A stretch of DNA of 64,000 nt. Origin: a virus. The stretch is taken from IMG/VR virus record IMGVR_UViG_3300025294_000239; one strand, given 5' to 3'. Position 1 is the first letter of the stretch; every line of letters begins with the position of its first letter. The position numbers were made by a program, and so were the translations under genes. The notes below the pieces were generated by a model. It was not told where the DNA came from and searched no databases. It was given only the letters and a program-made list of their open reading frames with translations. Of this stretch, positions 1-64,000 are shown piece by piece.

Positions 1-326
1 GATTCGGCGGCGTGTTGTATAGCGGCGTCGAGGAACATCTTCCACGCAGTGGCGCCCGTTTCCATGTGGCCGGCCAAGGTGATCGTCATCGCAGCCCAAC
101 GCTTGAAATCCAGGGCCTCAACACCGACAGCGAAGGCGTCAACAAGCGCTGTGGATAATTCGCGGCGCGGCGCGTGGCCGCACACCCACCATTGGTTTGC
201 AACGGCTTCGCGCAGATCAGCGGCCATATCAGCCACCAGCGCCGCACGCACGACCTCGGCAGACTGGCTGCCCACCAGTGCCGTGCCGTCCAAAAGCTTG
301 ATCGGGGGGAGGGAGGGGAGGTTCAT
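1..326 (-). CDS. Hypothetical early-left protein, 5' part (complete copy at 39219..39599)
   Basis: Same sequence as ORF 39219..39599; SD-like GAGG upstream. Confidence 0.6.
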   Translation of the reverse strand, partial: MNLPSLPPIKLLDGTALVGSQSAEVVRAALVADMAADLREAVANQWWVCGHAPRRELSTALVDAFAVGVEALDFKRWAAMTITLAGHMETGATAWKMFLDAAIQHAAE

Positions 327-327
327 T

Positions 328-507
328 TCAAATGTCCTCTTGTTCTTTGCGGTGGTGCCGGCGCGTCTCGCTGCGGTAGACGTGGATAACGGCGATGGTC
401 ATGCCCAGGGCCCAGGACATCAGCAGCGAATAGACTATGACCTCGCACGCCATGCGGATGACAGGGAGTTCGGCAATCAAGGCGGCATAGGCCTGGGCGA
501 TGGTCAT
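328..507 (-). CDS. 59-aa single-TM small protein (MTIAQAYAALIAELP...)
   Basis: GGAG SD 5 nt before ATG at 507; hydrophobic stretch VIVYSLLMSWALGMTIAVIHVY, basic/polar tail. Confidence 0.55.
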   Translation of the reverse strand: MTIAQAYAALIAELPVIRMACEVIVYSLLMSWALGMTIAVIHVYRSETRRHHRKEQEDI

Positions 508-662
508 TTCGGCTCCAGAAACTCGCGCAGCGCCGCATCGGCAGGGCGAGTAGGGGGTAATCGTTGATGCGCTTGGCGCCGGCTCGGATCGCGCGAACCG
601 CTTCCACAGAAAGCGGCTCCAGCGAGCCAACCTCGGCGGCTAGGCGGGCGGTGGCGGGCATG

Positions 663-983
663 TCAGCGCCAGGCGCGGATGAAAATGGCAGCGCTGATGA
701 AGCTGATCACCAGCAGAATCGGGAAACCAACGCCGAACGAAGGGAAAGTCATCGCGACAGGCCGCGCAAACAGCACCATGGAAAGCGCAAACCCGAGGCA
801 GCCGTGAACGAAAGACCCGGACCGTTCCAACTCTTGCTTGCGATGCGTGCTGGGGGCTGCTTGCTGCAACAGTGACCAGCGGTTGCCGCTGGATTTCCAG
901 ATCGAACCGTCAGGTGATTTCGCCACGCAGTCGTAGTAGTTGGAGCGGGCGCCGTCTTTGGGCATGAAGGAAAGCTTGATCAT
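663..983 (-). CDS. First gene of pL operon; ~106-aa protein with two C-terminal TM segments
   Basis: GGAG SD fits ATG at 983 (ORF track starts at 995); hydrophobic FALSMVLFARPVAM and FGVGFPILLVISFISAAIFI. Confidence 0.65.
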   Translation of the reverse strand: MIKLSFMPKDGARSNYYDCVAKSPDGSIWKSSGNRWSLLQQAAPSTHRKQELERSGSFVHGCLGFALSMVLFARPVAMTFPSFGVGFPILLVISFISAAIFIRAWR

Positions 984-1019
984 CATTTCTCCCATCGGTG
1001 TGCAGGTGTGATGGGATGA

Positions 1020-1048
1020 ATATTAGCCATAGCTAAGGCAACAAGCAA
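1020..1048 (-). promoter_or_regulatory. pL-like sigma70 promoter
   Basis: Minus strand TTGCTT (1048-1043), 17 nt, TAATAT (1025-1020); overlapped by two operator copies. Confidence 0.8.
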
Positions 1049-1061
1049 TAGCTATAGCTAA
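1023..1061. promoter_or_regulatory. Left operators (two 14-bp sites)
   Basis: TTAGCCATAGCTAA (1023-1036) and ATAGCTATAGCTAA (1048-1061), each one mismatch from the perfect palindrome TTAGCTATAGCTAA at 2053. Confidence 0.85.
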
Positions 1062-1081
1062 GTTTTTTTGTAACGCGCATG

Positions 1082-1102
1082 AAAAAGCCGCCCGTAGGCG
1101 GC
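1082..1102 (-). terminator. Intrinsic terminator for the cI/142-aa transcript
   Basis: GCCGCC-CGTA-GGCGGC stem with A5 on the left (U-tract on minus strand). Confidence 0.8.
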
Positions 1103-1124
1103 GTAGTGGCGGGCGGTGGCTCGG

Positions 1125-1553
1125 CTAAAACGGCAGCCAGTCAAGCCTGAAGCAGACGTTCATTTTCGAGCGGGTGCCGCTGTGATCGCCTGGTGTTGAG
1201 AGTTCCTGAACAGCATTGCGCCCGCGTTGCACGGCGTCGTTCATCGCCACCGTATACGCAAGATCCTCGCTGTCGACCATGTAAATAAACCGAGGGCGCA
1301 GGTATGCATTCAATTTTTCGAGGTCAGTTGTCGCTGCCCGCACGTCGCGAGCGGCTTCCGCTTTTTTCGCTGCGCTCATAGATGGAGTCTTCTCTGCGAT
1401 CGCGGCGTTGAGATTGGATTGCATAACAACCGTCTGCATGGGGGCTAGGCAGTACGCCGCGCGTATCTCGGTGTCGGTCGGCAATTGTGACGCCGACGCC
1501 ACGAAAGCGTGAAAGATGAACGCAACGGGAACATATCGAAGGTTTCGCCGCAT
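1125..1553 (-). CDS. 142-aa exported protein directly downstream of cI (rex position)
   Basis: Signal-peptide-like N-terminus MRRNLRYVPVAFIFHAFVASA; two Cys; same strand as cI, followed by terminator. Confidence 0.75.
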   Translation of the reverse strand: MRRNLRYVPVAFIFHAFVASASQLPTDTEIRAAYCLAPMQTVVMQSNLNAAIAEKTPSMSAAKKAEAARDVRAATTDLEKLNAYLRPRFIYMVDSEDLAYTVAMNDAVQRGRNAVQELSTPGDHSGTRSKMNVCFRLDWLPF

Positions 1554-1618
1554 TTTGTCACTCAGTGGGCAAAAATTTTCCGGTATCGGGGACCAACGCT
1601 AACCGCACCGCCTGCGTC

Positions 1619-1996
1619 TTAGGCGGCTTTCTCGTCCCCTTCGCTTTTCACAGGCGCTTCACCCAAAAAGGCGTCTACCTGTCGTCTAAGAGCATCTTCG
1701 ATACCTTTCTGTTGCGCTTCCGTGAGTTGCTGGAATCGCTCCCAAGGGACGCTATCGAAGGGCCAAAAGCTTTCCTCTGCCCGCTCCATTTGGCCTCTGC
1801 CATCTGCCAGCCAAGAGTCGCTGACTCCGAGCGCTCTCGCCGCGAGGACAAGGTTTCTACCCTTGAGGTTCTTCGTGCGCCCGTTAATCCAATTGAAAAC
1901 GGACGGGCCGCTGGCGCCTGTGGCGCGCACCAAATCGGCCTGCGACAAATTTGCCGCGGACATCGCAAGTTTAATGCGCTCAGACAACGTATTCAT
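1619..1996 (-). CDS. cI: Phage repressor, XRE/HTH_3 family, without S24 peptidase domain
   Basis: LSERIKLAM..LSQADLVRATGASGPSVFNWING..ARALGVSDSWLADGRG HTH; divergent from cro; only 125 aa. Confidence 0.88.
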   Translation of the reverse strand: MNTLSERIKLAMSAANLSQADLVRATGASGPSVFNWINGRTKNLKGRNLVLAARALGVSDSWLADGRGQMERAEESFWPFDSVPWERFQQLTEAQQKGIEDALRRQVDAFLGEAPVKSEGDEKAA

Positions 1997-2002
1997 CGCG
2001 TC

Positions 2003-2034
2003 ATCCTATTTGCCGAGCTGTTAGCGATGGCTTA
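2003..2034 (-). promoter_or_regulatory. pRM-like promoter with degenerate operator
   Basis: -10 TAGGAT (2008-2003) 6 nt before the cI ATG; poor -35; operator-like TTAGCGATGGCTTA at 2021-2034 (3 mismatches). Confidence 0.55.
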
Positions 2035-2040
2035 TTCCGC

Positions 2041-2069
2041 TTGCGGTTTAGGTTAGCTATAGCTAAGAT
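2041..2069 (+). promoter_or_regulatory. pR-like promoter with perfect palindromic operator
   Basis: TTGCGG (2041-2046), 17 nt, TAAGAT (2064-2069); TTAGCTATAGCTAA at 2053-2066. Confidence 0.85.
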
Positions 2070-2075
2070 GACGCC

Positions 2076-2285
2076 ATGGATACCTTGCACCCCGACTCCG
2101 CGACCATCGACGCCTTGGGCGGCACTGCCGCCGTTGCGCGCCTGTGTGAATGCAAACAGCCTTCGGTGACGAAGTGGCGAACTACTGGCATACCGCGCGC
2201 GCGGCGTCAGTACCTGGAGCTTCTCCGCCCAGATGTTTTCGGCAAGCCCGTTGCCCCTCCCGCCCAGGAGCCGGCCAATGCGTAG
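2076..2285 (+). CDS. cro: Cro-like repressor
   Basis: IDALGGTAAVARLCECKQPSVTKWRTTGIP..R..YL HTH pattern; divergent from cI. Confidence 0.85.
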   Translation: MDTLHPDSATIDALGGTAAVARLCECKQPSVTKWRTTGIPRARRQYLELLRPDVFGKPVAPPAQEPANA

Positions 2286-2397
2286 GGTCAAAACACCAAT
2301 GCCGTGGAAAGTGCGCAGGTCTCGGCAGCGGAGAGACAACCATATTCCCCTGCTCAAACGTGCCTTGATGAAGGCCCTCGGGCCAAAGGAAAACCCA

Positions 2398-2664
2398 ATG
2401 GAAAAGACCGTGAAATACGGGGAAATCCCGCAATCCGTGCAGGCGCAAATAGTCGCCCGTGCACTGGATGCGGCGTTCTCCGCCTGCCAAATGGGGGCTT
2501 CTACCGAAGCGGCAGCCGACGCCGAACGCGTAGCCCGCGCTGGCGTGGCTGCCTGGCAAATCGCCAATGGCAAAGAGGCCGGCTTCGACGTTGTTGAGAC
2601 TGCCACCGGGCAAGTGAATGTCCGGCCCGGTGGCAGCGCCGTCGACGCTAACGACCGCCTTTGA
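2398..2664 (+). CDS. Hypothetical 88-aa protein (start could be 2278)
   Basis: AAGGA SD before ATG 2398; Ala-rich helical composition. Confidence 0.55.
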   Translation: MEKTVKYGEIPQSVQAQIVARALDAAFSACQMGASTEAAADAERVARAGVAAWQIANGKEAGFDVVETATGQVNVRPGGSAVDANDRL

Positions 2665-2845
2665 TGGCTCGCAATATGTCTGTCCGTATAGCCACCGGAT
2701 CCACCTGCGCTGAAAGCACTGTTTTGCAGTGCGGGCAGCATAGGGTGATGCACCTGAAGGAATCGCCTAAGGGCACGCCGCCCTCGACGGCACCGAAGTG
2801 CAGCCGTTGGACCGCTTTCTTGCAATGCGGGCAAATCCCGTCCAT
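2648..2845 (-). CDS. 65-aa counter-oriented zinc-ribbon protein (CPHC...CPHC)
   Basis: Strong SD ACAGGAGGGG 5 nt before ATG 2845; two CxxC motifs. Confidence 0.75.
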   Translation of the reverse strand: MDGICPHCKKAVQRLHFGAVEGGVPLGDSFRCITLCCPHCKTVLSAQVDPVAIRTDILRAIKGGR

Positions 2846-2913
2846 GAGAACCCCTCCTGTGGGTCGTTTCGGTAGTGGTTGGTCGCCACGCCCGGGGAAT
2901 CCGGGCAGCGCTG

Positions 2914-2943
2914 ATCGTATCCGCAGCGAGGGGGTCTCGCCAA
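2914..2943 (-). promoter_or_regulatory. Candidate promoter for the zinc-ribbon gene
   Basis: TTGGCG (2943-2938), 18 nt, TACGAT (2919-2914). Confidence 0.4.
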
Positions 2944-3025
2944 TCACGTTTCTTTTCCATGCCGCCAGTCTGCGCGGCCCCGCGTGCAGCCGCACGCAAG
3001 CATTTTTTCGCAAGGTTGAATCGCG

Positions 3026-3334
3026 ATGAACGCGCAAGTTGTGCAATTCCCCAGCCTCCGGAAACCGTCGTTTGAACGGCGCTTCCGTGAAGCTTTGACC
3101 GATCCCCGGACGAGGGCGCCGGTACGGGACGCCATTGGCTGGGATGATTCCCAGGTGTCCCGCTTCCTGTCGGGCCAGATGGGCCTGAATATCGAAAAGA
3201 TCGATGCTGCTGTCACCGCGCTCGACCTGCGCGTCGTCACGCGCACCTACCTCGATGCGGTCTGCGAGATTGGCAAGACAGGCATGAACTGTTTCTGCGC
3301 TCGCGAAGGCTTCGGGGATTGCGGATCGCACTGA
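3026..3334 (+). CDS. cII: CII-like transcriptional regulator
   Basis: Position between cro and replication gene; HTH-like VRDAIGWDDSQVSRFLSGQMGLNIEKID; TTGC repeats in its first codons on the minus strand. Confidence 0.6.
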   Translation: MNAQVVQFPSLRKPSFERRFREALTDPRTRAPVRDAIGWDDSQVSRFLSGQMGLNIEKIDAAVTALDLRVVTRTYLDAVCEIGKTGMNCFCAREGFGDCGSH

Positions 3335-3336
3335 CC

Positions 3337-3561
3337 ATGCCCAGCGCGCGCCCCGGCCCCCTCTGCTGGCTCGCCATCGGCTTTTGCGAGCAGGAAGCCT
3401 TCCGGCGGTTCGCCCATGCGCGCACGTCCGACGAGGCGAAAGCCTTCATCTTGAATACCTGCGGCGTCGCGTCGCGCAAGGAACTGGACACGGACCCGAA
3501 CGCGGCCCGGCTGTTCCATGAGCGCGTGCGGCGCCCGTTTGCCTATGGATCGAATGCATGA
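3337..3561 (+). CDS. Hypothetical 74-aa phage protein
   Basis: Coupled ORF; CGVASRKELD..AARLFHERVRRPF motif of small lambdoid proteins; ATGA overlap with next gene. Confidence 0.6.
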   Translation: MPSARPGPLCWLAIGFCEQEAFRRFAHARTSDEAKAFILNTCGVASRKELDTDPNAARLFHERVRRPFAYGSNA

Positions 3562-4418
3562 GCCATCAGGCTGTCGCATGGGCGCTTGAGCAGCCCGTCA
3601 ATCATTCTCCGGCCAAGTTCATCTTGACCGTTATGGCGCATCACGTCGCGGCTCGTCAACGCCCGTTTGTCGCCTTCGCTTCGATCACCGCGCTCTCAAA
3701 ACAAACCGGGCAGGACCGCAAGACGGTCATCGCCAACATCAAACGGCTCACCGATGGCGGCTTCTTGGTGGACACCGGCGAGCGTGCTGGCGTCACTAAA
3801 TCGGTCGTGGTTTTCGAACTCGCGCAGCCCGGAAGCAGTACCGAAATTGGGACTGCTTCCGAGGCTTCAAGCGGTACCAGTTTTGGGACACCTTCCAATG
3901 ACGAAGCAGTACCAGATTTGGGACTGCTAAGCAGTACCAGTTTTGGTACCGCTTCACCCGAAATTGAGGGAAGCAGTACCAGTTTAGGGACTGCTTCGGT
4001 CGAAAGCAGTACCAAATTTGGGACACCTTCGGAAGGGGAAGCAGTACCAGTTTTCCCTACAGAACAGTATTTAAAAGATATAGGTAATACCGTCTTAAAG
4101 AGTAATACCGTGGTGCGCACAGCGAAAACGCCAGCGAATCGCGGTTCGAGGCTGCCGAACGACTGGGTGTTGCCCAAGACCTGGGGCGACGAGGCCATGG
4201 CGATCTGCCCGACGTTCTCCCGTGATCGCATCCGCTCCATCGCCGCCGAATTCCGCGACTACTGGGTCGCCGTGGCAGGGCAGAAGGGCTGCAAGCTCGA
4301 CTGGTCAGCCACTTGGCGCAACTGGGTGCGCAAGGAAGCGAAGGCCGAGGCGAACTCGCGCAGCCGTGGCCGTGGCTACAGCACCGGCGAAGTCGACCAG
4401 TGGGGAATCCCGCGATGA
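3558..4418 (+). CDS. Replication initiator (lambda O-like; N-terminal HTH)
   Basis: N-terminal AKFILTVMA..SITALSKQTGQDRKTVIANIKRL; internal iterons; C-terminal FRDYW...KLDWSATWRNWVRK. Confidence 0.85.
   Translation: MSHQAVAWALEQPVNHSPAKFILTVMAHHVAARQRPFVAFASITALSKQTGQDRKTVIANIKRLTDGGFLVDTGERAGVTKSVVVFELAQPGSSTEIGTASEASSGTSFGTPSNDEAVPDLGLLSSTSFGTASPEIEGSSTSLGTASVESSTKFGTPSEGEAVPVFPTEQYLKDIGNTVLKSNTVVRTAKTPANRGSRLPNDWVLPKTWGDEAMAICPTFSRDRIRSIAAEFRDYWVAVAGQKGCKLDWSATWRNWVRKEAKAEANSRSRGRGYSTGEVDQWGIPR
3832..4110 (+). repeat. Replication origin: seven iteron-like repeats plus AT-rich tract
   Basis: AGC(A/G)GTACC cores at 3834, 3870, 3905, 3930, 3972, 4005, 4040, in ~28-bp units such as GAAGCAGTACC-N6-GGGACTGCTTC; AT-rich ~4058-4110. 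Confidence 0.85.
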
Positions 4419-4750
4419 GAGGCCAGGTCACGCTCACGAAGGCCCGAAAAGCCGGCTGGGATATCCCCGCCGTGTTCGTGATCGACCTGCCGTTTGATGC
4501 GCCGACGCGCACCTTCCTGGATCCCGAAAAGTCCCTCATGTGGGGACCGTTCGCCGAGGTCAACACCGGCCCGAGCGACATGCCGGCCATCCTCGACTTC
4601 CGCTTTGCCGAAGGCTGCCGTGTGCTGGTGTGCGGCCTTGACGAATCCCGCGTGCGTGCCCTGATGCGCCGCATCCGCGACTTCTCCCCCTCCGAAATCA
4701 TCGGGTCCGGCTTCGGATCCATCCTGCGCTGGGCGCCCAAGGAATCATGA
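4415..4750 (+). CDS. Hypothetical 111-aa protein between initiator and helicase
   Basis: ATGA overlaps with both neighbours. Confidence 0.7.
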   Translation: MRGQVTLTKARKAGWDIPAVFVIDLPFDAPTRTFLDPEKSLMWGPFAEVNTGPSDMPAILDFRFAEGCRVLVCGLDESRVRALMRRIRDFSPSEIIGSGFGSILRWAPKES

Positions 4751-5688
4751 ACTCCGTTTTCTCCAACGACGACATCGACTTCGCCGAGTACTACGACGAG
4801 GCCGAACCCATTGCCAAGGTCATTCCGGCCGAGGCCTGGGGCGAAGAGCTGGTCAAGCTGCACAGCAATCCGACGCGGCTGTCCGGCGCCAAACTGCCCT
4901 GGAAATCCACCCAGGAAATCATGCGATTTCGCCCAGGCGAAACCACGCTGTGGGCCGGATACAGCGGCCATGGAAAGAGTCTGGCGCTCGGCAATGCCGT
5001 CCTGGGTTTCACGGCTCAGGGCGAGAAATCCTGCATCGCCTCGTTCGAGATGGCGCCGCTGGCCACGCTCGAACGCATGGAGCGGCAGGCCGCCATGGTG
5101 GCCACGCCTGCGGACGAATTCACGCCCGGGTTCATGGCCTGGTTGCGTGACAAGCTGTGGATCTACAACCACATCGGCCATGCCGACCTGCGCACGCTGT
5201 ACGCCGTCATCCGCTACTGCGGCCGCAAGCTTGGCATCCAGCATTTCGTGGTCGATTCGCTCATGCGCTGCGTGCGTGGTGAGGACGACTACAACGGCCA
5301 GAAGGACTTCGTCATTGCCATGACTGCGCTGGCGAAGGAACTGAACATGCACATCCACATCGTGCACCACATGCGCAAAGGCGAAACCGAGGAAAAGGCG
5401 CCCGGCAAGTCGGACGTCAAGGGCAGCAACTCGATCACCGACAACGTGGACCAGGGCGTGATCGTCTGGCGCAACAAGTTCAAGGAGCAGCGCGTGGAGC
5501 GCGCCCTTTCGGCCGGCGATCCCATCCCGGACGACGTGCATGCGATGCCTGACGCCTTCGTCATCTTCATCAAAAACCGCGTCACCGGCGAGGAAACGCG
5601 GGTGCCGCTGTGGTTCCACCGCGAGAGCATGCAGTTCACAGGAAGCTCCCGCCGCGTGCCGGTCAATTTCCTTGGGAGCCTGGTATGA
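4747..5688 (+). CDS. Replicative helicase, DnaB/T7 gp4-type (no primase domain)
   Basis: Walker A GYSGHGKS, Walker B HFVVDSL, HIHIVHHMRK, DVKGSNSITDNVD. Confidence 0.88.
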   Translation: MNSVFSNDDIDFAEYYDEAEPIAKVIPAEAWGEELVKLHSNPTRLSGAKLPWKSTQEIMRFRPGETTLWAGYSGHGKSLALGNAVLGFTAQGEKSCIASFEMAPLATLERMERQAAMVATPADEFTPGFMAWLRDKLWIYNHIGHADLRTLYAVIRYCGRKLGIQHFVVDSLMRCVRGEDDYNGQKDFVIAMTALAKELNMHIHIVHHMRKGETEEKAPGKSDVKGSNSITDNVDQGVIVWRNKFKEQRVERALSAGDPIPDDVHAMPDAFVIFIKNRVTGEETRVPLWFHRESMQFTGSSRRVPVNFLGSLV

Positions 5689-6275
5689 ACCAAGCCGATA
5701 TCGCACTGGATCCGATGGCCGCCGTCATGGACCCGTTTCCAGTCATCGCCAAGCACTTGGGCCTTGAAGCCGCCCAGTCCGGCCTGTTCGCGCCGGAGCC
5801 CACCGCGGGCGTGAACGTCTGCATTCTGGCCCTGGACCTGGGTACCAAGACCGGTTACGCGGTGCGCAAGCGCGACGGCAAGGTGGTGCACGGCACCATG
5901 TCCTTCGCCCCGCGTGCGAGCTGGAGCGCCGGCCAGCGCTGGCTGCGCTTCCGGTCCTGGCTCGGCGAAGTGCTGGACCTGCACCAGGTGCACAAGATCG
6001 TCGTAGAGCATGTCAGCTTTCACGCTGGGGTGCGTGATGCCCACTGCTACGGCGCCTTCCGCGCGCTGGTGGAAATGGCCGCCGACACCCGCCGCATCGA
6101 GTTGGTGGGCACGAACGTCCAGACCATCAAACGCCACTGGACCGGCAAAGGCGGCGCCGACAAGGCCGCCATGATCGAACAGGCCCGCATTCGCGGCTTC
6201 CGTCCCGAGACAGATAACGACGCCGATGCCTTGGCCATCCTGGACTGGGCCGTCGCACAGGAGCGCAAATCATGA
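5685..6275 (+). CDS. RuvC-like Holliday junction resolvase
   Basis: ILALDLG, IVVE, IKRHWTGKGGADKAAM, DNDADALAI acidic motifs. Confidence 0.85.
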   Translation: MNQADIALDPMAAVMDPFPVIAKHLGLEAAQSGLFAPEPTAGVNVCILALDLGTKTGYAVRKRDGKVVHGTMSFAPRASWSAGQRWLRFRSWLGEVLDLHQVHKIVVEHVSFHAGVRDAHCYGAFRALVEMAADTRRIELVGTNVQTIKRHWTGKGGADKAAMIEQARIRGFRPETDNDADALAILDWAVAQERKS

Positions 6276-6763
6276 CCATTGCTAAAGCTGAACGCGAAGA
6301 AATCATCGCCATGCGCAAGCAGGGCAAGACCATCGAATCCATCGCGGAGCTGACCCAGCATCAGACATCGACCATTCGCAAGATCTGCTCCGTCGCCATG
6401 CCGAGTTCCGATGGGAAACCGCCGCGCCTGTATCCGGCCGATGGGCGCTGGGTGTGTGAAGGCCAGGGCAGCACAGCCACCGGCCGAACCAAGGAGCATG
6501 CGTTCACGCGCTGGGAAGTGGCGCGCAAGCAAGCTGATGCGGCGAAGGAGCGCCACGCCATCAAGGTGGCAGCAGCCGAGGCTAAGCGTCGCGCCGAGGC
6601 CGCCGCCAAGACACGCATTGCCCCGCCTCGCACCGCGCAACCCTGGCGCGACCTTGTCATTCCGGTGTTCGTTAAACGCCAGCACGATCGCGCAGCAGCG
6701 GTGCAGCCGCCGATGAAATCCATGGCGAGCACGGTTCACGGGATATGGGTTACCGAGCTGTGA
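6272..6763 (+). CDS. Hypothetical protein with N-terminal HTH
   Basis: EEIIAMRKQGKTIESIAELTQHQTSTIRKI. Confidence 0.6.
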   Translation: MTIAKAEREEIIAMRKQGKTIESIAELTQHQTSTIRKICSVAMPSSDGKPPRLYPADGRWVCEGQGSTATGRTKEHAFTRWEVARKQADAAKERHAIKVAAAEAKRRAEAAAKTRIAPPRTAQPWRDLVIPVFVKRQHDRAAAVQPPMKSMASTVHGIWVTEL

Positions 6764-6801
6764 CGATTCCGCACACCTACGCGAAATTCAGGGAGAACCC
6801 T

Positions 6802-7203
6802 ATGCGCAACCCATTCGAGGAACACGACGAGGTGCTGGAGCTGCTGGCCCGCGTCTGGTATCCGACCACCGTGGGCATGCCGCCGCTGGGGCTGCCGCAG
6901 TACTCCCCTATGTTCCGCGATGCCAAAGCCAGCAGCGGCAACGTGCACGACGACGCCAGCGAGGCGGATGAGCGGATCTTGCGGCTACGTGCGCGCGCCA
7001 TCGGGTATTGCTGGGAGGCGCTGCCCACCTGGCAACTGCGTGTTGCGGTGGAGACACGGGCGGCGAACCATGCCGGCGCCGCGGTGTGGCGTAATGCCCG
7101 GCTGACGCCCGAGGAACTGGCGGAGCTGTGGCAGGAGGGCAGGGCGATGCTGCTGGAGGCGTTTATCGCCAAGGGGTTGATGGAGCAGAGGGAGGCGGCA
7201 TGA
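6802..7203 (+). CDS. Putative late-gene regulator (Q-position antiterminator/activator)
   Basis: AGGGAG SD; end of early-right operon just upstream of a strong promoter with tandem terminators; no canonical lambda Q zinc finger seen. Confidence 0.45.
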   Translation: MRNPFEEHDEVLELLARVWYPTTVGMPPLGLPQYSPMFRDAKASSGNVHDDASEADERILRLRARAIGYCWEALPTWQLRVAVETRAANHAGAAVWRNARLTPEELAELWQEGRAMLLEAFIAKGLMEQREAA

Positions 7204-7445
7204 AGATATGCAAGGACTGTGTGCATTACCAATACCCAGGCGAATGTTTGCGCAAGGTGCGGACACATGTTGAACCTGTCGACGGCCGCGAGCGGGTGCG
7301 TGGCGTACTGGATGCCTACGAAGAGCGCACCGCCCGGTGGCTTTTTATTCCTTTTGTCCCGGTGCCGATTCCTCCATTCTGGGCCTGCGGTAAGCGTGGG
7401 CGGTACTGGGAGCAAAAACCTGAGAACTTGCAAACGCCCGAATGA
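7200..7445 (+). CDS. Hypothetical 81-aa Cys-containing protein
   Basis: ATGA overlap; CKDC..C..CGKRGRYW. Confidence 0.6.
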   Translation: MKICKDCVHYQYPGECLRKVRTHVEPVDGRERVRGVLDAYEERTARWLFIPFVPVPIPPFWACGKRGRYWEQKPENLQTPE

Positions 7446-7456
7446 GGCGTTACATT
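7428..7456 (+). promoter_or_regulatory. Late promoter (pR'-like)
   Basis: TTGCAA (7428-7433), 17 nt, TACATT (7451-7456) upstream of terS. Confidence 0.75.
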
Positions 7457-7488
7457 CCACCCCGTGGGCGAAGTACGCCCAGAATTCG

Positions 7489-7520
7489 AAGCCCTGGCCA
7501 AAAGCCGGGGCTTTTGCTTT
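7489..7520 (+). terminator. tR'-like terminator 1
   Basis: AAGCCCTGGC-CAAAA-GCCGGGGCTT followed by TTGCTTT. Confidence 0.7.
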
Positions 7521-7521
7521 G

Positions 7522-7561
7522 GCCCTCGTGCTCTGGTTGGTCCCAGAGGCGGGGGCTTTTT
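7522..7561 (+). terminator. tR'-like terminator 2
   Basis: GCCCTCG/CGGGGGC outer stem, CTCTGG/CCAGAG inner stem, T5. Confidence 0.65.
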
Positions 7562-7575
7562 CATTGGAGCGTCAA

Positions 7576-7998
7576 ATGCCCGCCGGCAGGCCTACGAAGT
7601 ACGGACCGAAGATCCTGGCTCGATGCCGGGATTACATCGAGCGATTCTCAGAACTCGGTGACGTGGTGCCGTCGCAAGCAGGCCTTGCGCTGCATATCGG
7701 CGTGGTGAAGTCCACCGTCCAGGAATGGGCGAAAGACCCCAAGAAGGCTCAATTTTCGGCCCTTCTCATGCAAATTGACCTGATGCAGGAGCGTGGACTG
7801 GTCAATGGCGGCCTCAAAGGTGACATGAACCCGGTCATCACCAAGATGCTTTTGACCAAGCACGGATACACGGACAAAGTGGAACAGACCGTGCAAGGGC
7901 CAGAGGGCGGCGCGGTTCAAGTCGAGGCTATCGTGACAGTCGAGGCCGGAGAGGCATATCTCCGGATGCTCAATGGCAATGGCAAGTCTGGCGCCTGA
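7576..7998 (+). CDS. terS: Terminase small subunit (P22/Sf6 gp3-like)
   Basis: MPAGRPTKY..VPSQAGLALHIGV..STVQEW..GL.GDMNPVITKMLLTKHGY; GGAG SD. Confidence 0.85.
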   Translation: MPAGRPTKYGPKILARCRDYIERFSELGDVVPSQAGLALHIGVVKSTVQEWAKDPKKAQFSALLMQIDLMQERGLVNGGLKGDMNPVITKMLLTKHGYTDKVEQTVQGPEGGAVQVEAIVTVEAGEAYLRMLNGNGKSGA

Positions 7999-9484
7999 CT
8001 GGTTCGATTTCCGGAACCCGGACTATGACCGGGTCTACCGAGAGCGGGCTGAGCGGCTGGAGCGCCTGCGCGCTGATCCCTCCATGCTGGCCGGCGTCAA
8101 GGACTTCTACCGGACGCATCCGGCCGAATTCATCAATGACTGGGGTATGACGTTCGACCCGCGCAACGCGGAAATCGGTCTGCCCACCATCATTCCCTTC
8201 ATCCTGTTCGACAAGCAGACGGACTTCATCAACTACTGCCGCCGGAAATGGATGGGGCGCGAGGACGGCCTGGCCGAGAAGTCGCGCGATATGGGTGTGT
8301 CTTGGCTGTGCGTCGGCTTTGCCGTCTGGATGTGGGTGTTCCTGAAGGGCACGGTCGTAGGCTTCGGCAGCCGCAAGGAAGAGTACGTCGACAAGCTGGG
8401 CGATCCGAAATCCCTATTCTGGAAGGTGCGCCAGTTCGTGGCCCTGCTGCCATTTGAATTCCGCCCGGTTGGCTACCAGGAGCAGCGCGACGCCCTGCAC
8501 ATGCGCATTACCAACCCGGAGAATGGCGCGGTGATCGTGGGCGAGGCCGGCGACAACATCGGGCGCGGCAACCGCACCTCCATCTACTTCAAGGACGAGT
8601 CCGCGTTCTACGAGCGCGCCGAGGCCATCGACGCCGCACTGTCGCAGACCTCCAACTGCAAAATCGACGTGTCCACGCCCAACGGCAACGGCGGCCCGTT
8701 CTACCGCAAGCGCTTCGGCGGCAAGATCGAGGTGTTCACGTTCCATTGGCGCGACGACCCGCGCAAAGATGCTGCCTGGTACGAAGACCAGAAGCGCAAG
8801 AATGATCCGGTCATCGTGGCCCAGGAAATCGACATCGATTACGACGCGTCGGTGACGAACAGCTGGATTCCCGGCGCCGAGGTGACGGTGGCCATGGGCA
8901 AGGGGCCGGCCGACGTCGAAGCCGTGGGCGGGCTGCGCTTCGGCCTGGACGTGGCGCGCTTCGGCGATGACAAGACGGTCCTATCCGTGCGCCGCGGGCG
9001 CGTCCTGATCAAGCAGGAAGTGCGCACCGGCCTGGACACCGAGCAGGTGGCCGCCTTCGCCACCACAGAAATCGACGCTTATGGCAAGGCTCCGGAGCAG
9101 ATCGCGGTGGACACCATCGGCATCGGCGCCGGCGTCGCCGACAAACTGCGTCTGAAGTATGGCGACCTGGTCGTGGACGTGAACAGCTCCCTGCGCATGT
9201 CCGACGGCCAGAACTACAACCTGCGGGCCTACATGTGGCGTGAGATGAAGGAATGGATCAAGGCCGGCGCAGCGCTCCCCAACGATGGCGACCTGAAGGC
9301 AGAACTCACGGCCCTGCGCTACTCCTACCGTGGCGGCGAACTGCTGATCGAATCCAAGGACGACGCCAAGAAGCGCGGCATCAAGTCGCCTGACCGCGCC
9401 GACTCCCTTGCGCTCACTTTCGCCCGCCCAGGCACCCAGGCCACTAGCCGGCCGCTCAACTATCCCTCCCTCGGTGCCTTCTGA
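7973..9484 (+). CDS. terL: Terminase large subunit
   Basis: EKSRDMGVSW Walker A variant, YFKDES Walker B, LDVARFGDDKT and SPDRADS nuclease motifs. Confidence 0.92.
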   Translation: MAMASLAPDWFDFRNPDYDRVYRERAERLERLRADPSMLAGVKDFYRTHPAEFINDWGMTFDPRNAEIGLPTIIPFILFDKQTDFINYCRRKWMGREDGLAEKSRDMGVSWLCVGFAVWMWVFLKGTVVGFGSRKEEYVDKLGDPKSLFWKVRQFVALLPFEFRPVGYQEQRDALHMRITNPENGAVIVGEAGDNIGRGNRTSIYFKDESAFYERAEAIDAALSQTSNCKIDVSTPNGNGGPFYRKRFGGKIEVFTFHWRDDPRKDAAWYEDQKRKNDPVIVAQEIDIDYDASVTNSWIPGAEVTVAMGKGPADVEAVGGLRFGLDVARFGDDKTVLSVRRGRVLIKQEVRTGLDTEQVAAFATTEIDAYGKAPEQIAVDTIGIGAGVADKLRLKYGDLVVDVNSSLRMSDGQNYNLRAYMWREMKEWIKAGAALPNDGDLKAELTALRYSYRGGELLIESKDDAKKRGIKSPDRADSLALTFARPGTQATSRPLNYPSLGAF

Positions 9485-11658
9485 TGGCTCAGCTTAGCGA
9501 CGACGAATTCCACAAGATCCTGGATAGCCAGATCAACGACGCCGCAAGCTGGCAGGAGGAGCATTTCAGCGGTGATCGCGAGCGCACCTATCGCGCATAC
9601 CTTGGCGAAGCGCCGCCGGCGCCTGAGGGGCGCTCGCAGGCCGTTTCCTGGGACGTGTTCGAGACCATTGAGTCCGCATTGCCTGACCTGATCGAGATCC
9701 TGGTTGGCGGCGACACCGTGGCGGCCTTCGAACCTGTGGGCGAAGAGGACGAGGCCTTCGCCGAGCAGGCCACCGATTACATCAACTACATCGTCCTGAA
9801 GCAGAATCCCGGCTTCCTGATCTTCAACACCTGGATCAAGGACGCGCTGCTGTCGAAGATCGGCATCGTGCGCGCGTATTGGGCGAAGTCGGAGAAGGTC
9901 GTCAAGCGCGATTACACCGGCATCGATGAAATGCAGCTGACCCAGTTGCTACAGGATCCCGACGCCGAGGTGGTCGCACAGTCCAGCGAGGACGACCCGC
10001 AGGACGTTGAGCAACGCCAGCAGATTGAGCAGGCCCTGAACGCCATGGCGCCCGATCAGCGCTTGGCGGCCGCCGTCTACCTACAGTCGCCGGTCAAGCA
10101 GCTCTACGACGTCACAATCAAGACCACGCGCAAGAAGGGACGCGTCTACATCGACAACGTGCAGCCTGAGAATTTCATCGTCAGCGCACGCGCCAAGACC
10201 TTGGCCGCCGCGGATATCGTGGGCGAGATGAAGGCCCTGACGCGCTCGGATATGCGCGAGCTGGGCTACGACAAGTCCAAGGTCAAGAACGTCCAATCGT
10301 TCGATGTGATTGTGGACCAGACCCAGGGCATCGCCCAGACGGCCAGCGACGAGACGGCGGACCAGACCATCGGCGAGGATTCCCCGGACGACGCCACTGA
10401 GCAGGTGATGGTGTTCGACGGCTTTATCCGCCTGGACTACGACGGCGACGGCATAGCTGAATGGCGCCGGGTCGTGCGCGGCGGCAATGAGACGCTGGTG
10501 AACGACGAGGCCGAGGGCCACGACTTCGCGGTCATGTCGCCCATCCTGATCCCGCATCGGCTGATCGGCATGGCCTTGGCAGATCCGGTGCTGTCGCTCC
10601 AGCAGTCCAGCACCACGATGCTGCGCCAGTACACCGACAGCCTGGTGCTGGCCAACAACCCGCGCACCTACGTCAACACGGGCGCCGGCGTGAACCTGGA
10701 CGACCTGCTGAACAACCGCATCGGCGGCATTGTGCGGGGCAACCAGCCCATGGCCAACGCTATCGCGCCGCTGCAAACCACAAACGTCGCCGACTCCGCG
10801 CTCCAGGGCATCGAATTCAACGACAGCAAGCGGGAGTCGCGCACCGGCATCACCCGCTACAACCAGGGCCTGGACGCCGACAGCCTGAACAAGACGGCCA
10901 CGGGCGTCACCAAGATCATGACCGCCGGCGACGCGCGCAAGAAGATGATGGCGCGCATCCTGGCCGAGACGGGCATCAAGGATCTTTTCCGCCTGCTGCT
11001 GCGCATCGTCACGGAGAACCAGGACAAGGCTGCGACTTACCGCCTCAGAAATGAGTGGGTCCAGGTGGATCCGTCGCCCTGGAATCCCGAGATGGATGTG
11101 ACCATCGAGCCGGGCCAGGGCACGGGGGACAAGTCCGCGACCGTCCAGACGCTCCAGGGCGTGCTGGAAGCCCAGAAGGAGGCCATGGCGGCCAAGTCTC
11201 CGTTGGTGACCTGGAAGAACCTGTACAACACCATGGAAGCGATCCTGAAGGCCTCCGGCATCAAGGGCATCGACAAGTACTTCAACGACCCCGACCGCAT
11301 GCCGCAAAGCGCGCAGCAGCCGCCACAGGGTGACCAGCAGGGCGACCCGAGCGCGGCGCTGGCGCAGGCTCAGGTGCAGGCCGCTCAGATCGAAGCCGAG
11401 ACGAAGCGACAGCAGATGGTCGCCGACCAGCAGCAGGCCGCGGCCAACCTCGAAATCGAGAAGGTCAAGCTTCAGCAGAAAAATGCAGATCTGGACCTGA
11501 AGCGTGTGGAATTGCAGATCAAGCAGGCCGAGCTTTCCCTCAAGCAGGCCGAAGCCGGCGCCAATGTGGCGCTCAAGTCCCGTGAGCAAGATCGCAAGGA
11601 CCTGGAAACCGCCGCCAACATCACCCGCCCGCAGGTAGCCCCGAATGCAGCCCTCTGA
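9484..11658 (+). CDS. Portal protein (P22-like, with C-terminal coiled-coil barrel)
   Basis: 724 aa directly after terL; Gln/Ala/Glu coiled-coil C-terminus. Confidence 0.9.
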   Translation: MAQLSDDEFHKILDSQINDAASWQEEHFSGDRERTYRAYLGEAPPAPEGRSQAVSWDVFETIESALPDLIEILVGGDTVAAFEPVGEEDEAFAEQATDYINYIVLKQNPGFLIFNTWIKDALLSKIGIVRAYWAKSEKVVKRDYTGIDEMQLTQLLQDPDAEVVAQSSEDDPQDVEQRQQIEQALNAMAPDQRLAAAVYLQSPVKQLYDVTIKTTRKKGRVYIDNVQPENFIVSARAKTLAAADIVGEMKALTRSDMRELGYDKSKVKNVQSFDVIVDQTQGIAQTASDETADQTIGEDSPDDATEQVMVFDGFIRLDYDGDGIAEWRRVVRGGNETLVNDEAEGHDFAVMSPILIPHRLIGMALADPVLSLQQSSTTMLRQYTDSLVLANNPRTYVNTGAGVNLDDLLNNRIGGIVRGNQPMANAIAPLQTTNVADSALQGIEFNDSKRESRTGITRYNQGLDADSLNKTATGVTKIMTAGDARKKMMARILAETGIKDLFRLLLRIVTENQDKAATYRLRNEWVQVDPSPWNPEMDVTIEPGQGTGDKSATVQTLQGVLEAQKEAMAAKSPLVTWKNLYNTMEAILKASGIKGIDKYFNDPDRMPQSAQQPPQGDQQGDPSAALAQAQVQAAQIEAETKRQQMVADQQQAAANLEIEKVKLQQKNADLDLKRVELQIKQAELSLKQAEAGANVALKSREQDRKDLETAANITRPQVAPNAAL

Positions 11659-11980
11659 TCAAGACATGGCCGACCTGGCCCGCTCACAGAACGCTGAGCG
11701 GATCATGAGCGATCCCCTGGTTCTGGAGGCCCTAGGCCTTATCGACCAGGAGATTCACGCTCTGTGGGCCGGCGACCGCCGCCAAGACGGCGTAGTCATC
11801 GGCCCGGCCGAGCGCGAAGAGCTGTATCGCATGCTCCAAGCGAAAAATCGATTCATCTCCATCTTCGAGGGATACCTCCAGAACGGGGCGGCAGCGCGCA
11901 GCATGCTGGAGATGGAGCCGCCCACCAAGACCTTCATCCAACGCATCAAGGAGTATTTCCATGACCACCAAAAAGACTGA
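11645..11980 (+). CDS. Hypothetical 111-aa head-region protein
   Basis: Overlaps portal end; helical; common position in P22-like heads. Confidence 0.7.
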   Translation: MQPSDQDMADLARSQNAERIMSDPLVLEALGLIDQEIHALWAGDRRQDGVVIGPAEREELYRMLQAKNRFISIFEGYLQNGAAARSMLEMEPPTKTFIQRIKEYFHDHQKD

Positions 11981-12422
11981 TACCAAGGCGAAGGACATCG
12001 ACGCCGAACGCGAGGCCGCCAAGCAGCCGGTCAATGACAAGATGGTCCCCGACCAACAAACCGGCGGCACCAATGACGCGGTGACCGAAACCACGGTCCA
12101 GGTGGAACCGGTGCAGCCGGCCGGCGCCCTGGAAGAACAACCGCCCGTCGTGGGCAAGGCGCAGCACGGTAATCAACCCGTGGATTACGCGCCCAAGGCC
12201 GAGTTGGAAGTTCCCAAGCCCTTTGATCCGAGCAGCGTTTCGACGTTCGAAGCCTTCGTGCGCGAGCATGAAGACAAGGCTCAGGCTCTGGGCCTGGTGG
12301 TGACCGGCATCAGCCACCCGCAGGCGCCGGAAACCAACGGCATCTATGAGGGCCGCGACGCCGGCATCCGCGTTGGCCGCGGCGCTGCGTCCGCGCAGTA
12401 CAGCGACGGTTCCAAGCACTGA
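11961..12422 (+). CDS. Hypothetical 153-aa acidic/Pro-rich protein
   Basis: AAGGAG SD; phage-like codon usage. Confidence 0.7.
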   Translation: MTTKKTDTKAKDIDAEREAAKQPVNDKMVPDQQTGGTNDAVTETTVQVEPVQPAGALEEQPPVVGKAQHGNQPVDYAPKAELEVPKPFDPSSVSTFEAFVREHEDKAQALGLVVTGISHPQAPETNGIYEGRDAGIRVGRGAASAQYSDGSKH

Positions 12423-12480
12423 TTTCTGTATGGGCCTGCTGCCAGCCCTTGATGGCAGCCGTAAGAAAGACCAACCGACC

Positions 12481-12504
12481 GGCCGCCAGATGAGCGGCCT
12501 TTTT
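12481..12504 (+). terminator. Intrinsic terminator before scaffold gene
   Basis: GGCCGC-CAGATGA-GCGGCC-TTTTT. Confidence 0.75.
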
Positions 12505-12535
12505 GTTGGAGTCAAACCTTATAGGGATATGAGCG

Positions 12536-13504
12536 ATGCCTGAAGATTTCACCCTGGACAGCCTGGCCCAAGCCTTGGAAACCGCCGATTCACCCGATGA
12601 GGCGCGCGAACCCGAAGACGATCAACCCGAAGGGGAATCCGGCGCGGACGAGCACGAGGACGGCGGCCAGGAGCAAGAATCCGCCGAAGACGAGGGCGCC
12701 GACGCCGAGGATGGCGATGGCGAAGACGATCAACCTGAGAAGGAATCGTCGCAGGACCGCGTGCATAAGTGGAAGACTGCCGATGGAACCGAGTACGAGG
12801 TGCCGGAGAGCGACCTCCGCGCGGGCTACATGCGTGCGCAGGATTACACGCAGAAGACCCAGGCCTTGAGCAAGGAGCGTGAGCAGGCGGAAAGCGAAAT
12901 CCAGAACCGAGCAACCCAGCAGCTCCAAGCCCTGAACATGTATGGCGAACGGGTTGGTGAATTGCATATGACGCGTGCTGTCGTGGCCAGTCTGGAGTCT
13001 GCGTTGAGGCAGACCAACCGAGAAGACGACCCGGCACGCTATGCGTCCCTGCAAGCCGACATCCTGAACGCCCGCAGCCAGGAGAAAGAGCTGGCCGGAA
13101 TGCTCGGCAATGCGACCCAGCTGATTCAACAGCAGCAAACGGAGCGGATCGTGAAGGGCCAGCGCGAGGCGGCCAAGACGTTGGCTGCTGAGATGCCGGA
13201 CTTCAAGGACCGATTGCCGGTCTGGAATCGCCACGCGACCGAGACCTACGGTTTTTCGCCGCAGGAGCTATCGCAGGTGACCGACCCCCGCGTCTTCCGC
13301 ATGCTGGATGACGCGACGAAGTTCCGAGAGCTGCAAAACCGCAAGCCCGAGGCGGTGAAAAAGGCTGCGGCGGCTCCCCAGAAGCCCGCCAAGCAGACCC
13401 GATCGACACCGCCTTCCACTGTCGAAACCGTCCGTAAGAACTTCAACGCCAGGCCCACTGTAGACGGCCTGGCCGCGATGCTTATGGCAACCGGAAAGGT
13501 ATAA
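12536..13504 (+). CDS. Capsid scaffolding protein
   Basis: Very acidic N-terminus, GYMRAQDYTQKTQAL motif, coiled coil; directly before capsid gene. Confidence 0.85.
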   Translation: MPEDFTLDSLAQALETADSPDEAREPEDDQPEGESGADEHEDGGQEQESAEDEGADAEDGDGEDDQPEKESSQDRVHKWKTADGTEYEVPESDLRAGYMRAQDYTQKTQALSKEREQAESEIQNRATQQLQALNMYGERVGELHMTRAVVASLESALRQTNREDDPARYASLQADILNARSQEKELAGMLGNATQLIQQQQTERIVKGQREAAKTLAAEMPDFKDRLPVWNRHATETYGFSPQELSQVTDPRVFRMLDDATKFRELQNRKPEAVKKAAAAPQKPAKQTRSTPPSTVETVRKNFNARPTVDGLAAMLMATGKV

Positions 13505-13507
13505 ATC

Positions 13508-14446
13508 ATGGCAAAGCTCGCCAATTCGTTCGACACGTACGCCGCCGTCGGTGACCGTGAATCCCTCTCGGATCAGATCTATCGGATCAGCCCCGAGGAA
13601 ACCCCCTTTGTGTCCGCCATCGGCAAGGGCAAGGCCCAAGCCACCTATGAGGAATGGCAGACCGACGCCCTGGCCACGCCGGCCAACAACAAGGTTGTGC
13701 AGGGTAACGAGTCCACCCCGGCCGCTCTGACCCCCACCACCCGCTTGGGCAACCGCACGCAGATTTCGGAAAAGACCTACGCCATCACCGAGACGCAGGA
13801 AGCGGTGAACAAGGCCGGCCGCAAGTCCGAAGTGGCGTATCAGGATGCCAAGAAGATGGTGGAGCTGAAGCGCGATATCGAGTTCGCCGCGCTCCAGAAC
13901 TCCACCGCCATAGCCGGCGACGCCACCACGGCGCCGCAAGCGCGTGGCGCGCTGGGCTTCATCTACGGCAACACCAGCATGGGTACCGGCGGCGCGGATC
14001 CCAATCCGAACACCAACACAGCCCAGACCGACGGCACGCAGCGCGCTTTCACCGAAGCCCTGCTGAACGAGGCCGCCACCAAGGCATGGGACGCCGGCGC
14101 CTCGGATAGCCTGTCGCTCTACGTGCCGTCCTCGCAGCGCCCGGTGTTCTCCAGCTTCGACGCCAACAGCACGAAGTTTCAGCGCACCGAAAGCAAGGAG
14201 CTGAACGCCAGCATCGATGTGTACGTTGGCGACTTCGGCACCTACAAGGTGGTGAACAGCCGCTACCAGCGCCAGCGCGAGGTATTCGGCATCGACACTG
14301 CCAAGTGGTCGATCCTGACCCTGCGCCCGATGAAGGGCCAGGATCTGGCGAAGACCGGCGACAACCGCAAGCGCCTGGTGAACACCGAATGGACGCTGAA
14401 GTGCGATGCGCCGCTCGGTAACTTCGCTGTCCGCGACCTGACCTGA
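13508..14446 (+). CDS. Major capsid protein (DUF5309/SU10-like family)
   Basis: RESLSDQIYRISPEETPF, NRTQISEK, ELKRDIEFA, KTGDNRKRLVNTEWTL; strong codon bias; followed by terminator. Confidence 0.9.
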   Translation: MAKLANSFDTYAAVGDRESLSDQIYRISPEETPFVSAIGKGKAQATYEEWQTDALATPANNKVVQGNESTPAALTPTTRLGNRTQISEKTYAITETQEAVNKAGRKSEVAYQDAKKMVELKRDIEFAALQNSTAIAGDATTAPQARGALGFIYGNTSMGTGGADPNPNTNTAQTDGTQRAFTEALLNEAATKAWDAGASDSLSLYVPSSQRPVFSSFDANSTKFQRTESKELNASIDVYVGDFGTYKVVNSRYQRQREVFGIDTAKWSILTLRPMKGQDLAKTGDNRKRLVNTEWTLKCDAPLGNFAVRDLT

Positions 14447-14469
14447 TCGCCAACCACCACGACGGAGAC

Positions 14470-14497
14470 GCCCGGGGATAAAACCCCGGGCTTTTTT
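14470..14497 (+). terminator. Intrinsic terminator after capsid gene
   Basis: GCCCGGGG-ATAAAA-CCCCGGGC-TTTTTT. Confidence 0.9.
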
Positions 14498-14812
14498 ATG
14501 GCCGGACGAATCCTGACTGCTGAACCTGGCAAGGTGACCAAGTTCCACGCCGACGGCGACCGTTTCCACATTCAGACCGTGGCGGACGTTGAACATGACC
14601 TGGAACTGGCGAAAGCGCTGCACAACGAGGGCTACCACCGCACCAATGACGGCGGCCGCCATGTAGCGCGCATCCCCGTGGTGGTGCTGAATGCCTGGGC
14701 GATCAGCCGCGGCGTCACCTTCGATGCCGTGATGCGGGATAACCGGCTGCTGCGCGAATTCCTGAACGACCCCGCTCACAGCGATTGGCGGATCGACAAG
14801 AGGCCCGTATGA
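14498..14812 (+). CDS. Hypothetical 104-aa virion-region protein
   Basis: ARIPVVVLNAW...FLNDPAHSDWR; ATGA overlap with adaptor gene. Confidence 0.75.
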   Translation: MAGRILTAEPGKVTKFHADGDRFHIQTVADVEHDLELAKALHNEGYHRTNDGGRHVARIPVVVLNAWAISRGVTFDAVMRDNRLLREFLNDPAHSDWRIDKRPV

Positions 14813-15387
14813 GCTTCGAGACCTACACCGACCTGACCGCTGCGCTTGCCGGCTGGATGAAGCGCAAGGACCAGCAAGCGCGTATCCCCGACTTCATCCG
14901 CCTGTTTGAGGCGCGTGTGAACCGCGTGCTGCGCACCGGATATCAGCGGCAGACCGCGTCCATCGGAGTTTACGGTGGCGCCGTGCAGTTGCCCGACGAC
15001 TACCTTGAACTGGTTACCAGCGACGACGGCACCAAGGGCCTGCGGTTCCTAACCAGCGGGCAATACGGCGTGAGCCAGGACTGGGACGGCCGCTACGCCA
15101 TCGAGGGCAGGACCCTGCGCATCTCTGGCGACACCGGCACGATCAACGTGCGGTATTACGCCAAGATCCCGCCGTTGGGCACCGACAACCCTACCAACTG
15201 GCTACTGGCCGATCACCCCGACGCCTACCTGTTCGGCGCGCTGACCGAGGCCGAGCCGTACCTGCTCAACGACGCCCGCATGGCGATGTGGAAGGACCGC
15301 GGTGACACCGCTGTGCAGGCCATCCAGCTCGCTGACGATCAAGCCCGTTTCTCGGGTGACACGCTCCAACTCCGCGCCCCGAGGTAA
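14809..15387 (+). CDS. Head-tail adaptor protein
   Basis: IPDFIRLFEARVNRVLR and TNWLLADHPDAYLFGALTEAEPYL motifs. Confidence 0.8.
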   Translation: MSFETYTDLTAALAGWMKRKDQQARIPDFIRLFEARVNRVLRTGYQRQTASIGVYGGAVQLPDDYLELVTSDDGTKGLRFLTSGQYGVSQDWDGRYAIEGRTLRISGDTGTINVRYYAKIPPLGTDNPTNWLLADHPDAYLFGALTEAEPYLLNDARMAMWKDRGDTAVQAIQLADDQARFSGDTLQLRAPR

Positions 15388-15389
15388 CC

Positions 15390-16565
15390 ATGACCGTCGA
15401 AACCACCACGTCCATCGCCGGCCTGGATGCCACGAATCCCAGCGGCGCGGCGAAGAAGGCCGAGGGCGACGATCACCTGCGCCTACTGAAAAACGTATTG
15501 CAGCACTGTTTCGGCGGGTTTGGTGGCGAGGTCATGCTGGCCGCCACCGAAGCGCAGGGAGCGACCGCCAATGACTTCGTGCTGACCGTTTCGCCGGCGC
15601 CGACCGCTTACGCGCGGAGCACCATCGCTATCTTCTCGGCCACACACGCGAATAGTGGCGCGGCGACGATCAAGATAGGGGCGCTGGCCGCCGTATCGCT
15701 GCTAAACCCCGAGGGAACGGCGTTGCGTGCGAACGCCATAACCAGCGGCTGCTGGATCGCCGCAGCGTTCGACGGCACCAACTTCCGCTTGCTGGCCGGC
15801 GGCAACAGCCAGGCGATCTACGACTATGTGGATCAGGCCCAATTCCAGAGCGCTCTGCCATCCCAGGCTTCGAACGCCGGCAAATTCCTAAAGACGGACG
15901 GCACAAACGCAACCTGGCAGGCGGCGCTACAACAGGTCACGGTGGCGCCGGCGTCCAACCAAGGACCGATCTACCTTGCGGGGAGCGGCGCCTTCGAATG
16001 GAACGGCAGCGCCTATGCGCAGGTCTACAGCAAGAGCAGTATCGGCCTGGGGAGCGTCGATAACACCAGCGACGCAAATAAACCCATCAGCACGGCTACG
16101 CAGACGGCGCTGAATACCAAAGCGAACCTCTCCGGTGCGAACTTCTCAGGCGCGATTACGGCGACCATAGTGGCTTCCGCAGGTGTGGTGCAAGCAGGTG
16201 GCGGTGCCGCCGGGCTTGGCGCGAATGGCGACATCGGCGGCCCGGTTTGGGGTGGCAGTTTGGCGAATTATCTGTCCGCCCAGTTGAACACCAAACAGCC
16301 CGCAGGCAGCTACGCCGGCCGTAGCTACAACGGGACGTTGAGCTTTGGTTGGAACGGGTTATCGCTAACGGGAAACGTTGACGGCGTCGGGGTTGGGGTG
16401 CTGTGGACTACGGCGAATTTCGATCCCAACACCAAGCAGGCTGCCGGGAACTACGTCAGTTCCAGGGACGGCAATGTGATTTCACTGGTGTGGCAGCCGG
16501 GCACGTCCAAGTCCCTCGGCGTCTATATCAACGGCACCAAAGTCGGCGAAATGAGCGTCGTGTGA
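15390..16565 (+). CDS. Tail fibre protein 1
   Basis: N-terminal EGDDHLRLLKNVL anchor; GLGSVDNTSDANKPISTATQTALNTKAN fibre repeat; beta-rich C-terminus. Confidence 0.8.
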   Translation: MTVETTTSIAGLDATNPSGAAKKAEGDDHLRLLKNVLQHCFGGFGGEVMLAATEAQGATANDFVLTVSPAPTAYARSTIAIFSATHANSGAATIKIGALAAVSLLNPEGTALRANAITSGCWIAAAFDGTNFRLLAGGNSQAIYDYVDQAQFQSALPSQASNAGKFLKTDGTNATWQAALQQVTVAPASNQGPIYLAGSGAFEWNGSAYAQVYSKSSIGLGSVDNTSDANKPISTATQTALNTKANLSGANFSGAITATIVASAGVVQAGGGAAGLGANGDIGGPVWGGSLANYLSAQLNTKQPAGSYAGRSYNGTLSFGWNGLSLTGNVDGVGVGVLWTTANFDPNTKQAAGNYVSSRDGNVISLVWQPGTSKSLGVYINGTKVGEMSVV

Positions 16566-18106
16566 TGAGCAAAGTCCCATTCCAGAACATGGGCGCCGGC
16601 CTGAATTTGGACGGCTTCCCGCATGAGCTGAGTCCGCAGGAATGGTCTGGTGGTGAGAACGTCCGCTTTCGTGACGGATATACCGAAAAGTCCCAGGGCG
16701 ACGCCCAGGTCAATGGAACGTTGCTTGCCGCGCCGTATGGCCTTTTTCCTACGCAGGGCACCAGCGGGCGATATTGGGTGTATGCGGGCCTAGCAAAGCT
16801 CGTGGCTGTGCAGAACACCACGCACACCGATATCACGCGCACCGCAGGGCCATATACGGGCACCGCGGCGGATCGTTGGAATGGAGGCGTCCTCTCCGGC
16901 GTCCTGATCGTGAACAACGGCAAGGACATTCCCCAGTTCTGGGGAGGCAATCCTGCGACCAAAGCCGCGAACCTGACGGCGTGGCCTTCGACGCTTCGCA
17001 CGAAAATCCTGGTTCCGTTCCGCAATTTCGTGTTTGCCCTGAACAACACGGACAACGGAAGCCCGATGCCGTACGGCGTGCGCTGGTCGCACCCCGCCGA
17101 CCCCGGCACCATTCCGTCCTCCTACGACATTGCAGACGCCACGAAGGACGCGGGCCAGTTCGACCTGGCAGACACCAGCGACGTCATCGTCGACGGCGTG
17201 CCGCTTGGGCAAAGCCTGATCGTCTATAAGGAAAACAGCATCTGGCAGCTGGATTACGTGGGTTCGCCGTACATCTGGAGTCAGAAGCCGGTCGACAAGA
17301 CTGTGGGCGCGCTCGGGCAGGGCTGCGTCGTGGCGCACCCAACCGGCCACGCCATCCTTACCCAGGGCGATATCGTTAATTTTGACGGCTCCAGCGTGGC
17401 GTCTATCGCCGACGGGCGCGTGCGCCGCTGGCTGTTCGACAATCTGGATGCCGAGACTTATCAGCGCTGCTTCGCTGTGGCCAACCTGCGCCGCAATGAG
17501 GCCTGGTTCTGCATCCCCAGCACCGGATCGGCGTGGCCCAATACAGCCATCATCTGGAATTGGAAAGAAAACACCTGGGGCATCCGCGACATCGCCCAAG
17601 CGTCGGCGGGTGCATCAGGGACCATCGTCTACGACTTGGGCGATTCCTGGGACGCGGATAACGACCCCTGGGATTCTGACGACACTTCATGGAACCAGTA
17701 CGAATACACGCAGGCCACGCCTCGCGTCATTCTGGCCTCGGCCGTCAATTCGAAGCTGACGCTGATGGACTCGGGCAAGACCTTCAGCGGCACGCCGATG
17801 CCGTGCTACGTCGAGAAGACGGGCATGTCTTTTGACGCTCCGGAGCAAATCAAATACTGCTCGGGCGTTCGCCCCCGCATCGAAGCGCAGTCCGGCACCG
17901 TCATCAACGTGTACGTGGGCGCCCAGGCCGACCTAGAGGACGCCATCGAGTGGTCCGATGCAATCCCCTTCACCGTGGGTGAAGACCTGAAAGCCGATTG
18001 CGAGGTGTCGGGCAGGTATCTGGCGGTGCGTTTCGAGAGCACAGGCGTGGTGTCCTGGCGCATGAAGCAGTTCGACATGGACGTGACAGTGATGGGTGGC
18101 TACTGA
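16565..18106 (+). CDS. Tail nozzle / tubular protein (P22 gp10 / T7 gp12-like)
   Basis: 513 aa, beta-rich; start MSKVPF overlaps preceding TGA. Confidence 0.75.
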   Translation: MSKVPFQNMGAGLNLDGFPHELSPQEWSGGENVRFRDGYTEKSQGDAQVNGTLLAAPYGLFPTQGTSGRYWVYAGLAKLVAVQNTTHTDITRTAGPYTGTAADRWNGGVLSGVLIVNNGKDIPQFWGGNPATKAANLTAWPSTLRTKILVPFRNFVFALNNTDNGSPMPYGVRWSHPADPGTIPSSYDIADATKDAGQFDLADTSDVIVDGVPLGQSLIVYKENSIWQLDYVGSPYIWSQKPVDKTVGALGQGCVVAHPTGHAILTQGDIVNFDGSSVASIADGRVRRWLFDNLDAETYQRCFAVANLRRNEAWFCIPSTGSAWPNTAIIWNWKENTWGIRDIAQASAGASGTIVYDLGDSWDADNDPWDSDDTSWNQYEYTQATPRVILASAVNSKLTLMDSGKTFSGTPMPCYVEKTGMSFDAPEQIKYCSGVRPRIEAQSGTVINVYVGAQADLEDAIEWSDAIPFTVGEDLKADCEVSGRYLAVRFESTGVVSWRMKQFDMDVTVMGGY

Positions 18107-19080
18107 TGGCCTACCAGCCCGGGAACGTGCCGGCGGGGTTCGATCCGCTGTTCTTTCAACAGGAGTTGAACAAGATCCGCGAGGCGATGACTGGGCAAGT
18201 GCCTTTCGCCTATCTGGAGCCGCAGGCCGTCGCCAACCCTAAGCCGCGCGAAGGAATGATCGTGCTGGCCGATGGAACGCACTGGGATCCTGGCTCGGGT
18301 GCTGGATATTACGGCTATCAGGGCGGCGTATGGGTGCCGCTGAGCGGGAAGCGCGATCACGGTCAATGCGTGCTCCGGCTGAGTTCCTCCACCGAGCTGC
18401 GGCTCTATCCGAAGAATGGCAACGGCATCATCGTAGGCGACAAGCAATTCCGCATTCCTCTGGCTGGCGTTCCCTTGGCTGCCACCGGCCTGACCGCGGG
18501 CACTCCCTATTACGCCTTCGCAAAAGACAACGGCAGCGGCGCGCTGGCGCTTGAAGCGGCCGCCGTGGCATCAAGCGGGCACACCACGTACACGAATGGC
18601 GTGGAGATAAAGACGGGGGACCCTTCGCGCACGCTGGTGGGCGCCTTCGTCCCGGGAGCAGGCCCGATCTTCCTTGATTCCACCACACAGCGCCGTGTGG
18701 CGAGCTGGTTCAACGAACGCCCGCGGGCAATGTACGAATACATCAATACCGCCACCGCTTCGGCAACGATGGTGGGTATCGGTGCCGCCTACACCGCTTT
18801 TATGTGGGCTGGAAAGGACGTACTGGATGTGGCTGAAGGCGAAACCAAAAACACAGTCGCGTCGACCGGCAATTACCTAGGAATCTACGTCAATGGCGCG
18901 TCCATCAATACGGCCATCGGCTACACGATGACGACAGCCAATTTCCAATATCCCGCCGGCACTGTCGCACCGTATGCAGTGCCCGCTGATGGCCTCTACA
19001 CATTCCAGATCTTCGCGCGAGTCAACGGCGGCGGTACCGGCACCTTTGAACTCAATCACGCAATGACTCTGCCGGGCTGA
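18106..19080 (+). CDS. Tail protein: short N-terminal virion module fused to a fibre/receptor-binding domain
   Basis: PKPREGMIVLADGTHWDPGSGAGYYGY module, then Gly/Thr beta-rich domain. Confidence 0.7.
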   Translation: MAYQPGNVPAGFDPLFFQQELNKIREAMTGQVPFAYLEPQAVANPKPREGMIVLADGTHWDPGSGAGYYGYQGGVWVPLSGKRDHGQCVLRLSSSTELRLYPKNGNGIIVGDKQFRIPLAGVPLAATGLTAGTPYYAFAKDNGSGALALEAAAVASSGHTTYTNGVEIKTGDPSRTLVGAFVPGAGPIFLDSTTQRRVASWFNERPRAMYEYINTATASATMVGIGAAYTAFMWAGKDVLDVAEGETKNTVASTGNYLGIYVNGASINTAIGYTMTTANFQYPAGTVAPYAVPADGLYTFQIFARVNGGGTGTFELNHAMTLPG

Positions 19081-19085
19081 CAGAT

Positions 19086-20108
19086 ATGGGAAAAATCCTT
19101 GGCCCCACCTTCGGTGATGAGTTGATCGCCGCGGGCGTGCGCGACGGCGTCACATGGGATGAAAACGGTGATCTGACGTTTGCTCCTGACCTGTCGGCGG
19201 CCGACATAGCCAAGGCCCAGCAGGTATATGCGGCCCATGACCCGCGCGGGAGCCTTCTGTATCGGCGGCTAAAGCAAATCGGCATCATAAACACCGCGCG
19301 TGATGGCTTGATCTTCGGCGGTTTCCAGTTCAACGGCTACATCTACCAGTCCGATATCAACAGCCAGGCGCGCATTGCTAACTCGGCGGCGAGCGTGACA
19401 GGCAGCGCGGGCCTGCCGGCCAATTTCACATGGCGCACGATGGGCAACGTGGACGTTCCCATGAGCGAAACCGACATGGTGGCGCTTTCGGCCGCGTTGC
19501 AGAACCACGTCGCCAGCGTCCTGGCCATCTCGCGTAAGCTGAAGGACCAGATCGCGGTATCGGATAACCCGGAATCGATCGCCTGGCCGTCGAACATGTC
19601 GACGCCGGCGGATGAGCCGCTGCTTGGTTCCGTGCAGACCAATGTGCCGAAGGCGGCGAAGCTGGCCGTGACGGCATTGCAACCGGGCGACGTGCCGGCA
19701 CAACCGCAACTGGCCGCCGTCGCCATGTCGGGCAAATACTCTGATCTGTCTGGTACGCCGGTCATTCCCACACTGCCTACGCTCGCGGCGGTCGCCACGT
19801 CGGGGAAATATGCGGACCTCACCGGCAAGCCGACGATCCCGGGCCAGGCCGTACCCATGTCAATCACCGTCACCGCGGCCGGCCTGGGCACGGCCAACCT
19901 GACTGGCTACACGAAGCCGCCGGCCATTGTGCCCATCGCCACCTGGAACGGTGACACGGAATACCTGCCGGAAATCGTGAGCGTCAGCGCAACTCAGATC
20001 ACGGTACGCGCCAAGGTATCGCGCGGCACGCTGCTGCTGTCGGCCGGCCCATTCCAGACCACCACGGCGGCAATCTCCGTTTCTTTCCTGGTCGTCCCGC
20101 AGCCATGA
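19086..20108 (+). CDS. DUF4376-like fibre-associated protein fused to a fibre-like C-terminal half
   Basis: ARDGLIFGGFQFNGYIYQSD..WRTMGNVDVPM..ESIAW, then two LAAVAxSGKYxDLxGxPxIP repeats. Confidence 0.7.
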   Translation: MGKILGPTFGDELIAAGVRDGVTWDENGDLTFAPDLSAADIAKAQQVYAAHDPRGSLLYRRLKQIGIINTARDGLIFGGFQFNGYIYQSDINSQARIANSAASVTGSAGLPANFTWRTMGNVDVPMSETDMVALSAALQNHVASVLAISRKLKDQIAVSDNPESIAWPSNMSTPADEPLLGSVQTNVPKAAKLAVTALQPGDVPAQPQLAAVAMSGKYSDLSGTPVIPTLPTLAAVATSGKYADLTGKPTIPGQAVPMSITVTAAGLGTANLTGYTKPPAIVPIATWNGDTEYLPEIVSVSATQITVRAKVSRGTLLLSAGPFQTTTAAISVSFLVVPQP

Positions 20109-20515
20109 TTCAAATTCAAGGCGTCCCCTCTGCTCGCGCCGCAGAGGTGTGGCCCATCGTGCGCGCGTGGATTGGCGCGGCGTTGGAGCGCGGGCATTCG
20201 CTGGAAAGCACGGACGACGTGCTGGCGAAGATTCAGGCTCAGGAGTACCAGCTCTGGGCAGTCGATCAGGGCGGCCCGGTAGCGGCATTCGTGACGCGTA
20301 TCGCCAGCGGCTCGCTGGGTTCAGCGCTGGTGACCGTGGCGCTTGGCGGTAGGGGCATGGAGCACTGGCTACCGGCCGTCGAGGACGTGATTGCGCGGTT
20401 CGCGCGCGACAAAGGATGTACCCGCATTTATCTGAGCGGCCGGCGAGGCTGGGCGAAGCAACTCCAGCAATTCGGATGGAAGGAAGACACCGTCAACGTT
20501 ATGAAGGAACTGTAA
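20105..20515 (+). CDS. GNAT-like small protein preceding ejection genes
   Basis: LGGRGMEHW..FARDKGCTRIYLSGRRGWAKQL..FGW pattern. Confidence 0.55.
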   Translation: MIQIQGVPSARAAEVWPIVRAWIGAALERGHSLESTDDVLAKIQAQEYQLWAVDQGGPVAAFVTRIASGSLGSALVTVALGGRGMEHWLPAVEDVIARFARDKGCTRIYLSGRRGWAKQLQQFGWKEDTVNVMKEL

Positions 20516-21636
20516 TGGGAAAAGGAAGCAGCGGCGGTGGTAGCCAAACGACCACATCTGAACCCTGGAAGGGCGTTCAACAATATCTGACTGGCAGCGG
20601 CGGCAAAACCACGACCACGCTCAAGCCTGGCGCGGTACCGATTGGGTACGACCAGATCCGCTCCGGAGGTGATTCAGATTACGTGTCGCAGGGGGCACCA
20701 ATTTATGATCCCAGCGACTACATCACCAGCACCACGGGCGGTACGCCGGGTATCTATGGCGAGGCGGCGAATCTCTACCAGAATGGTGGGTGGTCGCCGG
20801 AGATGCAGAGCGTGGTGGATCAGTGGACTTCTTCCCTCGGACAGCGCAGTGGCATTGATCCTTCCTATGCCCAGAGTTTGATGAACACCGGCAATAACCT
20901 GTTGTCCGGCCAAGGTTCGCAGGTGGACCTCGCGGCCGCGCGCGCCTCACAAGGTGCGCTCGATCCCACCGCGGCGCTTCAGCAGATCCTGTCTGGAAAC
21001 GTCGACAACCCCTACCTGAACGACCAAATTTCCGCGCTCGGGAAAGACCTGTCCAGTAACTTCATGGAGAACGTCGCGCCGGGGTTGCGTTCTGGCGCCA
21101 CCGCTGCCGGCGGCTTCGGCGGATCGCGGCAGGGGATTGTCGAGGCACTAGGTGCGAACGGCGTTACGGACGCTCTTTCCACGCAGGCAGCCAACCTTCG
21201 TTCGACTGCCTACGAGAACGCTCAGAACCGCATGCAAACCACCGCGCAGGCGCTGAATGACCAAGCCGGCACCGTGGCGCAGAACAACATCAACAACCGC
21301 TTGAACGCCGCGCAGGTGGGATCGTCGTTGATCGGTGCCGGCGGCACGATGCAGCAGCAGAACGACGCCGCAGCAGACCAGCGCTACCAGCAGATGCTGG
21401 CATTGCTGGGTGCTGGGGATAGCTACAACTGGAGCAACCTGGGCAACTACGCGTCGATCGTGTCGCCTGGAGCCGGGATTGGCGGGAGCAGCACGACCAG
21501 CGGCGGCGGCTCGAATCCCTTGGCCGCAGGCCTCGGGGGCGCCTTGGCTGGCGGTGCAATCGGAAACAGCCTCGGGTATGGCGGGTATGGGGCGGCCGCT
21601 GGCGGCGCGCTCGGACTCCTGAGCGCAAAACTGTGA
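20515..21636 (+). CDS. DNA ejection/internal virion protein 1
   Basis: MGKGSSGGGSQTTTSEPW start; GGFGGSRQGI; Gly-rich hydrophobic C-terminus. Confidence 0.75.
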   Translation: MGKGSSGGGSQTTTSEPWKGVQQYLTGSGGKTTTTLKPGAVPIGYDQIRSGGDSDYVSQGAPIYDPSDYITSTTGGTPGIYGEAANLYQNGGWSPEMQSVVDQWTSSLGQRSGIDPSYAQSLMNTGNNLLSGQGSQVDLAAARASQGALDPTAALQQILSGNVDNPYLNDQISALGKDLSSNFMENVAPGLRSGATAAGGFGGSRQGIVEALGANGVTDALSTQAANLRSTAYENAQNRMQTTAQALNDQAGTVAQNNINNRLNAAQVGSSLIGAGGTMQQQNDAAADQRYQQMLALLGAGDSYNWSNLGNYASIVSPGAGIGGSSTTSGGGSNPLAAGLGGALAGGAIGNSLGYGGYGAAAGGALGLLSAKL

Positions 21637-21643
21637 GGGTGCC

Positions 21644-22228
21644 ATGCTGACCACACTTAACCCCAACACCCTCCAAGCCCTTCAGGCTGCGGGCCAGCAG
21701 GGCGCCGCAAGCACCGCGCAGCGCGTAGCGATGCTTCAGCAGCAGGCGGCAGGACGGCAACAGCAGCAGGCGCAGCAGCGCTCCGGTACTAACGGCCTCG
21801 CAATGAGCTTGCTCGGTGGTGGTGCACCGAAGGCGCCCAGCATGCTTCCCGAAGCCTCTCAATTTTGGAACGGTGCCTCTGCACCGGTCGGAAATCTTGG
21901 ATTCGGTGCTGGGGGAGGCACGCAGCTGGGCATTTCTGCCGCGCCGTCGGTTGGACTTACAGCGCCTACGTCCGGTTTCTGGGCAGGCGCAGGCGGCGCT
22001 GCCGGCGGGCTAGGTGGCCTGGGCGGAACGCTTGCGGCCGCACCCGGCGTCGCCACTGGCGCGGCAACCAGCGGAATCGGCGCCGGCGGCACGCTTGGCG
22101 CCTTTGCGGAGGGTGGTGGTGCTGCTGCGGCTGCACCCGTCGCACCCTGGCTGCTGGGCGGCTTGGCGTTGGCCTCGCTGGGCAACAAGGACCACAACAT
22201 TACCAACCTGTTCGGGTTGTTCAAATAG
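21644..22228 (+). CDS. Gly/Ala/Gln-rich internal virion protein 2
   Basis: Low complexity; C-terminal hydrophobic PWLLGGLALASLG. Confidence 0.6.
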   Translation: MLTTLNPNTLQALQAAGQQGAASTAQRVAMLQQQAAGRQQQQAQQRSGTNGLAMSLLGGGAPKAPSMLPEASQFWNGASAPVGNLGFGAGGGTQLGISAAPSVGLTAPTSGFWAGAGGAAGGLGGLGGTLAAAPGVATGAATSGIGAGGTLGAFAEGGGAAAAAPVAPWLLGGLALASLGNKDHNITNLFGLFK

Positions 22229-22236
22229 GGGCAGAC

Positions 22237-23646
22237 ATGGCATACGACGATCAAGCCGGCCTGCTGCCCGGCGCCGCCGATCAAGGCGGATTCTTTTCCA
22301 ATCTGAACAGCCCAACCAACCAGGGGTTGCTCGCCGCCGGCCTGGCCATACTTTCGCAAGCCAACGGCCCGAACTCGCGCGGCGCCATCGGCGCGGGCGG
22401 CCTGGCTGGGGTGCAGGCGATGCAGGCGGCGCAGCAGAACGCCTATCTCGGCGACTATCGAAAGGCACAGGCAGCGAAACTCACGCAGGACGCGGAGAAG
22501 CAGAGGATGGTGCTCGGCCTGCTGGGCCGCTTGAACGGCGGCGCGCCGGCTGGCGGCGGCTCTGGTGCTGGTGCGCCGCTGGCTGGAGCCGTGCCGGCCG
22601 GTAGCCCGTCCGTGATGCCTGGCGCCGGCGGCGGTGGTGGCGCGCAAGGCTTCCCGCTCAGCCTCAACGACGTGACGGCGTTGAAGCTGGCAGGGGTCGA
22701 CGTCTTCGACCAATACAAGTACGCCAACGACGGAGTCAAGCGCGACGCCGGCGCCTTCTACGACAACCCGGTGAGCGGTAAGCGCGAATACATCCCCAAG
22801 ATCCCGGATGGCATGACGCCGACAGTTGGCCCTAACGGGCAGGTAACGCTGTCGCTCATTCCCGGTTATGCCCAGGGCAATGCAGCTGTGCAGGGATCGC
22901 AGGCGGGCGCCGTGGCCGCGGCCCAATACCCGTACCAGATCGGGCAGAACAGGGACCAGCAGCAGACGGCGGCTAGTCTCGATCTGGTGCCGGTGCCGGA
23001 CGGTAATGGCGGAACTACCATGATGCCCCGCTCGATCGCCGCTTCGGCGTTGGGCGGCGGAGGTGCTGGCAGGTTGGGACGCACGCCCAGCGCCACCGAT
23101 CAGACGTTCGACACCGACGTGGCGAAGGCATCTGCCGACACCTACAACGGCCTCCAGAAGGCGGCCGGCGCGGCCGATGGTCAGATATCCAAGTTGCAGA
23201 AGATCGGCAGCCTATTGGGCGATTTCGACGGCAACAAGTACTCGCCCGCCGGTCTGGAGCTGGCCAAGTTCGGTAAGTCGCTCGGCATCGACATTGGCAG
23301 CAACGTCGGCAACAAGGAGGCGGCGCAGGCCCTAAGCAACGAGTTGGCCCTATCGGCGCGCAGCACGGCGGACGGCGGCGGTATGCCGGGCGCTATGTCG
23401 GACGCGGATCGTCAGTTCCTGGTGAGCCTGAATCCTGGCATGGCAAACAGCGCGGAAGGTCGCAAACAACTGATCGATACGCGGGTGAAGGTGCTGCAAC
23501 GCTCCAAAGATGTTGCGATGTTCGCGCGCAAGTGGCGCCAGCGGTATGGTCGGCTGGACTCCCTGGACCAGAACGGCAGCGACTTCCAGACCGCGCTTTC
23601 CGACTGGAGCGCACAGAATCCGCTGTTCCCCCAGCAGGAGCAATAA
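22237..23646 (+). CDS. DNA ejection/internal virion protein 3
   Basis: Start MAYDDQ after AGGGG SD; GLLAAGLAIL hydrophobic patch; PGAMSDADRQFL. Confidence 0.7.
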   Translation: MAYDDQAGLLPGAADQGGFFSNLNSPTNQGLLAAGLAILSQANGPNSRGAIGAGGLAGVQAMQAAQQNAYLGDYRKAQAAKLTQDAEKQRMVLGLLGRLNGGAPAGGGSGAGAPLAGAVPAGSPSVMPGAGGGGGAQGFPLSLNDVTALKLAGVDVFDQYKYANDGVKRDAGAFYDNPVSGKREYIPKIPDGMTPTVGPNGQVTLSLIPGYAQGNAAVQGSQAGAVAAAQYPYQIGQNRDQQQTAASLDLVPVPDGNGGTTMMPRSIAASALGGGGAGRLGRTPSATDQTFDTDVAKASADTYNGLQKAAGAADGQISKLQKIGSLLGDFDGNKYSPAGLELAKFGKSLGIDIGSNVGNKEAAQALSNELALSARSTADGGGMPGAMSDADRQFLVSLNPGMANSAEGRKQLIDTRVKVLQRSKDVAMFARKWRQRYGRLDSLDQNGSDFQTALSDWSAQNPLFPQQEQ

Positions 23647-26526
23647 ATGGCGAATCCGCAGAGTTTCATCGATCAGTACGGTGGCCTGGCCGATACCGTG
23701 GGCGGGCAGATCGGCGTCGATCCGTCCATCCTGCTCGGGCAGTGGGGCCTGGAAACAGGCTGGGGTAAGTCAGTCATTCCGGGTACCAACAACCTGGGCA
23801 ACATCAAGGGTCCGGGCGTGGCCGCCATCGACAACGCCACCGGCAGCAATGACCAATACCGCGCCTACGCTTCGCCAGACGAGTTTGGGCAGGATTTTGC
23901 GGGCCTGCTGGGGCGCAGGTATGTCGGCGCGTTGAACGCTGGCCAGGACGCCCAGAAGTACGCGACAGCGTTGAAGGCCGGCGGCTACGCCGAAGATCCG
24001 GACTACGCTGCCAAGCTGGTGGCGGCGGCCGACACGGTACGCGGCATGACCGGTGCTCGAGGAGTGCTGAATCGGTTCGCCGGTGCTATCTTCCCGTCCG
24101 CATCGGCGGCCACAACGGACGACATTTTCGGCGGTGCCATCACCGGTACCTCGCGCAGCAACCGCGGCGCAAAAGCGGACGATATCTTCGGCGGTGCGCT
24201 CACCGCGGCGAAGCCTGTCCAGCAGGATCCAAAGTCGATGCTGGGCATGGCCGCGCCTGTTGCGCGTCCCGATCAGCCGCTTTCTGGCGGCAACATCTTC
24301 AACCGGCAGCAGCCCAATGGTGCGCCCGAGGGTACCGGGCAATATGCGACGGATGTTCCTGCGCCGGCCGTCACCCCCGGACCAGTCGGCGACCAGCGGG
24401 CCGCGCCCGTGCCGCAAGGTACCGGCGAACCCCCGGCGCCCCCGCCGGAACGGTCGTTCCTGGACGAGGCAGGCCGGCAGGTTGGCCTCACCGCGCGCTA
24501 CGGCCTGGAGGGCCTGGGCAACACCGCCCAGATCTTCACCGAACCCGTGCGTCGCTTCTTGGTCAATCCAATCTCGCGCGCGTTCGGTGGACCGGACGCG
24601 CAGGCCAGCGGGCAGACCATGACTACCTTGGCCGACACGCTGGGCCTGCCGTCGCCGGAAACGAAGCAAGAGCGCATCGTGGGCGATGTCACGCGCCTGA
24701 TGGCGGGCACGGGCGGCCTGGCCGGCGCTGCCAAGGGCGTGCAGCTGCTTTCCCAGGCTGCCGCGCCTATCGCCACGGCCAGCGCCCCGATCACTGCCGG
24801 AACGGTGGCGGGCAACCTGGCAGCGAATCCTGCCGGCCAGATCGGTGCTGCCATCGGCTCGGGCACCGCCGGCGGCCTGGCGAAGGAGAACGGTGCGAAC
24901 GGCGCGGGCCAGTTCCTGGCGGCGCTTGGCGGCGGCATCCTGGGGGGCGTCGGCACGAACGCCGCCGGCAGCCTGGTGGACGCCGCGCGCAATGCCTGGA
25001 ACCGTGCCACCATCGGCCCGGCCAGCCTTGAGGTGCGCTTCAACAACCTACTGCAGGATGCTGGCGTGAATCCGTCGACGCTGCCCGATGGCGTGGCGCG
25101 GTCGCTGCGCGCTGAGATGGAATCGTCGCTGCGCGCTGGCCGGGAAATGCGGCCTGATGCGGTGCGGCGCTTGGCAGAATTTCGCACGGTGGGCGCGACG
25201 CCGACGCGCGGAACAATCACTCAGGACCCGATCCAGATCACGCGCGAGCAGAACCTGGCGAAGATCGCGGCCAATAGCTCGGACAGCACGCTTTCCGGGC
25301 TGCCGCAGATCCAGAACCAGAATAACGCCACACTGATTCGATACCTGAACAACGCAGGCGCCGGGACTGCGCCGGATGCGGTGGCTACGGGTGAAACGGT
25401 CATGGGTTCGCTGGGCCGGACCCTGGGGGCACAGAAGGACAAGATCGACAGCCTATATGCCGGTGCGCGCGACAGTGCCGGCCGCAGTTTCCCGCTGGAT
25501 GGCGCATCGTTCACCAGCCGCGCCGCGCAGGCGCTGGACGATAACCTGCTGGGGCACGCGCTACCCGACAGCATCCGCACGAAGCTCAACGATATCGCGC
25601 TGGGCAAGGTGCCGTTTACCGTCGATTACGCGGAACAGCTCAAGACGGTGATGGGTAAGCTCCAGCGCGCCACGGCTGACGGCCAAACTCGGATGGCTAT
25701 CGGTGCCGTACGGAGCGCGCTGGACGATACGCCGGTCCTTGGCTTGGGCGAGCAGACGGCGGCGCAGGGCGCGCGGGCCGTGAACCCTGGCAACCTGCCG
25801 GCCATTCCCAACGCCCCCGCATTGGGCGAGGACGCAATCGCCGCATTCAACCAGGCGCGCGCCGCAAACCGATCGATGATGCAGGGAGTCGAAGCCAGTC
25901 CCGCGCTGAAGGCGGTATACGAGGGCACGGCGACGCCGGACCAGTTCATGAATAAGTTCGTGATCGGGAAGGGCGCGACGATCCAGGACGTGGCGAAGCT
26001 GCGAGAGGGCCTGGGAGCCGACCAGGCCGCTGTCAACGCGGTGCGTGGCCATATCGTGGACTGGCTCAAGGGCAGGGCACTGAACGGGGCCTCGGACGAG
26101 GTCGGCAAGTTCAGCTCGTCGGCCTATCGCAAGGCGCTGGACTCCATCGGTGAACGCAAGCTGGCACAGTTCTTCAGTCCTGAGGAAATCACCGGTCTGC
26201 GGTCAGCGGGCCGCGTCGCGGAATACATGCAGGCGCAACCGGTCGGCTCGGCAGTGAACAACAGCAACAGCGGTGCGCTTCTCGCGGGCCGCGGCTACGA
26301 CCTGCTGCGCTCGGTGGCTGGGAAGATTCCTTTCGGGGATGCGGCGCTGCTGTCGCCACTGCGGAACATCGAGGTGTCCATCCGGCAACGCAACGCGCAG
26401 AACATCTTGCCGGGGCTGCTTGCTGAAGGGATGCGGGCGCAGCGGCCCGTGGTGGGCAGCCAGTATCTGCTGCCAGGTGCGGCGGCGCTGGGCCTACTTG
26501 CCGCGCCAACGGTCCCAGGCCGCTAG
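23647..26526 (+). CDS. Large ejection protein with N-terminal glucosaminidase (FlgJ/GH73-like) domain
   Basis: GQWGLETGWG..NNLGNIKG..YRAY..GGYAEDPDYAAKL; 959 aa. Confidence 0.85.
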   Translation: MANPQSFIDQYGGLADTVGGQIGVDPSILLGQWGLETGWGKSVIPGTNNLGNIKGPGVAAIDNATGSNDQYRAYASPDEFGQDFAGLLGRRYVGALNAGQDAQKYATALKAGGYAEDPDYAAKLVAAADTVRGMTGARGVLNRFAGAIFPSASAATTDDIFGGAITGTSRSNRGAKADDIFGGALTAAKPVQQDPKSMLGMAAPVARPDQPLSGGNIFNRQQPNGAPEGTGQYATDVPAPAVTPGPVGDQRAAPVPQGTGEPPAPPPERSFLDEAGRQVGLTARYGLEGLGNTAQIFTEPVRRFLVNPISRAFGGPDAQASGQTMTTLADTLGLPSPETKQERIVGDVTRLMAGTGGLAGAAKGVQLLSQAAAPIATASAPITAGTVAGNLAANPAGQIGAAIGSGTAGGLAKENGANGAGQFLAALGGGILGGVGTNAAGSLVDAARNAWNRATIGPASLEVRFNNLLQDAGVNPSTLPDGVARSLRAEMESSLRAGREMRPDAVRRLAEFRTVGATPTRGTITQDPIQITREQNLAKIAANSSDSTLSGLPQIQNQNNATLIRYLNNAGAGTAPDAVATGETVMGSLGRTLGAQKDKIDSLYAGARDSAGRSFPLDGASFTSRAAQALDDNLLGHALPDSIRTKLNDIALGKVPFTVDYAEQLKTVMGKLQRATADGQTRMAIGAVRSALDDTPVLGLGEQTAAQGARAVNPGNLPAIPNAPALGEDAIAAFNQARAANRSMMQGVEASPALKAVYEGTATPDQFMNKFVIGKGATIQDVAKLREGLGADQAAVNAVRGHIVDWLKGRALNGASDEVGKFSSSAYRKALDSIGERKLAQFFSPEEITGLRSAGRVAEYMQAQPVGSAVNNSNSGALLAGRGYDLLRSVAGKIPFGDAALLSPLRNIEVSIRQRNAQNILPGLLAEGMRAQRPVVGSQYLLPGAAALGLLAAPTVPGR

Positions 26527-26574
26527 GACGACCATGGCGCAGAGCCAGCCTAAAACAGTCGGGTCAATGTTCAT
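26494..26574 (-). CDS. 26-aa antisense membrane peptide MNIDPTVLGWLCAMVVLAAWDRWRGK
   Basis: TATGAT -10 box 6 nt upstream of ATG; single TM plus basic tail. Confidence 0.5.
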   Translation of the reverse strand: MNIDPTVLGWLCAMVVLAAWDRWRGK

Positions 26575-26587
26575 GCCCGGATCATAC

Positions 26588-26608
26588 ACCGCCCTCGGGC
26601 GGTTTTTT
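26588..26608 (+). terminator. Terminator after virion genes
   Basis: ACCGCC-CTCG-GGCGGT-TTTTT. Confidence 0.85.
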
Positions 26609-26622
26609 ATTGGAGCATCCCT

Positions 26623-27018
26623 ATGACGACGGACCTGGTTGCAAGGGGAGTGCTCGCCGCGCTGGCCCTGTGGATCCCGTTCGCGGCATTCGTGCGAGAG
26701 ACGTCGTCGCCGGCGGCATGGCGCGGTCTGGAGGGGTACGGCGCGCTGCCGTTCCTGCTGGCGCTGGCCGTGGCCGCGCTGCTCATGGCGCTGGACATCC
26801 TGCTCAACGAAACGATGCGCCGCCGCCTGTTCCCCTGGATCGCTGAGCGACGCGACGCGCTCTACCTGGCCGTGGCCTTCCTGTCGATCCTGACCCCTTT
26901 CAGCTTGTCGAAGGCCGGCGCGCTTCCCCTGGACGGCGCCTATTTCTATTCCATCATTTTCTTCGGCGCCATGGGTTTGACCTGGGCCGATGCACGCGCA
27001 AAAAGGGGAACGCGGTGA
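26623..27018 (+). CDS. Lysis-region membrane protein (3-4 TM)
   Basis: GGAG SD; several hydrophobic segments; basic C-terminus. Confidence 0.7.
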   Translation: MTTDLVARGVLAALALWIPFAAFVRETSSPAAWRGLEGYGALPFLLALAVAALLMALDILLNETMRRRLFPWIAERRDALYLAVAFLSILTPFSLSKAGALPLDGAYFYSIIFFGAMGLTWADARAKRGTR

Positions 27019-27458
27019 AGAGAGGGAACAATGCATGCCTCATCGTCGTGCTGCTTTTCTGGTGCGCGACAGCTTACGCCCAGTATGTATCCAAACCCTC
27101 ATTCGGTGACGAACTGATAGCCGTGTCGCGGCAGACGTGGTTCTTCGTCGGGTGCTTCGCGCTGGCCGGCATTGTGTGGCGGGTGCTGATTGAGTCGGCG
27201 CCCACACGCCCGCGCATGGGCTGGCACGGCTACCTGTCCACCCTCGTGTTGGGCGCGTTCGCCGCCTTCATCGGCTTCTACTTCTGCGAGATGGCCAGGG
27301 CTTGGGGATTCCCCATGCTGGACGGCCTGCAAGGCGGCGTGATCAGCGTCTGTGCCTACAACAATCGGCGGTGGCTGCAATGGTTCTCGTCGCGCGTCGA
27401 GGCTGGCGCAGACGCTGGCGCCGCAGCGTGGAAAGGCTTCAAAACCGGAGGGAAGTGA
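27015..27458 (+). CDS. Holin-like protein with signal-peptide-like N-terminus
   Basis: GTG start overlapping upstream stop; LIVVLLFWCATAYA signal; about 3 further TM segments; directly before endolysin. Confidence 0.6.
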   Translation: MKRGNNACLIVVLLFWCATAYAQYVSKPSFGDELIAVSRQTWFFVGCFALAGIVWRVLIESAPTRPRMGWHGYLSTLVLGAFAAFIGFYFCEMARAWGFPMLDGLQGGVISVCAYNNRRWLQWFSSRVEAGADAGAAAWKGFKTGGK

Positions 27459-27994
27459 TGCTCAAGGAAGATTTCACCGCGGCCACGCAGCTGTCGAACA
27501 AGCTGGCCGACAAGTGGTATGACCCGGTTGAACGGGCAATGATGGAGTTTGCCATCGTGTCGCCGGCGCGCGCCGCCGCGTTCCTGGCTCAGGTCGGGCA
27601 CGAGTCGGGGGGCTTCATCTACACGCGCGAGCTGTGGGGGCCGACCGAGGCGCAGAAGCGATACGAGGGCAGGGCGGACCTGGGCAACAAGCAGCCGGGC
27701 GACGGCAAGCGCTTCATGGGTCGTGGCCTTATCCAGATCACGGGCCGTGCCAACTACGAGAAGGCGGCCGCCGGCCTGTCCATGGACCTGGTCGAACATC
27801 CCGAGCTGCTGGAGGAACCCATCGCCGCCGCGCGCTCTGCTGCCTGGTGGTGGGCGAACCACGGATGCAATGAGCTGGCCGACGCCGGCGACTTCGTGGC
27901 GCTGACCAAGCGCATCAACGGCGGTACCAATGGCCTGGCCGACAGGCAAGCGCGGTGGAACGTCGCCAAGGCCGTATTCGGCATCAAGGGGTGA
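27458..27994 (+). CDS. Endolysin, glycoside hydrolase family 19
   Basis: FLAQVGHESGGF, YEGRADLGN..GDGKRFMGRGLIQITGRANY, TKRINGGTNGLADR. Confidence 0.93.
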   Translation: MLKEDFTAATQLSNKLADKWYDPVERAMMEFAIVSPARAAAFLAQVGHESGGFIYTRELWGPTEAQKRYEGRADLGNKQPGDGKRFMGRGLIQITGRANYEKAAAGLSMDLVEHPELLEEPIAAARSAAWWWANHGCNELADAGDFVALTKRINGGTNGLADRQARWNVAKAVFGIKG

Positions 27995-27996
27995 AC

Positions 27997-28530
27997 ATGG
28001 ATTTCGACTGGAAGAAGATGATCGGCACGGCCGCGCCCATGCTTGCGACGGCGCTGGGTGGCCCGCTGGCCGGTGCGGCGGTGGCGACCATCGGCAATGC
28101 CCTCGGCCTGGGCGATAAACCGACGGACGACCAAATAGCCGGCGCGCTGGTGACGGCCAATCCTGACACCATCGCCAAGCTGAAAATGGCGGAACTGGAT
28201 TTCCAGACTCGCATGACGGAGCTGGGCTTCAAAAACGAGGCTGACCTGGCCAAGATCGCGGCCGACGACCGGGCCAGCGCCAGACAGCGCGAGGTGGAAA
28301 CGCACGACTGGACGCCGCGGGCATTGGCCTTCGTGGTCACGGGCGGCTTCTTCGGCATATTGGCCGCTATGATCTGGGCACCTTTGCCGGACGGCGTGAA
28401 GGATCCGCTGCTGATCCTGCTGGGGTCGCTTGGCACTGCTTGGACCGCGATAATGAATTACTACTTCGGCAGCACGGCCGGCGGGCAGAAGAAGTCCGAC
28501 CTGCTGGCCAAGGCCACGATCACAAAGTAG
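27997..28530 (+). CDS. 'Holin of 3TMs, gene-transfer release'-like membrane protein
   Basis: APMLATALGGPLAG N-terminus; DRASARQRE; two TMs; YYFGST C-terminal motif. Confidence 0.7.
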   Translation: MDFDWKKMIGTAAPMLATALGGPLAGAAVATIGNALGLGDKPTDDQIAGALVTANPDTIAKLKMAELDFQTRMTELGFKNEADLAKIAADDRASARQREVETHDWTPRALAFVVTGGFFGILAAMIWAPLPDGVKDPLLILLGSLGTAWTAIMNYYFGSTAGGQKKSDLLAKATITK

Positions 28531-28753
28531 GCGGGATGGAGCACGCTGGCGGTATCTCGTCGTCGGCGCCCACCTCGCGCTCCCAGTAGGCACACCCGTA
28601 ATCCACACCGCCAGGGCACAGCGGCCGGCCCGGCTCCCTGTCGCAGATCAGCGCCCGCCAATCCCCGTTTCGCCGCCCGTGCCAATGCACGCACACCCAG
28701 CAGCCGCCAGGGTGCAGGTCGTCGAGGTAGGGGTCGAAGTAGTCGTGGGACAT
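28520..28753 (-). CDS. 77-aa Cys-rich counter-oriented protein downstream of int
   Basis: CWVC..C..C..GCAYWEREVGADDE; AT-rich promoter-like region upstream. Confidence 0.6.
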   Translation of the reverse strand: MSHDYFDPYLDDLHPGGCWVCVHWHGRRNGDWRALICDREPGRPLCPGGVDYGCAYWEREVGADDEIPPACSIPPTL

Positions 28754-28798
28754 AGCAGGCTTATACAGTGGTTTATCCAGTATAGGCCGGCCGGTGAA

Positions 28799-30085
28799 TC
28801 AGGCTTTTCGTCGTAATTCCACAACATTGTCCAGCCGCAGCTTGCCCGGTCCCCAGTCGTTAGGATCGCCCAGCAATTCGGTAAGCCTGGCGCCCAGCAT
28901 GTCGAACGCCGCGCGCCGTTGCTCCAGCAACTGCTGCCGCTGGTATACCTTCACCAGCTTGGACGACTCGGCGTGGTTTAGGCATTTCTCCACCACGTTC
29001 TCGGCGATGCCCATTTCTCCCATCATGGTGGCGCCCGTGCGGCGCAGGTCGTGCATGGTCCACCGGCCTCCGGGCAGCGATAGCGTGCCGCGGATGGTGT
29101 GCCCCTGCGTGGCCGCCGCGCTTTCCTGGCGCGCGCATAGCTGGTGAGACAGGGAGCTGTATTTCAGGTGGTTCTTTCCTGAGCCGCCAGGCATGAGGTA
29201 TGGCCCTGGTCGATCCTGCTGCCGTAGCAGGCTGAGCCAGTAGAAAGCGAACGGGGAAAGGTGGATTATGTGGTCGCGGCTGCTTTTGTTCTTGGTCGCG
29301 GGCAAATGCCACTCGCGCGCGTCCCAATCGATATCGGACTCTTCCACCGTCGTTATTTCGCTGACGCGGGTCAGGGTCGATAGGGCGATCCAGACGCCGG
29401 CGATAGCTTGGACGGTCATGAGCAGCGGCTGGGCCAGCTTCTGGCGCAGCAGCACGATTTCCTTGGTGCGCAGCACGCGGTCGCGCACCACGTCTTTGCC
29501 GCCGACCTCGGTCTTCTTGATGGCCCGGGTGGGGTTCACCTCCAGCCAATCGCGTGCCACGGCAAAGTCCAACATCTGCTTGAGGTCGACCAGCACGCAG
29601 TTGGCTTGCGGCCCTTTGCCTTCGCTCACCAGTTTGTCCAGCAGGCCCATGGCGCGCGCCTTCGTCATCGTCTCGATGCGGTCGTTCTGCGCGTGCGCCA
29701 GGATGTTGGCCTCCATGCGCCTGGTCGCGGCATACACCCCCTTCTCATTGCGCCGCGTCTTGAGCGAGTCGCGCACCCATACCTCGAATAACTTGCGCAG
29801 GGTGGTAGGCCTGTCCTCCGGCGTGGAGTTCGGGTCGATCCCCTTGGCGCGCTTCTCGCGCAGCCCGGCGGCAGCTTTGCGGGCGTCTCCCAAGCTGATG
29901 GCAGGGTAGGGACCCAGCGACTTCTTCGCGGCCTTGCCGGCTGGCGACGTGTAGCGGTAGATCCAGAGGCGGCTGCCGTCCGGGCGAATGCGCAGGGCCA
30001 GGCCCTCGCCATCGGACAGCAGGTATTCCTTCGGCTTGGGCTTGGCAGTGGCGACCTTGCGGTCTGTGAGCAGGTTTGCGGCCAT
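28799..30085 (-). CDS. int: Tyrosine integrase (P4-like, N-terminal arm-binding domain)
   Basis: LTDRKVATAKP..LSDGEGLALRI..WIYRY; catalytic R (TRVSE), HDLRRT, LNH...Y. Confidence 0.95.
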   Translation of the reverse strand: MAANLLTDRKVATAKPKPKEYLLSDGEGLALRIRPDGSRLWIYRYTSPAGKAAKKSLGPYPAISLGDARKAAAGLREKRAKGIDPNSTPEDRPTTLRKLFEVWVRDSLKTRRNEKGVYAATRRMEANILAHAQNDRIETMTKARAMGLLDKLVSEGKGPQANCVLVDLKQMLDFAVARDWLEVNPTRAIKKTEVGGKDVVRDRVLRTKEIVLLRQKLAQPLLMTVQAIAGVWIALSTLTRVSEITTVEESDIDWDAREWHLPATKNKSSRDHIIHLSPFAFYWLSLLRQQDRPGPYLMPGGSGKNHLKYSSLSHQLCARQESAAATQGHTIRGTLSLPGGRWTMHDLRRTGATMMGEMGIAENVVEKCLNHAESSKLVKVYQRQQLLEQRRAAFDMLGARLTELLGDPNDWGPGKLRLDNVVELRRKA

Positions 30086-30113
30086 GGGATGTTATAGGCG
30101 GGATCGGCAGGTG

Positions 30114-30353
30114 AGGGTACAAGTCAGGGTACAAATCGGCCGGCGATTGCATGGAACATGCCGGGACCGAAGCGGACGAAAACGCTTTTATAACAGGAAC
30201 TTGCCCGACAGCATGAAATCGTCCGGAACCGTCCGGGACAATAAAAATGCTACTACCGCGAACGGCCCATGAAAAAAGGAGAGCCACGACTGGCGCGGCT
30301 CTCCGGGGTTTTCGAGGGTACAAATCTGGCTTAGGGTACAAATCAGGGTACAA
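30114..30353. other. attP region
   Basis: Five AGGGTACAA arm-type repeats (30114, 30126; 30315, 30333, 30345); IHF-like TAACAGGAACTTG (30191); CGTCCGG(A/G)AC tandem (30220, 30230); lies between int and alpA. Confidence 0.8.
30272..30304 (-). terminator. Terminator ending the early-left operon
   Basis: GGAGAGCC-N11-GGCTCTCC with A6 on the left. Confidence 0.7.
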
Positions 30354-30540
30354 GTGCGTCGACCCAGCGCTTCACGTCCTCCGCTTTCCATACGACGACC
30401 TTCGGCGTCAGGTTGATTCCCTTGGGAAACTTGCCCTCGGCGAGCTGCCGATAGATTTCGGACCGGGAGATACCGACCACGGCCGGCAGGTCCTTCATGC
30501 GGTACAGCAGTTTTTCCGGTGCGGTCGCGGTGGCGGTCAT
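30343..30540 (-). CDS. alpA: AlpA-family excisionase/recombination directionality factor
   Basis: LYRMKDLPAVVGISRSEIYRQLAEGKFPKGINL..VVWKAEDVKRW; stop codon lies in an arm repeat. Confidence 0.9.
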   Translation of the reverse strand: MTATATAPEKLLYRMKDLPAVVGISRSEIYRQLAEGKFPKGINLTPKVVVWKAEDVKRWVDALVP

Positions 30541-30587
30541 GGCCCAATCCTCTCTCGTCGTTTCAATCAGTCTATGTATTGCCAGGT

Positions 30588-31064
30588 TCAACGCTTGGTA
30601 TTCCAGTCGTCGCCGTCCGTGTATCGGCGCATGGTTTCGTTGCCGTCGCCGCAGGATGCAGCGGCGATGATGTCGGCGGCGCGGCGCGCTTCGTCGGATG
30701 GAACCGATGGAGCAGAAGCGGGTACCGATGCGGCGGGGGTGGGGGCACACAGGGCGGCGGCGCGGACGATGGCGCGGCGGGTGGCGGCATAGGGATCGTT
30801 ACCGATCTGTTCTGCGCAGCACTTCCCCAGCCTGTCAACTAGACAGTCCACGGCACCGCGATATTGAAGGAACTGGCGGATATCGATGCGCAGCTTCACA
30901 GCCAGCCGCAGCGCGTCGCCATCGTCTTGGAGTGGCGCCCAGAAACTCACATCATCGTCCCAGACATAAAGCATCGGCTCCCCCGGCGTCAGTTCGCCAT
31001 GCTCGAAATTGGCATACCCCGCCGCCCGCGCTGCGGCCTCCAGCAGTTGCTTATCTTCATTCAT
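30588..31064 (-). CDS. NinX/DUF2591-like phage protein
   Basis: WAPLQDDGDALRLAVKL and DPYAATRRAIVRAAA motifs. Confidence 0.65.
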   Translation of the reverse strand: MNEDKQLLEAAARAAGYANFEHGELTPGEPMLYVWDDDVSFWAPLQDDGDALRLAVKLRIDIRQFLQYRGAVDCLVDRLGKCCAEQIGNDPYAATRRAIVRAAALCAPTPAASVPASAPSVPSDEARRAADIIAAASCGDGNETMRRYTDGDDWNTKR

Positions 31065-31296
31065 CGGGCTGTTCCTCCGCGAGCGTTGCCGCCCGCCGCA
31101 GTTGTTTGATGAAGTCCTTGATGTGGCACACAGGGACATTGATGGGGTTGCCACCGTTCTCGATCCAGATTTCGCGGCTGCCACGGTAGTACCCGATAGC
31201 CACTGGAGCACCATAGTGTTCGTCTACGTTCTCCATTGGCAGCGTCATCGTGGCGGTGCAGACCGTGCTGGCCGGCGGGAATTCAATCGTTGCCAT
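31057..31296 (-). CDS. Hypothetical 79-aa protein
   Basis: Overlapping, coupled ORF. Confidence 0.65.
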   Translation of the reverse strand: MATIEFPPASTVCTATMTLPMENVDEHYGAPVAIGYYRGSREIWIENGGNPINVPVCHIKDFIKQLRRAATLAEEQPDE

Positions 31297-32857
31297 CGTT
31301 CGCCCCCTTTCCAGCGCGCTGGGCGCGGGCGGCTTTGGCCATCGCGTTCAGCTCGGCATCCGCATGCGTCGACCAATCCTTGCCATGGCGTAGATAGGCC
31401 CGCAATAAGAAGTAGATGACGGCTGCCTGTTCTGCCTCTGCCTTCTGAGGGATAGTCTGCCCGCTGAGCCGGAACAACTGGGCGATGCGGATGCAGGTGA
31501 AATTTGGGCGCCCCAGAATCTCGATGAGATCATCGGTCAACTCTCCGAGCAATGATGGCTTGTCCTCCGCATCGCCCCCGCTCTGCTGCCGATATACCGC
31601 CAGTTCGATGGCCATCTTGTGCGCCAACTCGGGCAGGTCGGCGTAGCCGTGACGGTGCAGCGCCTTCTCCGGCCCTTTGAGCGCGATGGCTATCTCGGCC
31701 AGCATGCCGCCCATACGCTGGATGGTGGCTGCATCGTCGGAAGCCTCGCAATCGCACGGGCCTGGAGGATACGCAGGGGCATTGTGTACCGCGCAGTCGC
31801 TGGCATGGCTAGTGCCATTCGCGCAGGCCGGACATTGGCATCTTTCCGGCTTGGCTGCGGCAAGGGCGGCGCGGGCCGCACGCCAGCGCGTGGCATCTCG
31901 AATGATTTCCGCGCACATTTCTACCGTAACGGCACCTGCGCCCGCATCCCCGTCCGCTTGCGGGACGGTTGGGGCACTACCCTTGACCGGGCGCCCATGC
32001 TCGTCGTATTCAGGCCTCGCCGGCGGGTAGGCATCGGCGGTCATGGCCTGCTCCAAGGCGGCGCGCAGATTCTCGTTGTAGTTCTCGCCTAGGACGCGCT
32101 CATGCGGCGCACCCATGTATTGGCCGACGATCTCAATTCCAATGTCGTAGTCCCCGGCGTCACCATTGGAATAGCCTTTGAAGCGCACGTCCCAGCACGA
32201 GTCTTGAATCGCGCCCAGCAGTTCACTGTCGCGCTTCCAGCGTGCGATCTGAGCCGCATCCCCCTCGGAATGTGAAGTTTGCTTCTCAGGCGGGGCGGCA
32301 AGATGTTGCGCCAGCGCGCATGCAAAGTCGGCGGCCAGCGTATTTCTGATGTAGTAGGTGAAGTCGTTCCGCTTCAACCGCTTCACGAAGTATTCGGCGA
32401 CGTATCCGCGGCCGCCTGCGCTGGTGTGCAGATCATGCGGGCCAATCTCAGGAGCCGCCCCGGCCTCGCCGTCGCCAGCTGTTCGAGAATTGGCGGCGGA
32501 GTCGCGCAGCGCCTTTTCTGCGGCATACGCTCGCGTCGACCATTGATGCCGACTCAGTACCGTGCATGGCAAGCATTCCAGCGGGCAGCCGACTTCAAGC
32601 ATGCGATGCATCTTGCCCGCGTCAGGGTGGGGGTTGCGGACCATCGGCGTGCCACACTTGTGGCATTTCGGCTCGGCCTCGCTGACGGCATGCACGATAC
32701 CGGAGCGCGCCAGATCTCCCGTGGTGTAGCGGCGCAGTTCCGCGAAAGTGCCCGGCGCCTCTACCTGCATTCTGATGGCGTGTAATGCCGCGCCAAGCAG
32801 CCCGCGCGGGACCGCGACCAGATCGTCACTCGATACTGCCTGTTCTTCATTGCTCAT
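31283..32857 (-). CDS. Ead/Ea22-like mosaic protein (524 aa)
   Basis: Start MSNEEQ; modules CHKC, HASDCAVHNAPAYPPGPCDC, LGRPNF..KAEAEQAAVI. Confidence 0.65.
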   Translation of the reverse strand: MSNEEQAVSSDDLVAVPRGLLGAALHAIRMQVEAPGTFAELRRYTTGDLARSGIVHAVSEAEPKCHKCGTPMVRNPHPDAGKMHRMLEVGCPLECLPCTVLSRHQWSTRAYAAEKALRDSAANSRTAGDGEAGAAPEIGPHDLHTSAGGRGYVAEYFVKRLKRNDFTYYIRNTLAADFACALAQHLAAPPEKQTSHSEGDAAQIARWKRDSELLGAIQDSCWDVRFKGYSNGDAGDYDIGIEIVGQYMGAPHERVLGENYNENLRAALEQAMTADAYPPARPEYDEHGRPVKGSAPTVPQADGDAGAGAVTVEMCAEIIRDATRWRAARAALAAAKPERCQCPACANGTSHASDCAVHNAPAYPPGPCDCEASDDAATIQRMGGMLAEIAIALKGPEKALHRHGYADLPELAHKMAIELAVYRQQSGGDAEDKPSLLGELTDDLIEILGRPNFTCIRIAQLFRLSGQTIPQKAEAEQAAVIYFLLRAYLRHGKDWSTHADAELNAMAKAARAQRAGKGANDGND

Positions 32858-33002
32858 GGTATTCAGTGCTCCATTGGAGTCCGTTGCCCGGCAGGTCAGT
32901 GCCGGGGAGGTAGATGCTGATGGCGATGGCCAGGGCGATGCCGGCGCAGATCCACCTGCCGAAGCCGGGCACGTATGCGTTGTCGGTTGGCATGTCAGGC
33001 AT
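32847..33002 (-). CDS. 51-aa single-TM small protein
   Basis: Overlaps both neighbours; WICAGIALAIAISIYL TM. Confidence 0.45.
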   Translation of the reverse strand: MPDMPTDNAYVPGFGRWICAGIALAIAISIYLPGTDLPGNGLQWSTEYHEQ

Positions 33003-33270
33003 CTGGAGTCGCAGATAGCGGTGTCCAAGGGCGCCCGTCCTCAGGCATGTCGTCGCCGATGTGGATATCGATATCGTGCTCGGCGGGGCCATAGGGCGTG
33101 CCCGGGGTCGTGTGCACTCGCATCCAGCCGATGACCTTCATCTCCCCGATCAGTTCGGCGCGGGCCTGGGCGATGATGGCGCGGGCGAAGGGGAACACGC
33201 CGTGCGGCATGCGGTCGCAGTCGATGTGGAAATGGTCGACGGCCAGGTGGAGAATCTCTTGGTCAGTCAC
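32995..33270 (-). CDS. Hypothetical 91-aa protein
   Basis: AAGGAG SD before GTG at 33270. Confidence 0.6.
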   Translation of the reverse strand: MTDQEILHLAVDHFHIDCDRMPHGVFPFARAIIAQARAELIGEMKVIGWMRVHTTPGTPYGPAEHDIDIHIGDDMPEDGRPWTPLSATPDA

Positions 33271-33524
33271 GTCGTCGGCTCCTTGTCGATCGCCGCAAGC
33301 AACGCTGCATAGCGGACCCGGCACAACTCATCGCTGGGCCAGTCTTTACGACTACCGGTGCGCAACGCGTCCAGCATCGCGGCACTCGGTTCTGCTGGCA
33401 GCGCCTTGCGCCGCTCGTCGGCGAGTAGGCGGCGAACCGTATCGGCGTGGTACATCGGGTTAAAGCTTTGGCCGCACTCGCAATCTGGCGCCGGCAACTC
33501 CGGCCGGGCGGGGGTGTTAGGCAT
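33267..33524 (-). CDS. Hypothetical 85-aa protein
   Basis: GGAGG SD before ATG 33524; LPAEPSAAMLDA motif. Confidence 0.6.
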   Translation of the reverse strand: MPNTPARPELPAPDCECGQSFNPMYHADTVRRLLADERRKALPAEPSAAMLDALRTGSRKDWPSDELCRVRYAALLAAIDKEPTT

Positions 33525-33756
33525 GGTCATCCTCCAGATAGAAGCTGTCGGAGTCGTGCATATTCCCGGCGGAATCACGGAAGGTAGACACGCCGCTGAT
33601 ATGCAGAACGTCGAGCATTCCACACGCGTCAATGCGAAACAGCCCTGTTTCAACTTCGATATCGTGCACTGGCCACCAGCTGCCCAGCGATTGGACCCAG
33701 AGGGGATGCGGCAGACTGTTGATGAATTCCATGTTCAGCAGATCAGCCATTCCCAT
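33517..33756 (-). CDS. Hypothetical 79-aa protein
   Basis: Coupled ORF with good codon usage. Confidence 0.65.
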   Translation of the reverse strand: MGMADLLNMEFINSLPHPLWVQSLGSWWPVHDIEVETGLFRIDACGMLDVLHISGVSTFRDSAGNMHDSDSFYLEDDHA

Positions 33757-34351
33757 CTTCCTTCATGGCCTGCATGGCGGCGTCGATGCAGTCGTTCCAG
33801 CCTTCGGCATAGCCTTCCTGGTAGGAATCGTTGCTGGGGTATTCACCGCCCATCGATTCATGCTTGGGCATCTTCTCCGGCAACTTGACCCGCGCCGCAT
33901 CCTTCTCCCCCGCCGCATCGCCTTCCTGCTGCTCGGCGGGGTGGGCGCTGAGAGGTGTGGGCAGCGGCTGCCAGTGCGTGGGCGGTTGCATAAAGCTGGT
34001 CATGACCGGGATCGATTGCCCGCTCTTCTTGCCCACGACCGTATTCATGCCATCCATGCAATGCCACGCGAAGCCGTCGCCCGGGCAGAATGCAGCGCAC
34101 ACGCCGGCCACGGGGTGGAACACGATAATCTCCGTCCCATCCTTCGGCGCCGACGCAATGTCGCGCCATCCGGTGGGATTGGGTTGGGCGAGAGCGGCAT
34201 CAGCCTCGTCCAGAATCTGGCGCACTGTCTTGGACTCTTCTCCGCTCTTGATGGTGTCCTGTTCGCGCGTCGGATACTTGCTGCGGGCTACGCATTGCAA
34301 CGCGGCTGCCGCCCAACGCAGGGCTGCCGTAGGGGTGGGGGGATTGGTCAT
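33743..34351 (-). CDS. DUF551-domain phage protein
   Basis: GWRDIASAPKDGTEI...PTHWQPLP. Confidence 0.7.
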   Translation of the reverse strand: MTNPPTPTAALRWAAAALQCVARSKYPTREQDTIKSGEESKTVRQILDEADAALAQPNPTGWRDIASAPKDGTEIIVFHPVAGVCAAFCPGDGFAWHCMDGMNTVVGKKSGQSIPVMTSFMQPPTHWQPLPTPLSAHPAEQQEGDAAGEKDAARVKLPEKMPKHESMGGEYPSNDSYQEGYAEGWNDCIDAAMQAMKEDGNG

Positions 34352-34947
34352 GCTGCTTTCCTATGTGGTGGCGCGCAGCGGCGCGCGAGTTCTACGAGCC
34401 ATTCGGCCAACAGCGGGGGTGTCGCCTCGCGCTCGGCCTTGGTTATTTCGCCCTTGAGTTTTGATCTGGTGCCGTCGCGCCGACGACCAGAAGTGCCGAC
34501 AACGAACTGAGGTTCGCCCATGATGATTGGCATGGTCGGGATGCCTGCGGGATCACAGCCTACGATGTAGAGGAGCGTCGCCTTCTCCGCGCGGTGGCCA
34601 AAGCAGTGTTGGTAGATCGGTAAAGTCCAGCCGCCCCACGCGTCGCGTTCACCTAGCGACGGGAGTCCGGCCAAGGGCCACAACTGCGAGCCGACGGGAT
34701 GCTCCAGAACGCCACCATGCAGCCGCACTTGGTTGACCGTCCAGAGAGCCAGCTCGCGCTCACCAGGCCGCGGACGCGCGAAATGGCGTAGCCTTCCCCA
34801 CGCGCGGCAGGGCGGGTGCGCCACCACGGGCGCGCCACCTGGCCACCGCAGCGCGTCGCGCTCGATATCCCAAACGTCGCAGCCCGGCAGCGTCTTGTAG
34901 ATACTGTCGGCGCGCGCGAAGAGGACGGCCACGGTTTGCATGGTCAT
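34348..34947 (-). CDS. C5 cytosine DNA methyltransferase-like protein (atypical motif I)
   Basis: VAHPPC catalytic motif, VLEHP, FGH..EKATLL, REATPPLLAEWL. Confidence 0.65.
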   Translation of the reverse strand: MTMQTVAVLFARADSIYKTLPGCDVWDIERDALRWPGGAPVVAHPPCRAWGRLRHFARPRPGERELALWTVNQVRLHGGVLEHPVGSQLWPLAGLPSLGERDAWGGWTLPIYQHCFGHRAEKATLLYIVGCDPAGIPTMPIIMGEPQFVVGTSGRRRDGTRSKLKGEITKAEREATPPLLAEWLVELARRCAPPHRKAA

Positions 34948-35468
34948 ACGTCCAGCGAACCCTGGTCCGACGTCGGTTCAATAATCGAAACGACCGCCTC
35001 GCCATGATTGTTCTCGTAGAAGTACTGGACACTGTCGGGCTTGCCGTAGACACGCAGCTTCACCCGCACGGTCCCACCAGCGCGTGGGCCAACCTTGTAC
35101 TCGTCCACGCGCACGTCTTCGACCTCGATATCGCTGGGACCGCTCAGACCCTGATGCACCTTGAACGTAGCGCCATGCATGGATCCCTTGAGGTCGATGA
35201 ATTCGTTGTCGATGGTTTGCGTGCGCAACTCGGGCAAGTAGTCGGGATCGTCCATGCGCGGGTCGGCTTGGTCGGCCAGATCCACCTCGGAGGAAGTCGG
35301 CCGGCGAAACCACGCCGGACGCAGCTCCCTGTCGATTTTGTCCAGGAAGGTGTTGGGGGCGTCGAACTCGATATGCCAGGTGCTCGCAGCCACCTGCTCC
35401 TTCTTGCCCTTCTTCTCGACGCTAGGGGACCAGATCATTCTGACGGGCTGGTTTTCGATGCTGAACAT
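34944..35468 (-). CDS. Hypothetical 174-aa protein
   Basis: GGAG SD; coupled to MTase-like gene. Confidence 0.7.
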   Translation of the reverse strand: MFSIENQPVRMIWSPSVEKKGKKEQVAASTWHIEFDAPNTFLDKIDRELRPAWFRRPTSSEVDLADQADPRMDDPDYLPELRTQTIDNEFIDLKGSMHGATFKVHQGLSGPSDIEVEDVRVDEYKVGPRAGGTVRVKLRVYGKPDSVQYFYENNHGEAVVSIIEPTSDQGSLDV

Positions 35469-35636
35469 GCTGGTTTGCTCCAGGTGGTTGGGGTGGTGGC
35501 CATCAGGTAGGCGGCGCTGCCGGACGTCTGGCGTTAAAGCACGAACTCCGGCCGGCGTTTCCCTTCATCGCGCATTGCTCCAGGTGCGCCGCCTACGTCA
35601 TGGTCCTGGGCACAGCGCGGCCCAGGTCGCGGCCGA

Positions 35637-35984
35637 TTACTCGGCGTGTTTGTCGGCCTCGATGGGGGTGAAAGTGAAGCGGGCGCGGTCGATGTAGTAG
35701 TAGGTCTTGTCGTGCCGGCCGTATTCGACGGACAGCGTGCCCATGTAGTGCTTGCCGTCCACAATAAATTCCTGCGTGTATTCGTCGGCGCCGCAGTTGT
35801 AGGAGCCTTCGCAGTCAGCATGCGCCTGGTCGCGCAAACGCTCTGTCAGTTCGCCCTCGGCATCTTCCAGCGTGGCAAACACGTTGTTCTCGGGAAGCCC
35901 GTCGAACGCCTCCAATTCGGCCTTGGCAGCGATGAGCGCGGCTTCGGCTTGAGTGACGGCGGCCTGTAATTCTTCCTTGGTCAT
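35637..35984 (-). CDS. Hypothetical 115-aa protein
   Basis: CAGGAG SD; N-terminal coiled coil. Confidence 0.7.
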   Translation of the reverse strand: MTKEELQAAVTQAEAALIAAKAELEAFDGLPENNVFATLEDAEGELTERLRDQAHADCEGSYNCGADEYTQEFIVDGKHYMGTLSVEYGRHDKTYYYIDRARFTFTPIEADKHAE

Positions 35985-36081
35985 GTAGTGCTCCTGTGGG
36001 TGGGTAAGAAGGAGGGCGCCGCGCCGAAGGTCACACCCTGCGTGATGGGACGATTGGAGATGGCGCGGCGCCCGGTGAACG

Positions 36082-37104
36082 TCAGCCGGCCAGCTCGGCG
36101 CGGCGGTTGTCGTAGGCCTTTCTCAGGGCGTCGTAGTGCTCGTCCGGTGCGTCGTTGAACGAGTCGGCGACGAGGTCCAGCGTCTCGATGCTGTTGGCCT
36201 GGGCGATCTGCTGGAAGAAGGGCGCGGGATCGTAGGCGGGCGGATCAGTCGGCGGCGCGCTGGCCTTCTTGCCGCGCTGCTTGATGTCCTTCAGGCTGGT
36301 GGCGCCGCCATCGTCGCCGGCCGATTCGTCGACCTCGAACCAATCAGACGGAGCGCTGACGCCGTCGCGCAGGCTGGCGTAGATCTTCTTCAGGCTGACC
36401 ACCTGGGCGGGCTGGATAGCTTCCAGACGGCGGCCGATACGCTTCTCCAGCAGATCCTTGCTGACACCGAACGGTTCGAATGCGCCGACCATCTTCTGCA
36501 TGGCCTCGGGGCTGGTGTCCGCCTTGGATTTCAGCGTTAGTTCCGCCTGCTCCATGGCTGCATCGACCACGTCGCCAGGCACGATTGCCAGGATGCAGGC
36601 GCGCACGCGGCGCTGGGCCATGTTGGACATCAGTTCATAGATGTCGCGCTCGTCGGTGACCTTGTAGCCACCCTTGCGCGTGTCGCGCCAGTGACGGACC
36701 TGGAATTGCAGCGCGCGGCGCGTACGGGATTGCAGGTCAAAGGCGAATGCCTCGACTTCGCTGTACGTCACGCCATCGGAGCCGCGGCCGCGCGACACCT
36801 CGCGAAAGCCGAATTCGATGTTGCCCCAATTCTGGGCGATGGTTTCCGCCGACCGGATACTGGGGCCGCTCACGTCGGTGCCGCCGCGGCTGTACTGGTA
36901 GACGGCGACCTCAGCCAGGCGCGGCCGGGTGAATGCGTTCAGGATGTTGTCCATGGCCTGCACGGGGTCGCGGGGGAACTGTTGGGCCATCAGCAACTTG
37001 GCCTGCACCTCGGCAATACCGCGCGCCTGGTCGCTGACCGCCAAGGCGCCATCGGCGCTGCCGCGAGTGGCGACGGCAAAGGGATTCTGTACGTGGTCGT
37101 TCAT
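36082..37104 (-). CDS. Putative single-strand annealing protein (partner of RecE-like exonuclease)
   Basis: Adjacent to exonuclease; AQQFPRD, RGGTDVSGPSIRSAE..WGN, DERDIYE..RRVRACILAIVPGDVVD. Confidence 0.55.
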   Translation of the reverse strand: MNDHVQNPFAVATRGSADGALAVSDQARGIAEVQAKLLMAQQFPRDPVQAMDNILNAFTRPRLAEVAVYQYSRGGTDVSGPSIRSAETIAQNWGNIEFGFREVSRGRGSDGVTYSEVEAFAFDLQSRTRRALQFQVRHWRDTRKGGYKVTDERDIYELMSNMAQRRVRACILAIVPGDVVDAAMEQAELTLKSKADTSPEAMQKMVGAFEPFGVSKDLLEKRIGRRLEAIQPAQVVSLKKIYASLRDGVSAPSDWFEVDESAGDDGGATSLKDIKQRGKKASAPPTDPPAYDPAPFFQQIAQANSIETLDLVADSFNDAPDEHYDALRKAYDNRRAELAG

Positions 37105-37119
37105 GTGGTCCTCAGGGGA

Positions 37120-38019
37120 TCAAAGCGCCCAGGCGGGCAGGGAAACTTGGTGGATGCCCGTGCCGAAACCGGGCCAGTCGTTGGCGGCGGTGGCGCGGGC
37201 GTAGGTGTCGAGGTCGCGGCGGTAGGCATACCGGCCGGCGTCGCGGCTCTTGTCGTCCAGCATCACGGCCGACGCGGCGTAGGGGTATTCCGACTCGACA
37301 GCGATGAAGATGAAGGCCAACACATCGCGGGCGGCGGCCAGGGCGTAGCCGTCGCTGTAGAACGCGTCCTGCACGTGGTAGCGCTTGCGGGCGACCTGGC
37401 GCGCGAACTCGTCCGGACTGGCGTCACCGCAGGTCTTGACGTCCAGCAGGATGACGCCGTTGTCACCGGACGGGTGCGTCCAGTCCGGCCGGCAGCGGCA
37501 CAGGACGCCAGTTTCCGGGTCGACCCAGTAGGCGGACTGCTCGGGCATACCGCTGGCCAGGGCCTCGGCCACGTCGGGCAGCAAGCGAACGGCGTCACCC
37601 TGGCGCAAGGCCGTTTCGCGCTGCTCGTGCGTCACGATGATGCGGCCGGCGCTGCGCTTGTTCCACTCCGTCCACCATTCCTTTGCGGCGATGCTTTCTG
37701 GACTGGATTTCTTGGCGTTCCATTGGGCATCCGTTGGCCGGCGCGGCGCGTCTTCGGGCAGCACGCAGTAGCGTTTGTCGAACTCGTCCGGTTCCAGGAT
37801 GGCGCAGTGGGCAAGCTGGCCTTCCAGTTGGCCGGCGCGCTGCTTCTCCGGCGGACGGTTCGGGTTCAAGTACAGCGCATGGAAAATCGCTGGCGAGCGC
37901 GCCACCTGGTCCAGGCCGGTCTTGCTGATGCCGGGGCCGCGGTGGTACGCGTCGATGTCCTGGCCGGCCAGCACGCAGGGCGGCTCGATCAGGTGCTGGT
38001 GGTCGGTGGCGGCGTTCAT
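37120..38019 (-). CDS. recE: Exodeoxyribonuclease VIII-like (RecE C-terminal, PD-(D/E)XK)
   Basis: YH..PGISKTGLD, CRCRPDW, LDVKT, RYHVQDAFYSDG, FIFIAVE. Confidence 0.88.
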   Translation of the reverse strand: MNAATDHQHLIEPPCVLAGQDIDAYHRGPGISKTGLDQVARSPAIFHALYLNPNRPPEKQRAGQLEGQLAHCAILEPDEFDKRYCVLPEDAPRRPTDAQWNAKKSSPESIAAKEWWTEWNKRSAGRIIVTHEQRETALRQGDAVRLLPDVAEALASGMPEQSAYWVDPETGVLCRCRPDWTHPSGDNGVILLDVKTCGDASPDEFARQVARKRYHVQDAFYSDGYALAAARDVLAFIFIAVESEYPYAASAVMLDDKSRDAGRYAYRRDLDTYARATAANDWPGFGTGIHQVSLPAWAL

Positions 38020-38456
38020 TACTGGCTCGTCAGTTTGTTGACGATCACATCGCCGATCAGGTCATTGATGCGTTCGCGCAGCTCGCCTGATTCGAGCGCG
38101 GCGACGATGGCCAGCACGCGCTGAGAAATCGCTGGCTTCGCGGACTCGATGGCTTCTTGCAGATACGTCCAGCCCTTGCTGGGTTCGGTGTCCCAGGAAT
38201 TCGGCGCCCTGAACACGTTGAAATTGTTGAGTTCGTTGATGACCTTGATTGCCTTATCGCGCACCGTGTCGACCATGTTTCCGTCGAAGGCGGCGTCGAC
38301 TTCCTTTTGCACCAGGCTGTAGGCCGCGTTGCTCAGGATGCGTTCGAAGTCCTCTTGTGTGCGACGTGCGCACGCGGATCGAAACTCTTCACGTGCGATC
38401 TGCCGCTTTTCTACTTCGGTCAGGTAGTTGTCGATGTCGATGGTGATTTCGTTCAT
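38019..38456 (-). CDS. Hypothetical 145-aa protein
   Basis: Stop overlaps recE start. Confidence 0.7.
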   Translation of the reverse strand: MNEITIDIDNYLTEVEKRQIAREEFRSACARRTQEDFERILSNAAYSLVQKEVDAAFDGNMVDTVRDKAIKVINELNNFNVFRAPNSWDTEPSKGWTYLQEAIESAKPAISQRVLAIVAALESGELRERINDLIGDVIVNKLTSQ

Positions 38457-38469
38457 GGCTGTTCCATGG

Positions 38470-38589
38470 TTATCGGCTGGCGTGCACTTCAGCGCGCGCG
38501 TCCAGGGTGGGGCCGACCACGCCGAGGGCGATGGCCAGGCCCAGCACGGCGCAAGCGACGGAAAGGATGGCGACGGCGGTGTCTTTCAT
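38470..38589 (-). CDS. 39-aa membrane peptide MKDTAVAILSVACAVLGLAIALGVVGPTLDARAEVHASR
   Basis: ATGA overlap with upstream gene; long hydrophobic stretch. Confidence 0.55.
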   Translation of the reverse strand: MKDTAVAILSVACAVLGLAIALGVVGPTLDARAEVHASR

Positions 38590-38825
38590 AGGGTCACCAG
38601 TGCGTTTTCGTATTGCTTCACCATGGCCAGCACAGCGGCGGGCGTCATGGGAATGAACACGGGGGTGTTGTTGATCAGGAACCAGTGGCGCACCAGGACG
38701 CGCTCGTCCTCGGCATCCGGCCGGTTGCTTGCGGGCTGCACGTCCGTCTCCGCCACCAGCGTTGCCGGCGTGTTGACCGGGTAGTGGTCGCCGTTGAGCT
38801 CGAAGTCGACGTAGTGCATGGTCAT
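38586..38825 (-). CDS. Hypothetical 79-aa protein
   Basis: ATGA overlaps on both sides. Confidence 0.65.
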   Translation of the reverse strand: MTMHYVDFELNGDHYPVNTPATLVAETDVQPASNRPDAEDERVLVRHWFLINNTPVFIPMTPAAVLAMVKQYENALVTL

Positions 38826-39121
38826 AGCTCTTCCCCTAAAGCCTTCTCGATGGCATCACCCAGCAGGTGGAGCAGTTCCGCGCGAGCCTGGGTCACAGGC
38901 ATTTCGCAGAAGCAGTTCAATGCAGCCTTGGCAGCTTCGAGCAGCTCCGGCGCGGCGGCGATGAGGCGGGCGTTCGCTTGTGTAATCGGGCCGCGATACC
39001 AGCCCGTGTCGCCGCCTTTGTCCATGTTCATGACGTCGCATATGGCGATGTCTGTTTGGTCGGCTTGTTGCACGTACTCGCCGTCGATTTCCCACGGGCC
39101 GGGGGTGTGCTTTTCGGTCAT
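38822..39121 (-). CDS. Phage protein of the HTPGPW/ANARLIAAAPELLEA type
   Basis: Both motifs present; GGAG SD. Confidence 0.75.
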   Translation of the reverse strand: MTEKHTPGPWEIDGEYVQQADQTDIAICDVMNMDKGGDTGWYRGPITQANARLIAAAPELLEAAKAALNCFCEMPVTQARAELLHLLGDAIEKALGEEL

Positions 39122-39222
39122 TGGCTGCTCCACGTATCCCGCTCCCGATGCCAGCGCGCGGCGCGGTCGCCGGCTTTGGCCAGGGCTGCGAGGGTGATTA
39201 GGATCAGGGCGGCGGTGGTCAT
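39118..39222 (-). CDS. 34-aa peptide MTTAALILITLAALAKAGDRAARWHRERDTWSSQ
   Basis: ATGA overlaps on both sides; hydrophobic N-terminus. Confidence 0.5.
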   Translation of the reverse strand: MTTAALILITLAALAKAGDRAARWHRERDTWSSQ

Positions 39223-39599
39223 TGCAGCGGCCCGAAGGTGATGACGGCGCCTTCCTCGGCCATGTCGACCAAGGATTCGGCGGCGTGTTGTATAGCGGCG
39301 TCGAGGAACATCTTCCACGCAGTGGCGCCCGTTTCCATGTGGCCGGCCAAGGTGATCGTCATCGCAGCCCAACGCTTGAAATCCAGGGCCTCAACACCGA
39401 CAGCGAAGGCGTCAACAAGCGCTGTGGATAATTCGCGGCGCGGCGCGTGGCCGCACACCCACCATTGGTTTGCAACGGCTTCGCGCAGATCAGCGGCCAT
39501 ATCAGCCACCAGCGCCGCACGCACGACCTCGGCAGACTGGCTGCCCACCAGTGCCGTGCCGTCCAAAAGCTTGATCGGGGGGAGGGAGGGGAGGTTCAT
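39219..39599 (-). CDS. Hypothetical 126-aa protein
   Basis: SD upstream; coupled to downstream ORF. Confidence 0.65.
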   Translation of the reverse strand: MNLPSLPPIKLLDGTALVGSQSAEVVRAALVADMAADLREAVANQWWVCGHAPRRELSTALVDAFAVGVEALDFKRWAAMTITLAGHMETGATAWKMFLDAAIQHAAESLVDMAEEGAVITFGPLQ

Positions 39600-39600
39600 T

Positions 39601-39780
39601 TCAAATGTCCTCTTGTTCTTTGCGGTGGTGCCGGCGCGTCTCGCTGCGGTAGACGTGGATAACGGCGATGGTCATGCCCAGGGCCCAGGACATCAGCAGC
39701 GAATAGACTATGACCTCGCACGCCATGCGGATGACAGGGAGTTCGGCAATCAAGGCGGCATAGGCCTGGGCGATGGTCAT
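39601..39780 (-). CDS. 59-aa TM protein (second copy)
   Basis: Repeat of 328..507. Confidence 0.55.
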   Translation of the reverse strand: MTIAQAYAALIAELPVIRMACEVIVYSLLMSWALGMTIAVIHVYRSETRRHHRKEQEDI

Positions 39781-39935
39781 TTCGGCTCCAGAAACTCGCG
39801 CAGCGCCGCATCGGCAGGGCGAGTAGGGGGTAATCGTTGATGCGCTTGGCGCCGGCTCGGATCGCGCGAACCGCTTCCACAGAAAGCGGCTCCAGCGAGC
39901 CAACCTCGGCGGCTAGGCGGGCGGTGGCGGGCATG

Positions 39936-40256
39936 TCAGCGCCAGGCGCGGATGAAAATGGCAGCGCTGATGAAGCTGATCACCAGCAGAATCGGGAAAC
40001 CAACGCCGAACGAAGGGAAAGTCATCGCGACAGGCCGCGCAAACAGCACCATGGAAAGCGCAAACCCGAGGCAGCCGTGAACGAAAGACCCGGACCGTTC
40101 CAACTCTTGCTTGCGATGCGTGCTGGGGGCTGCTTGCTGCAACAGTGACCAGCGGTTGCCGCTGGATTTCCAGATCGAACCGTCAGGTGATTTCGCCACG
40201 CAGTCGTAGTAGTTGGAGCGGGCGCCGTCTTTGGGCATGAAGGAAAGCTTGATCAT
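39936..40256 (-). CDS. First pL gene, 2-TM protein (second copy)
   Basis: Repeat of 663..983. Confidence 0.65.
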   Translation of the reverse strand: MIKLSFMPKDGARSNYYDCVAKSPDGSIWKSSGNRWSLLQQAAPSTHRKQELERSGSFVHGCLGFALSMVLFARPVAMTFPSFGVGFPILLVISFISAAIFIRAWR

Positions 40257-40397
40257 CATTTCTCCCATCGGTGTGCAGGTGTGATGGGATGAATATTAGC
40301 CATAGCTAAGGCAACAAGCAATAGCTATAGCTAAGTTTTTTTGTAACGCGCATGAAAAAGCCGCCCGTAGGCGGCGTAGTGGCGGGCGGTGGCTCGG

Positions 40398-40826
40398 CTA
40401 AAACGGCAGCCAGTCAAGCCTGAAGCAGACGTTCATTTTCGAGCGGGTGCCGCTGTGATCGCCTGGTGTTGAGAGTTCCTGAACAGCATTGCGCCCGCGT
40501 TGCACGGCGTCGTTCATCGCCACCGTATACGCAAGATCCTCGCTGTCGACCATGTAAATAAACCGAGGGCGCAGGTATGCATTCAATTTTTCGAGGTCAG
40601 TTGTCGCTGCCCGCACGTCGCGAGCGGCTTCCGCTTTTTTCGCTGCGCTCATAGATGGAGTCTTCTCTGCGATCGCGGCGTTGAGATTGGATTGCATAAC
40701 AACCGTCTGCATGGGGGCTAGGCAGTACGCCGCGCGTATCTCGGTGTCGGTCGGCAATTGTGACGCCGACGCCACGAAAGCGTGAAAGATGAACGCAACG
40801 GGAACATATCGAAGGTTTCGCCGCAT
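40398..40826 (-). CDS. Exported 142-aa protein (second copy)
   Basis: Repeat of 1125..1553. Confidence 0.75.
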   Translation of the reverse strand: MRRNLRYVPVAFIFHAFVASASQLPTDTEIRAAYCLAPMQTVVMQSNLNAAIAEKTPSMSAAKKAEAARDVRAATTDLEKLNAYLRPRFIYMVDSEDLAYTVAMNDAVQRGRNAVQELSTPGDHSGTRSKMNVCFRLDWLPF

Positions 40827-40891
40827 TTTGTCACTCAGTGGGCAAAAATTTTCCGGTATCGGGGACCAACGCTAACCGCACCGCCTGCGTC

Positions 40892-41269
40892 TTAGGCGGC
40901 TTTCTCGTCCCCTTCGCTTTTCACAGGCGCTTCACCCAAAAAGGCGTCTACCTGTCGTCTAAGAGCATCTTCGATACCTTTCTGTTGCGCTTCCGTGAGT
41001 TGCTGGAATCGCTCCCAAGGGACGCTATCGAAGGGCCAAAAGCTTTCCTCTGCCCGCTCCATTTGGCCTCTGCCATCTGCCAGCCAAGAGTCGCTGACTC
41101 CGAGCGCTCTCGCCGCGAGGACAAGGTTTCTACCCTTGAGGTTCTTCGTGCGCCCGTTAATCCAATTGAAAACGGACGGGCCGCTGGCGCCTGTGGCGCG
41201 CACCAAATCGGCCTGCGACAAATTTGCCGCGGACATCGCAAGTTTAATGCGCTCAGACAACGTATTCAT
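40892..41269 (-). CDS. cI: Repressor (second copy)
   Basis: Repeat of 1619..1996. Confidence 0.88.
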   Translation of the reverse strand: MNTLSERIKLAMSAANLSQADLVRATGASGPSVFNWINGRTKNLKGRNLVLAARALGVSDSWLADGRGQMERAEESFWPFDSVPWERFQQLTEAQQKGIEDALRRQVDAFLGEAPVKSEGDEKAA

Positions 41270-41348
41270 CGCGTCATCCTATTTGCCGAGCTGTTAGCGA
41301 TGGCTTATTCCGCTTGCGGTTTAGGTTAGCTATAGCTAAGATGACGCC

Positions 41349-41558
41349 ATGGATACCTTGCACCCCGACTCCGCGACCATCGACGCCTTGGGCGGCACTG
41401 CCGCCGTTGCGCGCCTGTGTGAATGCAAACAGCCTTCGGTGACGAAGTGGCGAACTACTGGCATACCGCGCGCGCGGCGTCAGTACCTGGAGCTTCTCCG
41501 CCCAGATGTTTTCGGCAAGCCCGTTGCCCCTCCCGCCCAGGAGCCGGCCAATGCGTAG
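41349..41558 (+). CDS. cro: Cro-like repressor (second copy)
   Basis: Repeat of 2076..2285. Confidence 0.85.
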   Translation: MDTLHPDSATIDALGGTAAVARLCECKQPSVTKWRTTGIPRARRQYLELLRPDVFGKPVAPPAQEPANA

Positions 41559-41670
41559 GGTCAAAACACCAATGCCGTGGAAAGTGCGCAGGTCTCGGCA
41601 GCGGAGAGACAACCATATTCCCCTGCTCAAACGTGCCTTGATGAAGGCCCTCGGGCCAAAGGAAAACCCA

Positions 41671-41937
41671 ATGGAAAAGACCGTGAAATACGGGGAAATC
41701 CCGCAATCCGTGCAGGCGCAAATAGTCGCCCGTGCACTGGATGCGGCGTTCTCCGCCTGCCAAATGGGGGCTTCTACCGAAGCGGCAGCCGACGCCGAAC
41801 GCGTAGCCCGCGCTGGCGTGGCTGCCTGGCAAATCGCCAATGGCAAAGAGGCCGGCTTCGACGTTGTTGAGACTGCCACCGGGCAAGTGAATGTCCGGCC
41901 CGGTGGCAGCGCCGTCGACGCTAACGACCGCCTTTGA
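41671..41937 (+). CDS. Hypothetical 88-aa protein (second copy)
   Basis: Repeat of 2398..2664. Confidence 0.55.
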   Translation: MEKTVKYGEIPQSVQAQIVARALDAAFSACQMGASTEAAADAERVARAGVAAWQIANGKEAGFDVVETATGQVNVRPGGSAVDANDRL

Positions 41938-42118
41938 TGGCTCGCAATATGTCTGTCCGTATAGCCACCGGATCCACCTGCGCTGAAAGCACTGTTTTGC
42001 AGTGCGGGCAGCATAGGGTGATGCACCTGAAGGAATCGCCTAAGGGCACGCCGCCCTCGACGGCACCGAAGTGCAGCCGTTGGACCGCTTTCTTGCAATG
42101 CGGGCAAATCCCGTCCAT
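41921..42118 (-). CDS. Zinc-ribbon protein (second copy)
   Basis: Repeat of 2648..2845. Confidence 0.75.
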   Translation of the reverse strand: MDGICPHCKKAVQRLHFGAVEGGVPLGDSFRCITLCCPHCKTVLSAQVDPVAIRTDILRAIKGGR

Positions 42119-42298
42119 GAGAACCCCTCCTGTGGGTCGTTTCGGTAGTGGTTGGTCGCCACGCCCGGGGAATCCGGGCAGCGCTGATCGTATCCGCAGC
42201 GAGGGGGTCTCGCCAATCACGTTTCTTTTCCATGCCGCCAGTCTGCGCGGCCCCGCGTGCAGCCGCACGCAAGCATTTTTTCGCAAGGTTGAATCGCG

Positions 42299-42607
42299 AT
42301 GAACGCGCAAGTTGTGCAATTCCCCAGCCTCCGGAAACCGTCGTTTGAACGGCGCTTCCGTGAAGCTTTGACCGATCCCCGGACGAGGGCGCCGGTACGG
42401 GACGCCATTGGCTGGGATGATTCCCAGGTGTCCCGCTTCCTGTCGGGCCAGATGGGCCTGAATATCGAAAAGATCGATGCTGCTGTCACCGCGCTCGACC
42501 TGCGCGTCGTCACGCGCACCTACCTCGATGCGGTCTGCGAGATTGGCAAGACAGGCATGAACTGTTTCTGCGCTCGCGAAGGCTTCGGGGATTGCGGATC
42601 GCACTGA
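42299..42607 (+). CDS. cII: CII-like regulator (second copy)
   Basis: Repeat of 3026..3334. Confidence 0.6.
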   Translation: MNAQVVQFPSLRKPSFERRFREALTDPRTRAPVRDAIGWDDSQVSRFLSGQMGLNIEKIDAAVTALDLRVVTRTYLDAVCEIGKTGMNCFCAREGFGDCGSH

Positions 42608-42609
42608 CC

Positions 42610-42834
42610 ATGCCCAGCGCGCGCCCCGGCCCCCTCTGCTGGCTCGCCATCGGCTTTTGCGAGCAGGAAGCCTTCCGGCGGTTCGCCCATGCGCGCACGT
42701 CCGACGAGGCGAAAGCCTTCATCTTGAATACCTGCGGCGTCGCGTCGCGCAAGGAACTGGACACGGACCCGAACGCGGCCCGGCTGTTCCATGAGCGCGT
42801 GCGGCGCCCGTTTGCCTATGGATCGAATGCATGA
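42610..42834 (+). CDS. Hypothetical 74-aa protein (second copy)
   Basis: Repeat of 3337..3561. Confidence 0.6.
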   Translation: MPSARPGPLCWLAIGFCEQEAFRRFAHARTSDEAKAFILNTCGVASRKELDTDPNAARLFHERVRRPFAYGSNA

Positions 42835-43691
42835 GCCATCAGGCTGTCGCATGGGCGCTTGAGCAGCCCGTCAATCATTCTCCGGCCAAGTTCATCTTGA
42901 CCGTTATGGCGCATCACGTCGCGGCTCGTCAACGCCCGTTTGTCGCCTTCGCTTCGATCACCGCGCTCTCAAAACAAACCGGGCAGGACCGCAAGACGGT
43001 CATCGCCAACATCAAACGGCTCACCGATGGCGGCTTCTTGGTGGACACCGGCGAGCGTGCTGGCGTCACTAAATCGGTCGTGGTTTTCGAACTCGCGCAG
43101 CCCGGAAGCAGTACCGAAATTGGGACTGCTTCCGAGGCTTCAAGCGGTACCAGTTTTGGGACACCTTCCAATGACGAAGCAGTACCAGATTTGGGACTGC
43201 TAAGCAGTACCAGTTTTGGTACCGCTTCACCCGAAATTGAGGGAAGCAGTACCAGTTTAGGGACTGCTTCGGTCGAAAGCAGTACCAAATTTGGGACACC
43301 TTCGGAAGGGGAAGCAGTACCAGTTTTCCCTACAGAACAGTATTTAAAAGATATAGGTAATACCGTCTTAAAGAGTAATACCGTGGTGCGCACAGCGAAA
43401 ACGCCAGCGAATCGCGGTTCGAGGCTGCCGAACGACTGGGTGTTGCCCAAGACCTGGGGCGACGAGGCCATGGCGATCTGCCCGACGTTCTCCCGTGATC
43501 GCATCCGCTCCATCGCCGCCGAATTCCGCGACTACTGGGTCGCCGTGGCAGGGCAGAAGGGCTGCAAGCTCGACTGGTCAGCCACTTGGCGCAACTGGGT
43601 GCGCAAGGAAGCGAAGGCCGAGGCGAACTCGCGCAGCCGTGGCCGTGGCTACAGCACCGGCGAAGTCGACCAGTGGGGAATCCCGCGATGA
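42831..43691 (+). CDS. Replication initiator with iterons (second copy)
   Basis: Repeat of 3558..4418. Confidence 0.85.
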   Translation: MSHQAVAWALEQPVNHSPAKFILTVMAHHVAARQRPFVAFASITALSKQTGQDRKTVIANIKRLTDGGFLVDTGERAGVTKSVVVFELAQPGSSTEIGTASEASSGTSFGTPSNDEAVPDLGLLSSTSFGTASPEIEGSSTSLGTASVESSTKFGTPSEGEAVPVFPTEQYLKDIGNTVLKSNTVVRTAKTPANRGSRLPNDWVLPKTWGDEAMAICPTFSRDRIRSIAAEFRDYWVAVAGQKGCKLDWSATWRNWVRKEAKAEANSRSRGRGYSTGEVDQWGIPR

Positions 43692-44023
43692 GAGGCCAGG
43701 TCACGCTCACGAAGGCCCGAAAAGCCGGCTGGGATATCCCCGCCGTGTTCGTGATCGACCTGCCGTTTGATGCGCCGACGCGCACCTTCCTGGATCCCGA
43801 AAAGTCCCTCATGTGGGGACCGTTCGCCGAGGTCAACACCGGCCCGAGCGACATGCCGGCCATCCTCGACTTCCGCTTTGCCGAAGGCTGCCGTGTGCTG
43901 GTGTGCGGCCTTGACGAATCCCGCGTGCGTGCCCTGATGCGCCGCATCCGCGACTTCTCCCCCTCCGAAATCATCGGGTCCGGCTTCGGATCCATCCTGC
44001 GCTGGGCGCCCAAGGAATCATGA
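43688..44023 (+). CDS. Hypothetical 111-aa protein (second copy)
   Basis: Repeat of 4415..4750. Confidence 0.7.
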   Translation: MRGQVTLTKARKAGWDIPAVFVIDLPFDAPTRTFLDPEKSLMWGPFAEVNTGPSDMPAILDFRFAEGCRVLVCGLDESRVRALMRRIRDFSPSEIIGSGFGSILRWAPKES

Positions 44024-44961
44024 ACTCCGTTTTCTCCAACGACGACATCGACTTCGCCGAGTACTACGACGAGGCCGAACCCATTGCCAAGGTCATTCCG
44101 GCCGAGGCCTGGGGCGAAGAGCTGGTCAAGCTGCACAGCAATCCGACGCGGCTGTCCGGCGCCAAACTGCCCTGGAAATCCACCCAGGAAATCATGCGAT
44201 TTCGCCCAGGCGAAACCACGCTGTGGGCCGGATACAGCGGCCATGGAAAGAGTCTGGCGCTCGGCAATGCCGTCCTGGGTTTCACGGCTCAGGGCGAGAA
44301 ATCCTGCATCGCCTCGTTCGAGATGGCGCCGCTGGCCACGCTCGAACGCATGGAGCGGCAGGCCGCCATGGTGGCCACGCCTGCGGACGAATTCACGCCC
44401 GGGTTCATGGCCTGGTTGCGTGACAAGCTGTGGATCTACAACCACATCGGCCATGCCGACCTGCGCACGCTGTACGCCGTCATCCGCTACTGCGGCCGCA
44501 AGCTTGGCATCCAGCATTTCGTGGTCGATTCGCTCATGCGCTGCGTGCGTGGTGAGGACGACTACAACGGCCAGAAGGACTTCGTCATTGCCATGACTGC
44601 GCTGGCGAAGGAACTGAACATGCACATCCACATCGTGCACCACATGCGCAAAGGCGAAACCGAGGAAAAGGCGCCCGGCAAGTCGGACGTCAAGGGCAGC
44701 AACTCGATCACCGACAACGTGGACCAGGGCGTGATCGTCTGGCGCAACAAGTTCAAGGAGCAGCGCGTGGAGCGCGCCCTTTCGGCCGGCGATCCCATCC
44801 CGGACGACGTGCATGCGATGCCTGACGCCTTCGTCATCTTCATCAAAAACCGCGTCACCGGCGAGGAAACGCGGGTGCCGCTGTGGTTCCACCGCGAGAG
44901 CATGCAGTTCACAGGAAGCTCCCGCCGCGTGCCGGTCAATTTCCTTGGGAGCCTGGTATGA
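44020..44961 (+). CDS. Helicase (second copy)
   Basis: Repeat of 4747..5688. Confidence 0.88.
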   Translation: MNSVFSNDDIDFAEYYDEAEPIAKVIPAEAWGEELVKLHSNPTRLSGAKLPWKSTQEIMRFRPGETTLWAGYSGHGKSLALGNAVLGFTAQGEKSCIASFEMAPLATLERMERQAAMVATPADEFTPGFMAWLRDKLWIYNHIGHADLRTLYAVIRYCGRKLGIQHFVVDSLMRCVRGEDDYNGQKDFVIAMTALAKELNMHIHIVHHMRKGETEEKAPGKSDVKGSNSITDNVDQGVIVWRNKFKEQRVERALSAGDPIPDDVHAMPDAFVIFIKNRVTGEETRVPLWFHRESMQFTGSSRRVPVNFLGSLV

Positions 44962-45548
44962 ACCAAGCCGATATCGCACTGGATCCGATGGCCGCCGTCA
45001 TGGACCCGTTTCCAGTCATCGCCAAGCACTTGGGCCTTGAAGCCGCCCAGTCCGGCCTGTTCGCGCCGGAGCCCACCGCGGGCGTGAACGTCTGCATTCT
45101 GGCCCTGGACCTGGGTACCAAGACCGGTTACGCGGTGCGCAAGCGCGACGGCAAGGTGGTGCACGGCACCATGTCCTTCGCCCCGCGTGCGAGCTGGAGC
45201 GCCGGCCAGCGCTGGCTGCGCTTCCGGTCCTGGCTCGGCGAAGTGCTGGACCTGCACCAGGTGCACAAGATCGTCGTAGAGCATGTCAGCTTTCACGCTG
45301 GGGTGCGTGATGCCCACTGCTACGGCGCCTTCCGCGCGCTGGTGGAAATGGCCGCCGACACCCGCCGCATCGAGTTGGTGGGCACGAACGTCCAGACCAT
45401 CAAACGCCACTGGACCGGCAAAGGCGGCGCCGACAAGGCCGCCATGATCGAACAGGCCCGCATTCGCGGCTTCCGTCCCGAGACAGATAACGACGCCGAT
45501 GCCTTGGCCATCCTGGACTGGGCCGTCGCACAGGAGCGCAAATCATGA
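44958..45548 (+). CDS. RuvC-like resolvase (second copy)
   Basis: Repeat of 5685..6275. Confidence 0.85.
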   Translation: MNQADIALDPMAAVMDPFPVIAKHLGLEAAQSGLFAPEPTAGVNVCILALDLGTKTGYAVRKRDGKVVHGTMSFAPRASWSAGQRWLRFRSWLGEVLDLHQVHKIVVEHVSFHAGVRDAHCYGAFRALVEMAADTRRIELVGTNVQTIKRHWTGKGGADKAAMIEQARIRGFRPETDNDADALAILDWAVAQERKS

Positions 45549-46036
45549 CCATTGCTAAAGCTGAACGCGAAGAAATCATCGCCATGCGCAAGCAGGGCAA
45601 GACCATCGAATCCATCGCGGAGCTGACCCAGCATCAGACATCGACCATTCGCAAGATCTGCTCCGTCGCCATGCCGAGTTCCGATGGGAAACCGCCGCGC
45701 CTGTATCCGGCCGATGGGCGCTGGGTGTGTGAAGGCCAGGGCAGCACAGCCACCGGCCGAACCAAGGAGCATGCGTTCACGCGCTGGGAAGTGGCGCGCA
45801 AGCAAGCTGATGCGGCGAAGGAGCGCCACGCCATCAAGGTGGCAGCAGCCGAGGCTAAGCGTCGCGCCGAGGCCGCCGCCAAGACACGCATTGCCCCGCC
45901 TCGCACCGCGCAACCCTGGCGCGACCTTGTCATTCCGGTGTTCGTTAAACGCCAGCACGATCGCGCAGCAGCGGTGCAGCCGCCGATGAAATCCATGGCG
46001 AGCACGGTTCACGGGATATGGGTTACCGAGCTGTGA
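45545..46036 (+). CDS. HTH protein (second copy)
   Basis: Repeat of 6272..6763. Confidence 0.6.
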   Translation: MTIAKAEREEIIAMRKQGKTIESIAELTQHQTSTIRKICSVAMPSSDGKPPRLYPADGRWVCEGQGSTATGRTKEHAFTRWEVARKQADAAKERHAIKVAAAEAKRRAEAAAKTRIAPPRTAQPWRDLVIPVFVKRQHDRAAAVQPPMKSMASTVHGIWVTEL

Positions 46037-46074
46037 CGATTCCGCACACCTACGCGAAATTCAGGGAGAACCCT

Positions 46075-46476
46075 ATGCGCAACCCATTCGAGGAACACGA
46101 CGAGGTGCTGGAGCTGCTGGCCCGCGTCTGGTATCCGACCACCGTGGGCATGCCGCCGCTGGGGCTGCCGCAGTACTCCCCTATGTTCCGCGATGCCAAA
46201 GCCAGCAGCGGCAACGTGCACGACGACGCCAGCGAGGCGGATGAGCGGATCTTGCGGCTACGTGCGCGCGCCATCGGGTATTGCTGGGAGGCGCTGCCCA
46301 CCTGGCAACTGCGTGTTGCGGTGGAGACACGGGCGGCGAACCATGCCGGCGCCGCGGTGTGGCGTAATGCCCGGCTGACGCCCGAGGAACTGGCGGAGCT
46401 GTGGCAGGAGGGCAGGGCGATGCTGCTGGAGGCGTTTATCGCCAAGGGGTTGATGGAGCAGAGGGAGGCGGCATGA
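46075..46476 (+). CDS. Q-position regulator (second copy)
   Basis: Repeat of 6802..7203. Confidence 0.45.
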   Translation: MRNPFEEHDEVLELLARVWYPTTVGMPPLGLPQYSPMFRDAKASSGNVHDDASEADERILRLRARAIGYCWEALPTWQLRVAVETRAANHAGAAVWRNARLTPEELAELWQEGRAMLLEAFIAKGLMEQREAA

Positions 46477-46718
46477 AGATATGCAAGGACTGTGTGCATT
46501 ACCAATACCCAGGCGAATGTTTGCGCAAGGTGCGGACACATGTTGAACCTGTCGACGGCCGCGAGCGGGTGCGTGGCGTACTGGATGCCTACGAAGAGCG
46601 CACCGCCCGGTGGCTTTTTATTCCTTTTGTCCCGGTGCCGATTCCTCCATTCTGGGCCTGCGGTAAGCGTGGGCGGTACTGGGAGCAAAAACCTGAGAAC
46701 TTGCAAACGCCCGAATGA
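46473..46718 (+). CDS. Hypothetical 81-aa protein (second copy)
   Basis: Repeat of 7200..7445. Confidence 0.6.
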   Translation: MKICKDCVHYQYPGECLRKVRTHVEPVDGRERVRGVLDAYEERTARWLFIPFVPVPIPPFWACGKRGRYWEQKPENLQTPE

Positions 46719-46848
46719 GGCGTTACATTCCACCCCGTGGGCGAAGTACGCCCAGAATTCGAAGCCCTGGCCAAAAGCCGGGGCTTTTGCTTTGGCCCTC
46801 GTGCTCTGGTTGGTCCCAGAGGCGGGGGCTTTTTCATTGGAGCGTCAA

Positions 46849-47271
46849 ATGCCCGCCGGCAGGCCTACGAAGTACGGACCGAAGATCCTGGCTCGATGCC
46901 GGGATTACATCGAGCGATTCTCAGAACTCGGTGACGTGGTGCCGTCGCAAGCAGGCCTTGCGCTGCATATCGGCGTGGTGAAGTCCACCGTCCAGGAATG
47001 GGCGAAAGACCCCAAGAAGGCTCAATTTTCGGCCCTTCTCATGCAAATTGACCTGATGCAGGAGCGTGGACTGGTCAATGGCGGCCTCAAAGGTGACATG
47101 AACCCGGTCATCACCAAGATGCTTTTGACCAAGCACGGATACACGGACAAAGTGGAACAGACCGTGCAAGGGCCAGAGGGCGGCGCGGTTCAAGTCGAGG
47201 CTATCGTGACAGTCGAGGCCGGAGAGGCATATCTCCGGATGCTCAATGGCAATGGCAAGTCTGGCGCCTGA
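46849..47271 (+). CDS. terS: Terminase small subunit (second copy)
   Basis: Repeat of 7576..7998. Confidence 0.85.
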   Translation: MPAGRPTKYGPKILARCRDYIERFSELGDVVPSQAGLALHIGVVKSTVQEWAKDPKKAQFSALLMQIDLMQERGLVNGGLKGDMNPVITKMLLTKHGYTDKVEQTVQGPEGGAVQVEAIVTVEAGEAYLRMLNGNGKSGA

Positions 47272-48757
47272 CTGGTTCGATTTCCGGAACCCGGACTATG
47301 ACCGGGTCTACCGAGAGCGGGCTGAGCGGCTGGAGCGCCTGCGCGCTGATCCCTCCATGCTGGCCGGCGTCAAGGACTTCTACCGGACGCATCCGGCCGA
47401 ATTCATCAATGACTGGGGTATGACGTTCGACCCGCGCAACGCGGAAATCGGTCTGCCCACCATCATTCCCTTCATCCTGTTCGACAAGCAGACGGACTTC
47501 ATCAACTACTGCCGCCGGAAATGGATGGGGCGCGAGGACGGCCTGGCCGAGAAGTCGCGCGATATGGGTGTGTCTTGGCTGTGCGTCGGCTTTGCCGTCT
47601 GGATGTGGGTGTTCCTGAAGGGCACGGTCGTAGGCTTCGGCAGCCGCAAGGAAGAGTACGTCGACAAGCTGGGCGATCCGAAATCCCTATTCTGGAAGGT
47701 GCGCCAGTTCGTGGCCCTGCTGCCATTTGAATTCCGCCCGGTTGGCTACCAGGAGCAGCGCGACGCCCTGCACATGCGCATTACCAACCCGGAGAATGGC
47801 GCGGTGATCGTGGGCGAGGCCGGCGACAACATCGGGCGCGGCAACCGCACCTCCATCTACTTCAAGGACGAGTCCGCGTTCTACGAGCGCGCCGAGGCCA
47901 TCGACGCCGCACTGTCGCAGACCTCCAACTGCAAAATCGACGTGTCCACGCCCAACGGCAACGGCGGCCCGTTCTACCGCAAGCGCTTCGGCGGCAAGAT
48001 CGAGGTGTTCACGTTCCATTGGCGCGACGACCCGCGCAAAGATGCTGCCTGGTACGAAGACCAGAAGCGCAAGAATGATCCGGTCATCGTGGCCCAGGAA
48101 ATCGACATCGATTACGACGCGTCGGTGACGAACAGCTGGATTCCCGGCGCCGAGGTGACGGTGGCCATGGGCAAGGGGCCGGCCGACGTCGAAGCCGTGG
48201 GCGGGCTGCGCTTCGGCCTGGACGTGGCGCGCTTCGGCGATGACAAGACGGTCCTATCCGTGCGCCGCGGGCGCGTCCTGATCAAGCAGGAAGTGCGCAC
48301 CGGCCTGGACACCGAGCAGGTGGCCGCCTTCGCCACCACAGAAATCGACGCTTATGGCAAGGCTCCGGAGCAGATCGCGGTGGACACCATCGGCATCGGC
48401 GCCGGCGTCGCCGACAAACTGCGTCTGAAGTATGGCGACCTGGTCGTGGACGTGAACAGCTCCCTGCGCATGTCCGACGGCCAGAACTACAACCTGCGGG
48501 CCTACATGTGGCGTGAGATGAAGGAATGGATCAAGGCCGGCGCAGCGCTCCCCAACGATGGCGACCTGAAGGCAGAACTCACGGCCCTGCGCTACTCCTA
48601 CCGTGGCGGCGAACTGCTGATCGAATCCAAGGACGACGCCAAGAAGCGCGGCATCAAGTCGCCTGACCGCGCCGACTCCCTTGCGCTCACTTTCGCCCGC
48701 CCAGGCACCCAGGCCACTAGCCGGCCGCTCAACTATCCCTCCCTCGGTGCCTTCTGA
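47246..48757 (+). CDS. terL: Terminase large subunit (second copy)
   Basis: Repeat of 7973..9484. Confidence 0.92.
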   Translation: MAMASLAPDWFDFRNPDYDRVYRERAERLERLRADPSMLAGVKDFYRTHPAEFINDWGMTFDPRNAEIGLPTIIPFILFDKQTDFINYCRRKWMGREDGLAEKSRDMGVSWLCVGFAVWMWVFLKGTVVGFGSRKEEYVDKLGDPKSLFWKVRQFVALLPFEFRPVGYQEQRDALHMRITNPENGAVIVGEAGDNIGRGNRTSIYFKDESAFYERAEAIDAALSQTSNCKIDVSTPNGNGGPFYRKRFGGKIEVFTFHWRDDPRKDAAWYEDQKRKNDPVIVAQEIDIDYDASVTNSWIPGAEVTVAMGKGPADVEAVGGLRFGLDVARFGDDKTVLSVRRGRVLIKQEVRTGLDTEQVAAFATTEIDAYGKAPEQIAVDTIGIGAGVADKLRLKYGDLVVDVNSSLRMSDGQNYNLRAYMWREMKEWIKAGAALPNDGDLKAELTALRYSYRGGELLIESKDDAKKRGIKSPDRADSLALTFARPGTQATSRPLNYPSLGAF

Positions 48758-50931
48758 TGGCTCAGCTTAGCGACGACGAATTCCACAAGATCCTGGATAG
48801 CCAGATCAACGACGCCGCAAGCTGGCAGGAGGAGCATTTCAGCGGTGATCGCGAGCGCACCTATCGCGCATACCTTGGCGAAGCGCCGCCGGCGCCTGAG
48901 GGGCGCTCGCAGGCCGTTTCCTGGGACGTGTTCGAGACCATTGAGTCCGCATTGCCTGACCTGATCGAGATCCTGGTTGGCGGCGACACCGTGGCGGCCT
49001 TCGAACCTGTGGGCGAAGAGGACGAGGCCTTCGCCGAGCAGGCCACCGATTACATCAACTACATCGTCCTGAAGCAGAATCCCGGCTTCCTGATCTTCAA
49101 CACCTGGATCAAGGACGCGCTGCTGTCGAAGATCGGCATCGTGCGCGCGTATTGGGCGAAGTCGGAGAAGGTCGTCAAGCGCGATTACACCGGCATCGAT
49201 GAAATGCAGCTGACCCAGTTGCTACAGGATCCCGACGCCGAGGTGGTCGCACAGTCCAGCGAGGACGACCCGCAGGACGTTGAGCAACGCCAGCAGATTG
49301 AGCAGGCCCTGAACGCCATGGCGCCCGATCAGCGCTTGGCGGCCGCCGTCTACCTACAGTCGCCGGTCAAGCAGCTCTACGACGTCACAATCAAGACCAC
49401 GCGCAAGAAGGGACGCGTCTACATCGACAACGTGCAGCCTGAGAATTTCATCGTCAGCGCACGCGCCAAGACCTTGGCCGCCGCGGATATCGTGGGCGAG
49501 ATGAAGGCCCTGACGCGCTCGGATATGCGCGAGCTGGGCTACGACAAGTCCAAGGTCAAGAACGTCCAATCGTTCGATGTGATTGTGGACCAGACCCAGG
49601 GCATCGCCCAGACGGCCAGCGACGAGACGGCGGACCAGACCATCGGCGAGGATTCCCCGGACGACGCCACTGAGCAGGTGATGGTGTTCGACGGCTTTAT
49701 CCGCCTGGACTACGACGGCGACGGCATAGCTGAATGGCGCCGGGTCGTGCGCGGCGGCAATGAGACGCTGGTGAACGACGAGGCCGAGGGCCACGACTTC
49801 GCGGTCATGTCGCCCATCCTGATCCCGCATCGGCTGATCGGCATGGCCTTGGCAGATCCGGTGCTGTCGCTCCAGCAGTCCAGCACCACGATGCTGCGCC
49901 AGTACACCGACAGCCTGGTGCTGGCCAACAACCCGCGCACCTACGTCAACACGGGCGCCGGCGTGAACCTGGACGACCTGCTGAACAACCGCATCGGCGG
50001 CATTGTGCGGGGCAACCAGCCCATGGCCAACGCTATCGCGCCGCTGCAAACCACAAACGTCGCCGACTCCGCGCTCCAGGGCATCGAATTCAACGACAGC
50101 AAGCGGGAGTCGCGCACCGGCATCACCCGCTACAACCAGGGCCTGGACGCCGACAGCCTGAACAAGACGGCCACGGGCGTCACCAAGATCATGACCGCCG
50201 GCGACGCGCGCAAGAAGATGATGGCGCGCATCCTGGCCGAGACGGGCATCAAGGATCTTTTCCGCCTGCTGCTGCGCATCGTCACGGAGAACCAGGACAA
50301 GGCTGCGACTTACCGCCTCAGAAATGAGTGGGTCCAGGTGGATCCGTCGCCCTGGAATCCCGAGATGGATGTGACCATCGAGCCGGGCCAGGGCACGGGG
50401 GACAAGTCCGCGACCGTCCAGACGCTCCAGGGCGTGCTGGAAGCCCAGAAGGAGGCCATGGCGGCCAAGTCTCCGTTGGTGACCTGGAAGAACCTGTACA
50501 ACACCATGGAAGCGATCCTGAAGGCCTCCGGCATCAAGGGCATCGACAAGTACTTCAACGACCCCGACCGCATGCCGCAAAGCGCGCAGCAGCCGCCACA
50601 GGGTGACCAGCAGGGCGACCCGAGCGCGGCGCTGGCGCAGGCTCAGGTGCAGGCCGCTCAGATCGAAGCCGAGACGAAGCGACAGCAGATGGTCGCCGAC
50701 CAGCAGCAGGCCGCGGCCAACCTCGAAATCGAGAAGGTCAAGCTTCAGCAGAAAAATGCAGATCTGGACCTGAAGCGTGTGGAATTGCAGATCAAGCAGG
50801 CCGAGCTTTCCCTCAAGCAGGCCGAAGCCGGCGCCAATGTGGCGCTCAAGTCCCGTGAGCAAGATCGCAAGGACCTGGAAACCGCCGCCAACATCACCCG
50901 CCCGCAGGTAGCCCCGAATGCAGCCCTCTGA
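48757..50931 (+). CDS. Portal protein (second copy)
   Basis: Repeat of 9484..11658. Confidence 0.9.
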   Translation: MAQLSDDEFHKILDSQINDAASWQEEHFSGDRERTYRAYLGEAPPAPEGRSQAVSWDVFETIESALPDLIEILVGGDTVAAFEPVGEEDEAFAEQATDYINYIVLKQNPGFLIFNTWIKDALLSKIGIVRAYWAKSEKVVKRDYTGIDEMQLTQLLQDPDAEVVAQSSEDDPQDVEQRQQIEQALNAMAPDQRLAAAVYLQSPVKQLYDVTIKTTRKKGRVYIDNVQPENFIVSARAKTLAAADIVGEMKALTRSDMRELGYDKSKVKNVQSFDVIVDQTQGIAQTASDETADQTIGEDSPDDATEQVMVFDGFIRLDYDGDGIAEWRRVVRGGNETLVNDEAEGHDFAVMSPILIPHRLIGMALADPVLSLQQSSTTMLRQYTDSLVLANNPRTYVNTGAGVNLDDLLNNRIGGIVRGNQPMANAIAPLQTTNVADSALQGIEFNDSKRESRTGITRYNQGLDADSLNKTATGVTKIMTAGDARKKMMARILAETGIKDLFRLLLRIVTENQDKAATYRLRNEWVQVDPSPWNPEMDVTIEPGQGTGDKSATVQTLQGVLEAQKEAMAAKSPLVTWKNLYNTMEAILKASGIKGIDKYFNDPDRMPQSAQQPPQGDQQGDPSAALAQAQVQAAQIEAETKRQQMVADQQQAAANLEIEKVKLQQKNADLDLKRVELQIKQAELSLKQAEAGANVALKSREQDRKDLETAANITRPQVAPNAAL

Positions 50932-51253
50932 TCAAGACATGGCCGACCTGGCCCGCTCACAGAACGCTGAGCGGATCATGAGCGATCCCCTGGTTCTGGA
51001 GGCCCTAGGCCTTATCGACCAGGAGATTCACGCTCTGTGGGCCGGCGACCGCCGCCAAGACGGCGTAGTCATCGGCCCGGCCGAGCGCGAAGAGCTGTAT
51101 CGCATGCTCCAAGCGAAAAATCGATTCATCTCCATCTTCGAGGGATACCTCCAGAACGGGGCGGCAGCGCGCAGCATGCTGGAGATGGAGCCGCCCACCA
51201 AGACCTTCATCCAACGCATCAAGGAGTATTTCCATGACCACCAAAAAGACTGA
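50918..51253 (+). CDS. Hypothetical 111-aa protein (second copy)
   Basis: Repeat of 11645..11980. Confidence 0.7.
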   Translation: MQPSDQDMADLARSQNAERIMSDPLVLEALGLIDQEIHALWAGDRRQDGVVIGPAEREELYRMLQAKNRFISIFEGYLQNGAAARSMLEMEPPTKTFIQRIKEYFHDHQKD

Positions 51254-51695
51254 TACCAAGGCGAAGGACATCGACGCCGAACGCGAGGCCGCCAAGCAGC
51301 CGGTCAATGACAAGATGGTCCCCGACCAACAAACCGGCGGCACCAATGACGCGGTGACCGAAACCACGGTCCAGGTGGAACCGGTGCAGCCGGCCGGCGC
51401 CCTGGAAGAACAACCGCCCGTCGTGGGCAAGGCGCAGCACGGTAATCAACCCGTGGATTACGCGCCCAAGGCCGAGTTGGAAGTTCCCAAGCCCTTTGAT
51501 CCGAGCAGCGTTTCGACGTTCGAAGCCTTCGTGCGCGAGCATGAAGACAAGGCTCAGGCTCTGGGCCTGGTGGTGACCGGCATCAGCCACCCGCAGGCGC
51601 CGGAAACCAACGGCATCTATGAGGGCCGCGACGCCGGCATCCGCGTTGGCCGCGGCGCTGCGTCCGCGCAGTACAGCGACGGTTCCAAGCACTGA
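51234..51695 (+). CDS. Hypothetical 153-aa protein (second copy)
   Basis: Repeat of 11961..12422. Confidence 0.7.
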   Translation: MTTKKTDTKAKDIDAEREAAKQPVNDKMVPDQQTGGTNDAVTETTVQVEPVQPAGALEEQPPVVGKAQHGNQPVDYAPKAELEVPKPFDPSSVSTFEAFVREHEDKAQALGLVVTGISHPQAPETNGIYEGRDAGIRVGRGAASAQYSDGSKH

Positions 51696-51808
51696 TTTCT
51701 GTATGGGCCTGCTGCCAGCCCTTGATGGCAGCCGTAAGAAAGACCAACCGACCGGCCGCCAGATGAGCGGCCTTTTTGTTGGAGTCAAACCTTATAGGGA
51801 TATGAGCG

Positions 51809-52777
51809 ATGCCTGAAGATTTCACCCTGGACAGCCTGGCCCAAGCCTTGGAAACCGCCGATTCACCCGATGAGGCGCGCGAACCCGAAGACGATCAACC
51901 CGAAGGGGAATCCGGCGCGGACGAGCACGAGGACGGCGGCCAGGAGCAAGAATCCGCCGAAGACGAGGGCGCCGACGCCGAGGATGGCGATGGCGAAGAC
52001 GATCAACCTGAGAAGGAATCGTCGCAGGACCGCGTGCATAAGTGGAAGACTGCCGATGGAACCGAGTACGAGGTGCCGGAGAGCGACCTCCGCGCGGGCT
52101 ACATGCGTGCGCAGGATTACACGCAGAAGACCCAGGCCTTGAGCAAGGAGCGTGAGCAGGCGGAAAGCGAAATCCAGAACCGAGCAACCCAGCAGCTCCA
52201 AGCCCTGAACATGTATGGCGAACGGGTTGGTGAATTGCATATGACGCGTGCTGTCGTGGCCAGTCTGGAGTCTGCGTTGAGGCAGACCAACCGAGAAGAC
52301 GACCCGGCACGCTATGCGTCCCTGCAAGCCGACATCCTGAACGCCCGCAGCCAGGAGAAAGAGCTGGCCGGAATGCTCGGCAATGCGACCCAGCTGATTC
52401 AACAGCAGCAAACGGAGCGGATCGTGAAGGGCCAGCGCGAGGCGGCCAAGACGTTGGCTGCTGAGATGCCGGACTTCAAGGACCGATTGCCGGTCTGGAA
52501 TCGCCACGCGACCGAGACCTACGGTTTTTCGCCGCAGGAGCTATCGCAGGTGACCGACCCCCGCGTCTTCCGCATGCTGGATGACGCGACGAAGTTCCGA
52601 GAGCTGCAAAACCGCAAGCCCGAGGCGGTGAAAAAGGCTGCGGCGGCTCCCCAGAAGCCCGCCAAGCAGACCCGATCGACACCGCCTTCCACTGTCGAAA
52701 CCGTCCGTAAGAACTTCAACGCCAGGCCCACTGTAGACGGCCTGGCCGCGATGCTTATGGCAACCGGAAAGGTATAA
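51809..52777 (+). CDS. Scaffold protein (second copy)
   Basis: Repeat of 12536..13504. Confidence 0.85.
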   Translation: MPEDFTLDSLAQALETADSPDEAREPEDDQPEGESGADEHEDGGQEQESAEDEGADAEDGDGEDDQPEKESSQDRVHKWKTADGTEYEVPESDLRAGYMRAQDYTQKTQALSKEREQAESEIQNRATQQLQALNMYGERVGELHMTRAVVASLESALRQTNREDDPARYASLQADILNARSQEKELAGMLGNATQLIQQQQTERIVKGQREAAKTLAAEMPDFKDRLPVWNRHATETYGFSPQELSQVTDPRVFRMLDDATKFRELQNRKPEAVKKAAAAPQKPAKQTRSTPPSTVETVRKNFNARPTVDGLAAMLMATGKV

Positions 52778-52780
52778 ATC

Positions 52781-53719
52781 ATGGCAAAGCTCGCCAATTC
52801 GTTCGACACGTACGCCGCCGTCGGTGACCGTGAATCCCTCTCGGATCAGATCTATCGGATCAGCCCCGAGGAAACCCCCTTTGTGTCCGCCATCGGCAAG
52901 GGCAAGGCCCAAGCCACCTATGAGGAATGGCAGACCGACGCCCTGGCCACGCCGGCCAACAACAAGGTTGTGCAGGGTAACGAGTCCACCCCGGCCGCTC
53001 TGACCCCCACCACCCGCTTGGGCAACCGCACGCAGATTTCGGAAAAGACCTACGCCATCACCGAGACGCAGGAAGCGGTGAACAAGGCCGGCCGCAAGTC
53101 CGAAGTGGCGTATCAGGATGCCAAGAAGATGGTGGAGCTGAAGCGCGATATCGAGTTCGCCGCGCTCCAGAACTCCACCGCCATAGCCGGCGACGCCACC
53201 ACGGCGCCGCAAGCGCGTGGCGCGCTGGGCTTCATCTACGGCAACACCAGCATGGGTACCGGCGGCGCGGATCCCAATCCGAACACCAACACAGCCCAGA
53301 CCGACGGCACGCAGCGCGCTTTCACCGAAGCCCTGCTGAACGAGGCCGCCACCAAGGCATGGGACGCCGGCGCCTCGGATAGCCTGTCGCTCTACGTGCC
53401 GTCCTCGCAGCGCCCGGTGTTCTCCAGCTTCGACGCCAACAGCACGAAGTTTCAGCGCACCGAAAGCAAGGAGCTGAACGCCAGCATCGATGTGTACGTT
53501 GGCGACTTCGGCACCTACAAGGTGGTGAACAGCCGCTACCAGCGCCAGCGCGAGGTATTCGGCATCGACACTGCCAAGTGGTCGATCCTGACCCTGCGCC
53601 CGATGAAGGGCCAGGATCTGGCGAAGACCGGCGACAACCGCAAGCGCCTGGTGAACACCGAATGGACGCTGAAGTGCGATGCGCCGCTCGGTAACTTCGC
53701 TGTCCGCGACCTGACCTGA
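52781..53719 (+). CDS. Major capsid protein (second copy)
   Basis: Repeat of 13508..14446. Confidence 0.9.
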   Translation: MAKLANSFDTYAAVGDRESLSDQIYRISPEETPFVSAIGKGKAQATYEEWQTDALATPANNKVVQGNESTPAALTPTTRLGNRTQISEKTYAITETQEAVNKAGRKSEVAYQDAKKMVELKRDIEFAALQNSTAIAGDATTAPQARGALGFIYGNTSMGTGGADPNPNTNTAQTDGTQRAFTEALLNEAATKAWDAGASDSLSLYVPSSQRPVFSSFDANSTKFQRTESKELNASIDVYVGDFGTYKVVNSRYQRQREVFGIDTAKWSILTLRPMKGQDLAKTGDNRKRLVNTEWTLKCDAPLGNFAVRDLT

Positions 53720-53770
53720 TCGCCAACCACCACGACGGAGACGCCCGGGGATAAAACCCCGGGCTTTTTT

Positions 53771-54085
53771 ATGGCCGGACGAATCCTGACTGCTGAACCT
53801 GGCAAGGTGACCAAGTTCCACGCCGACGGCGACCGTTTCCACATTCAGACCGTGGCGGACGTTGAACATGACCTGGAACTGGCGAAAGCGCTGCACAACG
53901 AGGGCTACCACCGCACCAATGACGGCGGCCGCCATGTAGCGCGCATCCCCGTGGTGGTGCTGAATGCCTGGGCGATCAGCCGCGGCGTCACCTTCGATGC
54001 CGTGATGCGGGATAACCGGCTGCTGCGCGAATTCCTGAACGACCCCGCTCACAGCGATTGGCGGATCGACAAGAGGCCCGTATGA
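53771..54085 (+). CDS. Hypothetical 104-aa protein (second copy)
   Basis: Repeat of 14498..14812. Confidence 0.75.
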   Translation: MAGRILTAEPGKVTKFHADGDRFHIQTVADVEHDLELAKALHNEGYHRTNDGGRHVARIPVVVLNAWAISRGVTFDAVMRDNRLLREFLNDPAHSDWRIDKRPV

Positions 54086-54660
54086 GCTTCGAGACCTACA
54101 CCGACCTGACCGCTGCGCTTGCCGGCTGGATGAAGCGCAAGGACCAGCAAGCGCGTATCCCCGACTTCATCCGCCTGTTTGAGGCGCGTGTGAACCGCGT
54201 GCTGCGCACCGGATATCAGCGGCAGACCGCGTCCATCGGAGTTTACGGTGGCGCCGTGCAGTTGCCCGACGACTACCTTGAACTGGTTACCAGCGACGAC
54301 GGCACCAAGGGCCTGCGGTTCCTAACCAGCGGGCAATACGGCGTGAGCCAGGACTGGGACGGCCGCTACGCCATCGAGGGCAGGACCCTGCGCATCTCTG
54401 GCGACACCGGCACGATCAACGTGCGGTATTACGCCAAGATCCCGCCGTTGGGCACCGACAACCCTACCAACTGGCTACTGGCCGATCACCCCGACGCCTA
54501 CCTGTTCGGCGCGCTGACCGAGGCCGAGCCGTACCTGCTCAACGACGCCCGCATGGCGATGTGGAAGGACCGCGGTGACACCGCTGTGCAGGCCATCCAG
54601 CTCGCTGACGATCAAGCCCGTTTCTCGGGTGACACGCTCCAACTCCGCGCCCCGAGGTAA
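54082..54660 (+). CDS. Head-tail adaptor (second copy)
   Basis: Repeat of 14809..15387. Confidence 0.8.
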   Translation: MSFETYTDLTAALAGWMKRKDQQARIPDFIRLFEARVNRVLRTGYQRQTASIGVYGGAVQLPDDYLELVTSDDGTKGLRFLTSGQYGVSQDWDGRYAIEGRTLRISGDTGTINVRYYAKIPPLGTDNPTNWLLADHPDAYLFGALTEAEPYLLNDARMAMWKDRGDTAVQAIQLADDQARFSGDTLQLRAPR

Positions 54661-54662
54661 CC

Positions 54663-55838
54663 ATGACCGTCGAAACCACCACGTCCATCGCCGGCCTGGA
54701 TGCCACGAATCCCAGCGGCGCGGCGAAGAAGGCCGAGGGCGACGATCACCTGCGCCTACTGAAAAACGTATTGCAGCACTGTTTCGGCGGGTTTGGTGGC
54801 GAGGTCATGCTGGCCGCCACCGAAGCGCAGGGAGCGACCGCCAATGACTTCGTGCTGACCGTTTCGCCGGCGCCGACCGCTTACGCGCGGAGCACCATCG
54901 CTATCTTCTCGGCCACACACGCGAATAGTGGCGCGGCGACGATCAAGATAGGGGCGCTGGCCGCCGTATCGCTGCTAAACCCCGAGGGAACGGCGTTGCG
55001 TGCGAACGCCATAACCAGCGGCTGCTGGATCGCCGCAGCGTTCGACGGCACCAACTTCCGCTTGCTGGCCGGCGGCAACAGCCAGGCGATCTACGACTAT
55101 GTGGATCAGGCCCAATTCCAGAGCGCTCTGCCATCCCAGGCTTCGAACGCCGGCAAATTCCTAAAGACGGACGGCACAAACGCAACCTGGCAGGCGGCGC
55201 TACAACAGGTCACGGTGGCGCCGGCGTCCAACCAAGGACCGATCTACCTTGCGGGGAGCGGCGCCTTCGAATGGAACGGCAGCGCCTATGCGCAGGTCTA
55301 CAGCAAGAGCAGTATCGGCCTGGGGAGCGTCGATAACACCAGCGACGCAAATAAACCCATCAGCACGGCTACGCAGACGGCGCTGAATACCAAAGCGAAC
55401 CTCTCCGGTGCGAACTTCTCAGGCGCGATTACGGCGACCATAGTGGCTTCCGCAGGTGTGGTGCAAGCAGGTGGCGGTGCCGCCGGGCTTGGCGCGAATG
55501 GCGACATCGGCGGCCCGGTTTGGGGTGGCAGTTTGGCGAATTATCTGTCCGCCCAGTTGAACACCAAACAGCCCGCAGGCAGCTACGCCGGCCGTAGCTA
55601 CAACGGGACGTTGAGCTTTGGTTGGAACGGGTTATCGCTAACGGGAAACGTTGACGGCGTCGGGGTTGGGGTGCTGTGGACTACGGCGAATTTCGATCCC
55701 AACACCAAGCAGGCTGCCGGGAACTACGTCAGTTCCAGGGACGGCAATGTGATTTCACTGGTGTGGCAGCCGGGCACGTCCAAGTCCCTCGGCGTCTATA
55801 TCAACGGCACCAAAGTCGGCGAAATGAGCGTCGTGTGA
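54663..55838 (+). CDS. Tail fibre 1 (second copy)
   Basis: Repeat of 15390..16565. Confidence 0.8.
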   Translation: MTVETTTSIAGLDATNPSGAAKKAEGDDHLRLLKNVLQHCFGGFGGEVMLAATEAQGATANDFVLTVSPAPTAYARSTIAIFSATHANSGAATIKIGALAAVSLLNPEGTALRANAITSGCWIAAAFDGTNFRLLAGGNSQAIYDYVDQAQFQSALPSQASNAGKFLKTDGTNATWQAALQQVTVAPASNQGPIYLAGSGAFEWNGSAYAQVYSKSSIGLGSVDNTSDANKPISTATQTALNTKANLSGANFSGAITATIVASAGVVQAGGGAAGLGANGDIGGPVWGGSLANYLSAQLNTKQPAGSYAGRSYNGTLSFGWNGLSLTGNVDGVGVGVLWTTANFDPNTKQAAGNYVSSRDGNVISLVWQPGTSKSLGVYINGTKVGEMSVV

Positions 55839-57379
55839 TGAGCAAAGTCCCATTCCAGAACATGGGCGCCGGCCTGAATTTGGACGGCTTCCCGCATGAG
55901 CTGAGTCCGCAGGAATGGTCTGGTGGTGAGAACGTCCGCTTTCGTGACGGATATACCGAAAAGTCCCAGGGCGACGCCCAGGTCAATGGAACGTTGCTTG
56001 CCGCGCCGTATGGCCTTTTTCCTACGCAGGGCACCAGCGGGCGATATTGGGTGTATGCGGGCCTAGCAAAGCTCGTGGCTGTGCAGAACACCACGCACAC
56101 CGATATCACGCGCACCGCAGGGCCATATACGGGCACCGCGGCGGATCGTTGGAATGGAGGCGTCCTCTCCGGCGTCCTGATCGTGAACAACGGCAAGGAC
56201 ATTCCCCAGTTCTGGGGAGGCAATCCTGCGACCAAAGCCGCGAACCTGACGGCGTGGCCTTCGACGCTTCGCACGAAAATCCTGGTTCCGTTCCGCAATT
56301 TCGTGTTTGCCCTGAACAACACGGACAACGGAAGCCCGATGCCGTACGGCGTGCGCTGGTCGCACCCCGCCGACCCCGGCACCATTCCGTCCTCCTACGA
56401 CATTGCAGACGCCACGAAGGACGCGGGCCAGTTCGACCTGGCAGACACCAGCGACGTCATCGTCGACGGCGTGCCGCTTGGGCAAAGCCTGATCGTCTAT
56501 AAGGAAAACAGCATCTGGCAGCTGGATTACGTGGGTTCGCCGTACATCTGGAGTCAGAAGCCGGTCGACAAGACTGTGGGCGCGCTCGGGCAGGGCTGCG
56601 TCGTGGCGCACCCAACCGGCCACGCCATCCTTACCCAGGGCGATATCGTTAATTTTGACGGCTCCAGCGTGGCGTCTATCGCCGACGGGCGCGTGCGCCG
56701 CTGGCTGTTCGACAATCTGGATGCCGAGACTTATCAGCGCTGCTTCGCTGTGGCCAACCTGCGCCGCAATGAGGCCTGGTTCTGCATCCCCAGCACCGGA
56801 TCGGCGTGGCCCAATACAGCCATCATCTGGAATTGGAAAGAAAACACCTGGGGCATCCGCGACATCGCCCAAGCGTCGGCGGGTGCATCAGGGACCATCG
56901 TCTACGACTTGGGCGATTCCTGGGACGCGGATAACGACCCCTGGGATTCTGACGACACTTCATGGAACCAGTACGAATACACGCAGGCCACGCCTCGCGT
57001 CATTCTGGCCTCGGCCGTCAATTCGAAGCTGACGCTGATGGACTCGGGCAAGACCTTCAGCGGCACGCCGATGCCGTGCTACGTCGAGAAGACGGGCATG
57101 TCTTTTGACGCTCCGGAGCAAATCAAATACTGCTCGGGCGTTCGCCCCCGCATCGAAGCGCAGTCCGGCACCGTCATCAACGTGTACGTGGGCGCCCAGG
57201 CCGACCTAGAGGACGCCATCGAGTGGTCCGATGCAATCCCCTTCACCGTGGGTGAAGACCTGAAAGCCGATTGCGAGGTGTCGGGCAGGTATCTGGCGGT
57301 GCGTTTCGAGAGCACAGGCGTGGTGTCCTGGCGCATGAAGCAGTTCGACATGGACGTGACAGTGATGGGTGGCTACTGA
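55838..57379 (+). CDS. Tail nozzle protein (second copy)
   Basis: Repeat of 16565..18106. Confidence 0.75.
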   Translation: MSKVPFQNMGAGLNLDGFPHELSPQEWSGGENVRFRDGYTEKSQGDAQVNGTLLAAPYGLFPTQGTSGRYWVYAGLAKLVAVQNTTHTDITRTAGPYTGTAADRWNGGVLSGVLIVNNGKDIPQFWGGNPATKAANLTAWPSTLRTKILVPFRNFVFALNNTDNGSPMPYGVRWSHPADPGTIPSSYDIADATKDAGQFDLADTSDVIVDGVPLGQSLIVYKENSIWQLDYVGSPYIWSQKPVDKTVGALGQGCVVAHPTGHAILTQGDIVNFDGSSVASIADGRVRRWLFDNLDAETYQRCFAVANLRRNEAWFCIPSTGSAWPNTAIIWNWKENTWGIRDIAQASAGASGTIVYDLGDSWDADNDPWDSDDTSWNQYEYTQATPRVILASAVNSKLTLMDSGKTFSGTPMPCYVEKTGMSFDAPEQIKYCSGVRPRIEAQSGTVINVYVGAQADLEDAIEWSDAIPFTVGEDLKADCEVSGRYLAVRFESTGVVSWRMKQFDMDVTVMGGY

Positions 57380-58353
57380 TGGCCTACCAGCCCGGGAACG
57401 TGCCGGCGGGGTTCGATCCGCTGTTCTTTCAACAGGAGTTGAACAAGATCCGCGAGGCGATGACTGGGCAAGTGCCTTTCGCCTATCTGGAGCCGCAGGC
57501 CGTCGCCAACCCTAAGCCGCGCGAAGGAATGATCGTGCTGGCCGATGGAACGCACTGGGATCCTGGCTCGGGTGCTGGATATTACGGCTATCAGGGCGGC
57601 GTATGGGTGCCGCTGAGCGGGAAGCGCGATCACGGTCAATGCGTGCTCCGGCTGAGTTCCTCCACCGAGCTGCGGCTCTATCCGAAGAATGGCAACGGCA
57701 TCATCGTAGGCGACAAGCAATTCCGCATTCCTCTGGCTGGCGTTCCCTTGGCTGCCACCGGCCTGACCGCGGGCACTCCCTATTACGCCTTCGCAAAAGA
57801 CAACGGCAGCGGCGCGCTGGCGCTTGAAGCGGCCGCCGTGGCATCAAGCGGGCACACCACGTACACGAATGGCGTGGAGATAAAGACGGGGGACCCTTCG
57901 CGCACGCTGGTGGGCGCCTTCGTCCCGGGAGCAGGCCCGATCTTCCTTGATTCCACCACACAGCGCCGTGTGGCGAGCTGGTTCAACGAACGCCCGCGGG
58001 CAATGTACGAATACATCAATACCGCCACCGCTTCGGCAACGATGGTGGGTATCGGTGCCGCCTACACCGCTTTTATGTGGGCTGGAAAGGACGTACTGGA
58101 TGTGGCTGAAGGCGAAACCAAAAACACAGTCGCGTCGACCGGCAATTACCTAGGAATCTACGTCAATGGCGCGTCCATCAATACGGCCATCGGCTACACG
58201 ATGACGACAGCCAATTTCCAATATCCCGCCGGCACTGTCGCACCGTATGCAGTGCCCGCTGATGGCCTCTACACATTCCAGATCTTCGCGCGAGTCAACG
58301 GCGGCGGTACCGGCACCTTTGAACTCAATCACGCAATGACTCTGCCGGGCTGA
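57379..58353 (+). CDS. Tail/receptor-binding fusion protein (second copy)
   Basis: Repeat of 18106..19080. Confidence 0.7.
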   Translation: MAYQPGNVPAGFDPLFFQQELNKIREAMTGQVPFAYLEPQAVANPKPREGMIVLADGTHWDPGSGAGYYGYQGGVWVPLSGKRDHGQCVLRLSSSTELRLYPKNGNGIIVGDKQFRIPLAGVPLAATGLTAGTPYYAFAKDNGSGALALEAAAVASSGHTTYTNGVEIKTGDPSRTLVGAFVPGAGPIFLDSTTQRRVASWFNERPRAMYEYINTATASATMVGIGAAYTAFMWAGKDVLDVAEGETKNTVASTGNYLGIYVNGASINTAIGYTMTTANFQYPAGTVAPYAVPADGLYTFQIFARVNGGGTGTFELNHAMTLPG

Positions 58354-58358
58354 CAGAT

Positions 58359-59381
58359 ATGGGAAAAATCCTTGGCCCCACCTTCGGTGATGAGTTGATC
58401 GCCGCGGGCGTGCGCGACGGCGTCACATGGGATGAAAACGGTGATCTGACGTTTGCTCCTGACCTGTCGGCGGCCGACATAGCCAAGGCCCAGCAGGTAT
58501 ATGCGGCCCATGACCCGCGCGGGAGCCTTCTGTATCGGCGGCTAAAGCAAATCGGCATCATAAACACCGCGCGTGATGGCTTGATCTTCGGCGGTTTCCA
58601 GTTCAACGGCTACATCTACCAGTCCGATATCAACAGCCAGGCGCGCATTGCTAACTCGGCGGCGAGCGTGACAGGCAGCGCGGGCCTGCCGGCCAATTTC
58701 ACATGGCGCACGATGGGCAACGTGGACGTTCCCATGAGCGAAACCGACATGGTGGCGCTTTCGGCCGCGTTGCAGAACCACGTCGCCAGCGTCCTGGCCA
58801 TCTCGCGTAAGCTGAAGGACCAGATCGCGGTATCGGATAACCCGGAATCGATCGCCTGGCCGTCGAACATGTCGACGCCGGCGGATGAGCCGCTGCTTGG
58901 TTCCGTGCAGACCAATGTGCCGAAGGCGGCGAAGCTGGCCGTGACGGCATTGCAACCGGGCGACGTGCCGGCACAACCGCAACTGGCCGCCGTCGCCATG
59001 TCGGGCAAATACTCTGATCTGTCTGGTACGCCGGTCATTCCCACACTGCCTACGCTCGCGGCGGTCGCCACGTCGGGGAAATATGCGGACCTCACCGGCA
59101 AGCCGACGATCCCGGGCCAGGCCGTACCCATGTCAATCACCGTCACCGCGGCCGGCCTGGGCACGGCCAACCTGACTGGCTACACGAAGCCGCCGGCCAT
59201 TGTGCCCATCGCCACCTGGAACGGTGACACGGAATACCTGCCGGAAATCGTGAGCGTCAGCGCAACTCAGATCACGGTACGCGCCAAGGTATCGCGCGGC
59301 ACGCTGCTGCTGTCGGCCGGCCCATTCCAGACCACCACGGCGGCAATCTCCGTTTCTTTCCTGGTCGTCCCGCAGCCATGA
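58359..59381 (+). CDS. DUF4376-like fusion protein (second copy)
   Basis: Repeat of 19086..20108. Confidence 0.7.
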   Translation: MGKILGPTFGDELIAAGVRDGVTWDENGDLTFAPDLSAADIAKAQQVYAAHDPRGSLLYRRLKQIGIINTARDGLIFGGFQFNGYIYQSDINSQARIANSAASVTGSAGLPANFTWRTMGNVDVPMSETDMVALSAALQNHVASVLAISRKLKDQIAVSDNPESIAWPSNMSTPADEPLLGSVQTNVPKAAKLAVTALQPGDVPAQPQLAAVAMSGKYSDLSGTPVIPTLPTLAAVATSGKYADLTGKPTIPGQAVPMSITVTAAGLGTANLTGYTKPPAIVPIATWNGDTEYLPEIVSVSATQITVRAKVSRGTLLLSAGPFQTTTAAISVSFLVVPQP

Positions 59382-59788
59382 TTCAAATTCAAGGCGTCCC
59401 CTCTGCTCGCGCCGCAGAGGTGTGGCCCATCGTGCGCGCGTGGATTGGCGCGGCGTTGGAGCGCGGGCATTCGCTGGAAAGCACGGACGACGTGCTGGCG
59501 AAGATTCAGGCTCAGGAGTACCAGCTCTGGGCAGTCGATCAGGGCGGCCCGGTAGCGGCATTCGTGACGCGTATCGCCAGCGGCTCGCTGGGTTCAGCGC
59601 TGGTGACCGTGGCGCTTGGCGGTAGGGGCATGGAGCACTGGCTACCGGCCGTCGAGGACGTGATTGCGCGGTTCGCGCGCGACAAAGGATGTACCCGCAT
59701 TTATCTGAGCGGCCGGCGAGGCTGGGCGAAGCAACTCCAGCAATTCGGATGGAAGGAAGACACCGTCAACGTTATGAAGGAACTGTAA
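59378..59788 (+). CDS. GNAT-like protein (second copy)
   Basis: Repeat of 20105..20515. Confidence 0.55.
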   Translation: MIQIQGVPSARAAEVWPIVRAWIGAALERGHSLESTDDVLAKIQAQEYQLWAVDQGGPVAAFVTRIASGSLGSALVTVALGGRGMEHWLPAVEDVIARFARDKGCTRIYLSGRRGWAKQLQQFGWKEDTVNVMKEL

Positions 59789-60909
59789 TGGGAAAAGGAA
59801 GCAGCGGCGGTGGTAGCCAAACGACCACATCTGAACCCTGGAAGGGCGTTCAACAATATCTGACTGGCAGCGGCGGCAAAACCACGACCACGCTCAAGCC
59901 TGGCGCGGTACCGATTGGGTACGACCAGATCCGCTCCGGAGGTGATTCAGATTACGTGTCGCAGGGGGCACCAATTTATGATCCCAGCGACTACATCACC
60001 AGCACCACGGGCGGTACGCCGGGTATCTATGGCGAGGCGGCGAATCTCTACCAGAATGGTGGGTGGTCGCCGGAGATGCAGAGCGTGGTGGATCAGTGGA
60101 CTTCTTCCCTCGGACAGCGCAGTGGCATTGATCCTTCCTATGCCCAGAGTTTGATGAACACCGGCAATAACCTGTTGTCCGGCCAAGGTTCGCAGGTGGA
60201 CCTCGCGGCCGCGCGCGCCTCACAAGGTGCGCTCGATCCCACCGCGGCGCTTCAGCAGATCCTGTCTGGAAACGTCGACAACCCCTACCTGAACGACCAA
60301 ATTTCCGCGCTCGGGAAAGACCTGTCCAGTAACTTCATGGAGAACGTCGCGCCGGGGTTGCGTTCTGGCGCCACCGCTGCCGGCGGCTTCGGCGGATCGC
60401 GGCAGGGGATTGTCGAGGCACTAGGTGCGAACGGCGTTACGGACGCTCTTTCCACGCAGGCAGCCAACCTTCGTTCGACTGCCTACGAGAACGCTCAGAA
60501 CCGCATGCAAACCACCGCGCAGGCGCTGAATGACCAAGCCGGCACCGTGGCGCAGAACAACATCAACAACCGCTTGAACGCCGCGCAGGTGGGATCGTCG
60601 TTGATCGGTGCCGGCGGCACGATGCAGCAGCAGAACGACGCCGCAGCAGACCAGCGCTACCAGCAGATGCTGGCATTGCTGGGTGCTGGGGATAGCTACA
60701 ACTGGAGCAACCTGGGCAACTACGCGTCGATCGTGTCGCCTGGAGCCGGGATTGGCGGGAGCAGCACGACCAGCGGCGGCGGCTCGAATCCCTTGGCCGC
60801 AGGCCTCGGGGGCGCCTTGGCTGGCGGTGCAATCGGAAACAGCCTCGGGTATGGCGGGTATGGGGCGGCCGCTGGCGGCGCGCTCGGACTCCTGAGCGCA
60901 AAACTGTGA
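59788..60909 (+). CDS. Ejection protein 1 (second copy)
   Basis: Repeat of 20515..21636. Confidence 0.75.
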   Translation: MGKGSSGGGSQTTTSEPWKGVQQYLTGSGGKTTTTLKPGAVPIGYDQIRSGGDSDYVSQGAPIYDPSDYITSTTGGTPGIYGEAANLYQNGGWSPEMQSVVDQWTSSLGQRSGIDPSYAQSLMNTGNNLLSGQGSQVDLAAARASQGALDPTAALQQILSGNVDNPYLNDQISALGKDLSSNFMENVAPGLRSGATAAGGFGGSRQGIVEALGANGVTDALSTQAANLRSTAYENAQNRMQTTAQALNDQAGTVAQNNINNRLNAAQVGSSLIGAGGTMQQQNDAAADQRYQQMLALLGAGDSYNWSNLGNYASIVSPGAGIGGSSTTSGGGSNPLAAGLGGALAGGAIGNSLGYGGYGAAAGGALGLLSAKL

Positions 60910-60916
60910 GGGTGCC

Positions 60917-61501
60917 ATGCTGACCACACTTAACCCCAACACCCTCCAAGCCCTTCAGGCTGCGGGCCAGCAGGGCGCCGCAAGCACCGCGCAGCGCGTA
61001 GCGATGCTTCAGCAGCAGGCGGCAGGACGGCAACAGCAGCAGGCGCAGCAGCGCTCCGGTACTAACGGCCTCGCAATGAGCTTGCTCGGTGGTGGTGCAC
61101 CGAAGGCGCCCAGCATGCTTCCCGAAGCCTCTCAATTTTGGAACGGTGCCTCTGCACCGGTCGGAAATCTTGGATTCGGTGCTGGGGGAGGCACGCAGCT
61201 GGGCATTTCTGCCGCGCCGTCGGTTGGACTTACAGCGCCTACGTCCGGTTTCTGGGCAGGCGCAGGCGGCGCTGCCGGCGGGCTAGGTGGCCTGGGCGGA
61301 ACGCTTGCGGCCGCACCCGGCGTCGCCACTGGCGCGGCAACCAGCGGAATCGGCGCCGGCGGCACGCTTGGCGCCTTTGCGGAGGGTGGTGGTGCTGCTG
61401 CGGCTGCACCCGTCGCACCCTGGCTGCTGGGCGGCTTGGCGTTGGCCTCGCTGGGCAACAAGGACCACAACATTACCAACCTGTTCGGGTTGTTCAAATA
61501 G
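60917..61501 (+). CDS. Internal virion protein 2 (second copy)
   Basis: Repeat of 21644..22228. Confidence 0.6.
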   Translation: MLTTLNPNTLQALQAAGQQGAASTAQRVAMLQQQAAGRQQQQAQQRSGTNGLAMSLLGGGAPKAPSMLPEASQFWNGASAPVGNLGFGAGGGTQLGISAAPSVGLTAPTSGFWAGAGGAAGGLGGLGGTLAAAPGVATGAATSGIGAGGTLGAFAEGGGAAAAAPVAPWLLGGLALASLGNKDHNITNLFGLFK

Positions 61502-61509
61502 GGGCAGAC

Positions 61510-62919
61510 ATGGCATACGACGATCAAGCCGGCCTGCTGCCCGGCGCCGCCGATCAAGGCGGATTCTTTTCCAATCTGAACAGCCCAACCAACCAGGGGT
61601 TGCTCGCCGCCGGCCTGGCCATACTTTCGCAAGCCAACGGCCCGAACTCGCGCGGCGCCATCGGCGCGGGCGGCCTGGCTGGGGTGCAGGCGATGCAGGC
61701 GGCGCAGCAGAACGCCTATCTCGGCGACTATCGAAAGGCACAGGCAGCGAAACTCACGCAGGACGCGGAGAAGCAGAGGATGGTGCTCGGCCTGCTGGGC
61801 CGCTTGAACGGCGGCGCGCCGGCTGGCGGCGGCTCTGGTGCTGGTGCGCCGCTGGCTGGAGCCGTGCCGGCCGGTAGCCCGTCCGTGATGCCTGGCGCCG
61901 GCGGCGGTGGTGGCGCGCAAGGCTTCCCGCTCAGCCTCAACGACGTGACGGCGTTGAAGCTGGCAGGGGTCGACGTCTTCGACCAATACAAGTACGCCAA
62001 CGACGGAGTCAAGCGCGACGCCGGCGCCTTCTACGACAACCCGGTGAGCGGTAAGCGCGAATACATCCCCAAGATCCCGGATGGCATGACGCCGACAGTT
62101 GGCCCTAACGGGCAGGTAACGCTGTCGCTCATTCCCGGTTATGCCCAGGGCAATGCAGCTGTGCAGGGATCGCAGGCGGGCGCCGTGGCCGCGGCCCAAT
62201 ACCCGTACCAGATCGGGCAGAACAGGGACCAGCAGCAGACGGCGGCTAGTCTCGATCTGGTGCCGGTGCCGGACGGTAATGGCGGAACTACCATGATGCC
62301 CCGCTCGATCGCCGCTTCGGCGTTGGGCGGCGGAGGTGCTGGCAGGTTGGGACGCACGCCCAGCGCCACCGATCAGACGTTCGACACCGACGTGGCGAAG
62401 GCATCTGCCGACACCTACAACGGCCTCCAGAAGGCGGCCGGCGCGGCCGATGGTCAGATATCCAAGTTGCAGAAGATCGGCAGCCTATTGGGCGATTTCG
62501 ACGGCAACAAGTACTCGCCCGCCGGTCTGGAGCTGGCCAAGTTCGGTAAGTCGCTCGGCATCGACATTGGCAGCAACGTCGGCAACAAGGAGGCGGCGCA
62601 GGCCCTAAGCAACGAGTTGGCCCTATCGGCGCGCAGCACGGCGGACGGCGGCGGTATGCCGGGCGCTATGTCGGACGCGGATCGTCAGTTCCTGGTGAGC
62701 CTGAATCCTGGCATGGCAAACAGCGCGGAAGGTCGCAAACAACTGATCGATACGCGGGTGAAGGTGCTGCAACGCTCCAAAGATGTTGCGATGTTCGCGC
62801 GCAAGTGGCGCCAGCGGTATGGTCGGCTGGACTCCCTGGACCAGAACGGCAGCGACTTCCAGACCGCGCTTTCCGACTGGAGCGCACAGAATCCGCTGTT
62901 CCCCCAGCAGGAGCAATAA
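61510..62919 (+). CDS. Ejection protein 3 (second copy)
   Basis: Repeat of 22237..23646. Confidence 0.7.
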   Translation: MAYDDQAGLLPGAADQGGFFSNLNSPTNQGLLAAGLAILSQANGPNSRGAIGAGGLAGVQAMQAAQQNAYLGDYRKAQAAKLTQDAEKQRMVLGLLGRLNGGAPAGGGSGAGAPLAGAVPAGSPSVMPGAGGGGGAQGFPLSLNDVTALKLAGVDVFDQYKYANDGVKRDAGAFYDNPVSGKREYIPKIPDGMTPTVGPNGQVTLSLIPGYAQGNAAVQGSQAGAVAAAQYPYQIGQNRDQQQTAASLDLVPVPDGNGGTTMMPRSIAASALGGGGAGRLGRTPSATDQTFDTDVAKASADTYNGLQKAAGAADGQISKLQKIGSLLGDFDGNKYSPAGLELAKFGKSLGIDIGSNVGNKEAAQALSNELALSARSTADGGGMPGAMSDADRQFLVSLNPGMANSAEGRKQLIDTRVKVLQRSKDVAMFARKWRQRYGRLDSLDQNGSDFQTALSDWSAQNPLFPQQEQ

Positions 62920-64000
62920 ATGGCGAATCCGCAGAGTTTCATCGATCAGTACGGTGGCCTGGCCGATACCGTGGGCGGGCAGATCGGCGTCGATCCGTCC
63001 ATCCTGCTCGGGCAGTGGGGCCTGGAAACAGGCTGGGGTAAGTCAGTCATTCCGGGTACCAACAACCTGGGCAACATCAAGGGTCCGGGCGTGGCCGCCA
63101 TCGACAACGCCACCGGCAGCAATGACCAATACCGCGCCTACGCTTCGCCAGACGAGTTTGGGCAGGATTTTGCGGGCCTGCTGGGGCGCAGGTATGTCGG
63201 CGCGTTGAACGCTGGCCAGGACGCCCAGAAGTACGCGACAGCGTTGAAGGCCGGCGGCTACGCCGAAGATCCGGACTACGCTGCCAAGCTGGTGGCGGCG
63301 GCCGACACGGTACGCGGCATGACCGGTGCTCGAGGAGTGCTGAATCGGTTCGCCGGTGCTATCTTCCCGTCCGCATCGGCGGCCACAACGGACGACATTT
63401 TCGGCGGTGCCATCACCGGTACCTCGCGCAGCAACCGCGGCGCAAAAGCGGACGATATCTTCGGCGGTGCGCTCACCGCGGCGAAGCCTGTCCAGCAGGA
63501 TCCAAAGTCGATGCTGGGCATGGCCGCGCCTGTTGCGCGTCCCGATCAGCCGCTTTCTGGCGGCAACATCTTCAACCGGCAGCAGCCCAATGGTGCGCCC
63601 GAGGGTACCGGGCAATATGCGACGGATGTTCCTGCGCCGGCCGTCACCCCCGGACCAGTCGGCGACCAGCGGGCCGCGCCCGTGCCGCAAGGTACCGGCG
63701 AACCCCCGGCGCCCCCGCCGGAACGGTCGTTCCTGGACGAGGCAGGCCGGCAGGTTGGCCTCACCGCGCGCTACGGCCTGGAGGGCCTGGGCAACACCGC
63801 CCAGATCTTCACCGAACCCGTGCGTCGCTTCTTGGTCAATCCAATCTCGCGCGCGTTCGGTGGACCGGACGCGCAGGCCAGCGGGCAGACCATGACTACC
63901 TTGGCCGACACGCTGGGCCTGCCGTCGCCGGAAACGAAGCAAGAGCGCATCGTGGGCGATGTCACGCGCCTGATGGCGGGCACGGGCGGCCTGGCCGGCG
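62920..64000 (+). CDS. Large ejection protein, 5' part, truncated by window end (second copy)
   Basis: Repeat of 23647..24727. Confidence 0.85.
   Translation, partial: MANPQSFIDQYGGLADTVGGQIGVDPSILLGQWGLETGWGKSVIPGTNNLGNIKGPGVAAIDNATGSNDQYRAYASPDEFGQDFAGLLGRRYVGALNAGQDAQKYATALKAGGYAEDPDYAAKLVAAADTVRGMTGARGVLNRFAGAIFPSASAATTDDIFGGAITGTSRSNRGAKADDIFGGALTAAKPVQQDPKSMLGMAAPVARPDQPLSGGNIFNRQQPNGAPEGTGQYATDVPAPAVTPGPVGDQRAAPVPQGTGEPPAPPPERSFLDEAGRQVGLTARYGLEGLGNTAQIFTEPVRRFLVNPISRAFGGPDAQASGQTMTTLADTLGLPSPETKQERIVGDVTRLMAGTGGLAG

Follow-up and report, generated by a model that had tools for sequence, protein, structure and literature searches.

In the stretch of viral DNA analysed here (64,000 nt, hereafter the window), a gene for a cI-like immunity repressor and a gene for a Cro-like lytic regulator face away from each other across a 79-bp gap, and this pairing of divergent HTH repressor and Cro-type genes is the gene layout of a lambdoid CI/Cro switch (Table 1). 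An element of 39,273 bp, exactly circularly permuted, makes up the window: positions 1-24727 are the same as 39274-64000, with 0 mismatches over 24,727 nt, so that all features up to 24727, including the switch, are present twice. The element has a GC content of 63% and its DNA comes from a rhizosphere metagenome. Further genes downstream of cro encode an O-like initiator and a DnaB-like helicase, and the repressor is also encoded on contigs of up to 1.37 Mb, which argues for a temperate phage or prophage. The locus is best read as the OR-type immunity switch of a lambda-like temperate phage, 39.3 kb long, whose host is a proteobacterium and probably Xanthomonadales-like. Relatives of Cro are found in genomes of Stenotrophomonas, Rhodanobacter, Comamonas, Variovorax, and Methylobacterium, and by tblastn against phage records also in phages of Pseudomonas, Xanthomonas, and Ralstonia. 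A blastn search of phage records with window positions 1500-2700 gave no match, and Rfam gave 0 matches in window positions 1-6000.

Table 1. Features of the switch and of the OL/PL region, in window coordinates
Feature	Position	Strand	Basis or remark
PL-type promoter	-35 TTGCTT 1048-1043, -10 TAATAT 1025-1020	-	17-nt spacer
OL operator pair	1023..1061		1023-1036 perfect; 1048-1061, 1 mismatch; 25 bp apart
cI-like immunity repressor, 125 aa, HTH only, without S24 peptidase domain	1619..1996	-	Pfam and phrog profiles
Inverted repeat, left arm: cI -10, gap, ATG, codons 2-4	1985..2008		Repeat search
PRM-type -10 TAGGAT, contains AGGA	2003..2008	-	6 nt before cI ATG
Operator O2 TTAGCGATGGCTTA, 1 mismatch	2021..2034		-25..-38 of cI start; -42..-55 of cro start
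PR-type -35 TTGCGG, 3/6 versus TTGACA	2041..2046	+	17-nt spacer
Operator O1 TTAGCTATAGCTAA, perfect palindrome	2053..2066		-23..-10 of cro start; overlaps cro -10
PR-type -10 TAAGAT	2064..2069	+	6 nt before cro ATG
Inverted repeat, right arm: cro -10, gap, ATG, codons 2-4	2064..2087		Repeat search
Cro-like lytic regulator, 69 aa	2076..2285	+	phrog_8008; JGI record calls same 69-aa gene
128-aa gene	2278..2664	+	JGI gene call and sequence; ATG overlaps cro stop by 8 nt
Switch, second copy	41267..41351		Circular permutation, offset 39,273

The repressor scores 24.3 bits against Pfam HTH_3 (PF01381; gathering cutoff 23) and matches phrog_4, 'transcriptional repressor', at E 6e-15, and its N-terminal domain resembles residues 2-62 of the 434 repressor (E 4e-5) at low sequence similarity. 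A search for homologues returned the identical protein and one match at 52% identity and nothing else, with all encoding contigs sharing the same locus; a scan of genome contigs gave no repressor relatives. Across 27 relatives the N-terminus M-x-T-L-A/S-E-R is kept from residue 1, and an in-frame TAG lies four codons 5' of the cI ATG, which together fix the cI start as the ATG at 1996. A start at Met12, served by a promoter inside the gene for which O2 would lie at a lambda-like -42, was rejected because conservation at the protein level covers residues 1-11 but not Met12.

The Cro-like protein matches phrog_8008 at E 1.2e-14, with its residue 1 aligned to profile position 1, and the Cro of Xylella prophage Xfaso1 (3bd1) at E 0.011, again at low sequence similarity. 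Its scores against Pfam YdaS_toxin (PF15943; 21.8 bits) and P22_Cro (PF14549; 17.9 bits) fall under the gathering cutoffs of 30 and 30.2, respectively. A start upstream of the assigned ATG is excluded by an in-frame TAA at 2064-2066, which forms the first three bases of the cro -10, and the first alternative further into the gene is codon 4, a TTG that has no SD motif.

The 128-aa gene that follows cro is likely translationally coupled to it. The same rightward early operon also contains, on the minus strand at 2648-2845, a gene call for a 65-aa zinc-ribbon protein (CPHC...CPHC). A promoter-like stretch lies upstream of this gene, and the gene could be the source of a PRE-like transcript running antisense through cro. 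A terminator-like hairpin (GCGTGCAGCCGCACGC) followed by a T-run lies at 2982-3007 (+), between the cro operon and a 102-aa DNA-binding gene at 3026; its position is tR1-like, and no N-like antiterminator was recognised. Within the O-like replication initiator gene, 3832-3955 holds the sole other 24-nt inverted repeat of the element with at least 20/24 matches. This region encodes repetitive GT[AP]S-type peptide repeats and, by analogy with lambda O, may be an origin with iterons.

Operators and promoter geometry at the two start codons

The operators are 14-bp palindromes of the type TTAGC-N4-GCTAA, and O1 and O2 are 32 bp apart. Sites with 0-1 mismatch to TTAGCNNNNGCTAA number four in the element and occur only at 1023-1061 and 2021-2066, so that, as in lambdoid switches, repeated palindromic operators lie over the promoters and a second set lies at PL. 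The PL region has the same layout of an operator over the -10 as the cro side, but its first gene, with its ATG at 986 or 983, begins some 20-30 nt past the predicted transcription start and is preceded by GGGAG; it is leadered, unlike predicted cro, and the phage thus uses leaders and SD-like motifs elsewhere. The repressor is predicted to bind these 14-bp operators, and at O1, over the cro -10, it would shut off PR. O2 would be weaker and would modulate the promoter of the repressor itself, upward or downward. In nearly all relatives, as here, O2 stands 25 nt from the cI ATG. Its centre, near -31.5 of the cI start, covers the -35 position of the proposed cI promoter and is not at the activating position of lambda OR2 (-42), so cI may be maintained otherwise than by activation of the lambda type.

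Among relatives, three or four operators occupy gaps of 71-92 bp, and the O1-O2 spacing varies (loci L001, L007, and L009 versus L002 and L010). Their repressors range from 115 to 236 aa in length, which suggests that a cleavable C-terminal domain is probably present in some of them and missing from others, as it is from the present repressor.

Read directly, the minus strand has TAGGAT at 2008-2003, GACGCG at 2002-1997, and ATG at 1996-1994, and the plus strand has TAAGAT at 2064-2069, GACGCC at 2070-2075, and ATG at 2076-2078, just as the earlier note had reported. The cro -35 and the 17-nt spacer that it gave are likewise present, but its description of that -35 as good was too generous, since three matches in six make it moderate; relatives have TTGAC-type hexamers in this place. 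By consensus both promoters are weak, PR scoring 7/12, and PRM scoring 4/6 at the -10 and at best 3/6 at the -35 across a 19-nt spacer. A default promoter scan (9/12 threshold) reported no promoter at the switch, and no other minus-strand promoter candidate was found in the 79-bp gap.

Comparative evidence bears most heavily on cro. Cro homologues were collected from 64 viral and 6 genomic loci, which yielded 56 distinct promoter regions. In 25 of these the best -35/-10 pair stops 6 nt short of the cro ATG, and in 41 the distance is 5-8 nt; for several of the others, inspection by eye shows the same arrangement at an in-frame ATG nearby. An abutting promoter of at least 8/12 is found at 34/56 cro loci versus 14/766 control open reading frames of the same loci, although the loci are phylogenetically related and p-values overstate their independence. 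Conversely, a strict SD motif precedes 1/56 cro genes versus 200/766 controls, and cro here has none, as the earlier note had observed; the cro start codon is ATG in all 56. Five nearly identical loci (L017-L025) differ from one another in the promoter spacer and in the 8 nt that separate -10 from ATG, and nowhere else: length, hexamers, and operators stay constant, a pattern expected of a promoter followed directly by a start codon and not of a ribosome-binding site. The layout spans low-GC and high-GC hosts in three proteobacterial classes. On these comparisons, cro is probably leaderless.

On the cI side, TAG[GC][AC]T stands exactly 6 nt before the ATG (-12 to -7) in 21/27 distinct repressor relatives. 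Much of this conservation can be explained by operator function, because in most relatives the hexamer forms part of a third operator, O3 (TTAGS-N4-SCTAA), which ends on the A of the ATG. Several features nevertheless point to a -10 role for the hexamer as well. Position -7 is T in 23/23 O3 (start-proximal) sites versus 6/56 other operators on the same strand; relatives L010, L015, and L016 have TAGCAT or TAGCCT and no AGG; and the present phage keeps TAGGAT at -12 to -7 even though it lacks O3 and has TTAGC as its operator half-site. The sequence AGGA, 7 nt before the cI ATG, had been proposed to double as an SD when cI is read from an upstream transcript. It occurs in 7/27 relatives, and the three without AGG indicate that an SD role is not what conserves the hexamer; from the sequence, its use as an SD on a longer, read-through PRE-like transcript is conceivable.

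It could instead be that only cro is leaderless, and that a promoter placed farther upstream serves cI, such as that of the zinc-ribbon gene near 2913-2941 or one inside cro, with translation from an internal AUG and the AGGA of TAGGAT as a weak SD, the hexamer then being an operator remnant or an SD. The placement of AGGA would suit such a scheme, as would a poor -35 covered by O2 in the abutting cI promoter, a minus-strand gene with its own promoter-like stretch on the far side of cro, and a search of the minus strand from 2648 to the cI start that detected no terminator. It fits less well with the three relatives that keep TA...T at -12 to -7 without AGG, with a T at -7 specific to the start-proximal site, and with a geometry equal to that of lambda PRM. 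Phage PY54 offers something to each side: its strongest cI promoter activity lies far upstream, at the 5' end of cro, but RACE found AUG-initiated cI mRNA only (PMC4488713). Restriction of leaderless expression to cro seems unlikely, though it deserves to be taken seriously, and we favour, with less assurance than for cro, a leaderless cI.

Thus the comparative support for the earlier proposal that both proteins are made from leaderless mRNA, which we too infer, is strong for cro and reasonable for cI. A -10 located 5-8 nt before the start is kept in relatives on both sides (41/56 for cro; 21/27 for cI), and both start codons are ATG, with no SD at cro and an ambiguous case at cI, where AGGA lies in the -10. 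In predicted folds of the first 30-50 nt of both mRNAs the AUG is unpaired, and the folds do not differ from shuffles (z -0.6 to +0.8).

A mirror repeat over both start regions

The two start regions are mirror images of each other. The 13/15 match that the earlier note had seen between them is correct and understates the repeat, which extends to arms of 24 nt with 20/24 matches (83% complementary) and 55 nt between them, and takes in codons 2-4 of both genes (MNTL versus MDTL). The repeat exceeds chance: 24-nt inverted repeats that match at 20 or more positions across a gap of 20-100 nt occur at two loci of the 39.3-kb element versus a mean of 0.2 per block shuffle, and when the arms are anchored on both ATGs the binomial p is ~3e-7, or ~3e-5 with the ATG and four -10 positions forced.

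The symmetry is nevertheless not part of the conserved design. When the check for conservation in related phages that the earlier note had suggested was made, the repeat proved absent: the cI-side and cro-side 24-mers of the same locus agree at 20/24 positions here, but at a mean of 9.8 and a maximum of 16 (L009) in 26 relatives, near the level of pairs drawn from different loci (mean 9.5, s.d. 2.2). The particulars of the cI side suggest where the likeness came from. GACGCG stands there in place of the proximal half of O3 seen in relatives, and cI Leu4 is encoded by TTG, as in cro, and by CTN in every relative with Leu at this place. A short patch, from about -12 to +12, may have been copied from the cro side to the cI side, which would have removed the start-proximal O3 of the relatives and kept the geometry of -10, 6 nt, and ATG. 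Judged from these sequences, a short cro-to-cI conversion confined to this lineage is the most likely origin of the mirror.

Shared constraints might also have produced the likeness by coincidence, without copying or function, given a TAnnnT hexamer, a GC-rich gap, an ATG, and similar N-termini. Both sides do need the same promoter and start geometry, relatives also begin with M-[NS]-T and M-D-T, and L009 reaches 16/24. Forcing the shared positions still leaves p at ~3e-5, however, and the 6-nt gaps, which vary freely among close relatives, match at 5/6 positions here; as the synonymous TTG for Leu4 is in addition unique to the present cI, we hold coincidence to be improbable. Function is the other possibility, with the arms as paired sites for Cro or a host factor on both promoters, or as recombination sites that invert the 55-bp operator segment. 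A repeat so far beyond chance might suggest this, and the mirror replaces O3, whose role it may have taken over. Yet the arms are kept in no relative, the element has no further copy of the 12-mer with <1 mismatch, and shuffled sequence yields the 12-mer no less often, 55 bp is very short for synapsis, and no invertase was recognised adjoining the repeat. Reads of one DNA run, which may be that from which the window derives, yielded a single, identical contig, free of joints and of any inverted form, a result that a rare inversion would escape. Functional arms therefore appear very improbable, and conversion of the cI side from the cro side remains the origin that we prefer.

The switch among known systems

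On the basis of established gene identities, start codons, and operators, and of a geometry whose conservation is equally established, the locus can be described as two back-to-back sigma-70-type promoters, each with a -10 hexamer 6 nt before an ATG. Transcription would start at the A of each ATG, at 1996 (-) and 2076 (+), 80 bp apart, and repressor and Cro would both be translated from leaderless mRNA. To this whole explanation, a doubly leaderless OR-type switch with a lineage-specific mirror overlay, we assign a probability of about 0.6, as a reading of sequence and its comparison.

The obvious reference point is lambda, in which PRM has the form TAGATT-N6-ATG and cI is leaderless, cro has a leader with a strong SD, and OR comprises three 17-bp operators, OR2 lying at the activating position -42. 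The present switch resembles it in its divergent cI and cro genes with starts ~80 bp apart, in a -10 located 6 nt before cI, in palindromic operators that overlap both promoters, and in a second operator set at PL. It differs in having two 14-bp operators, with O2 near -31.5, and a repressor without the RecA-sensitive C-terminal domain. Operators of 14 bp and a related repressor N-terminal domain are shared with phage 434, whose operator reads ACAA-N6-TTGT in contrast to the TTAGC-N4-GCTAA found here. Another switch with leaderless divergent transcripts is reportedly that of mycobacteriophage BPs.

Closest in design is the immB region of PY54, in which cI and cro each give one mRNA species that starts at the AUG, as determined by 5' RACE (Hammerl et al. 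2015; PMC4488713). There, too, a prophage repressor and cro diverge, and the start codon of cro follows directly on its promoter (PMC4488713). A doubly leaderless cI/cro switch is thus already known, and the present layout is real but not new, which weakens the unusualness that the earlier note had implied. The two systems also differ: PY54 is the linear-plasmid prophage of an enterobacterium (a Yersinia telomere phage), its Cro binds a single 16-bp OR3 in place of the two 14-bp operators found here, and no mirror repeat like the 24-nt one of the present phage is reported for it (PMC4488713). A tblastn search of 50,697 phage records with the present Cro gave 8 matches, with 0 telomere phages (PY54, N15, or phiKO2) among them, PY54 being absent at E 1e-3. 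The Cro of PY54 is thus not detectably related, and the likeness is one of design and not of descent.

Single leaderless members of such pairs have precedents as well, among them lambda cI, to which PMC8630535 refers as the leaderless precedent, and, in prophage CP-933P of Escherichia coli O157:H7, the short HTH repressor gene paaR2, shown to be leaderless by RACE and by sequencing of the protein N-terminus (Jurenas et al. 2021; PMC8630535). As here, paaR2 diverges from the gene for a Cro analogue, of the YdaS type (ydaS-ydaT), across an operator region of 97 bp, but leaderless status is reported for paaR2 only and the locus carries a toxin-antitoxin pair (PMC8630535), whereas the present Cro falls under the YdaS Pfam cutoff. 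Leaderless mRNAs account for 14% of those of Xanthomonas, where no consensus for an SD is apparent (PMC3300014), which makes leaderless starts unremarkable in the likely hosts.

A far stronger claim can be framed, namely that leaderless expression of both proteins is an obligatory, family-wide design in alpha-, beta-, and gamma-proteobacterial prophages that ties lysis-lysogeny to 70S/leaderless initiation, and that the copied 24-nt cassette, by making promoters and mRNA 5' ends near-identical, lets one physiological signal act equally on both arms here. We consider this quite unlikely. The 24-nt mirror cassette in place of O3 is a lineage-specific curiosity, and our understanding of such switches is unchanged by the finding. 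For genome annotation, it means that the starts of Cro and repressor genes in such phages should not be shifted to find an SD, and for experiment it supplies a small natural promoter pair, putatively leaderless, on which leaderless translation can be studied in hosts other than E. coli. For the family as a whole, the layout of one studied phage, PY54, is extended to ~50 related proteobacterial prophage switches as a modest new generalisation, with -35, 17 nt, -10, ~6 nt, and ATG as the conserved arrangement on both sides.
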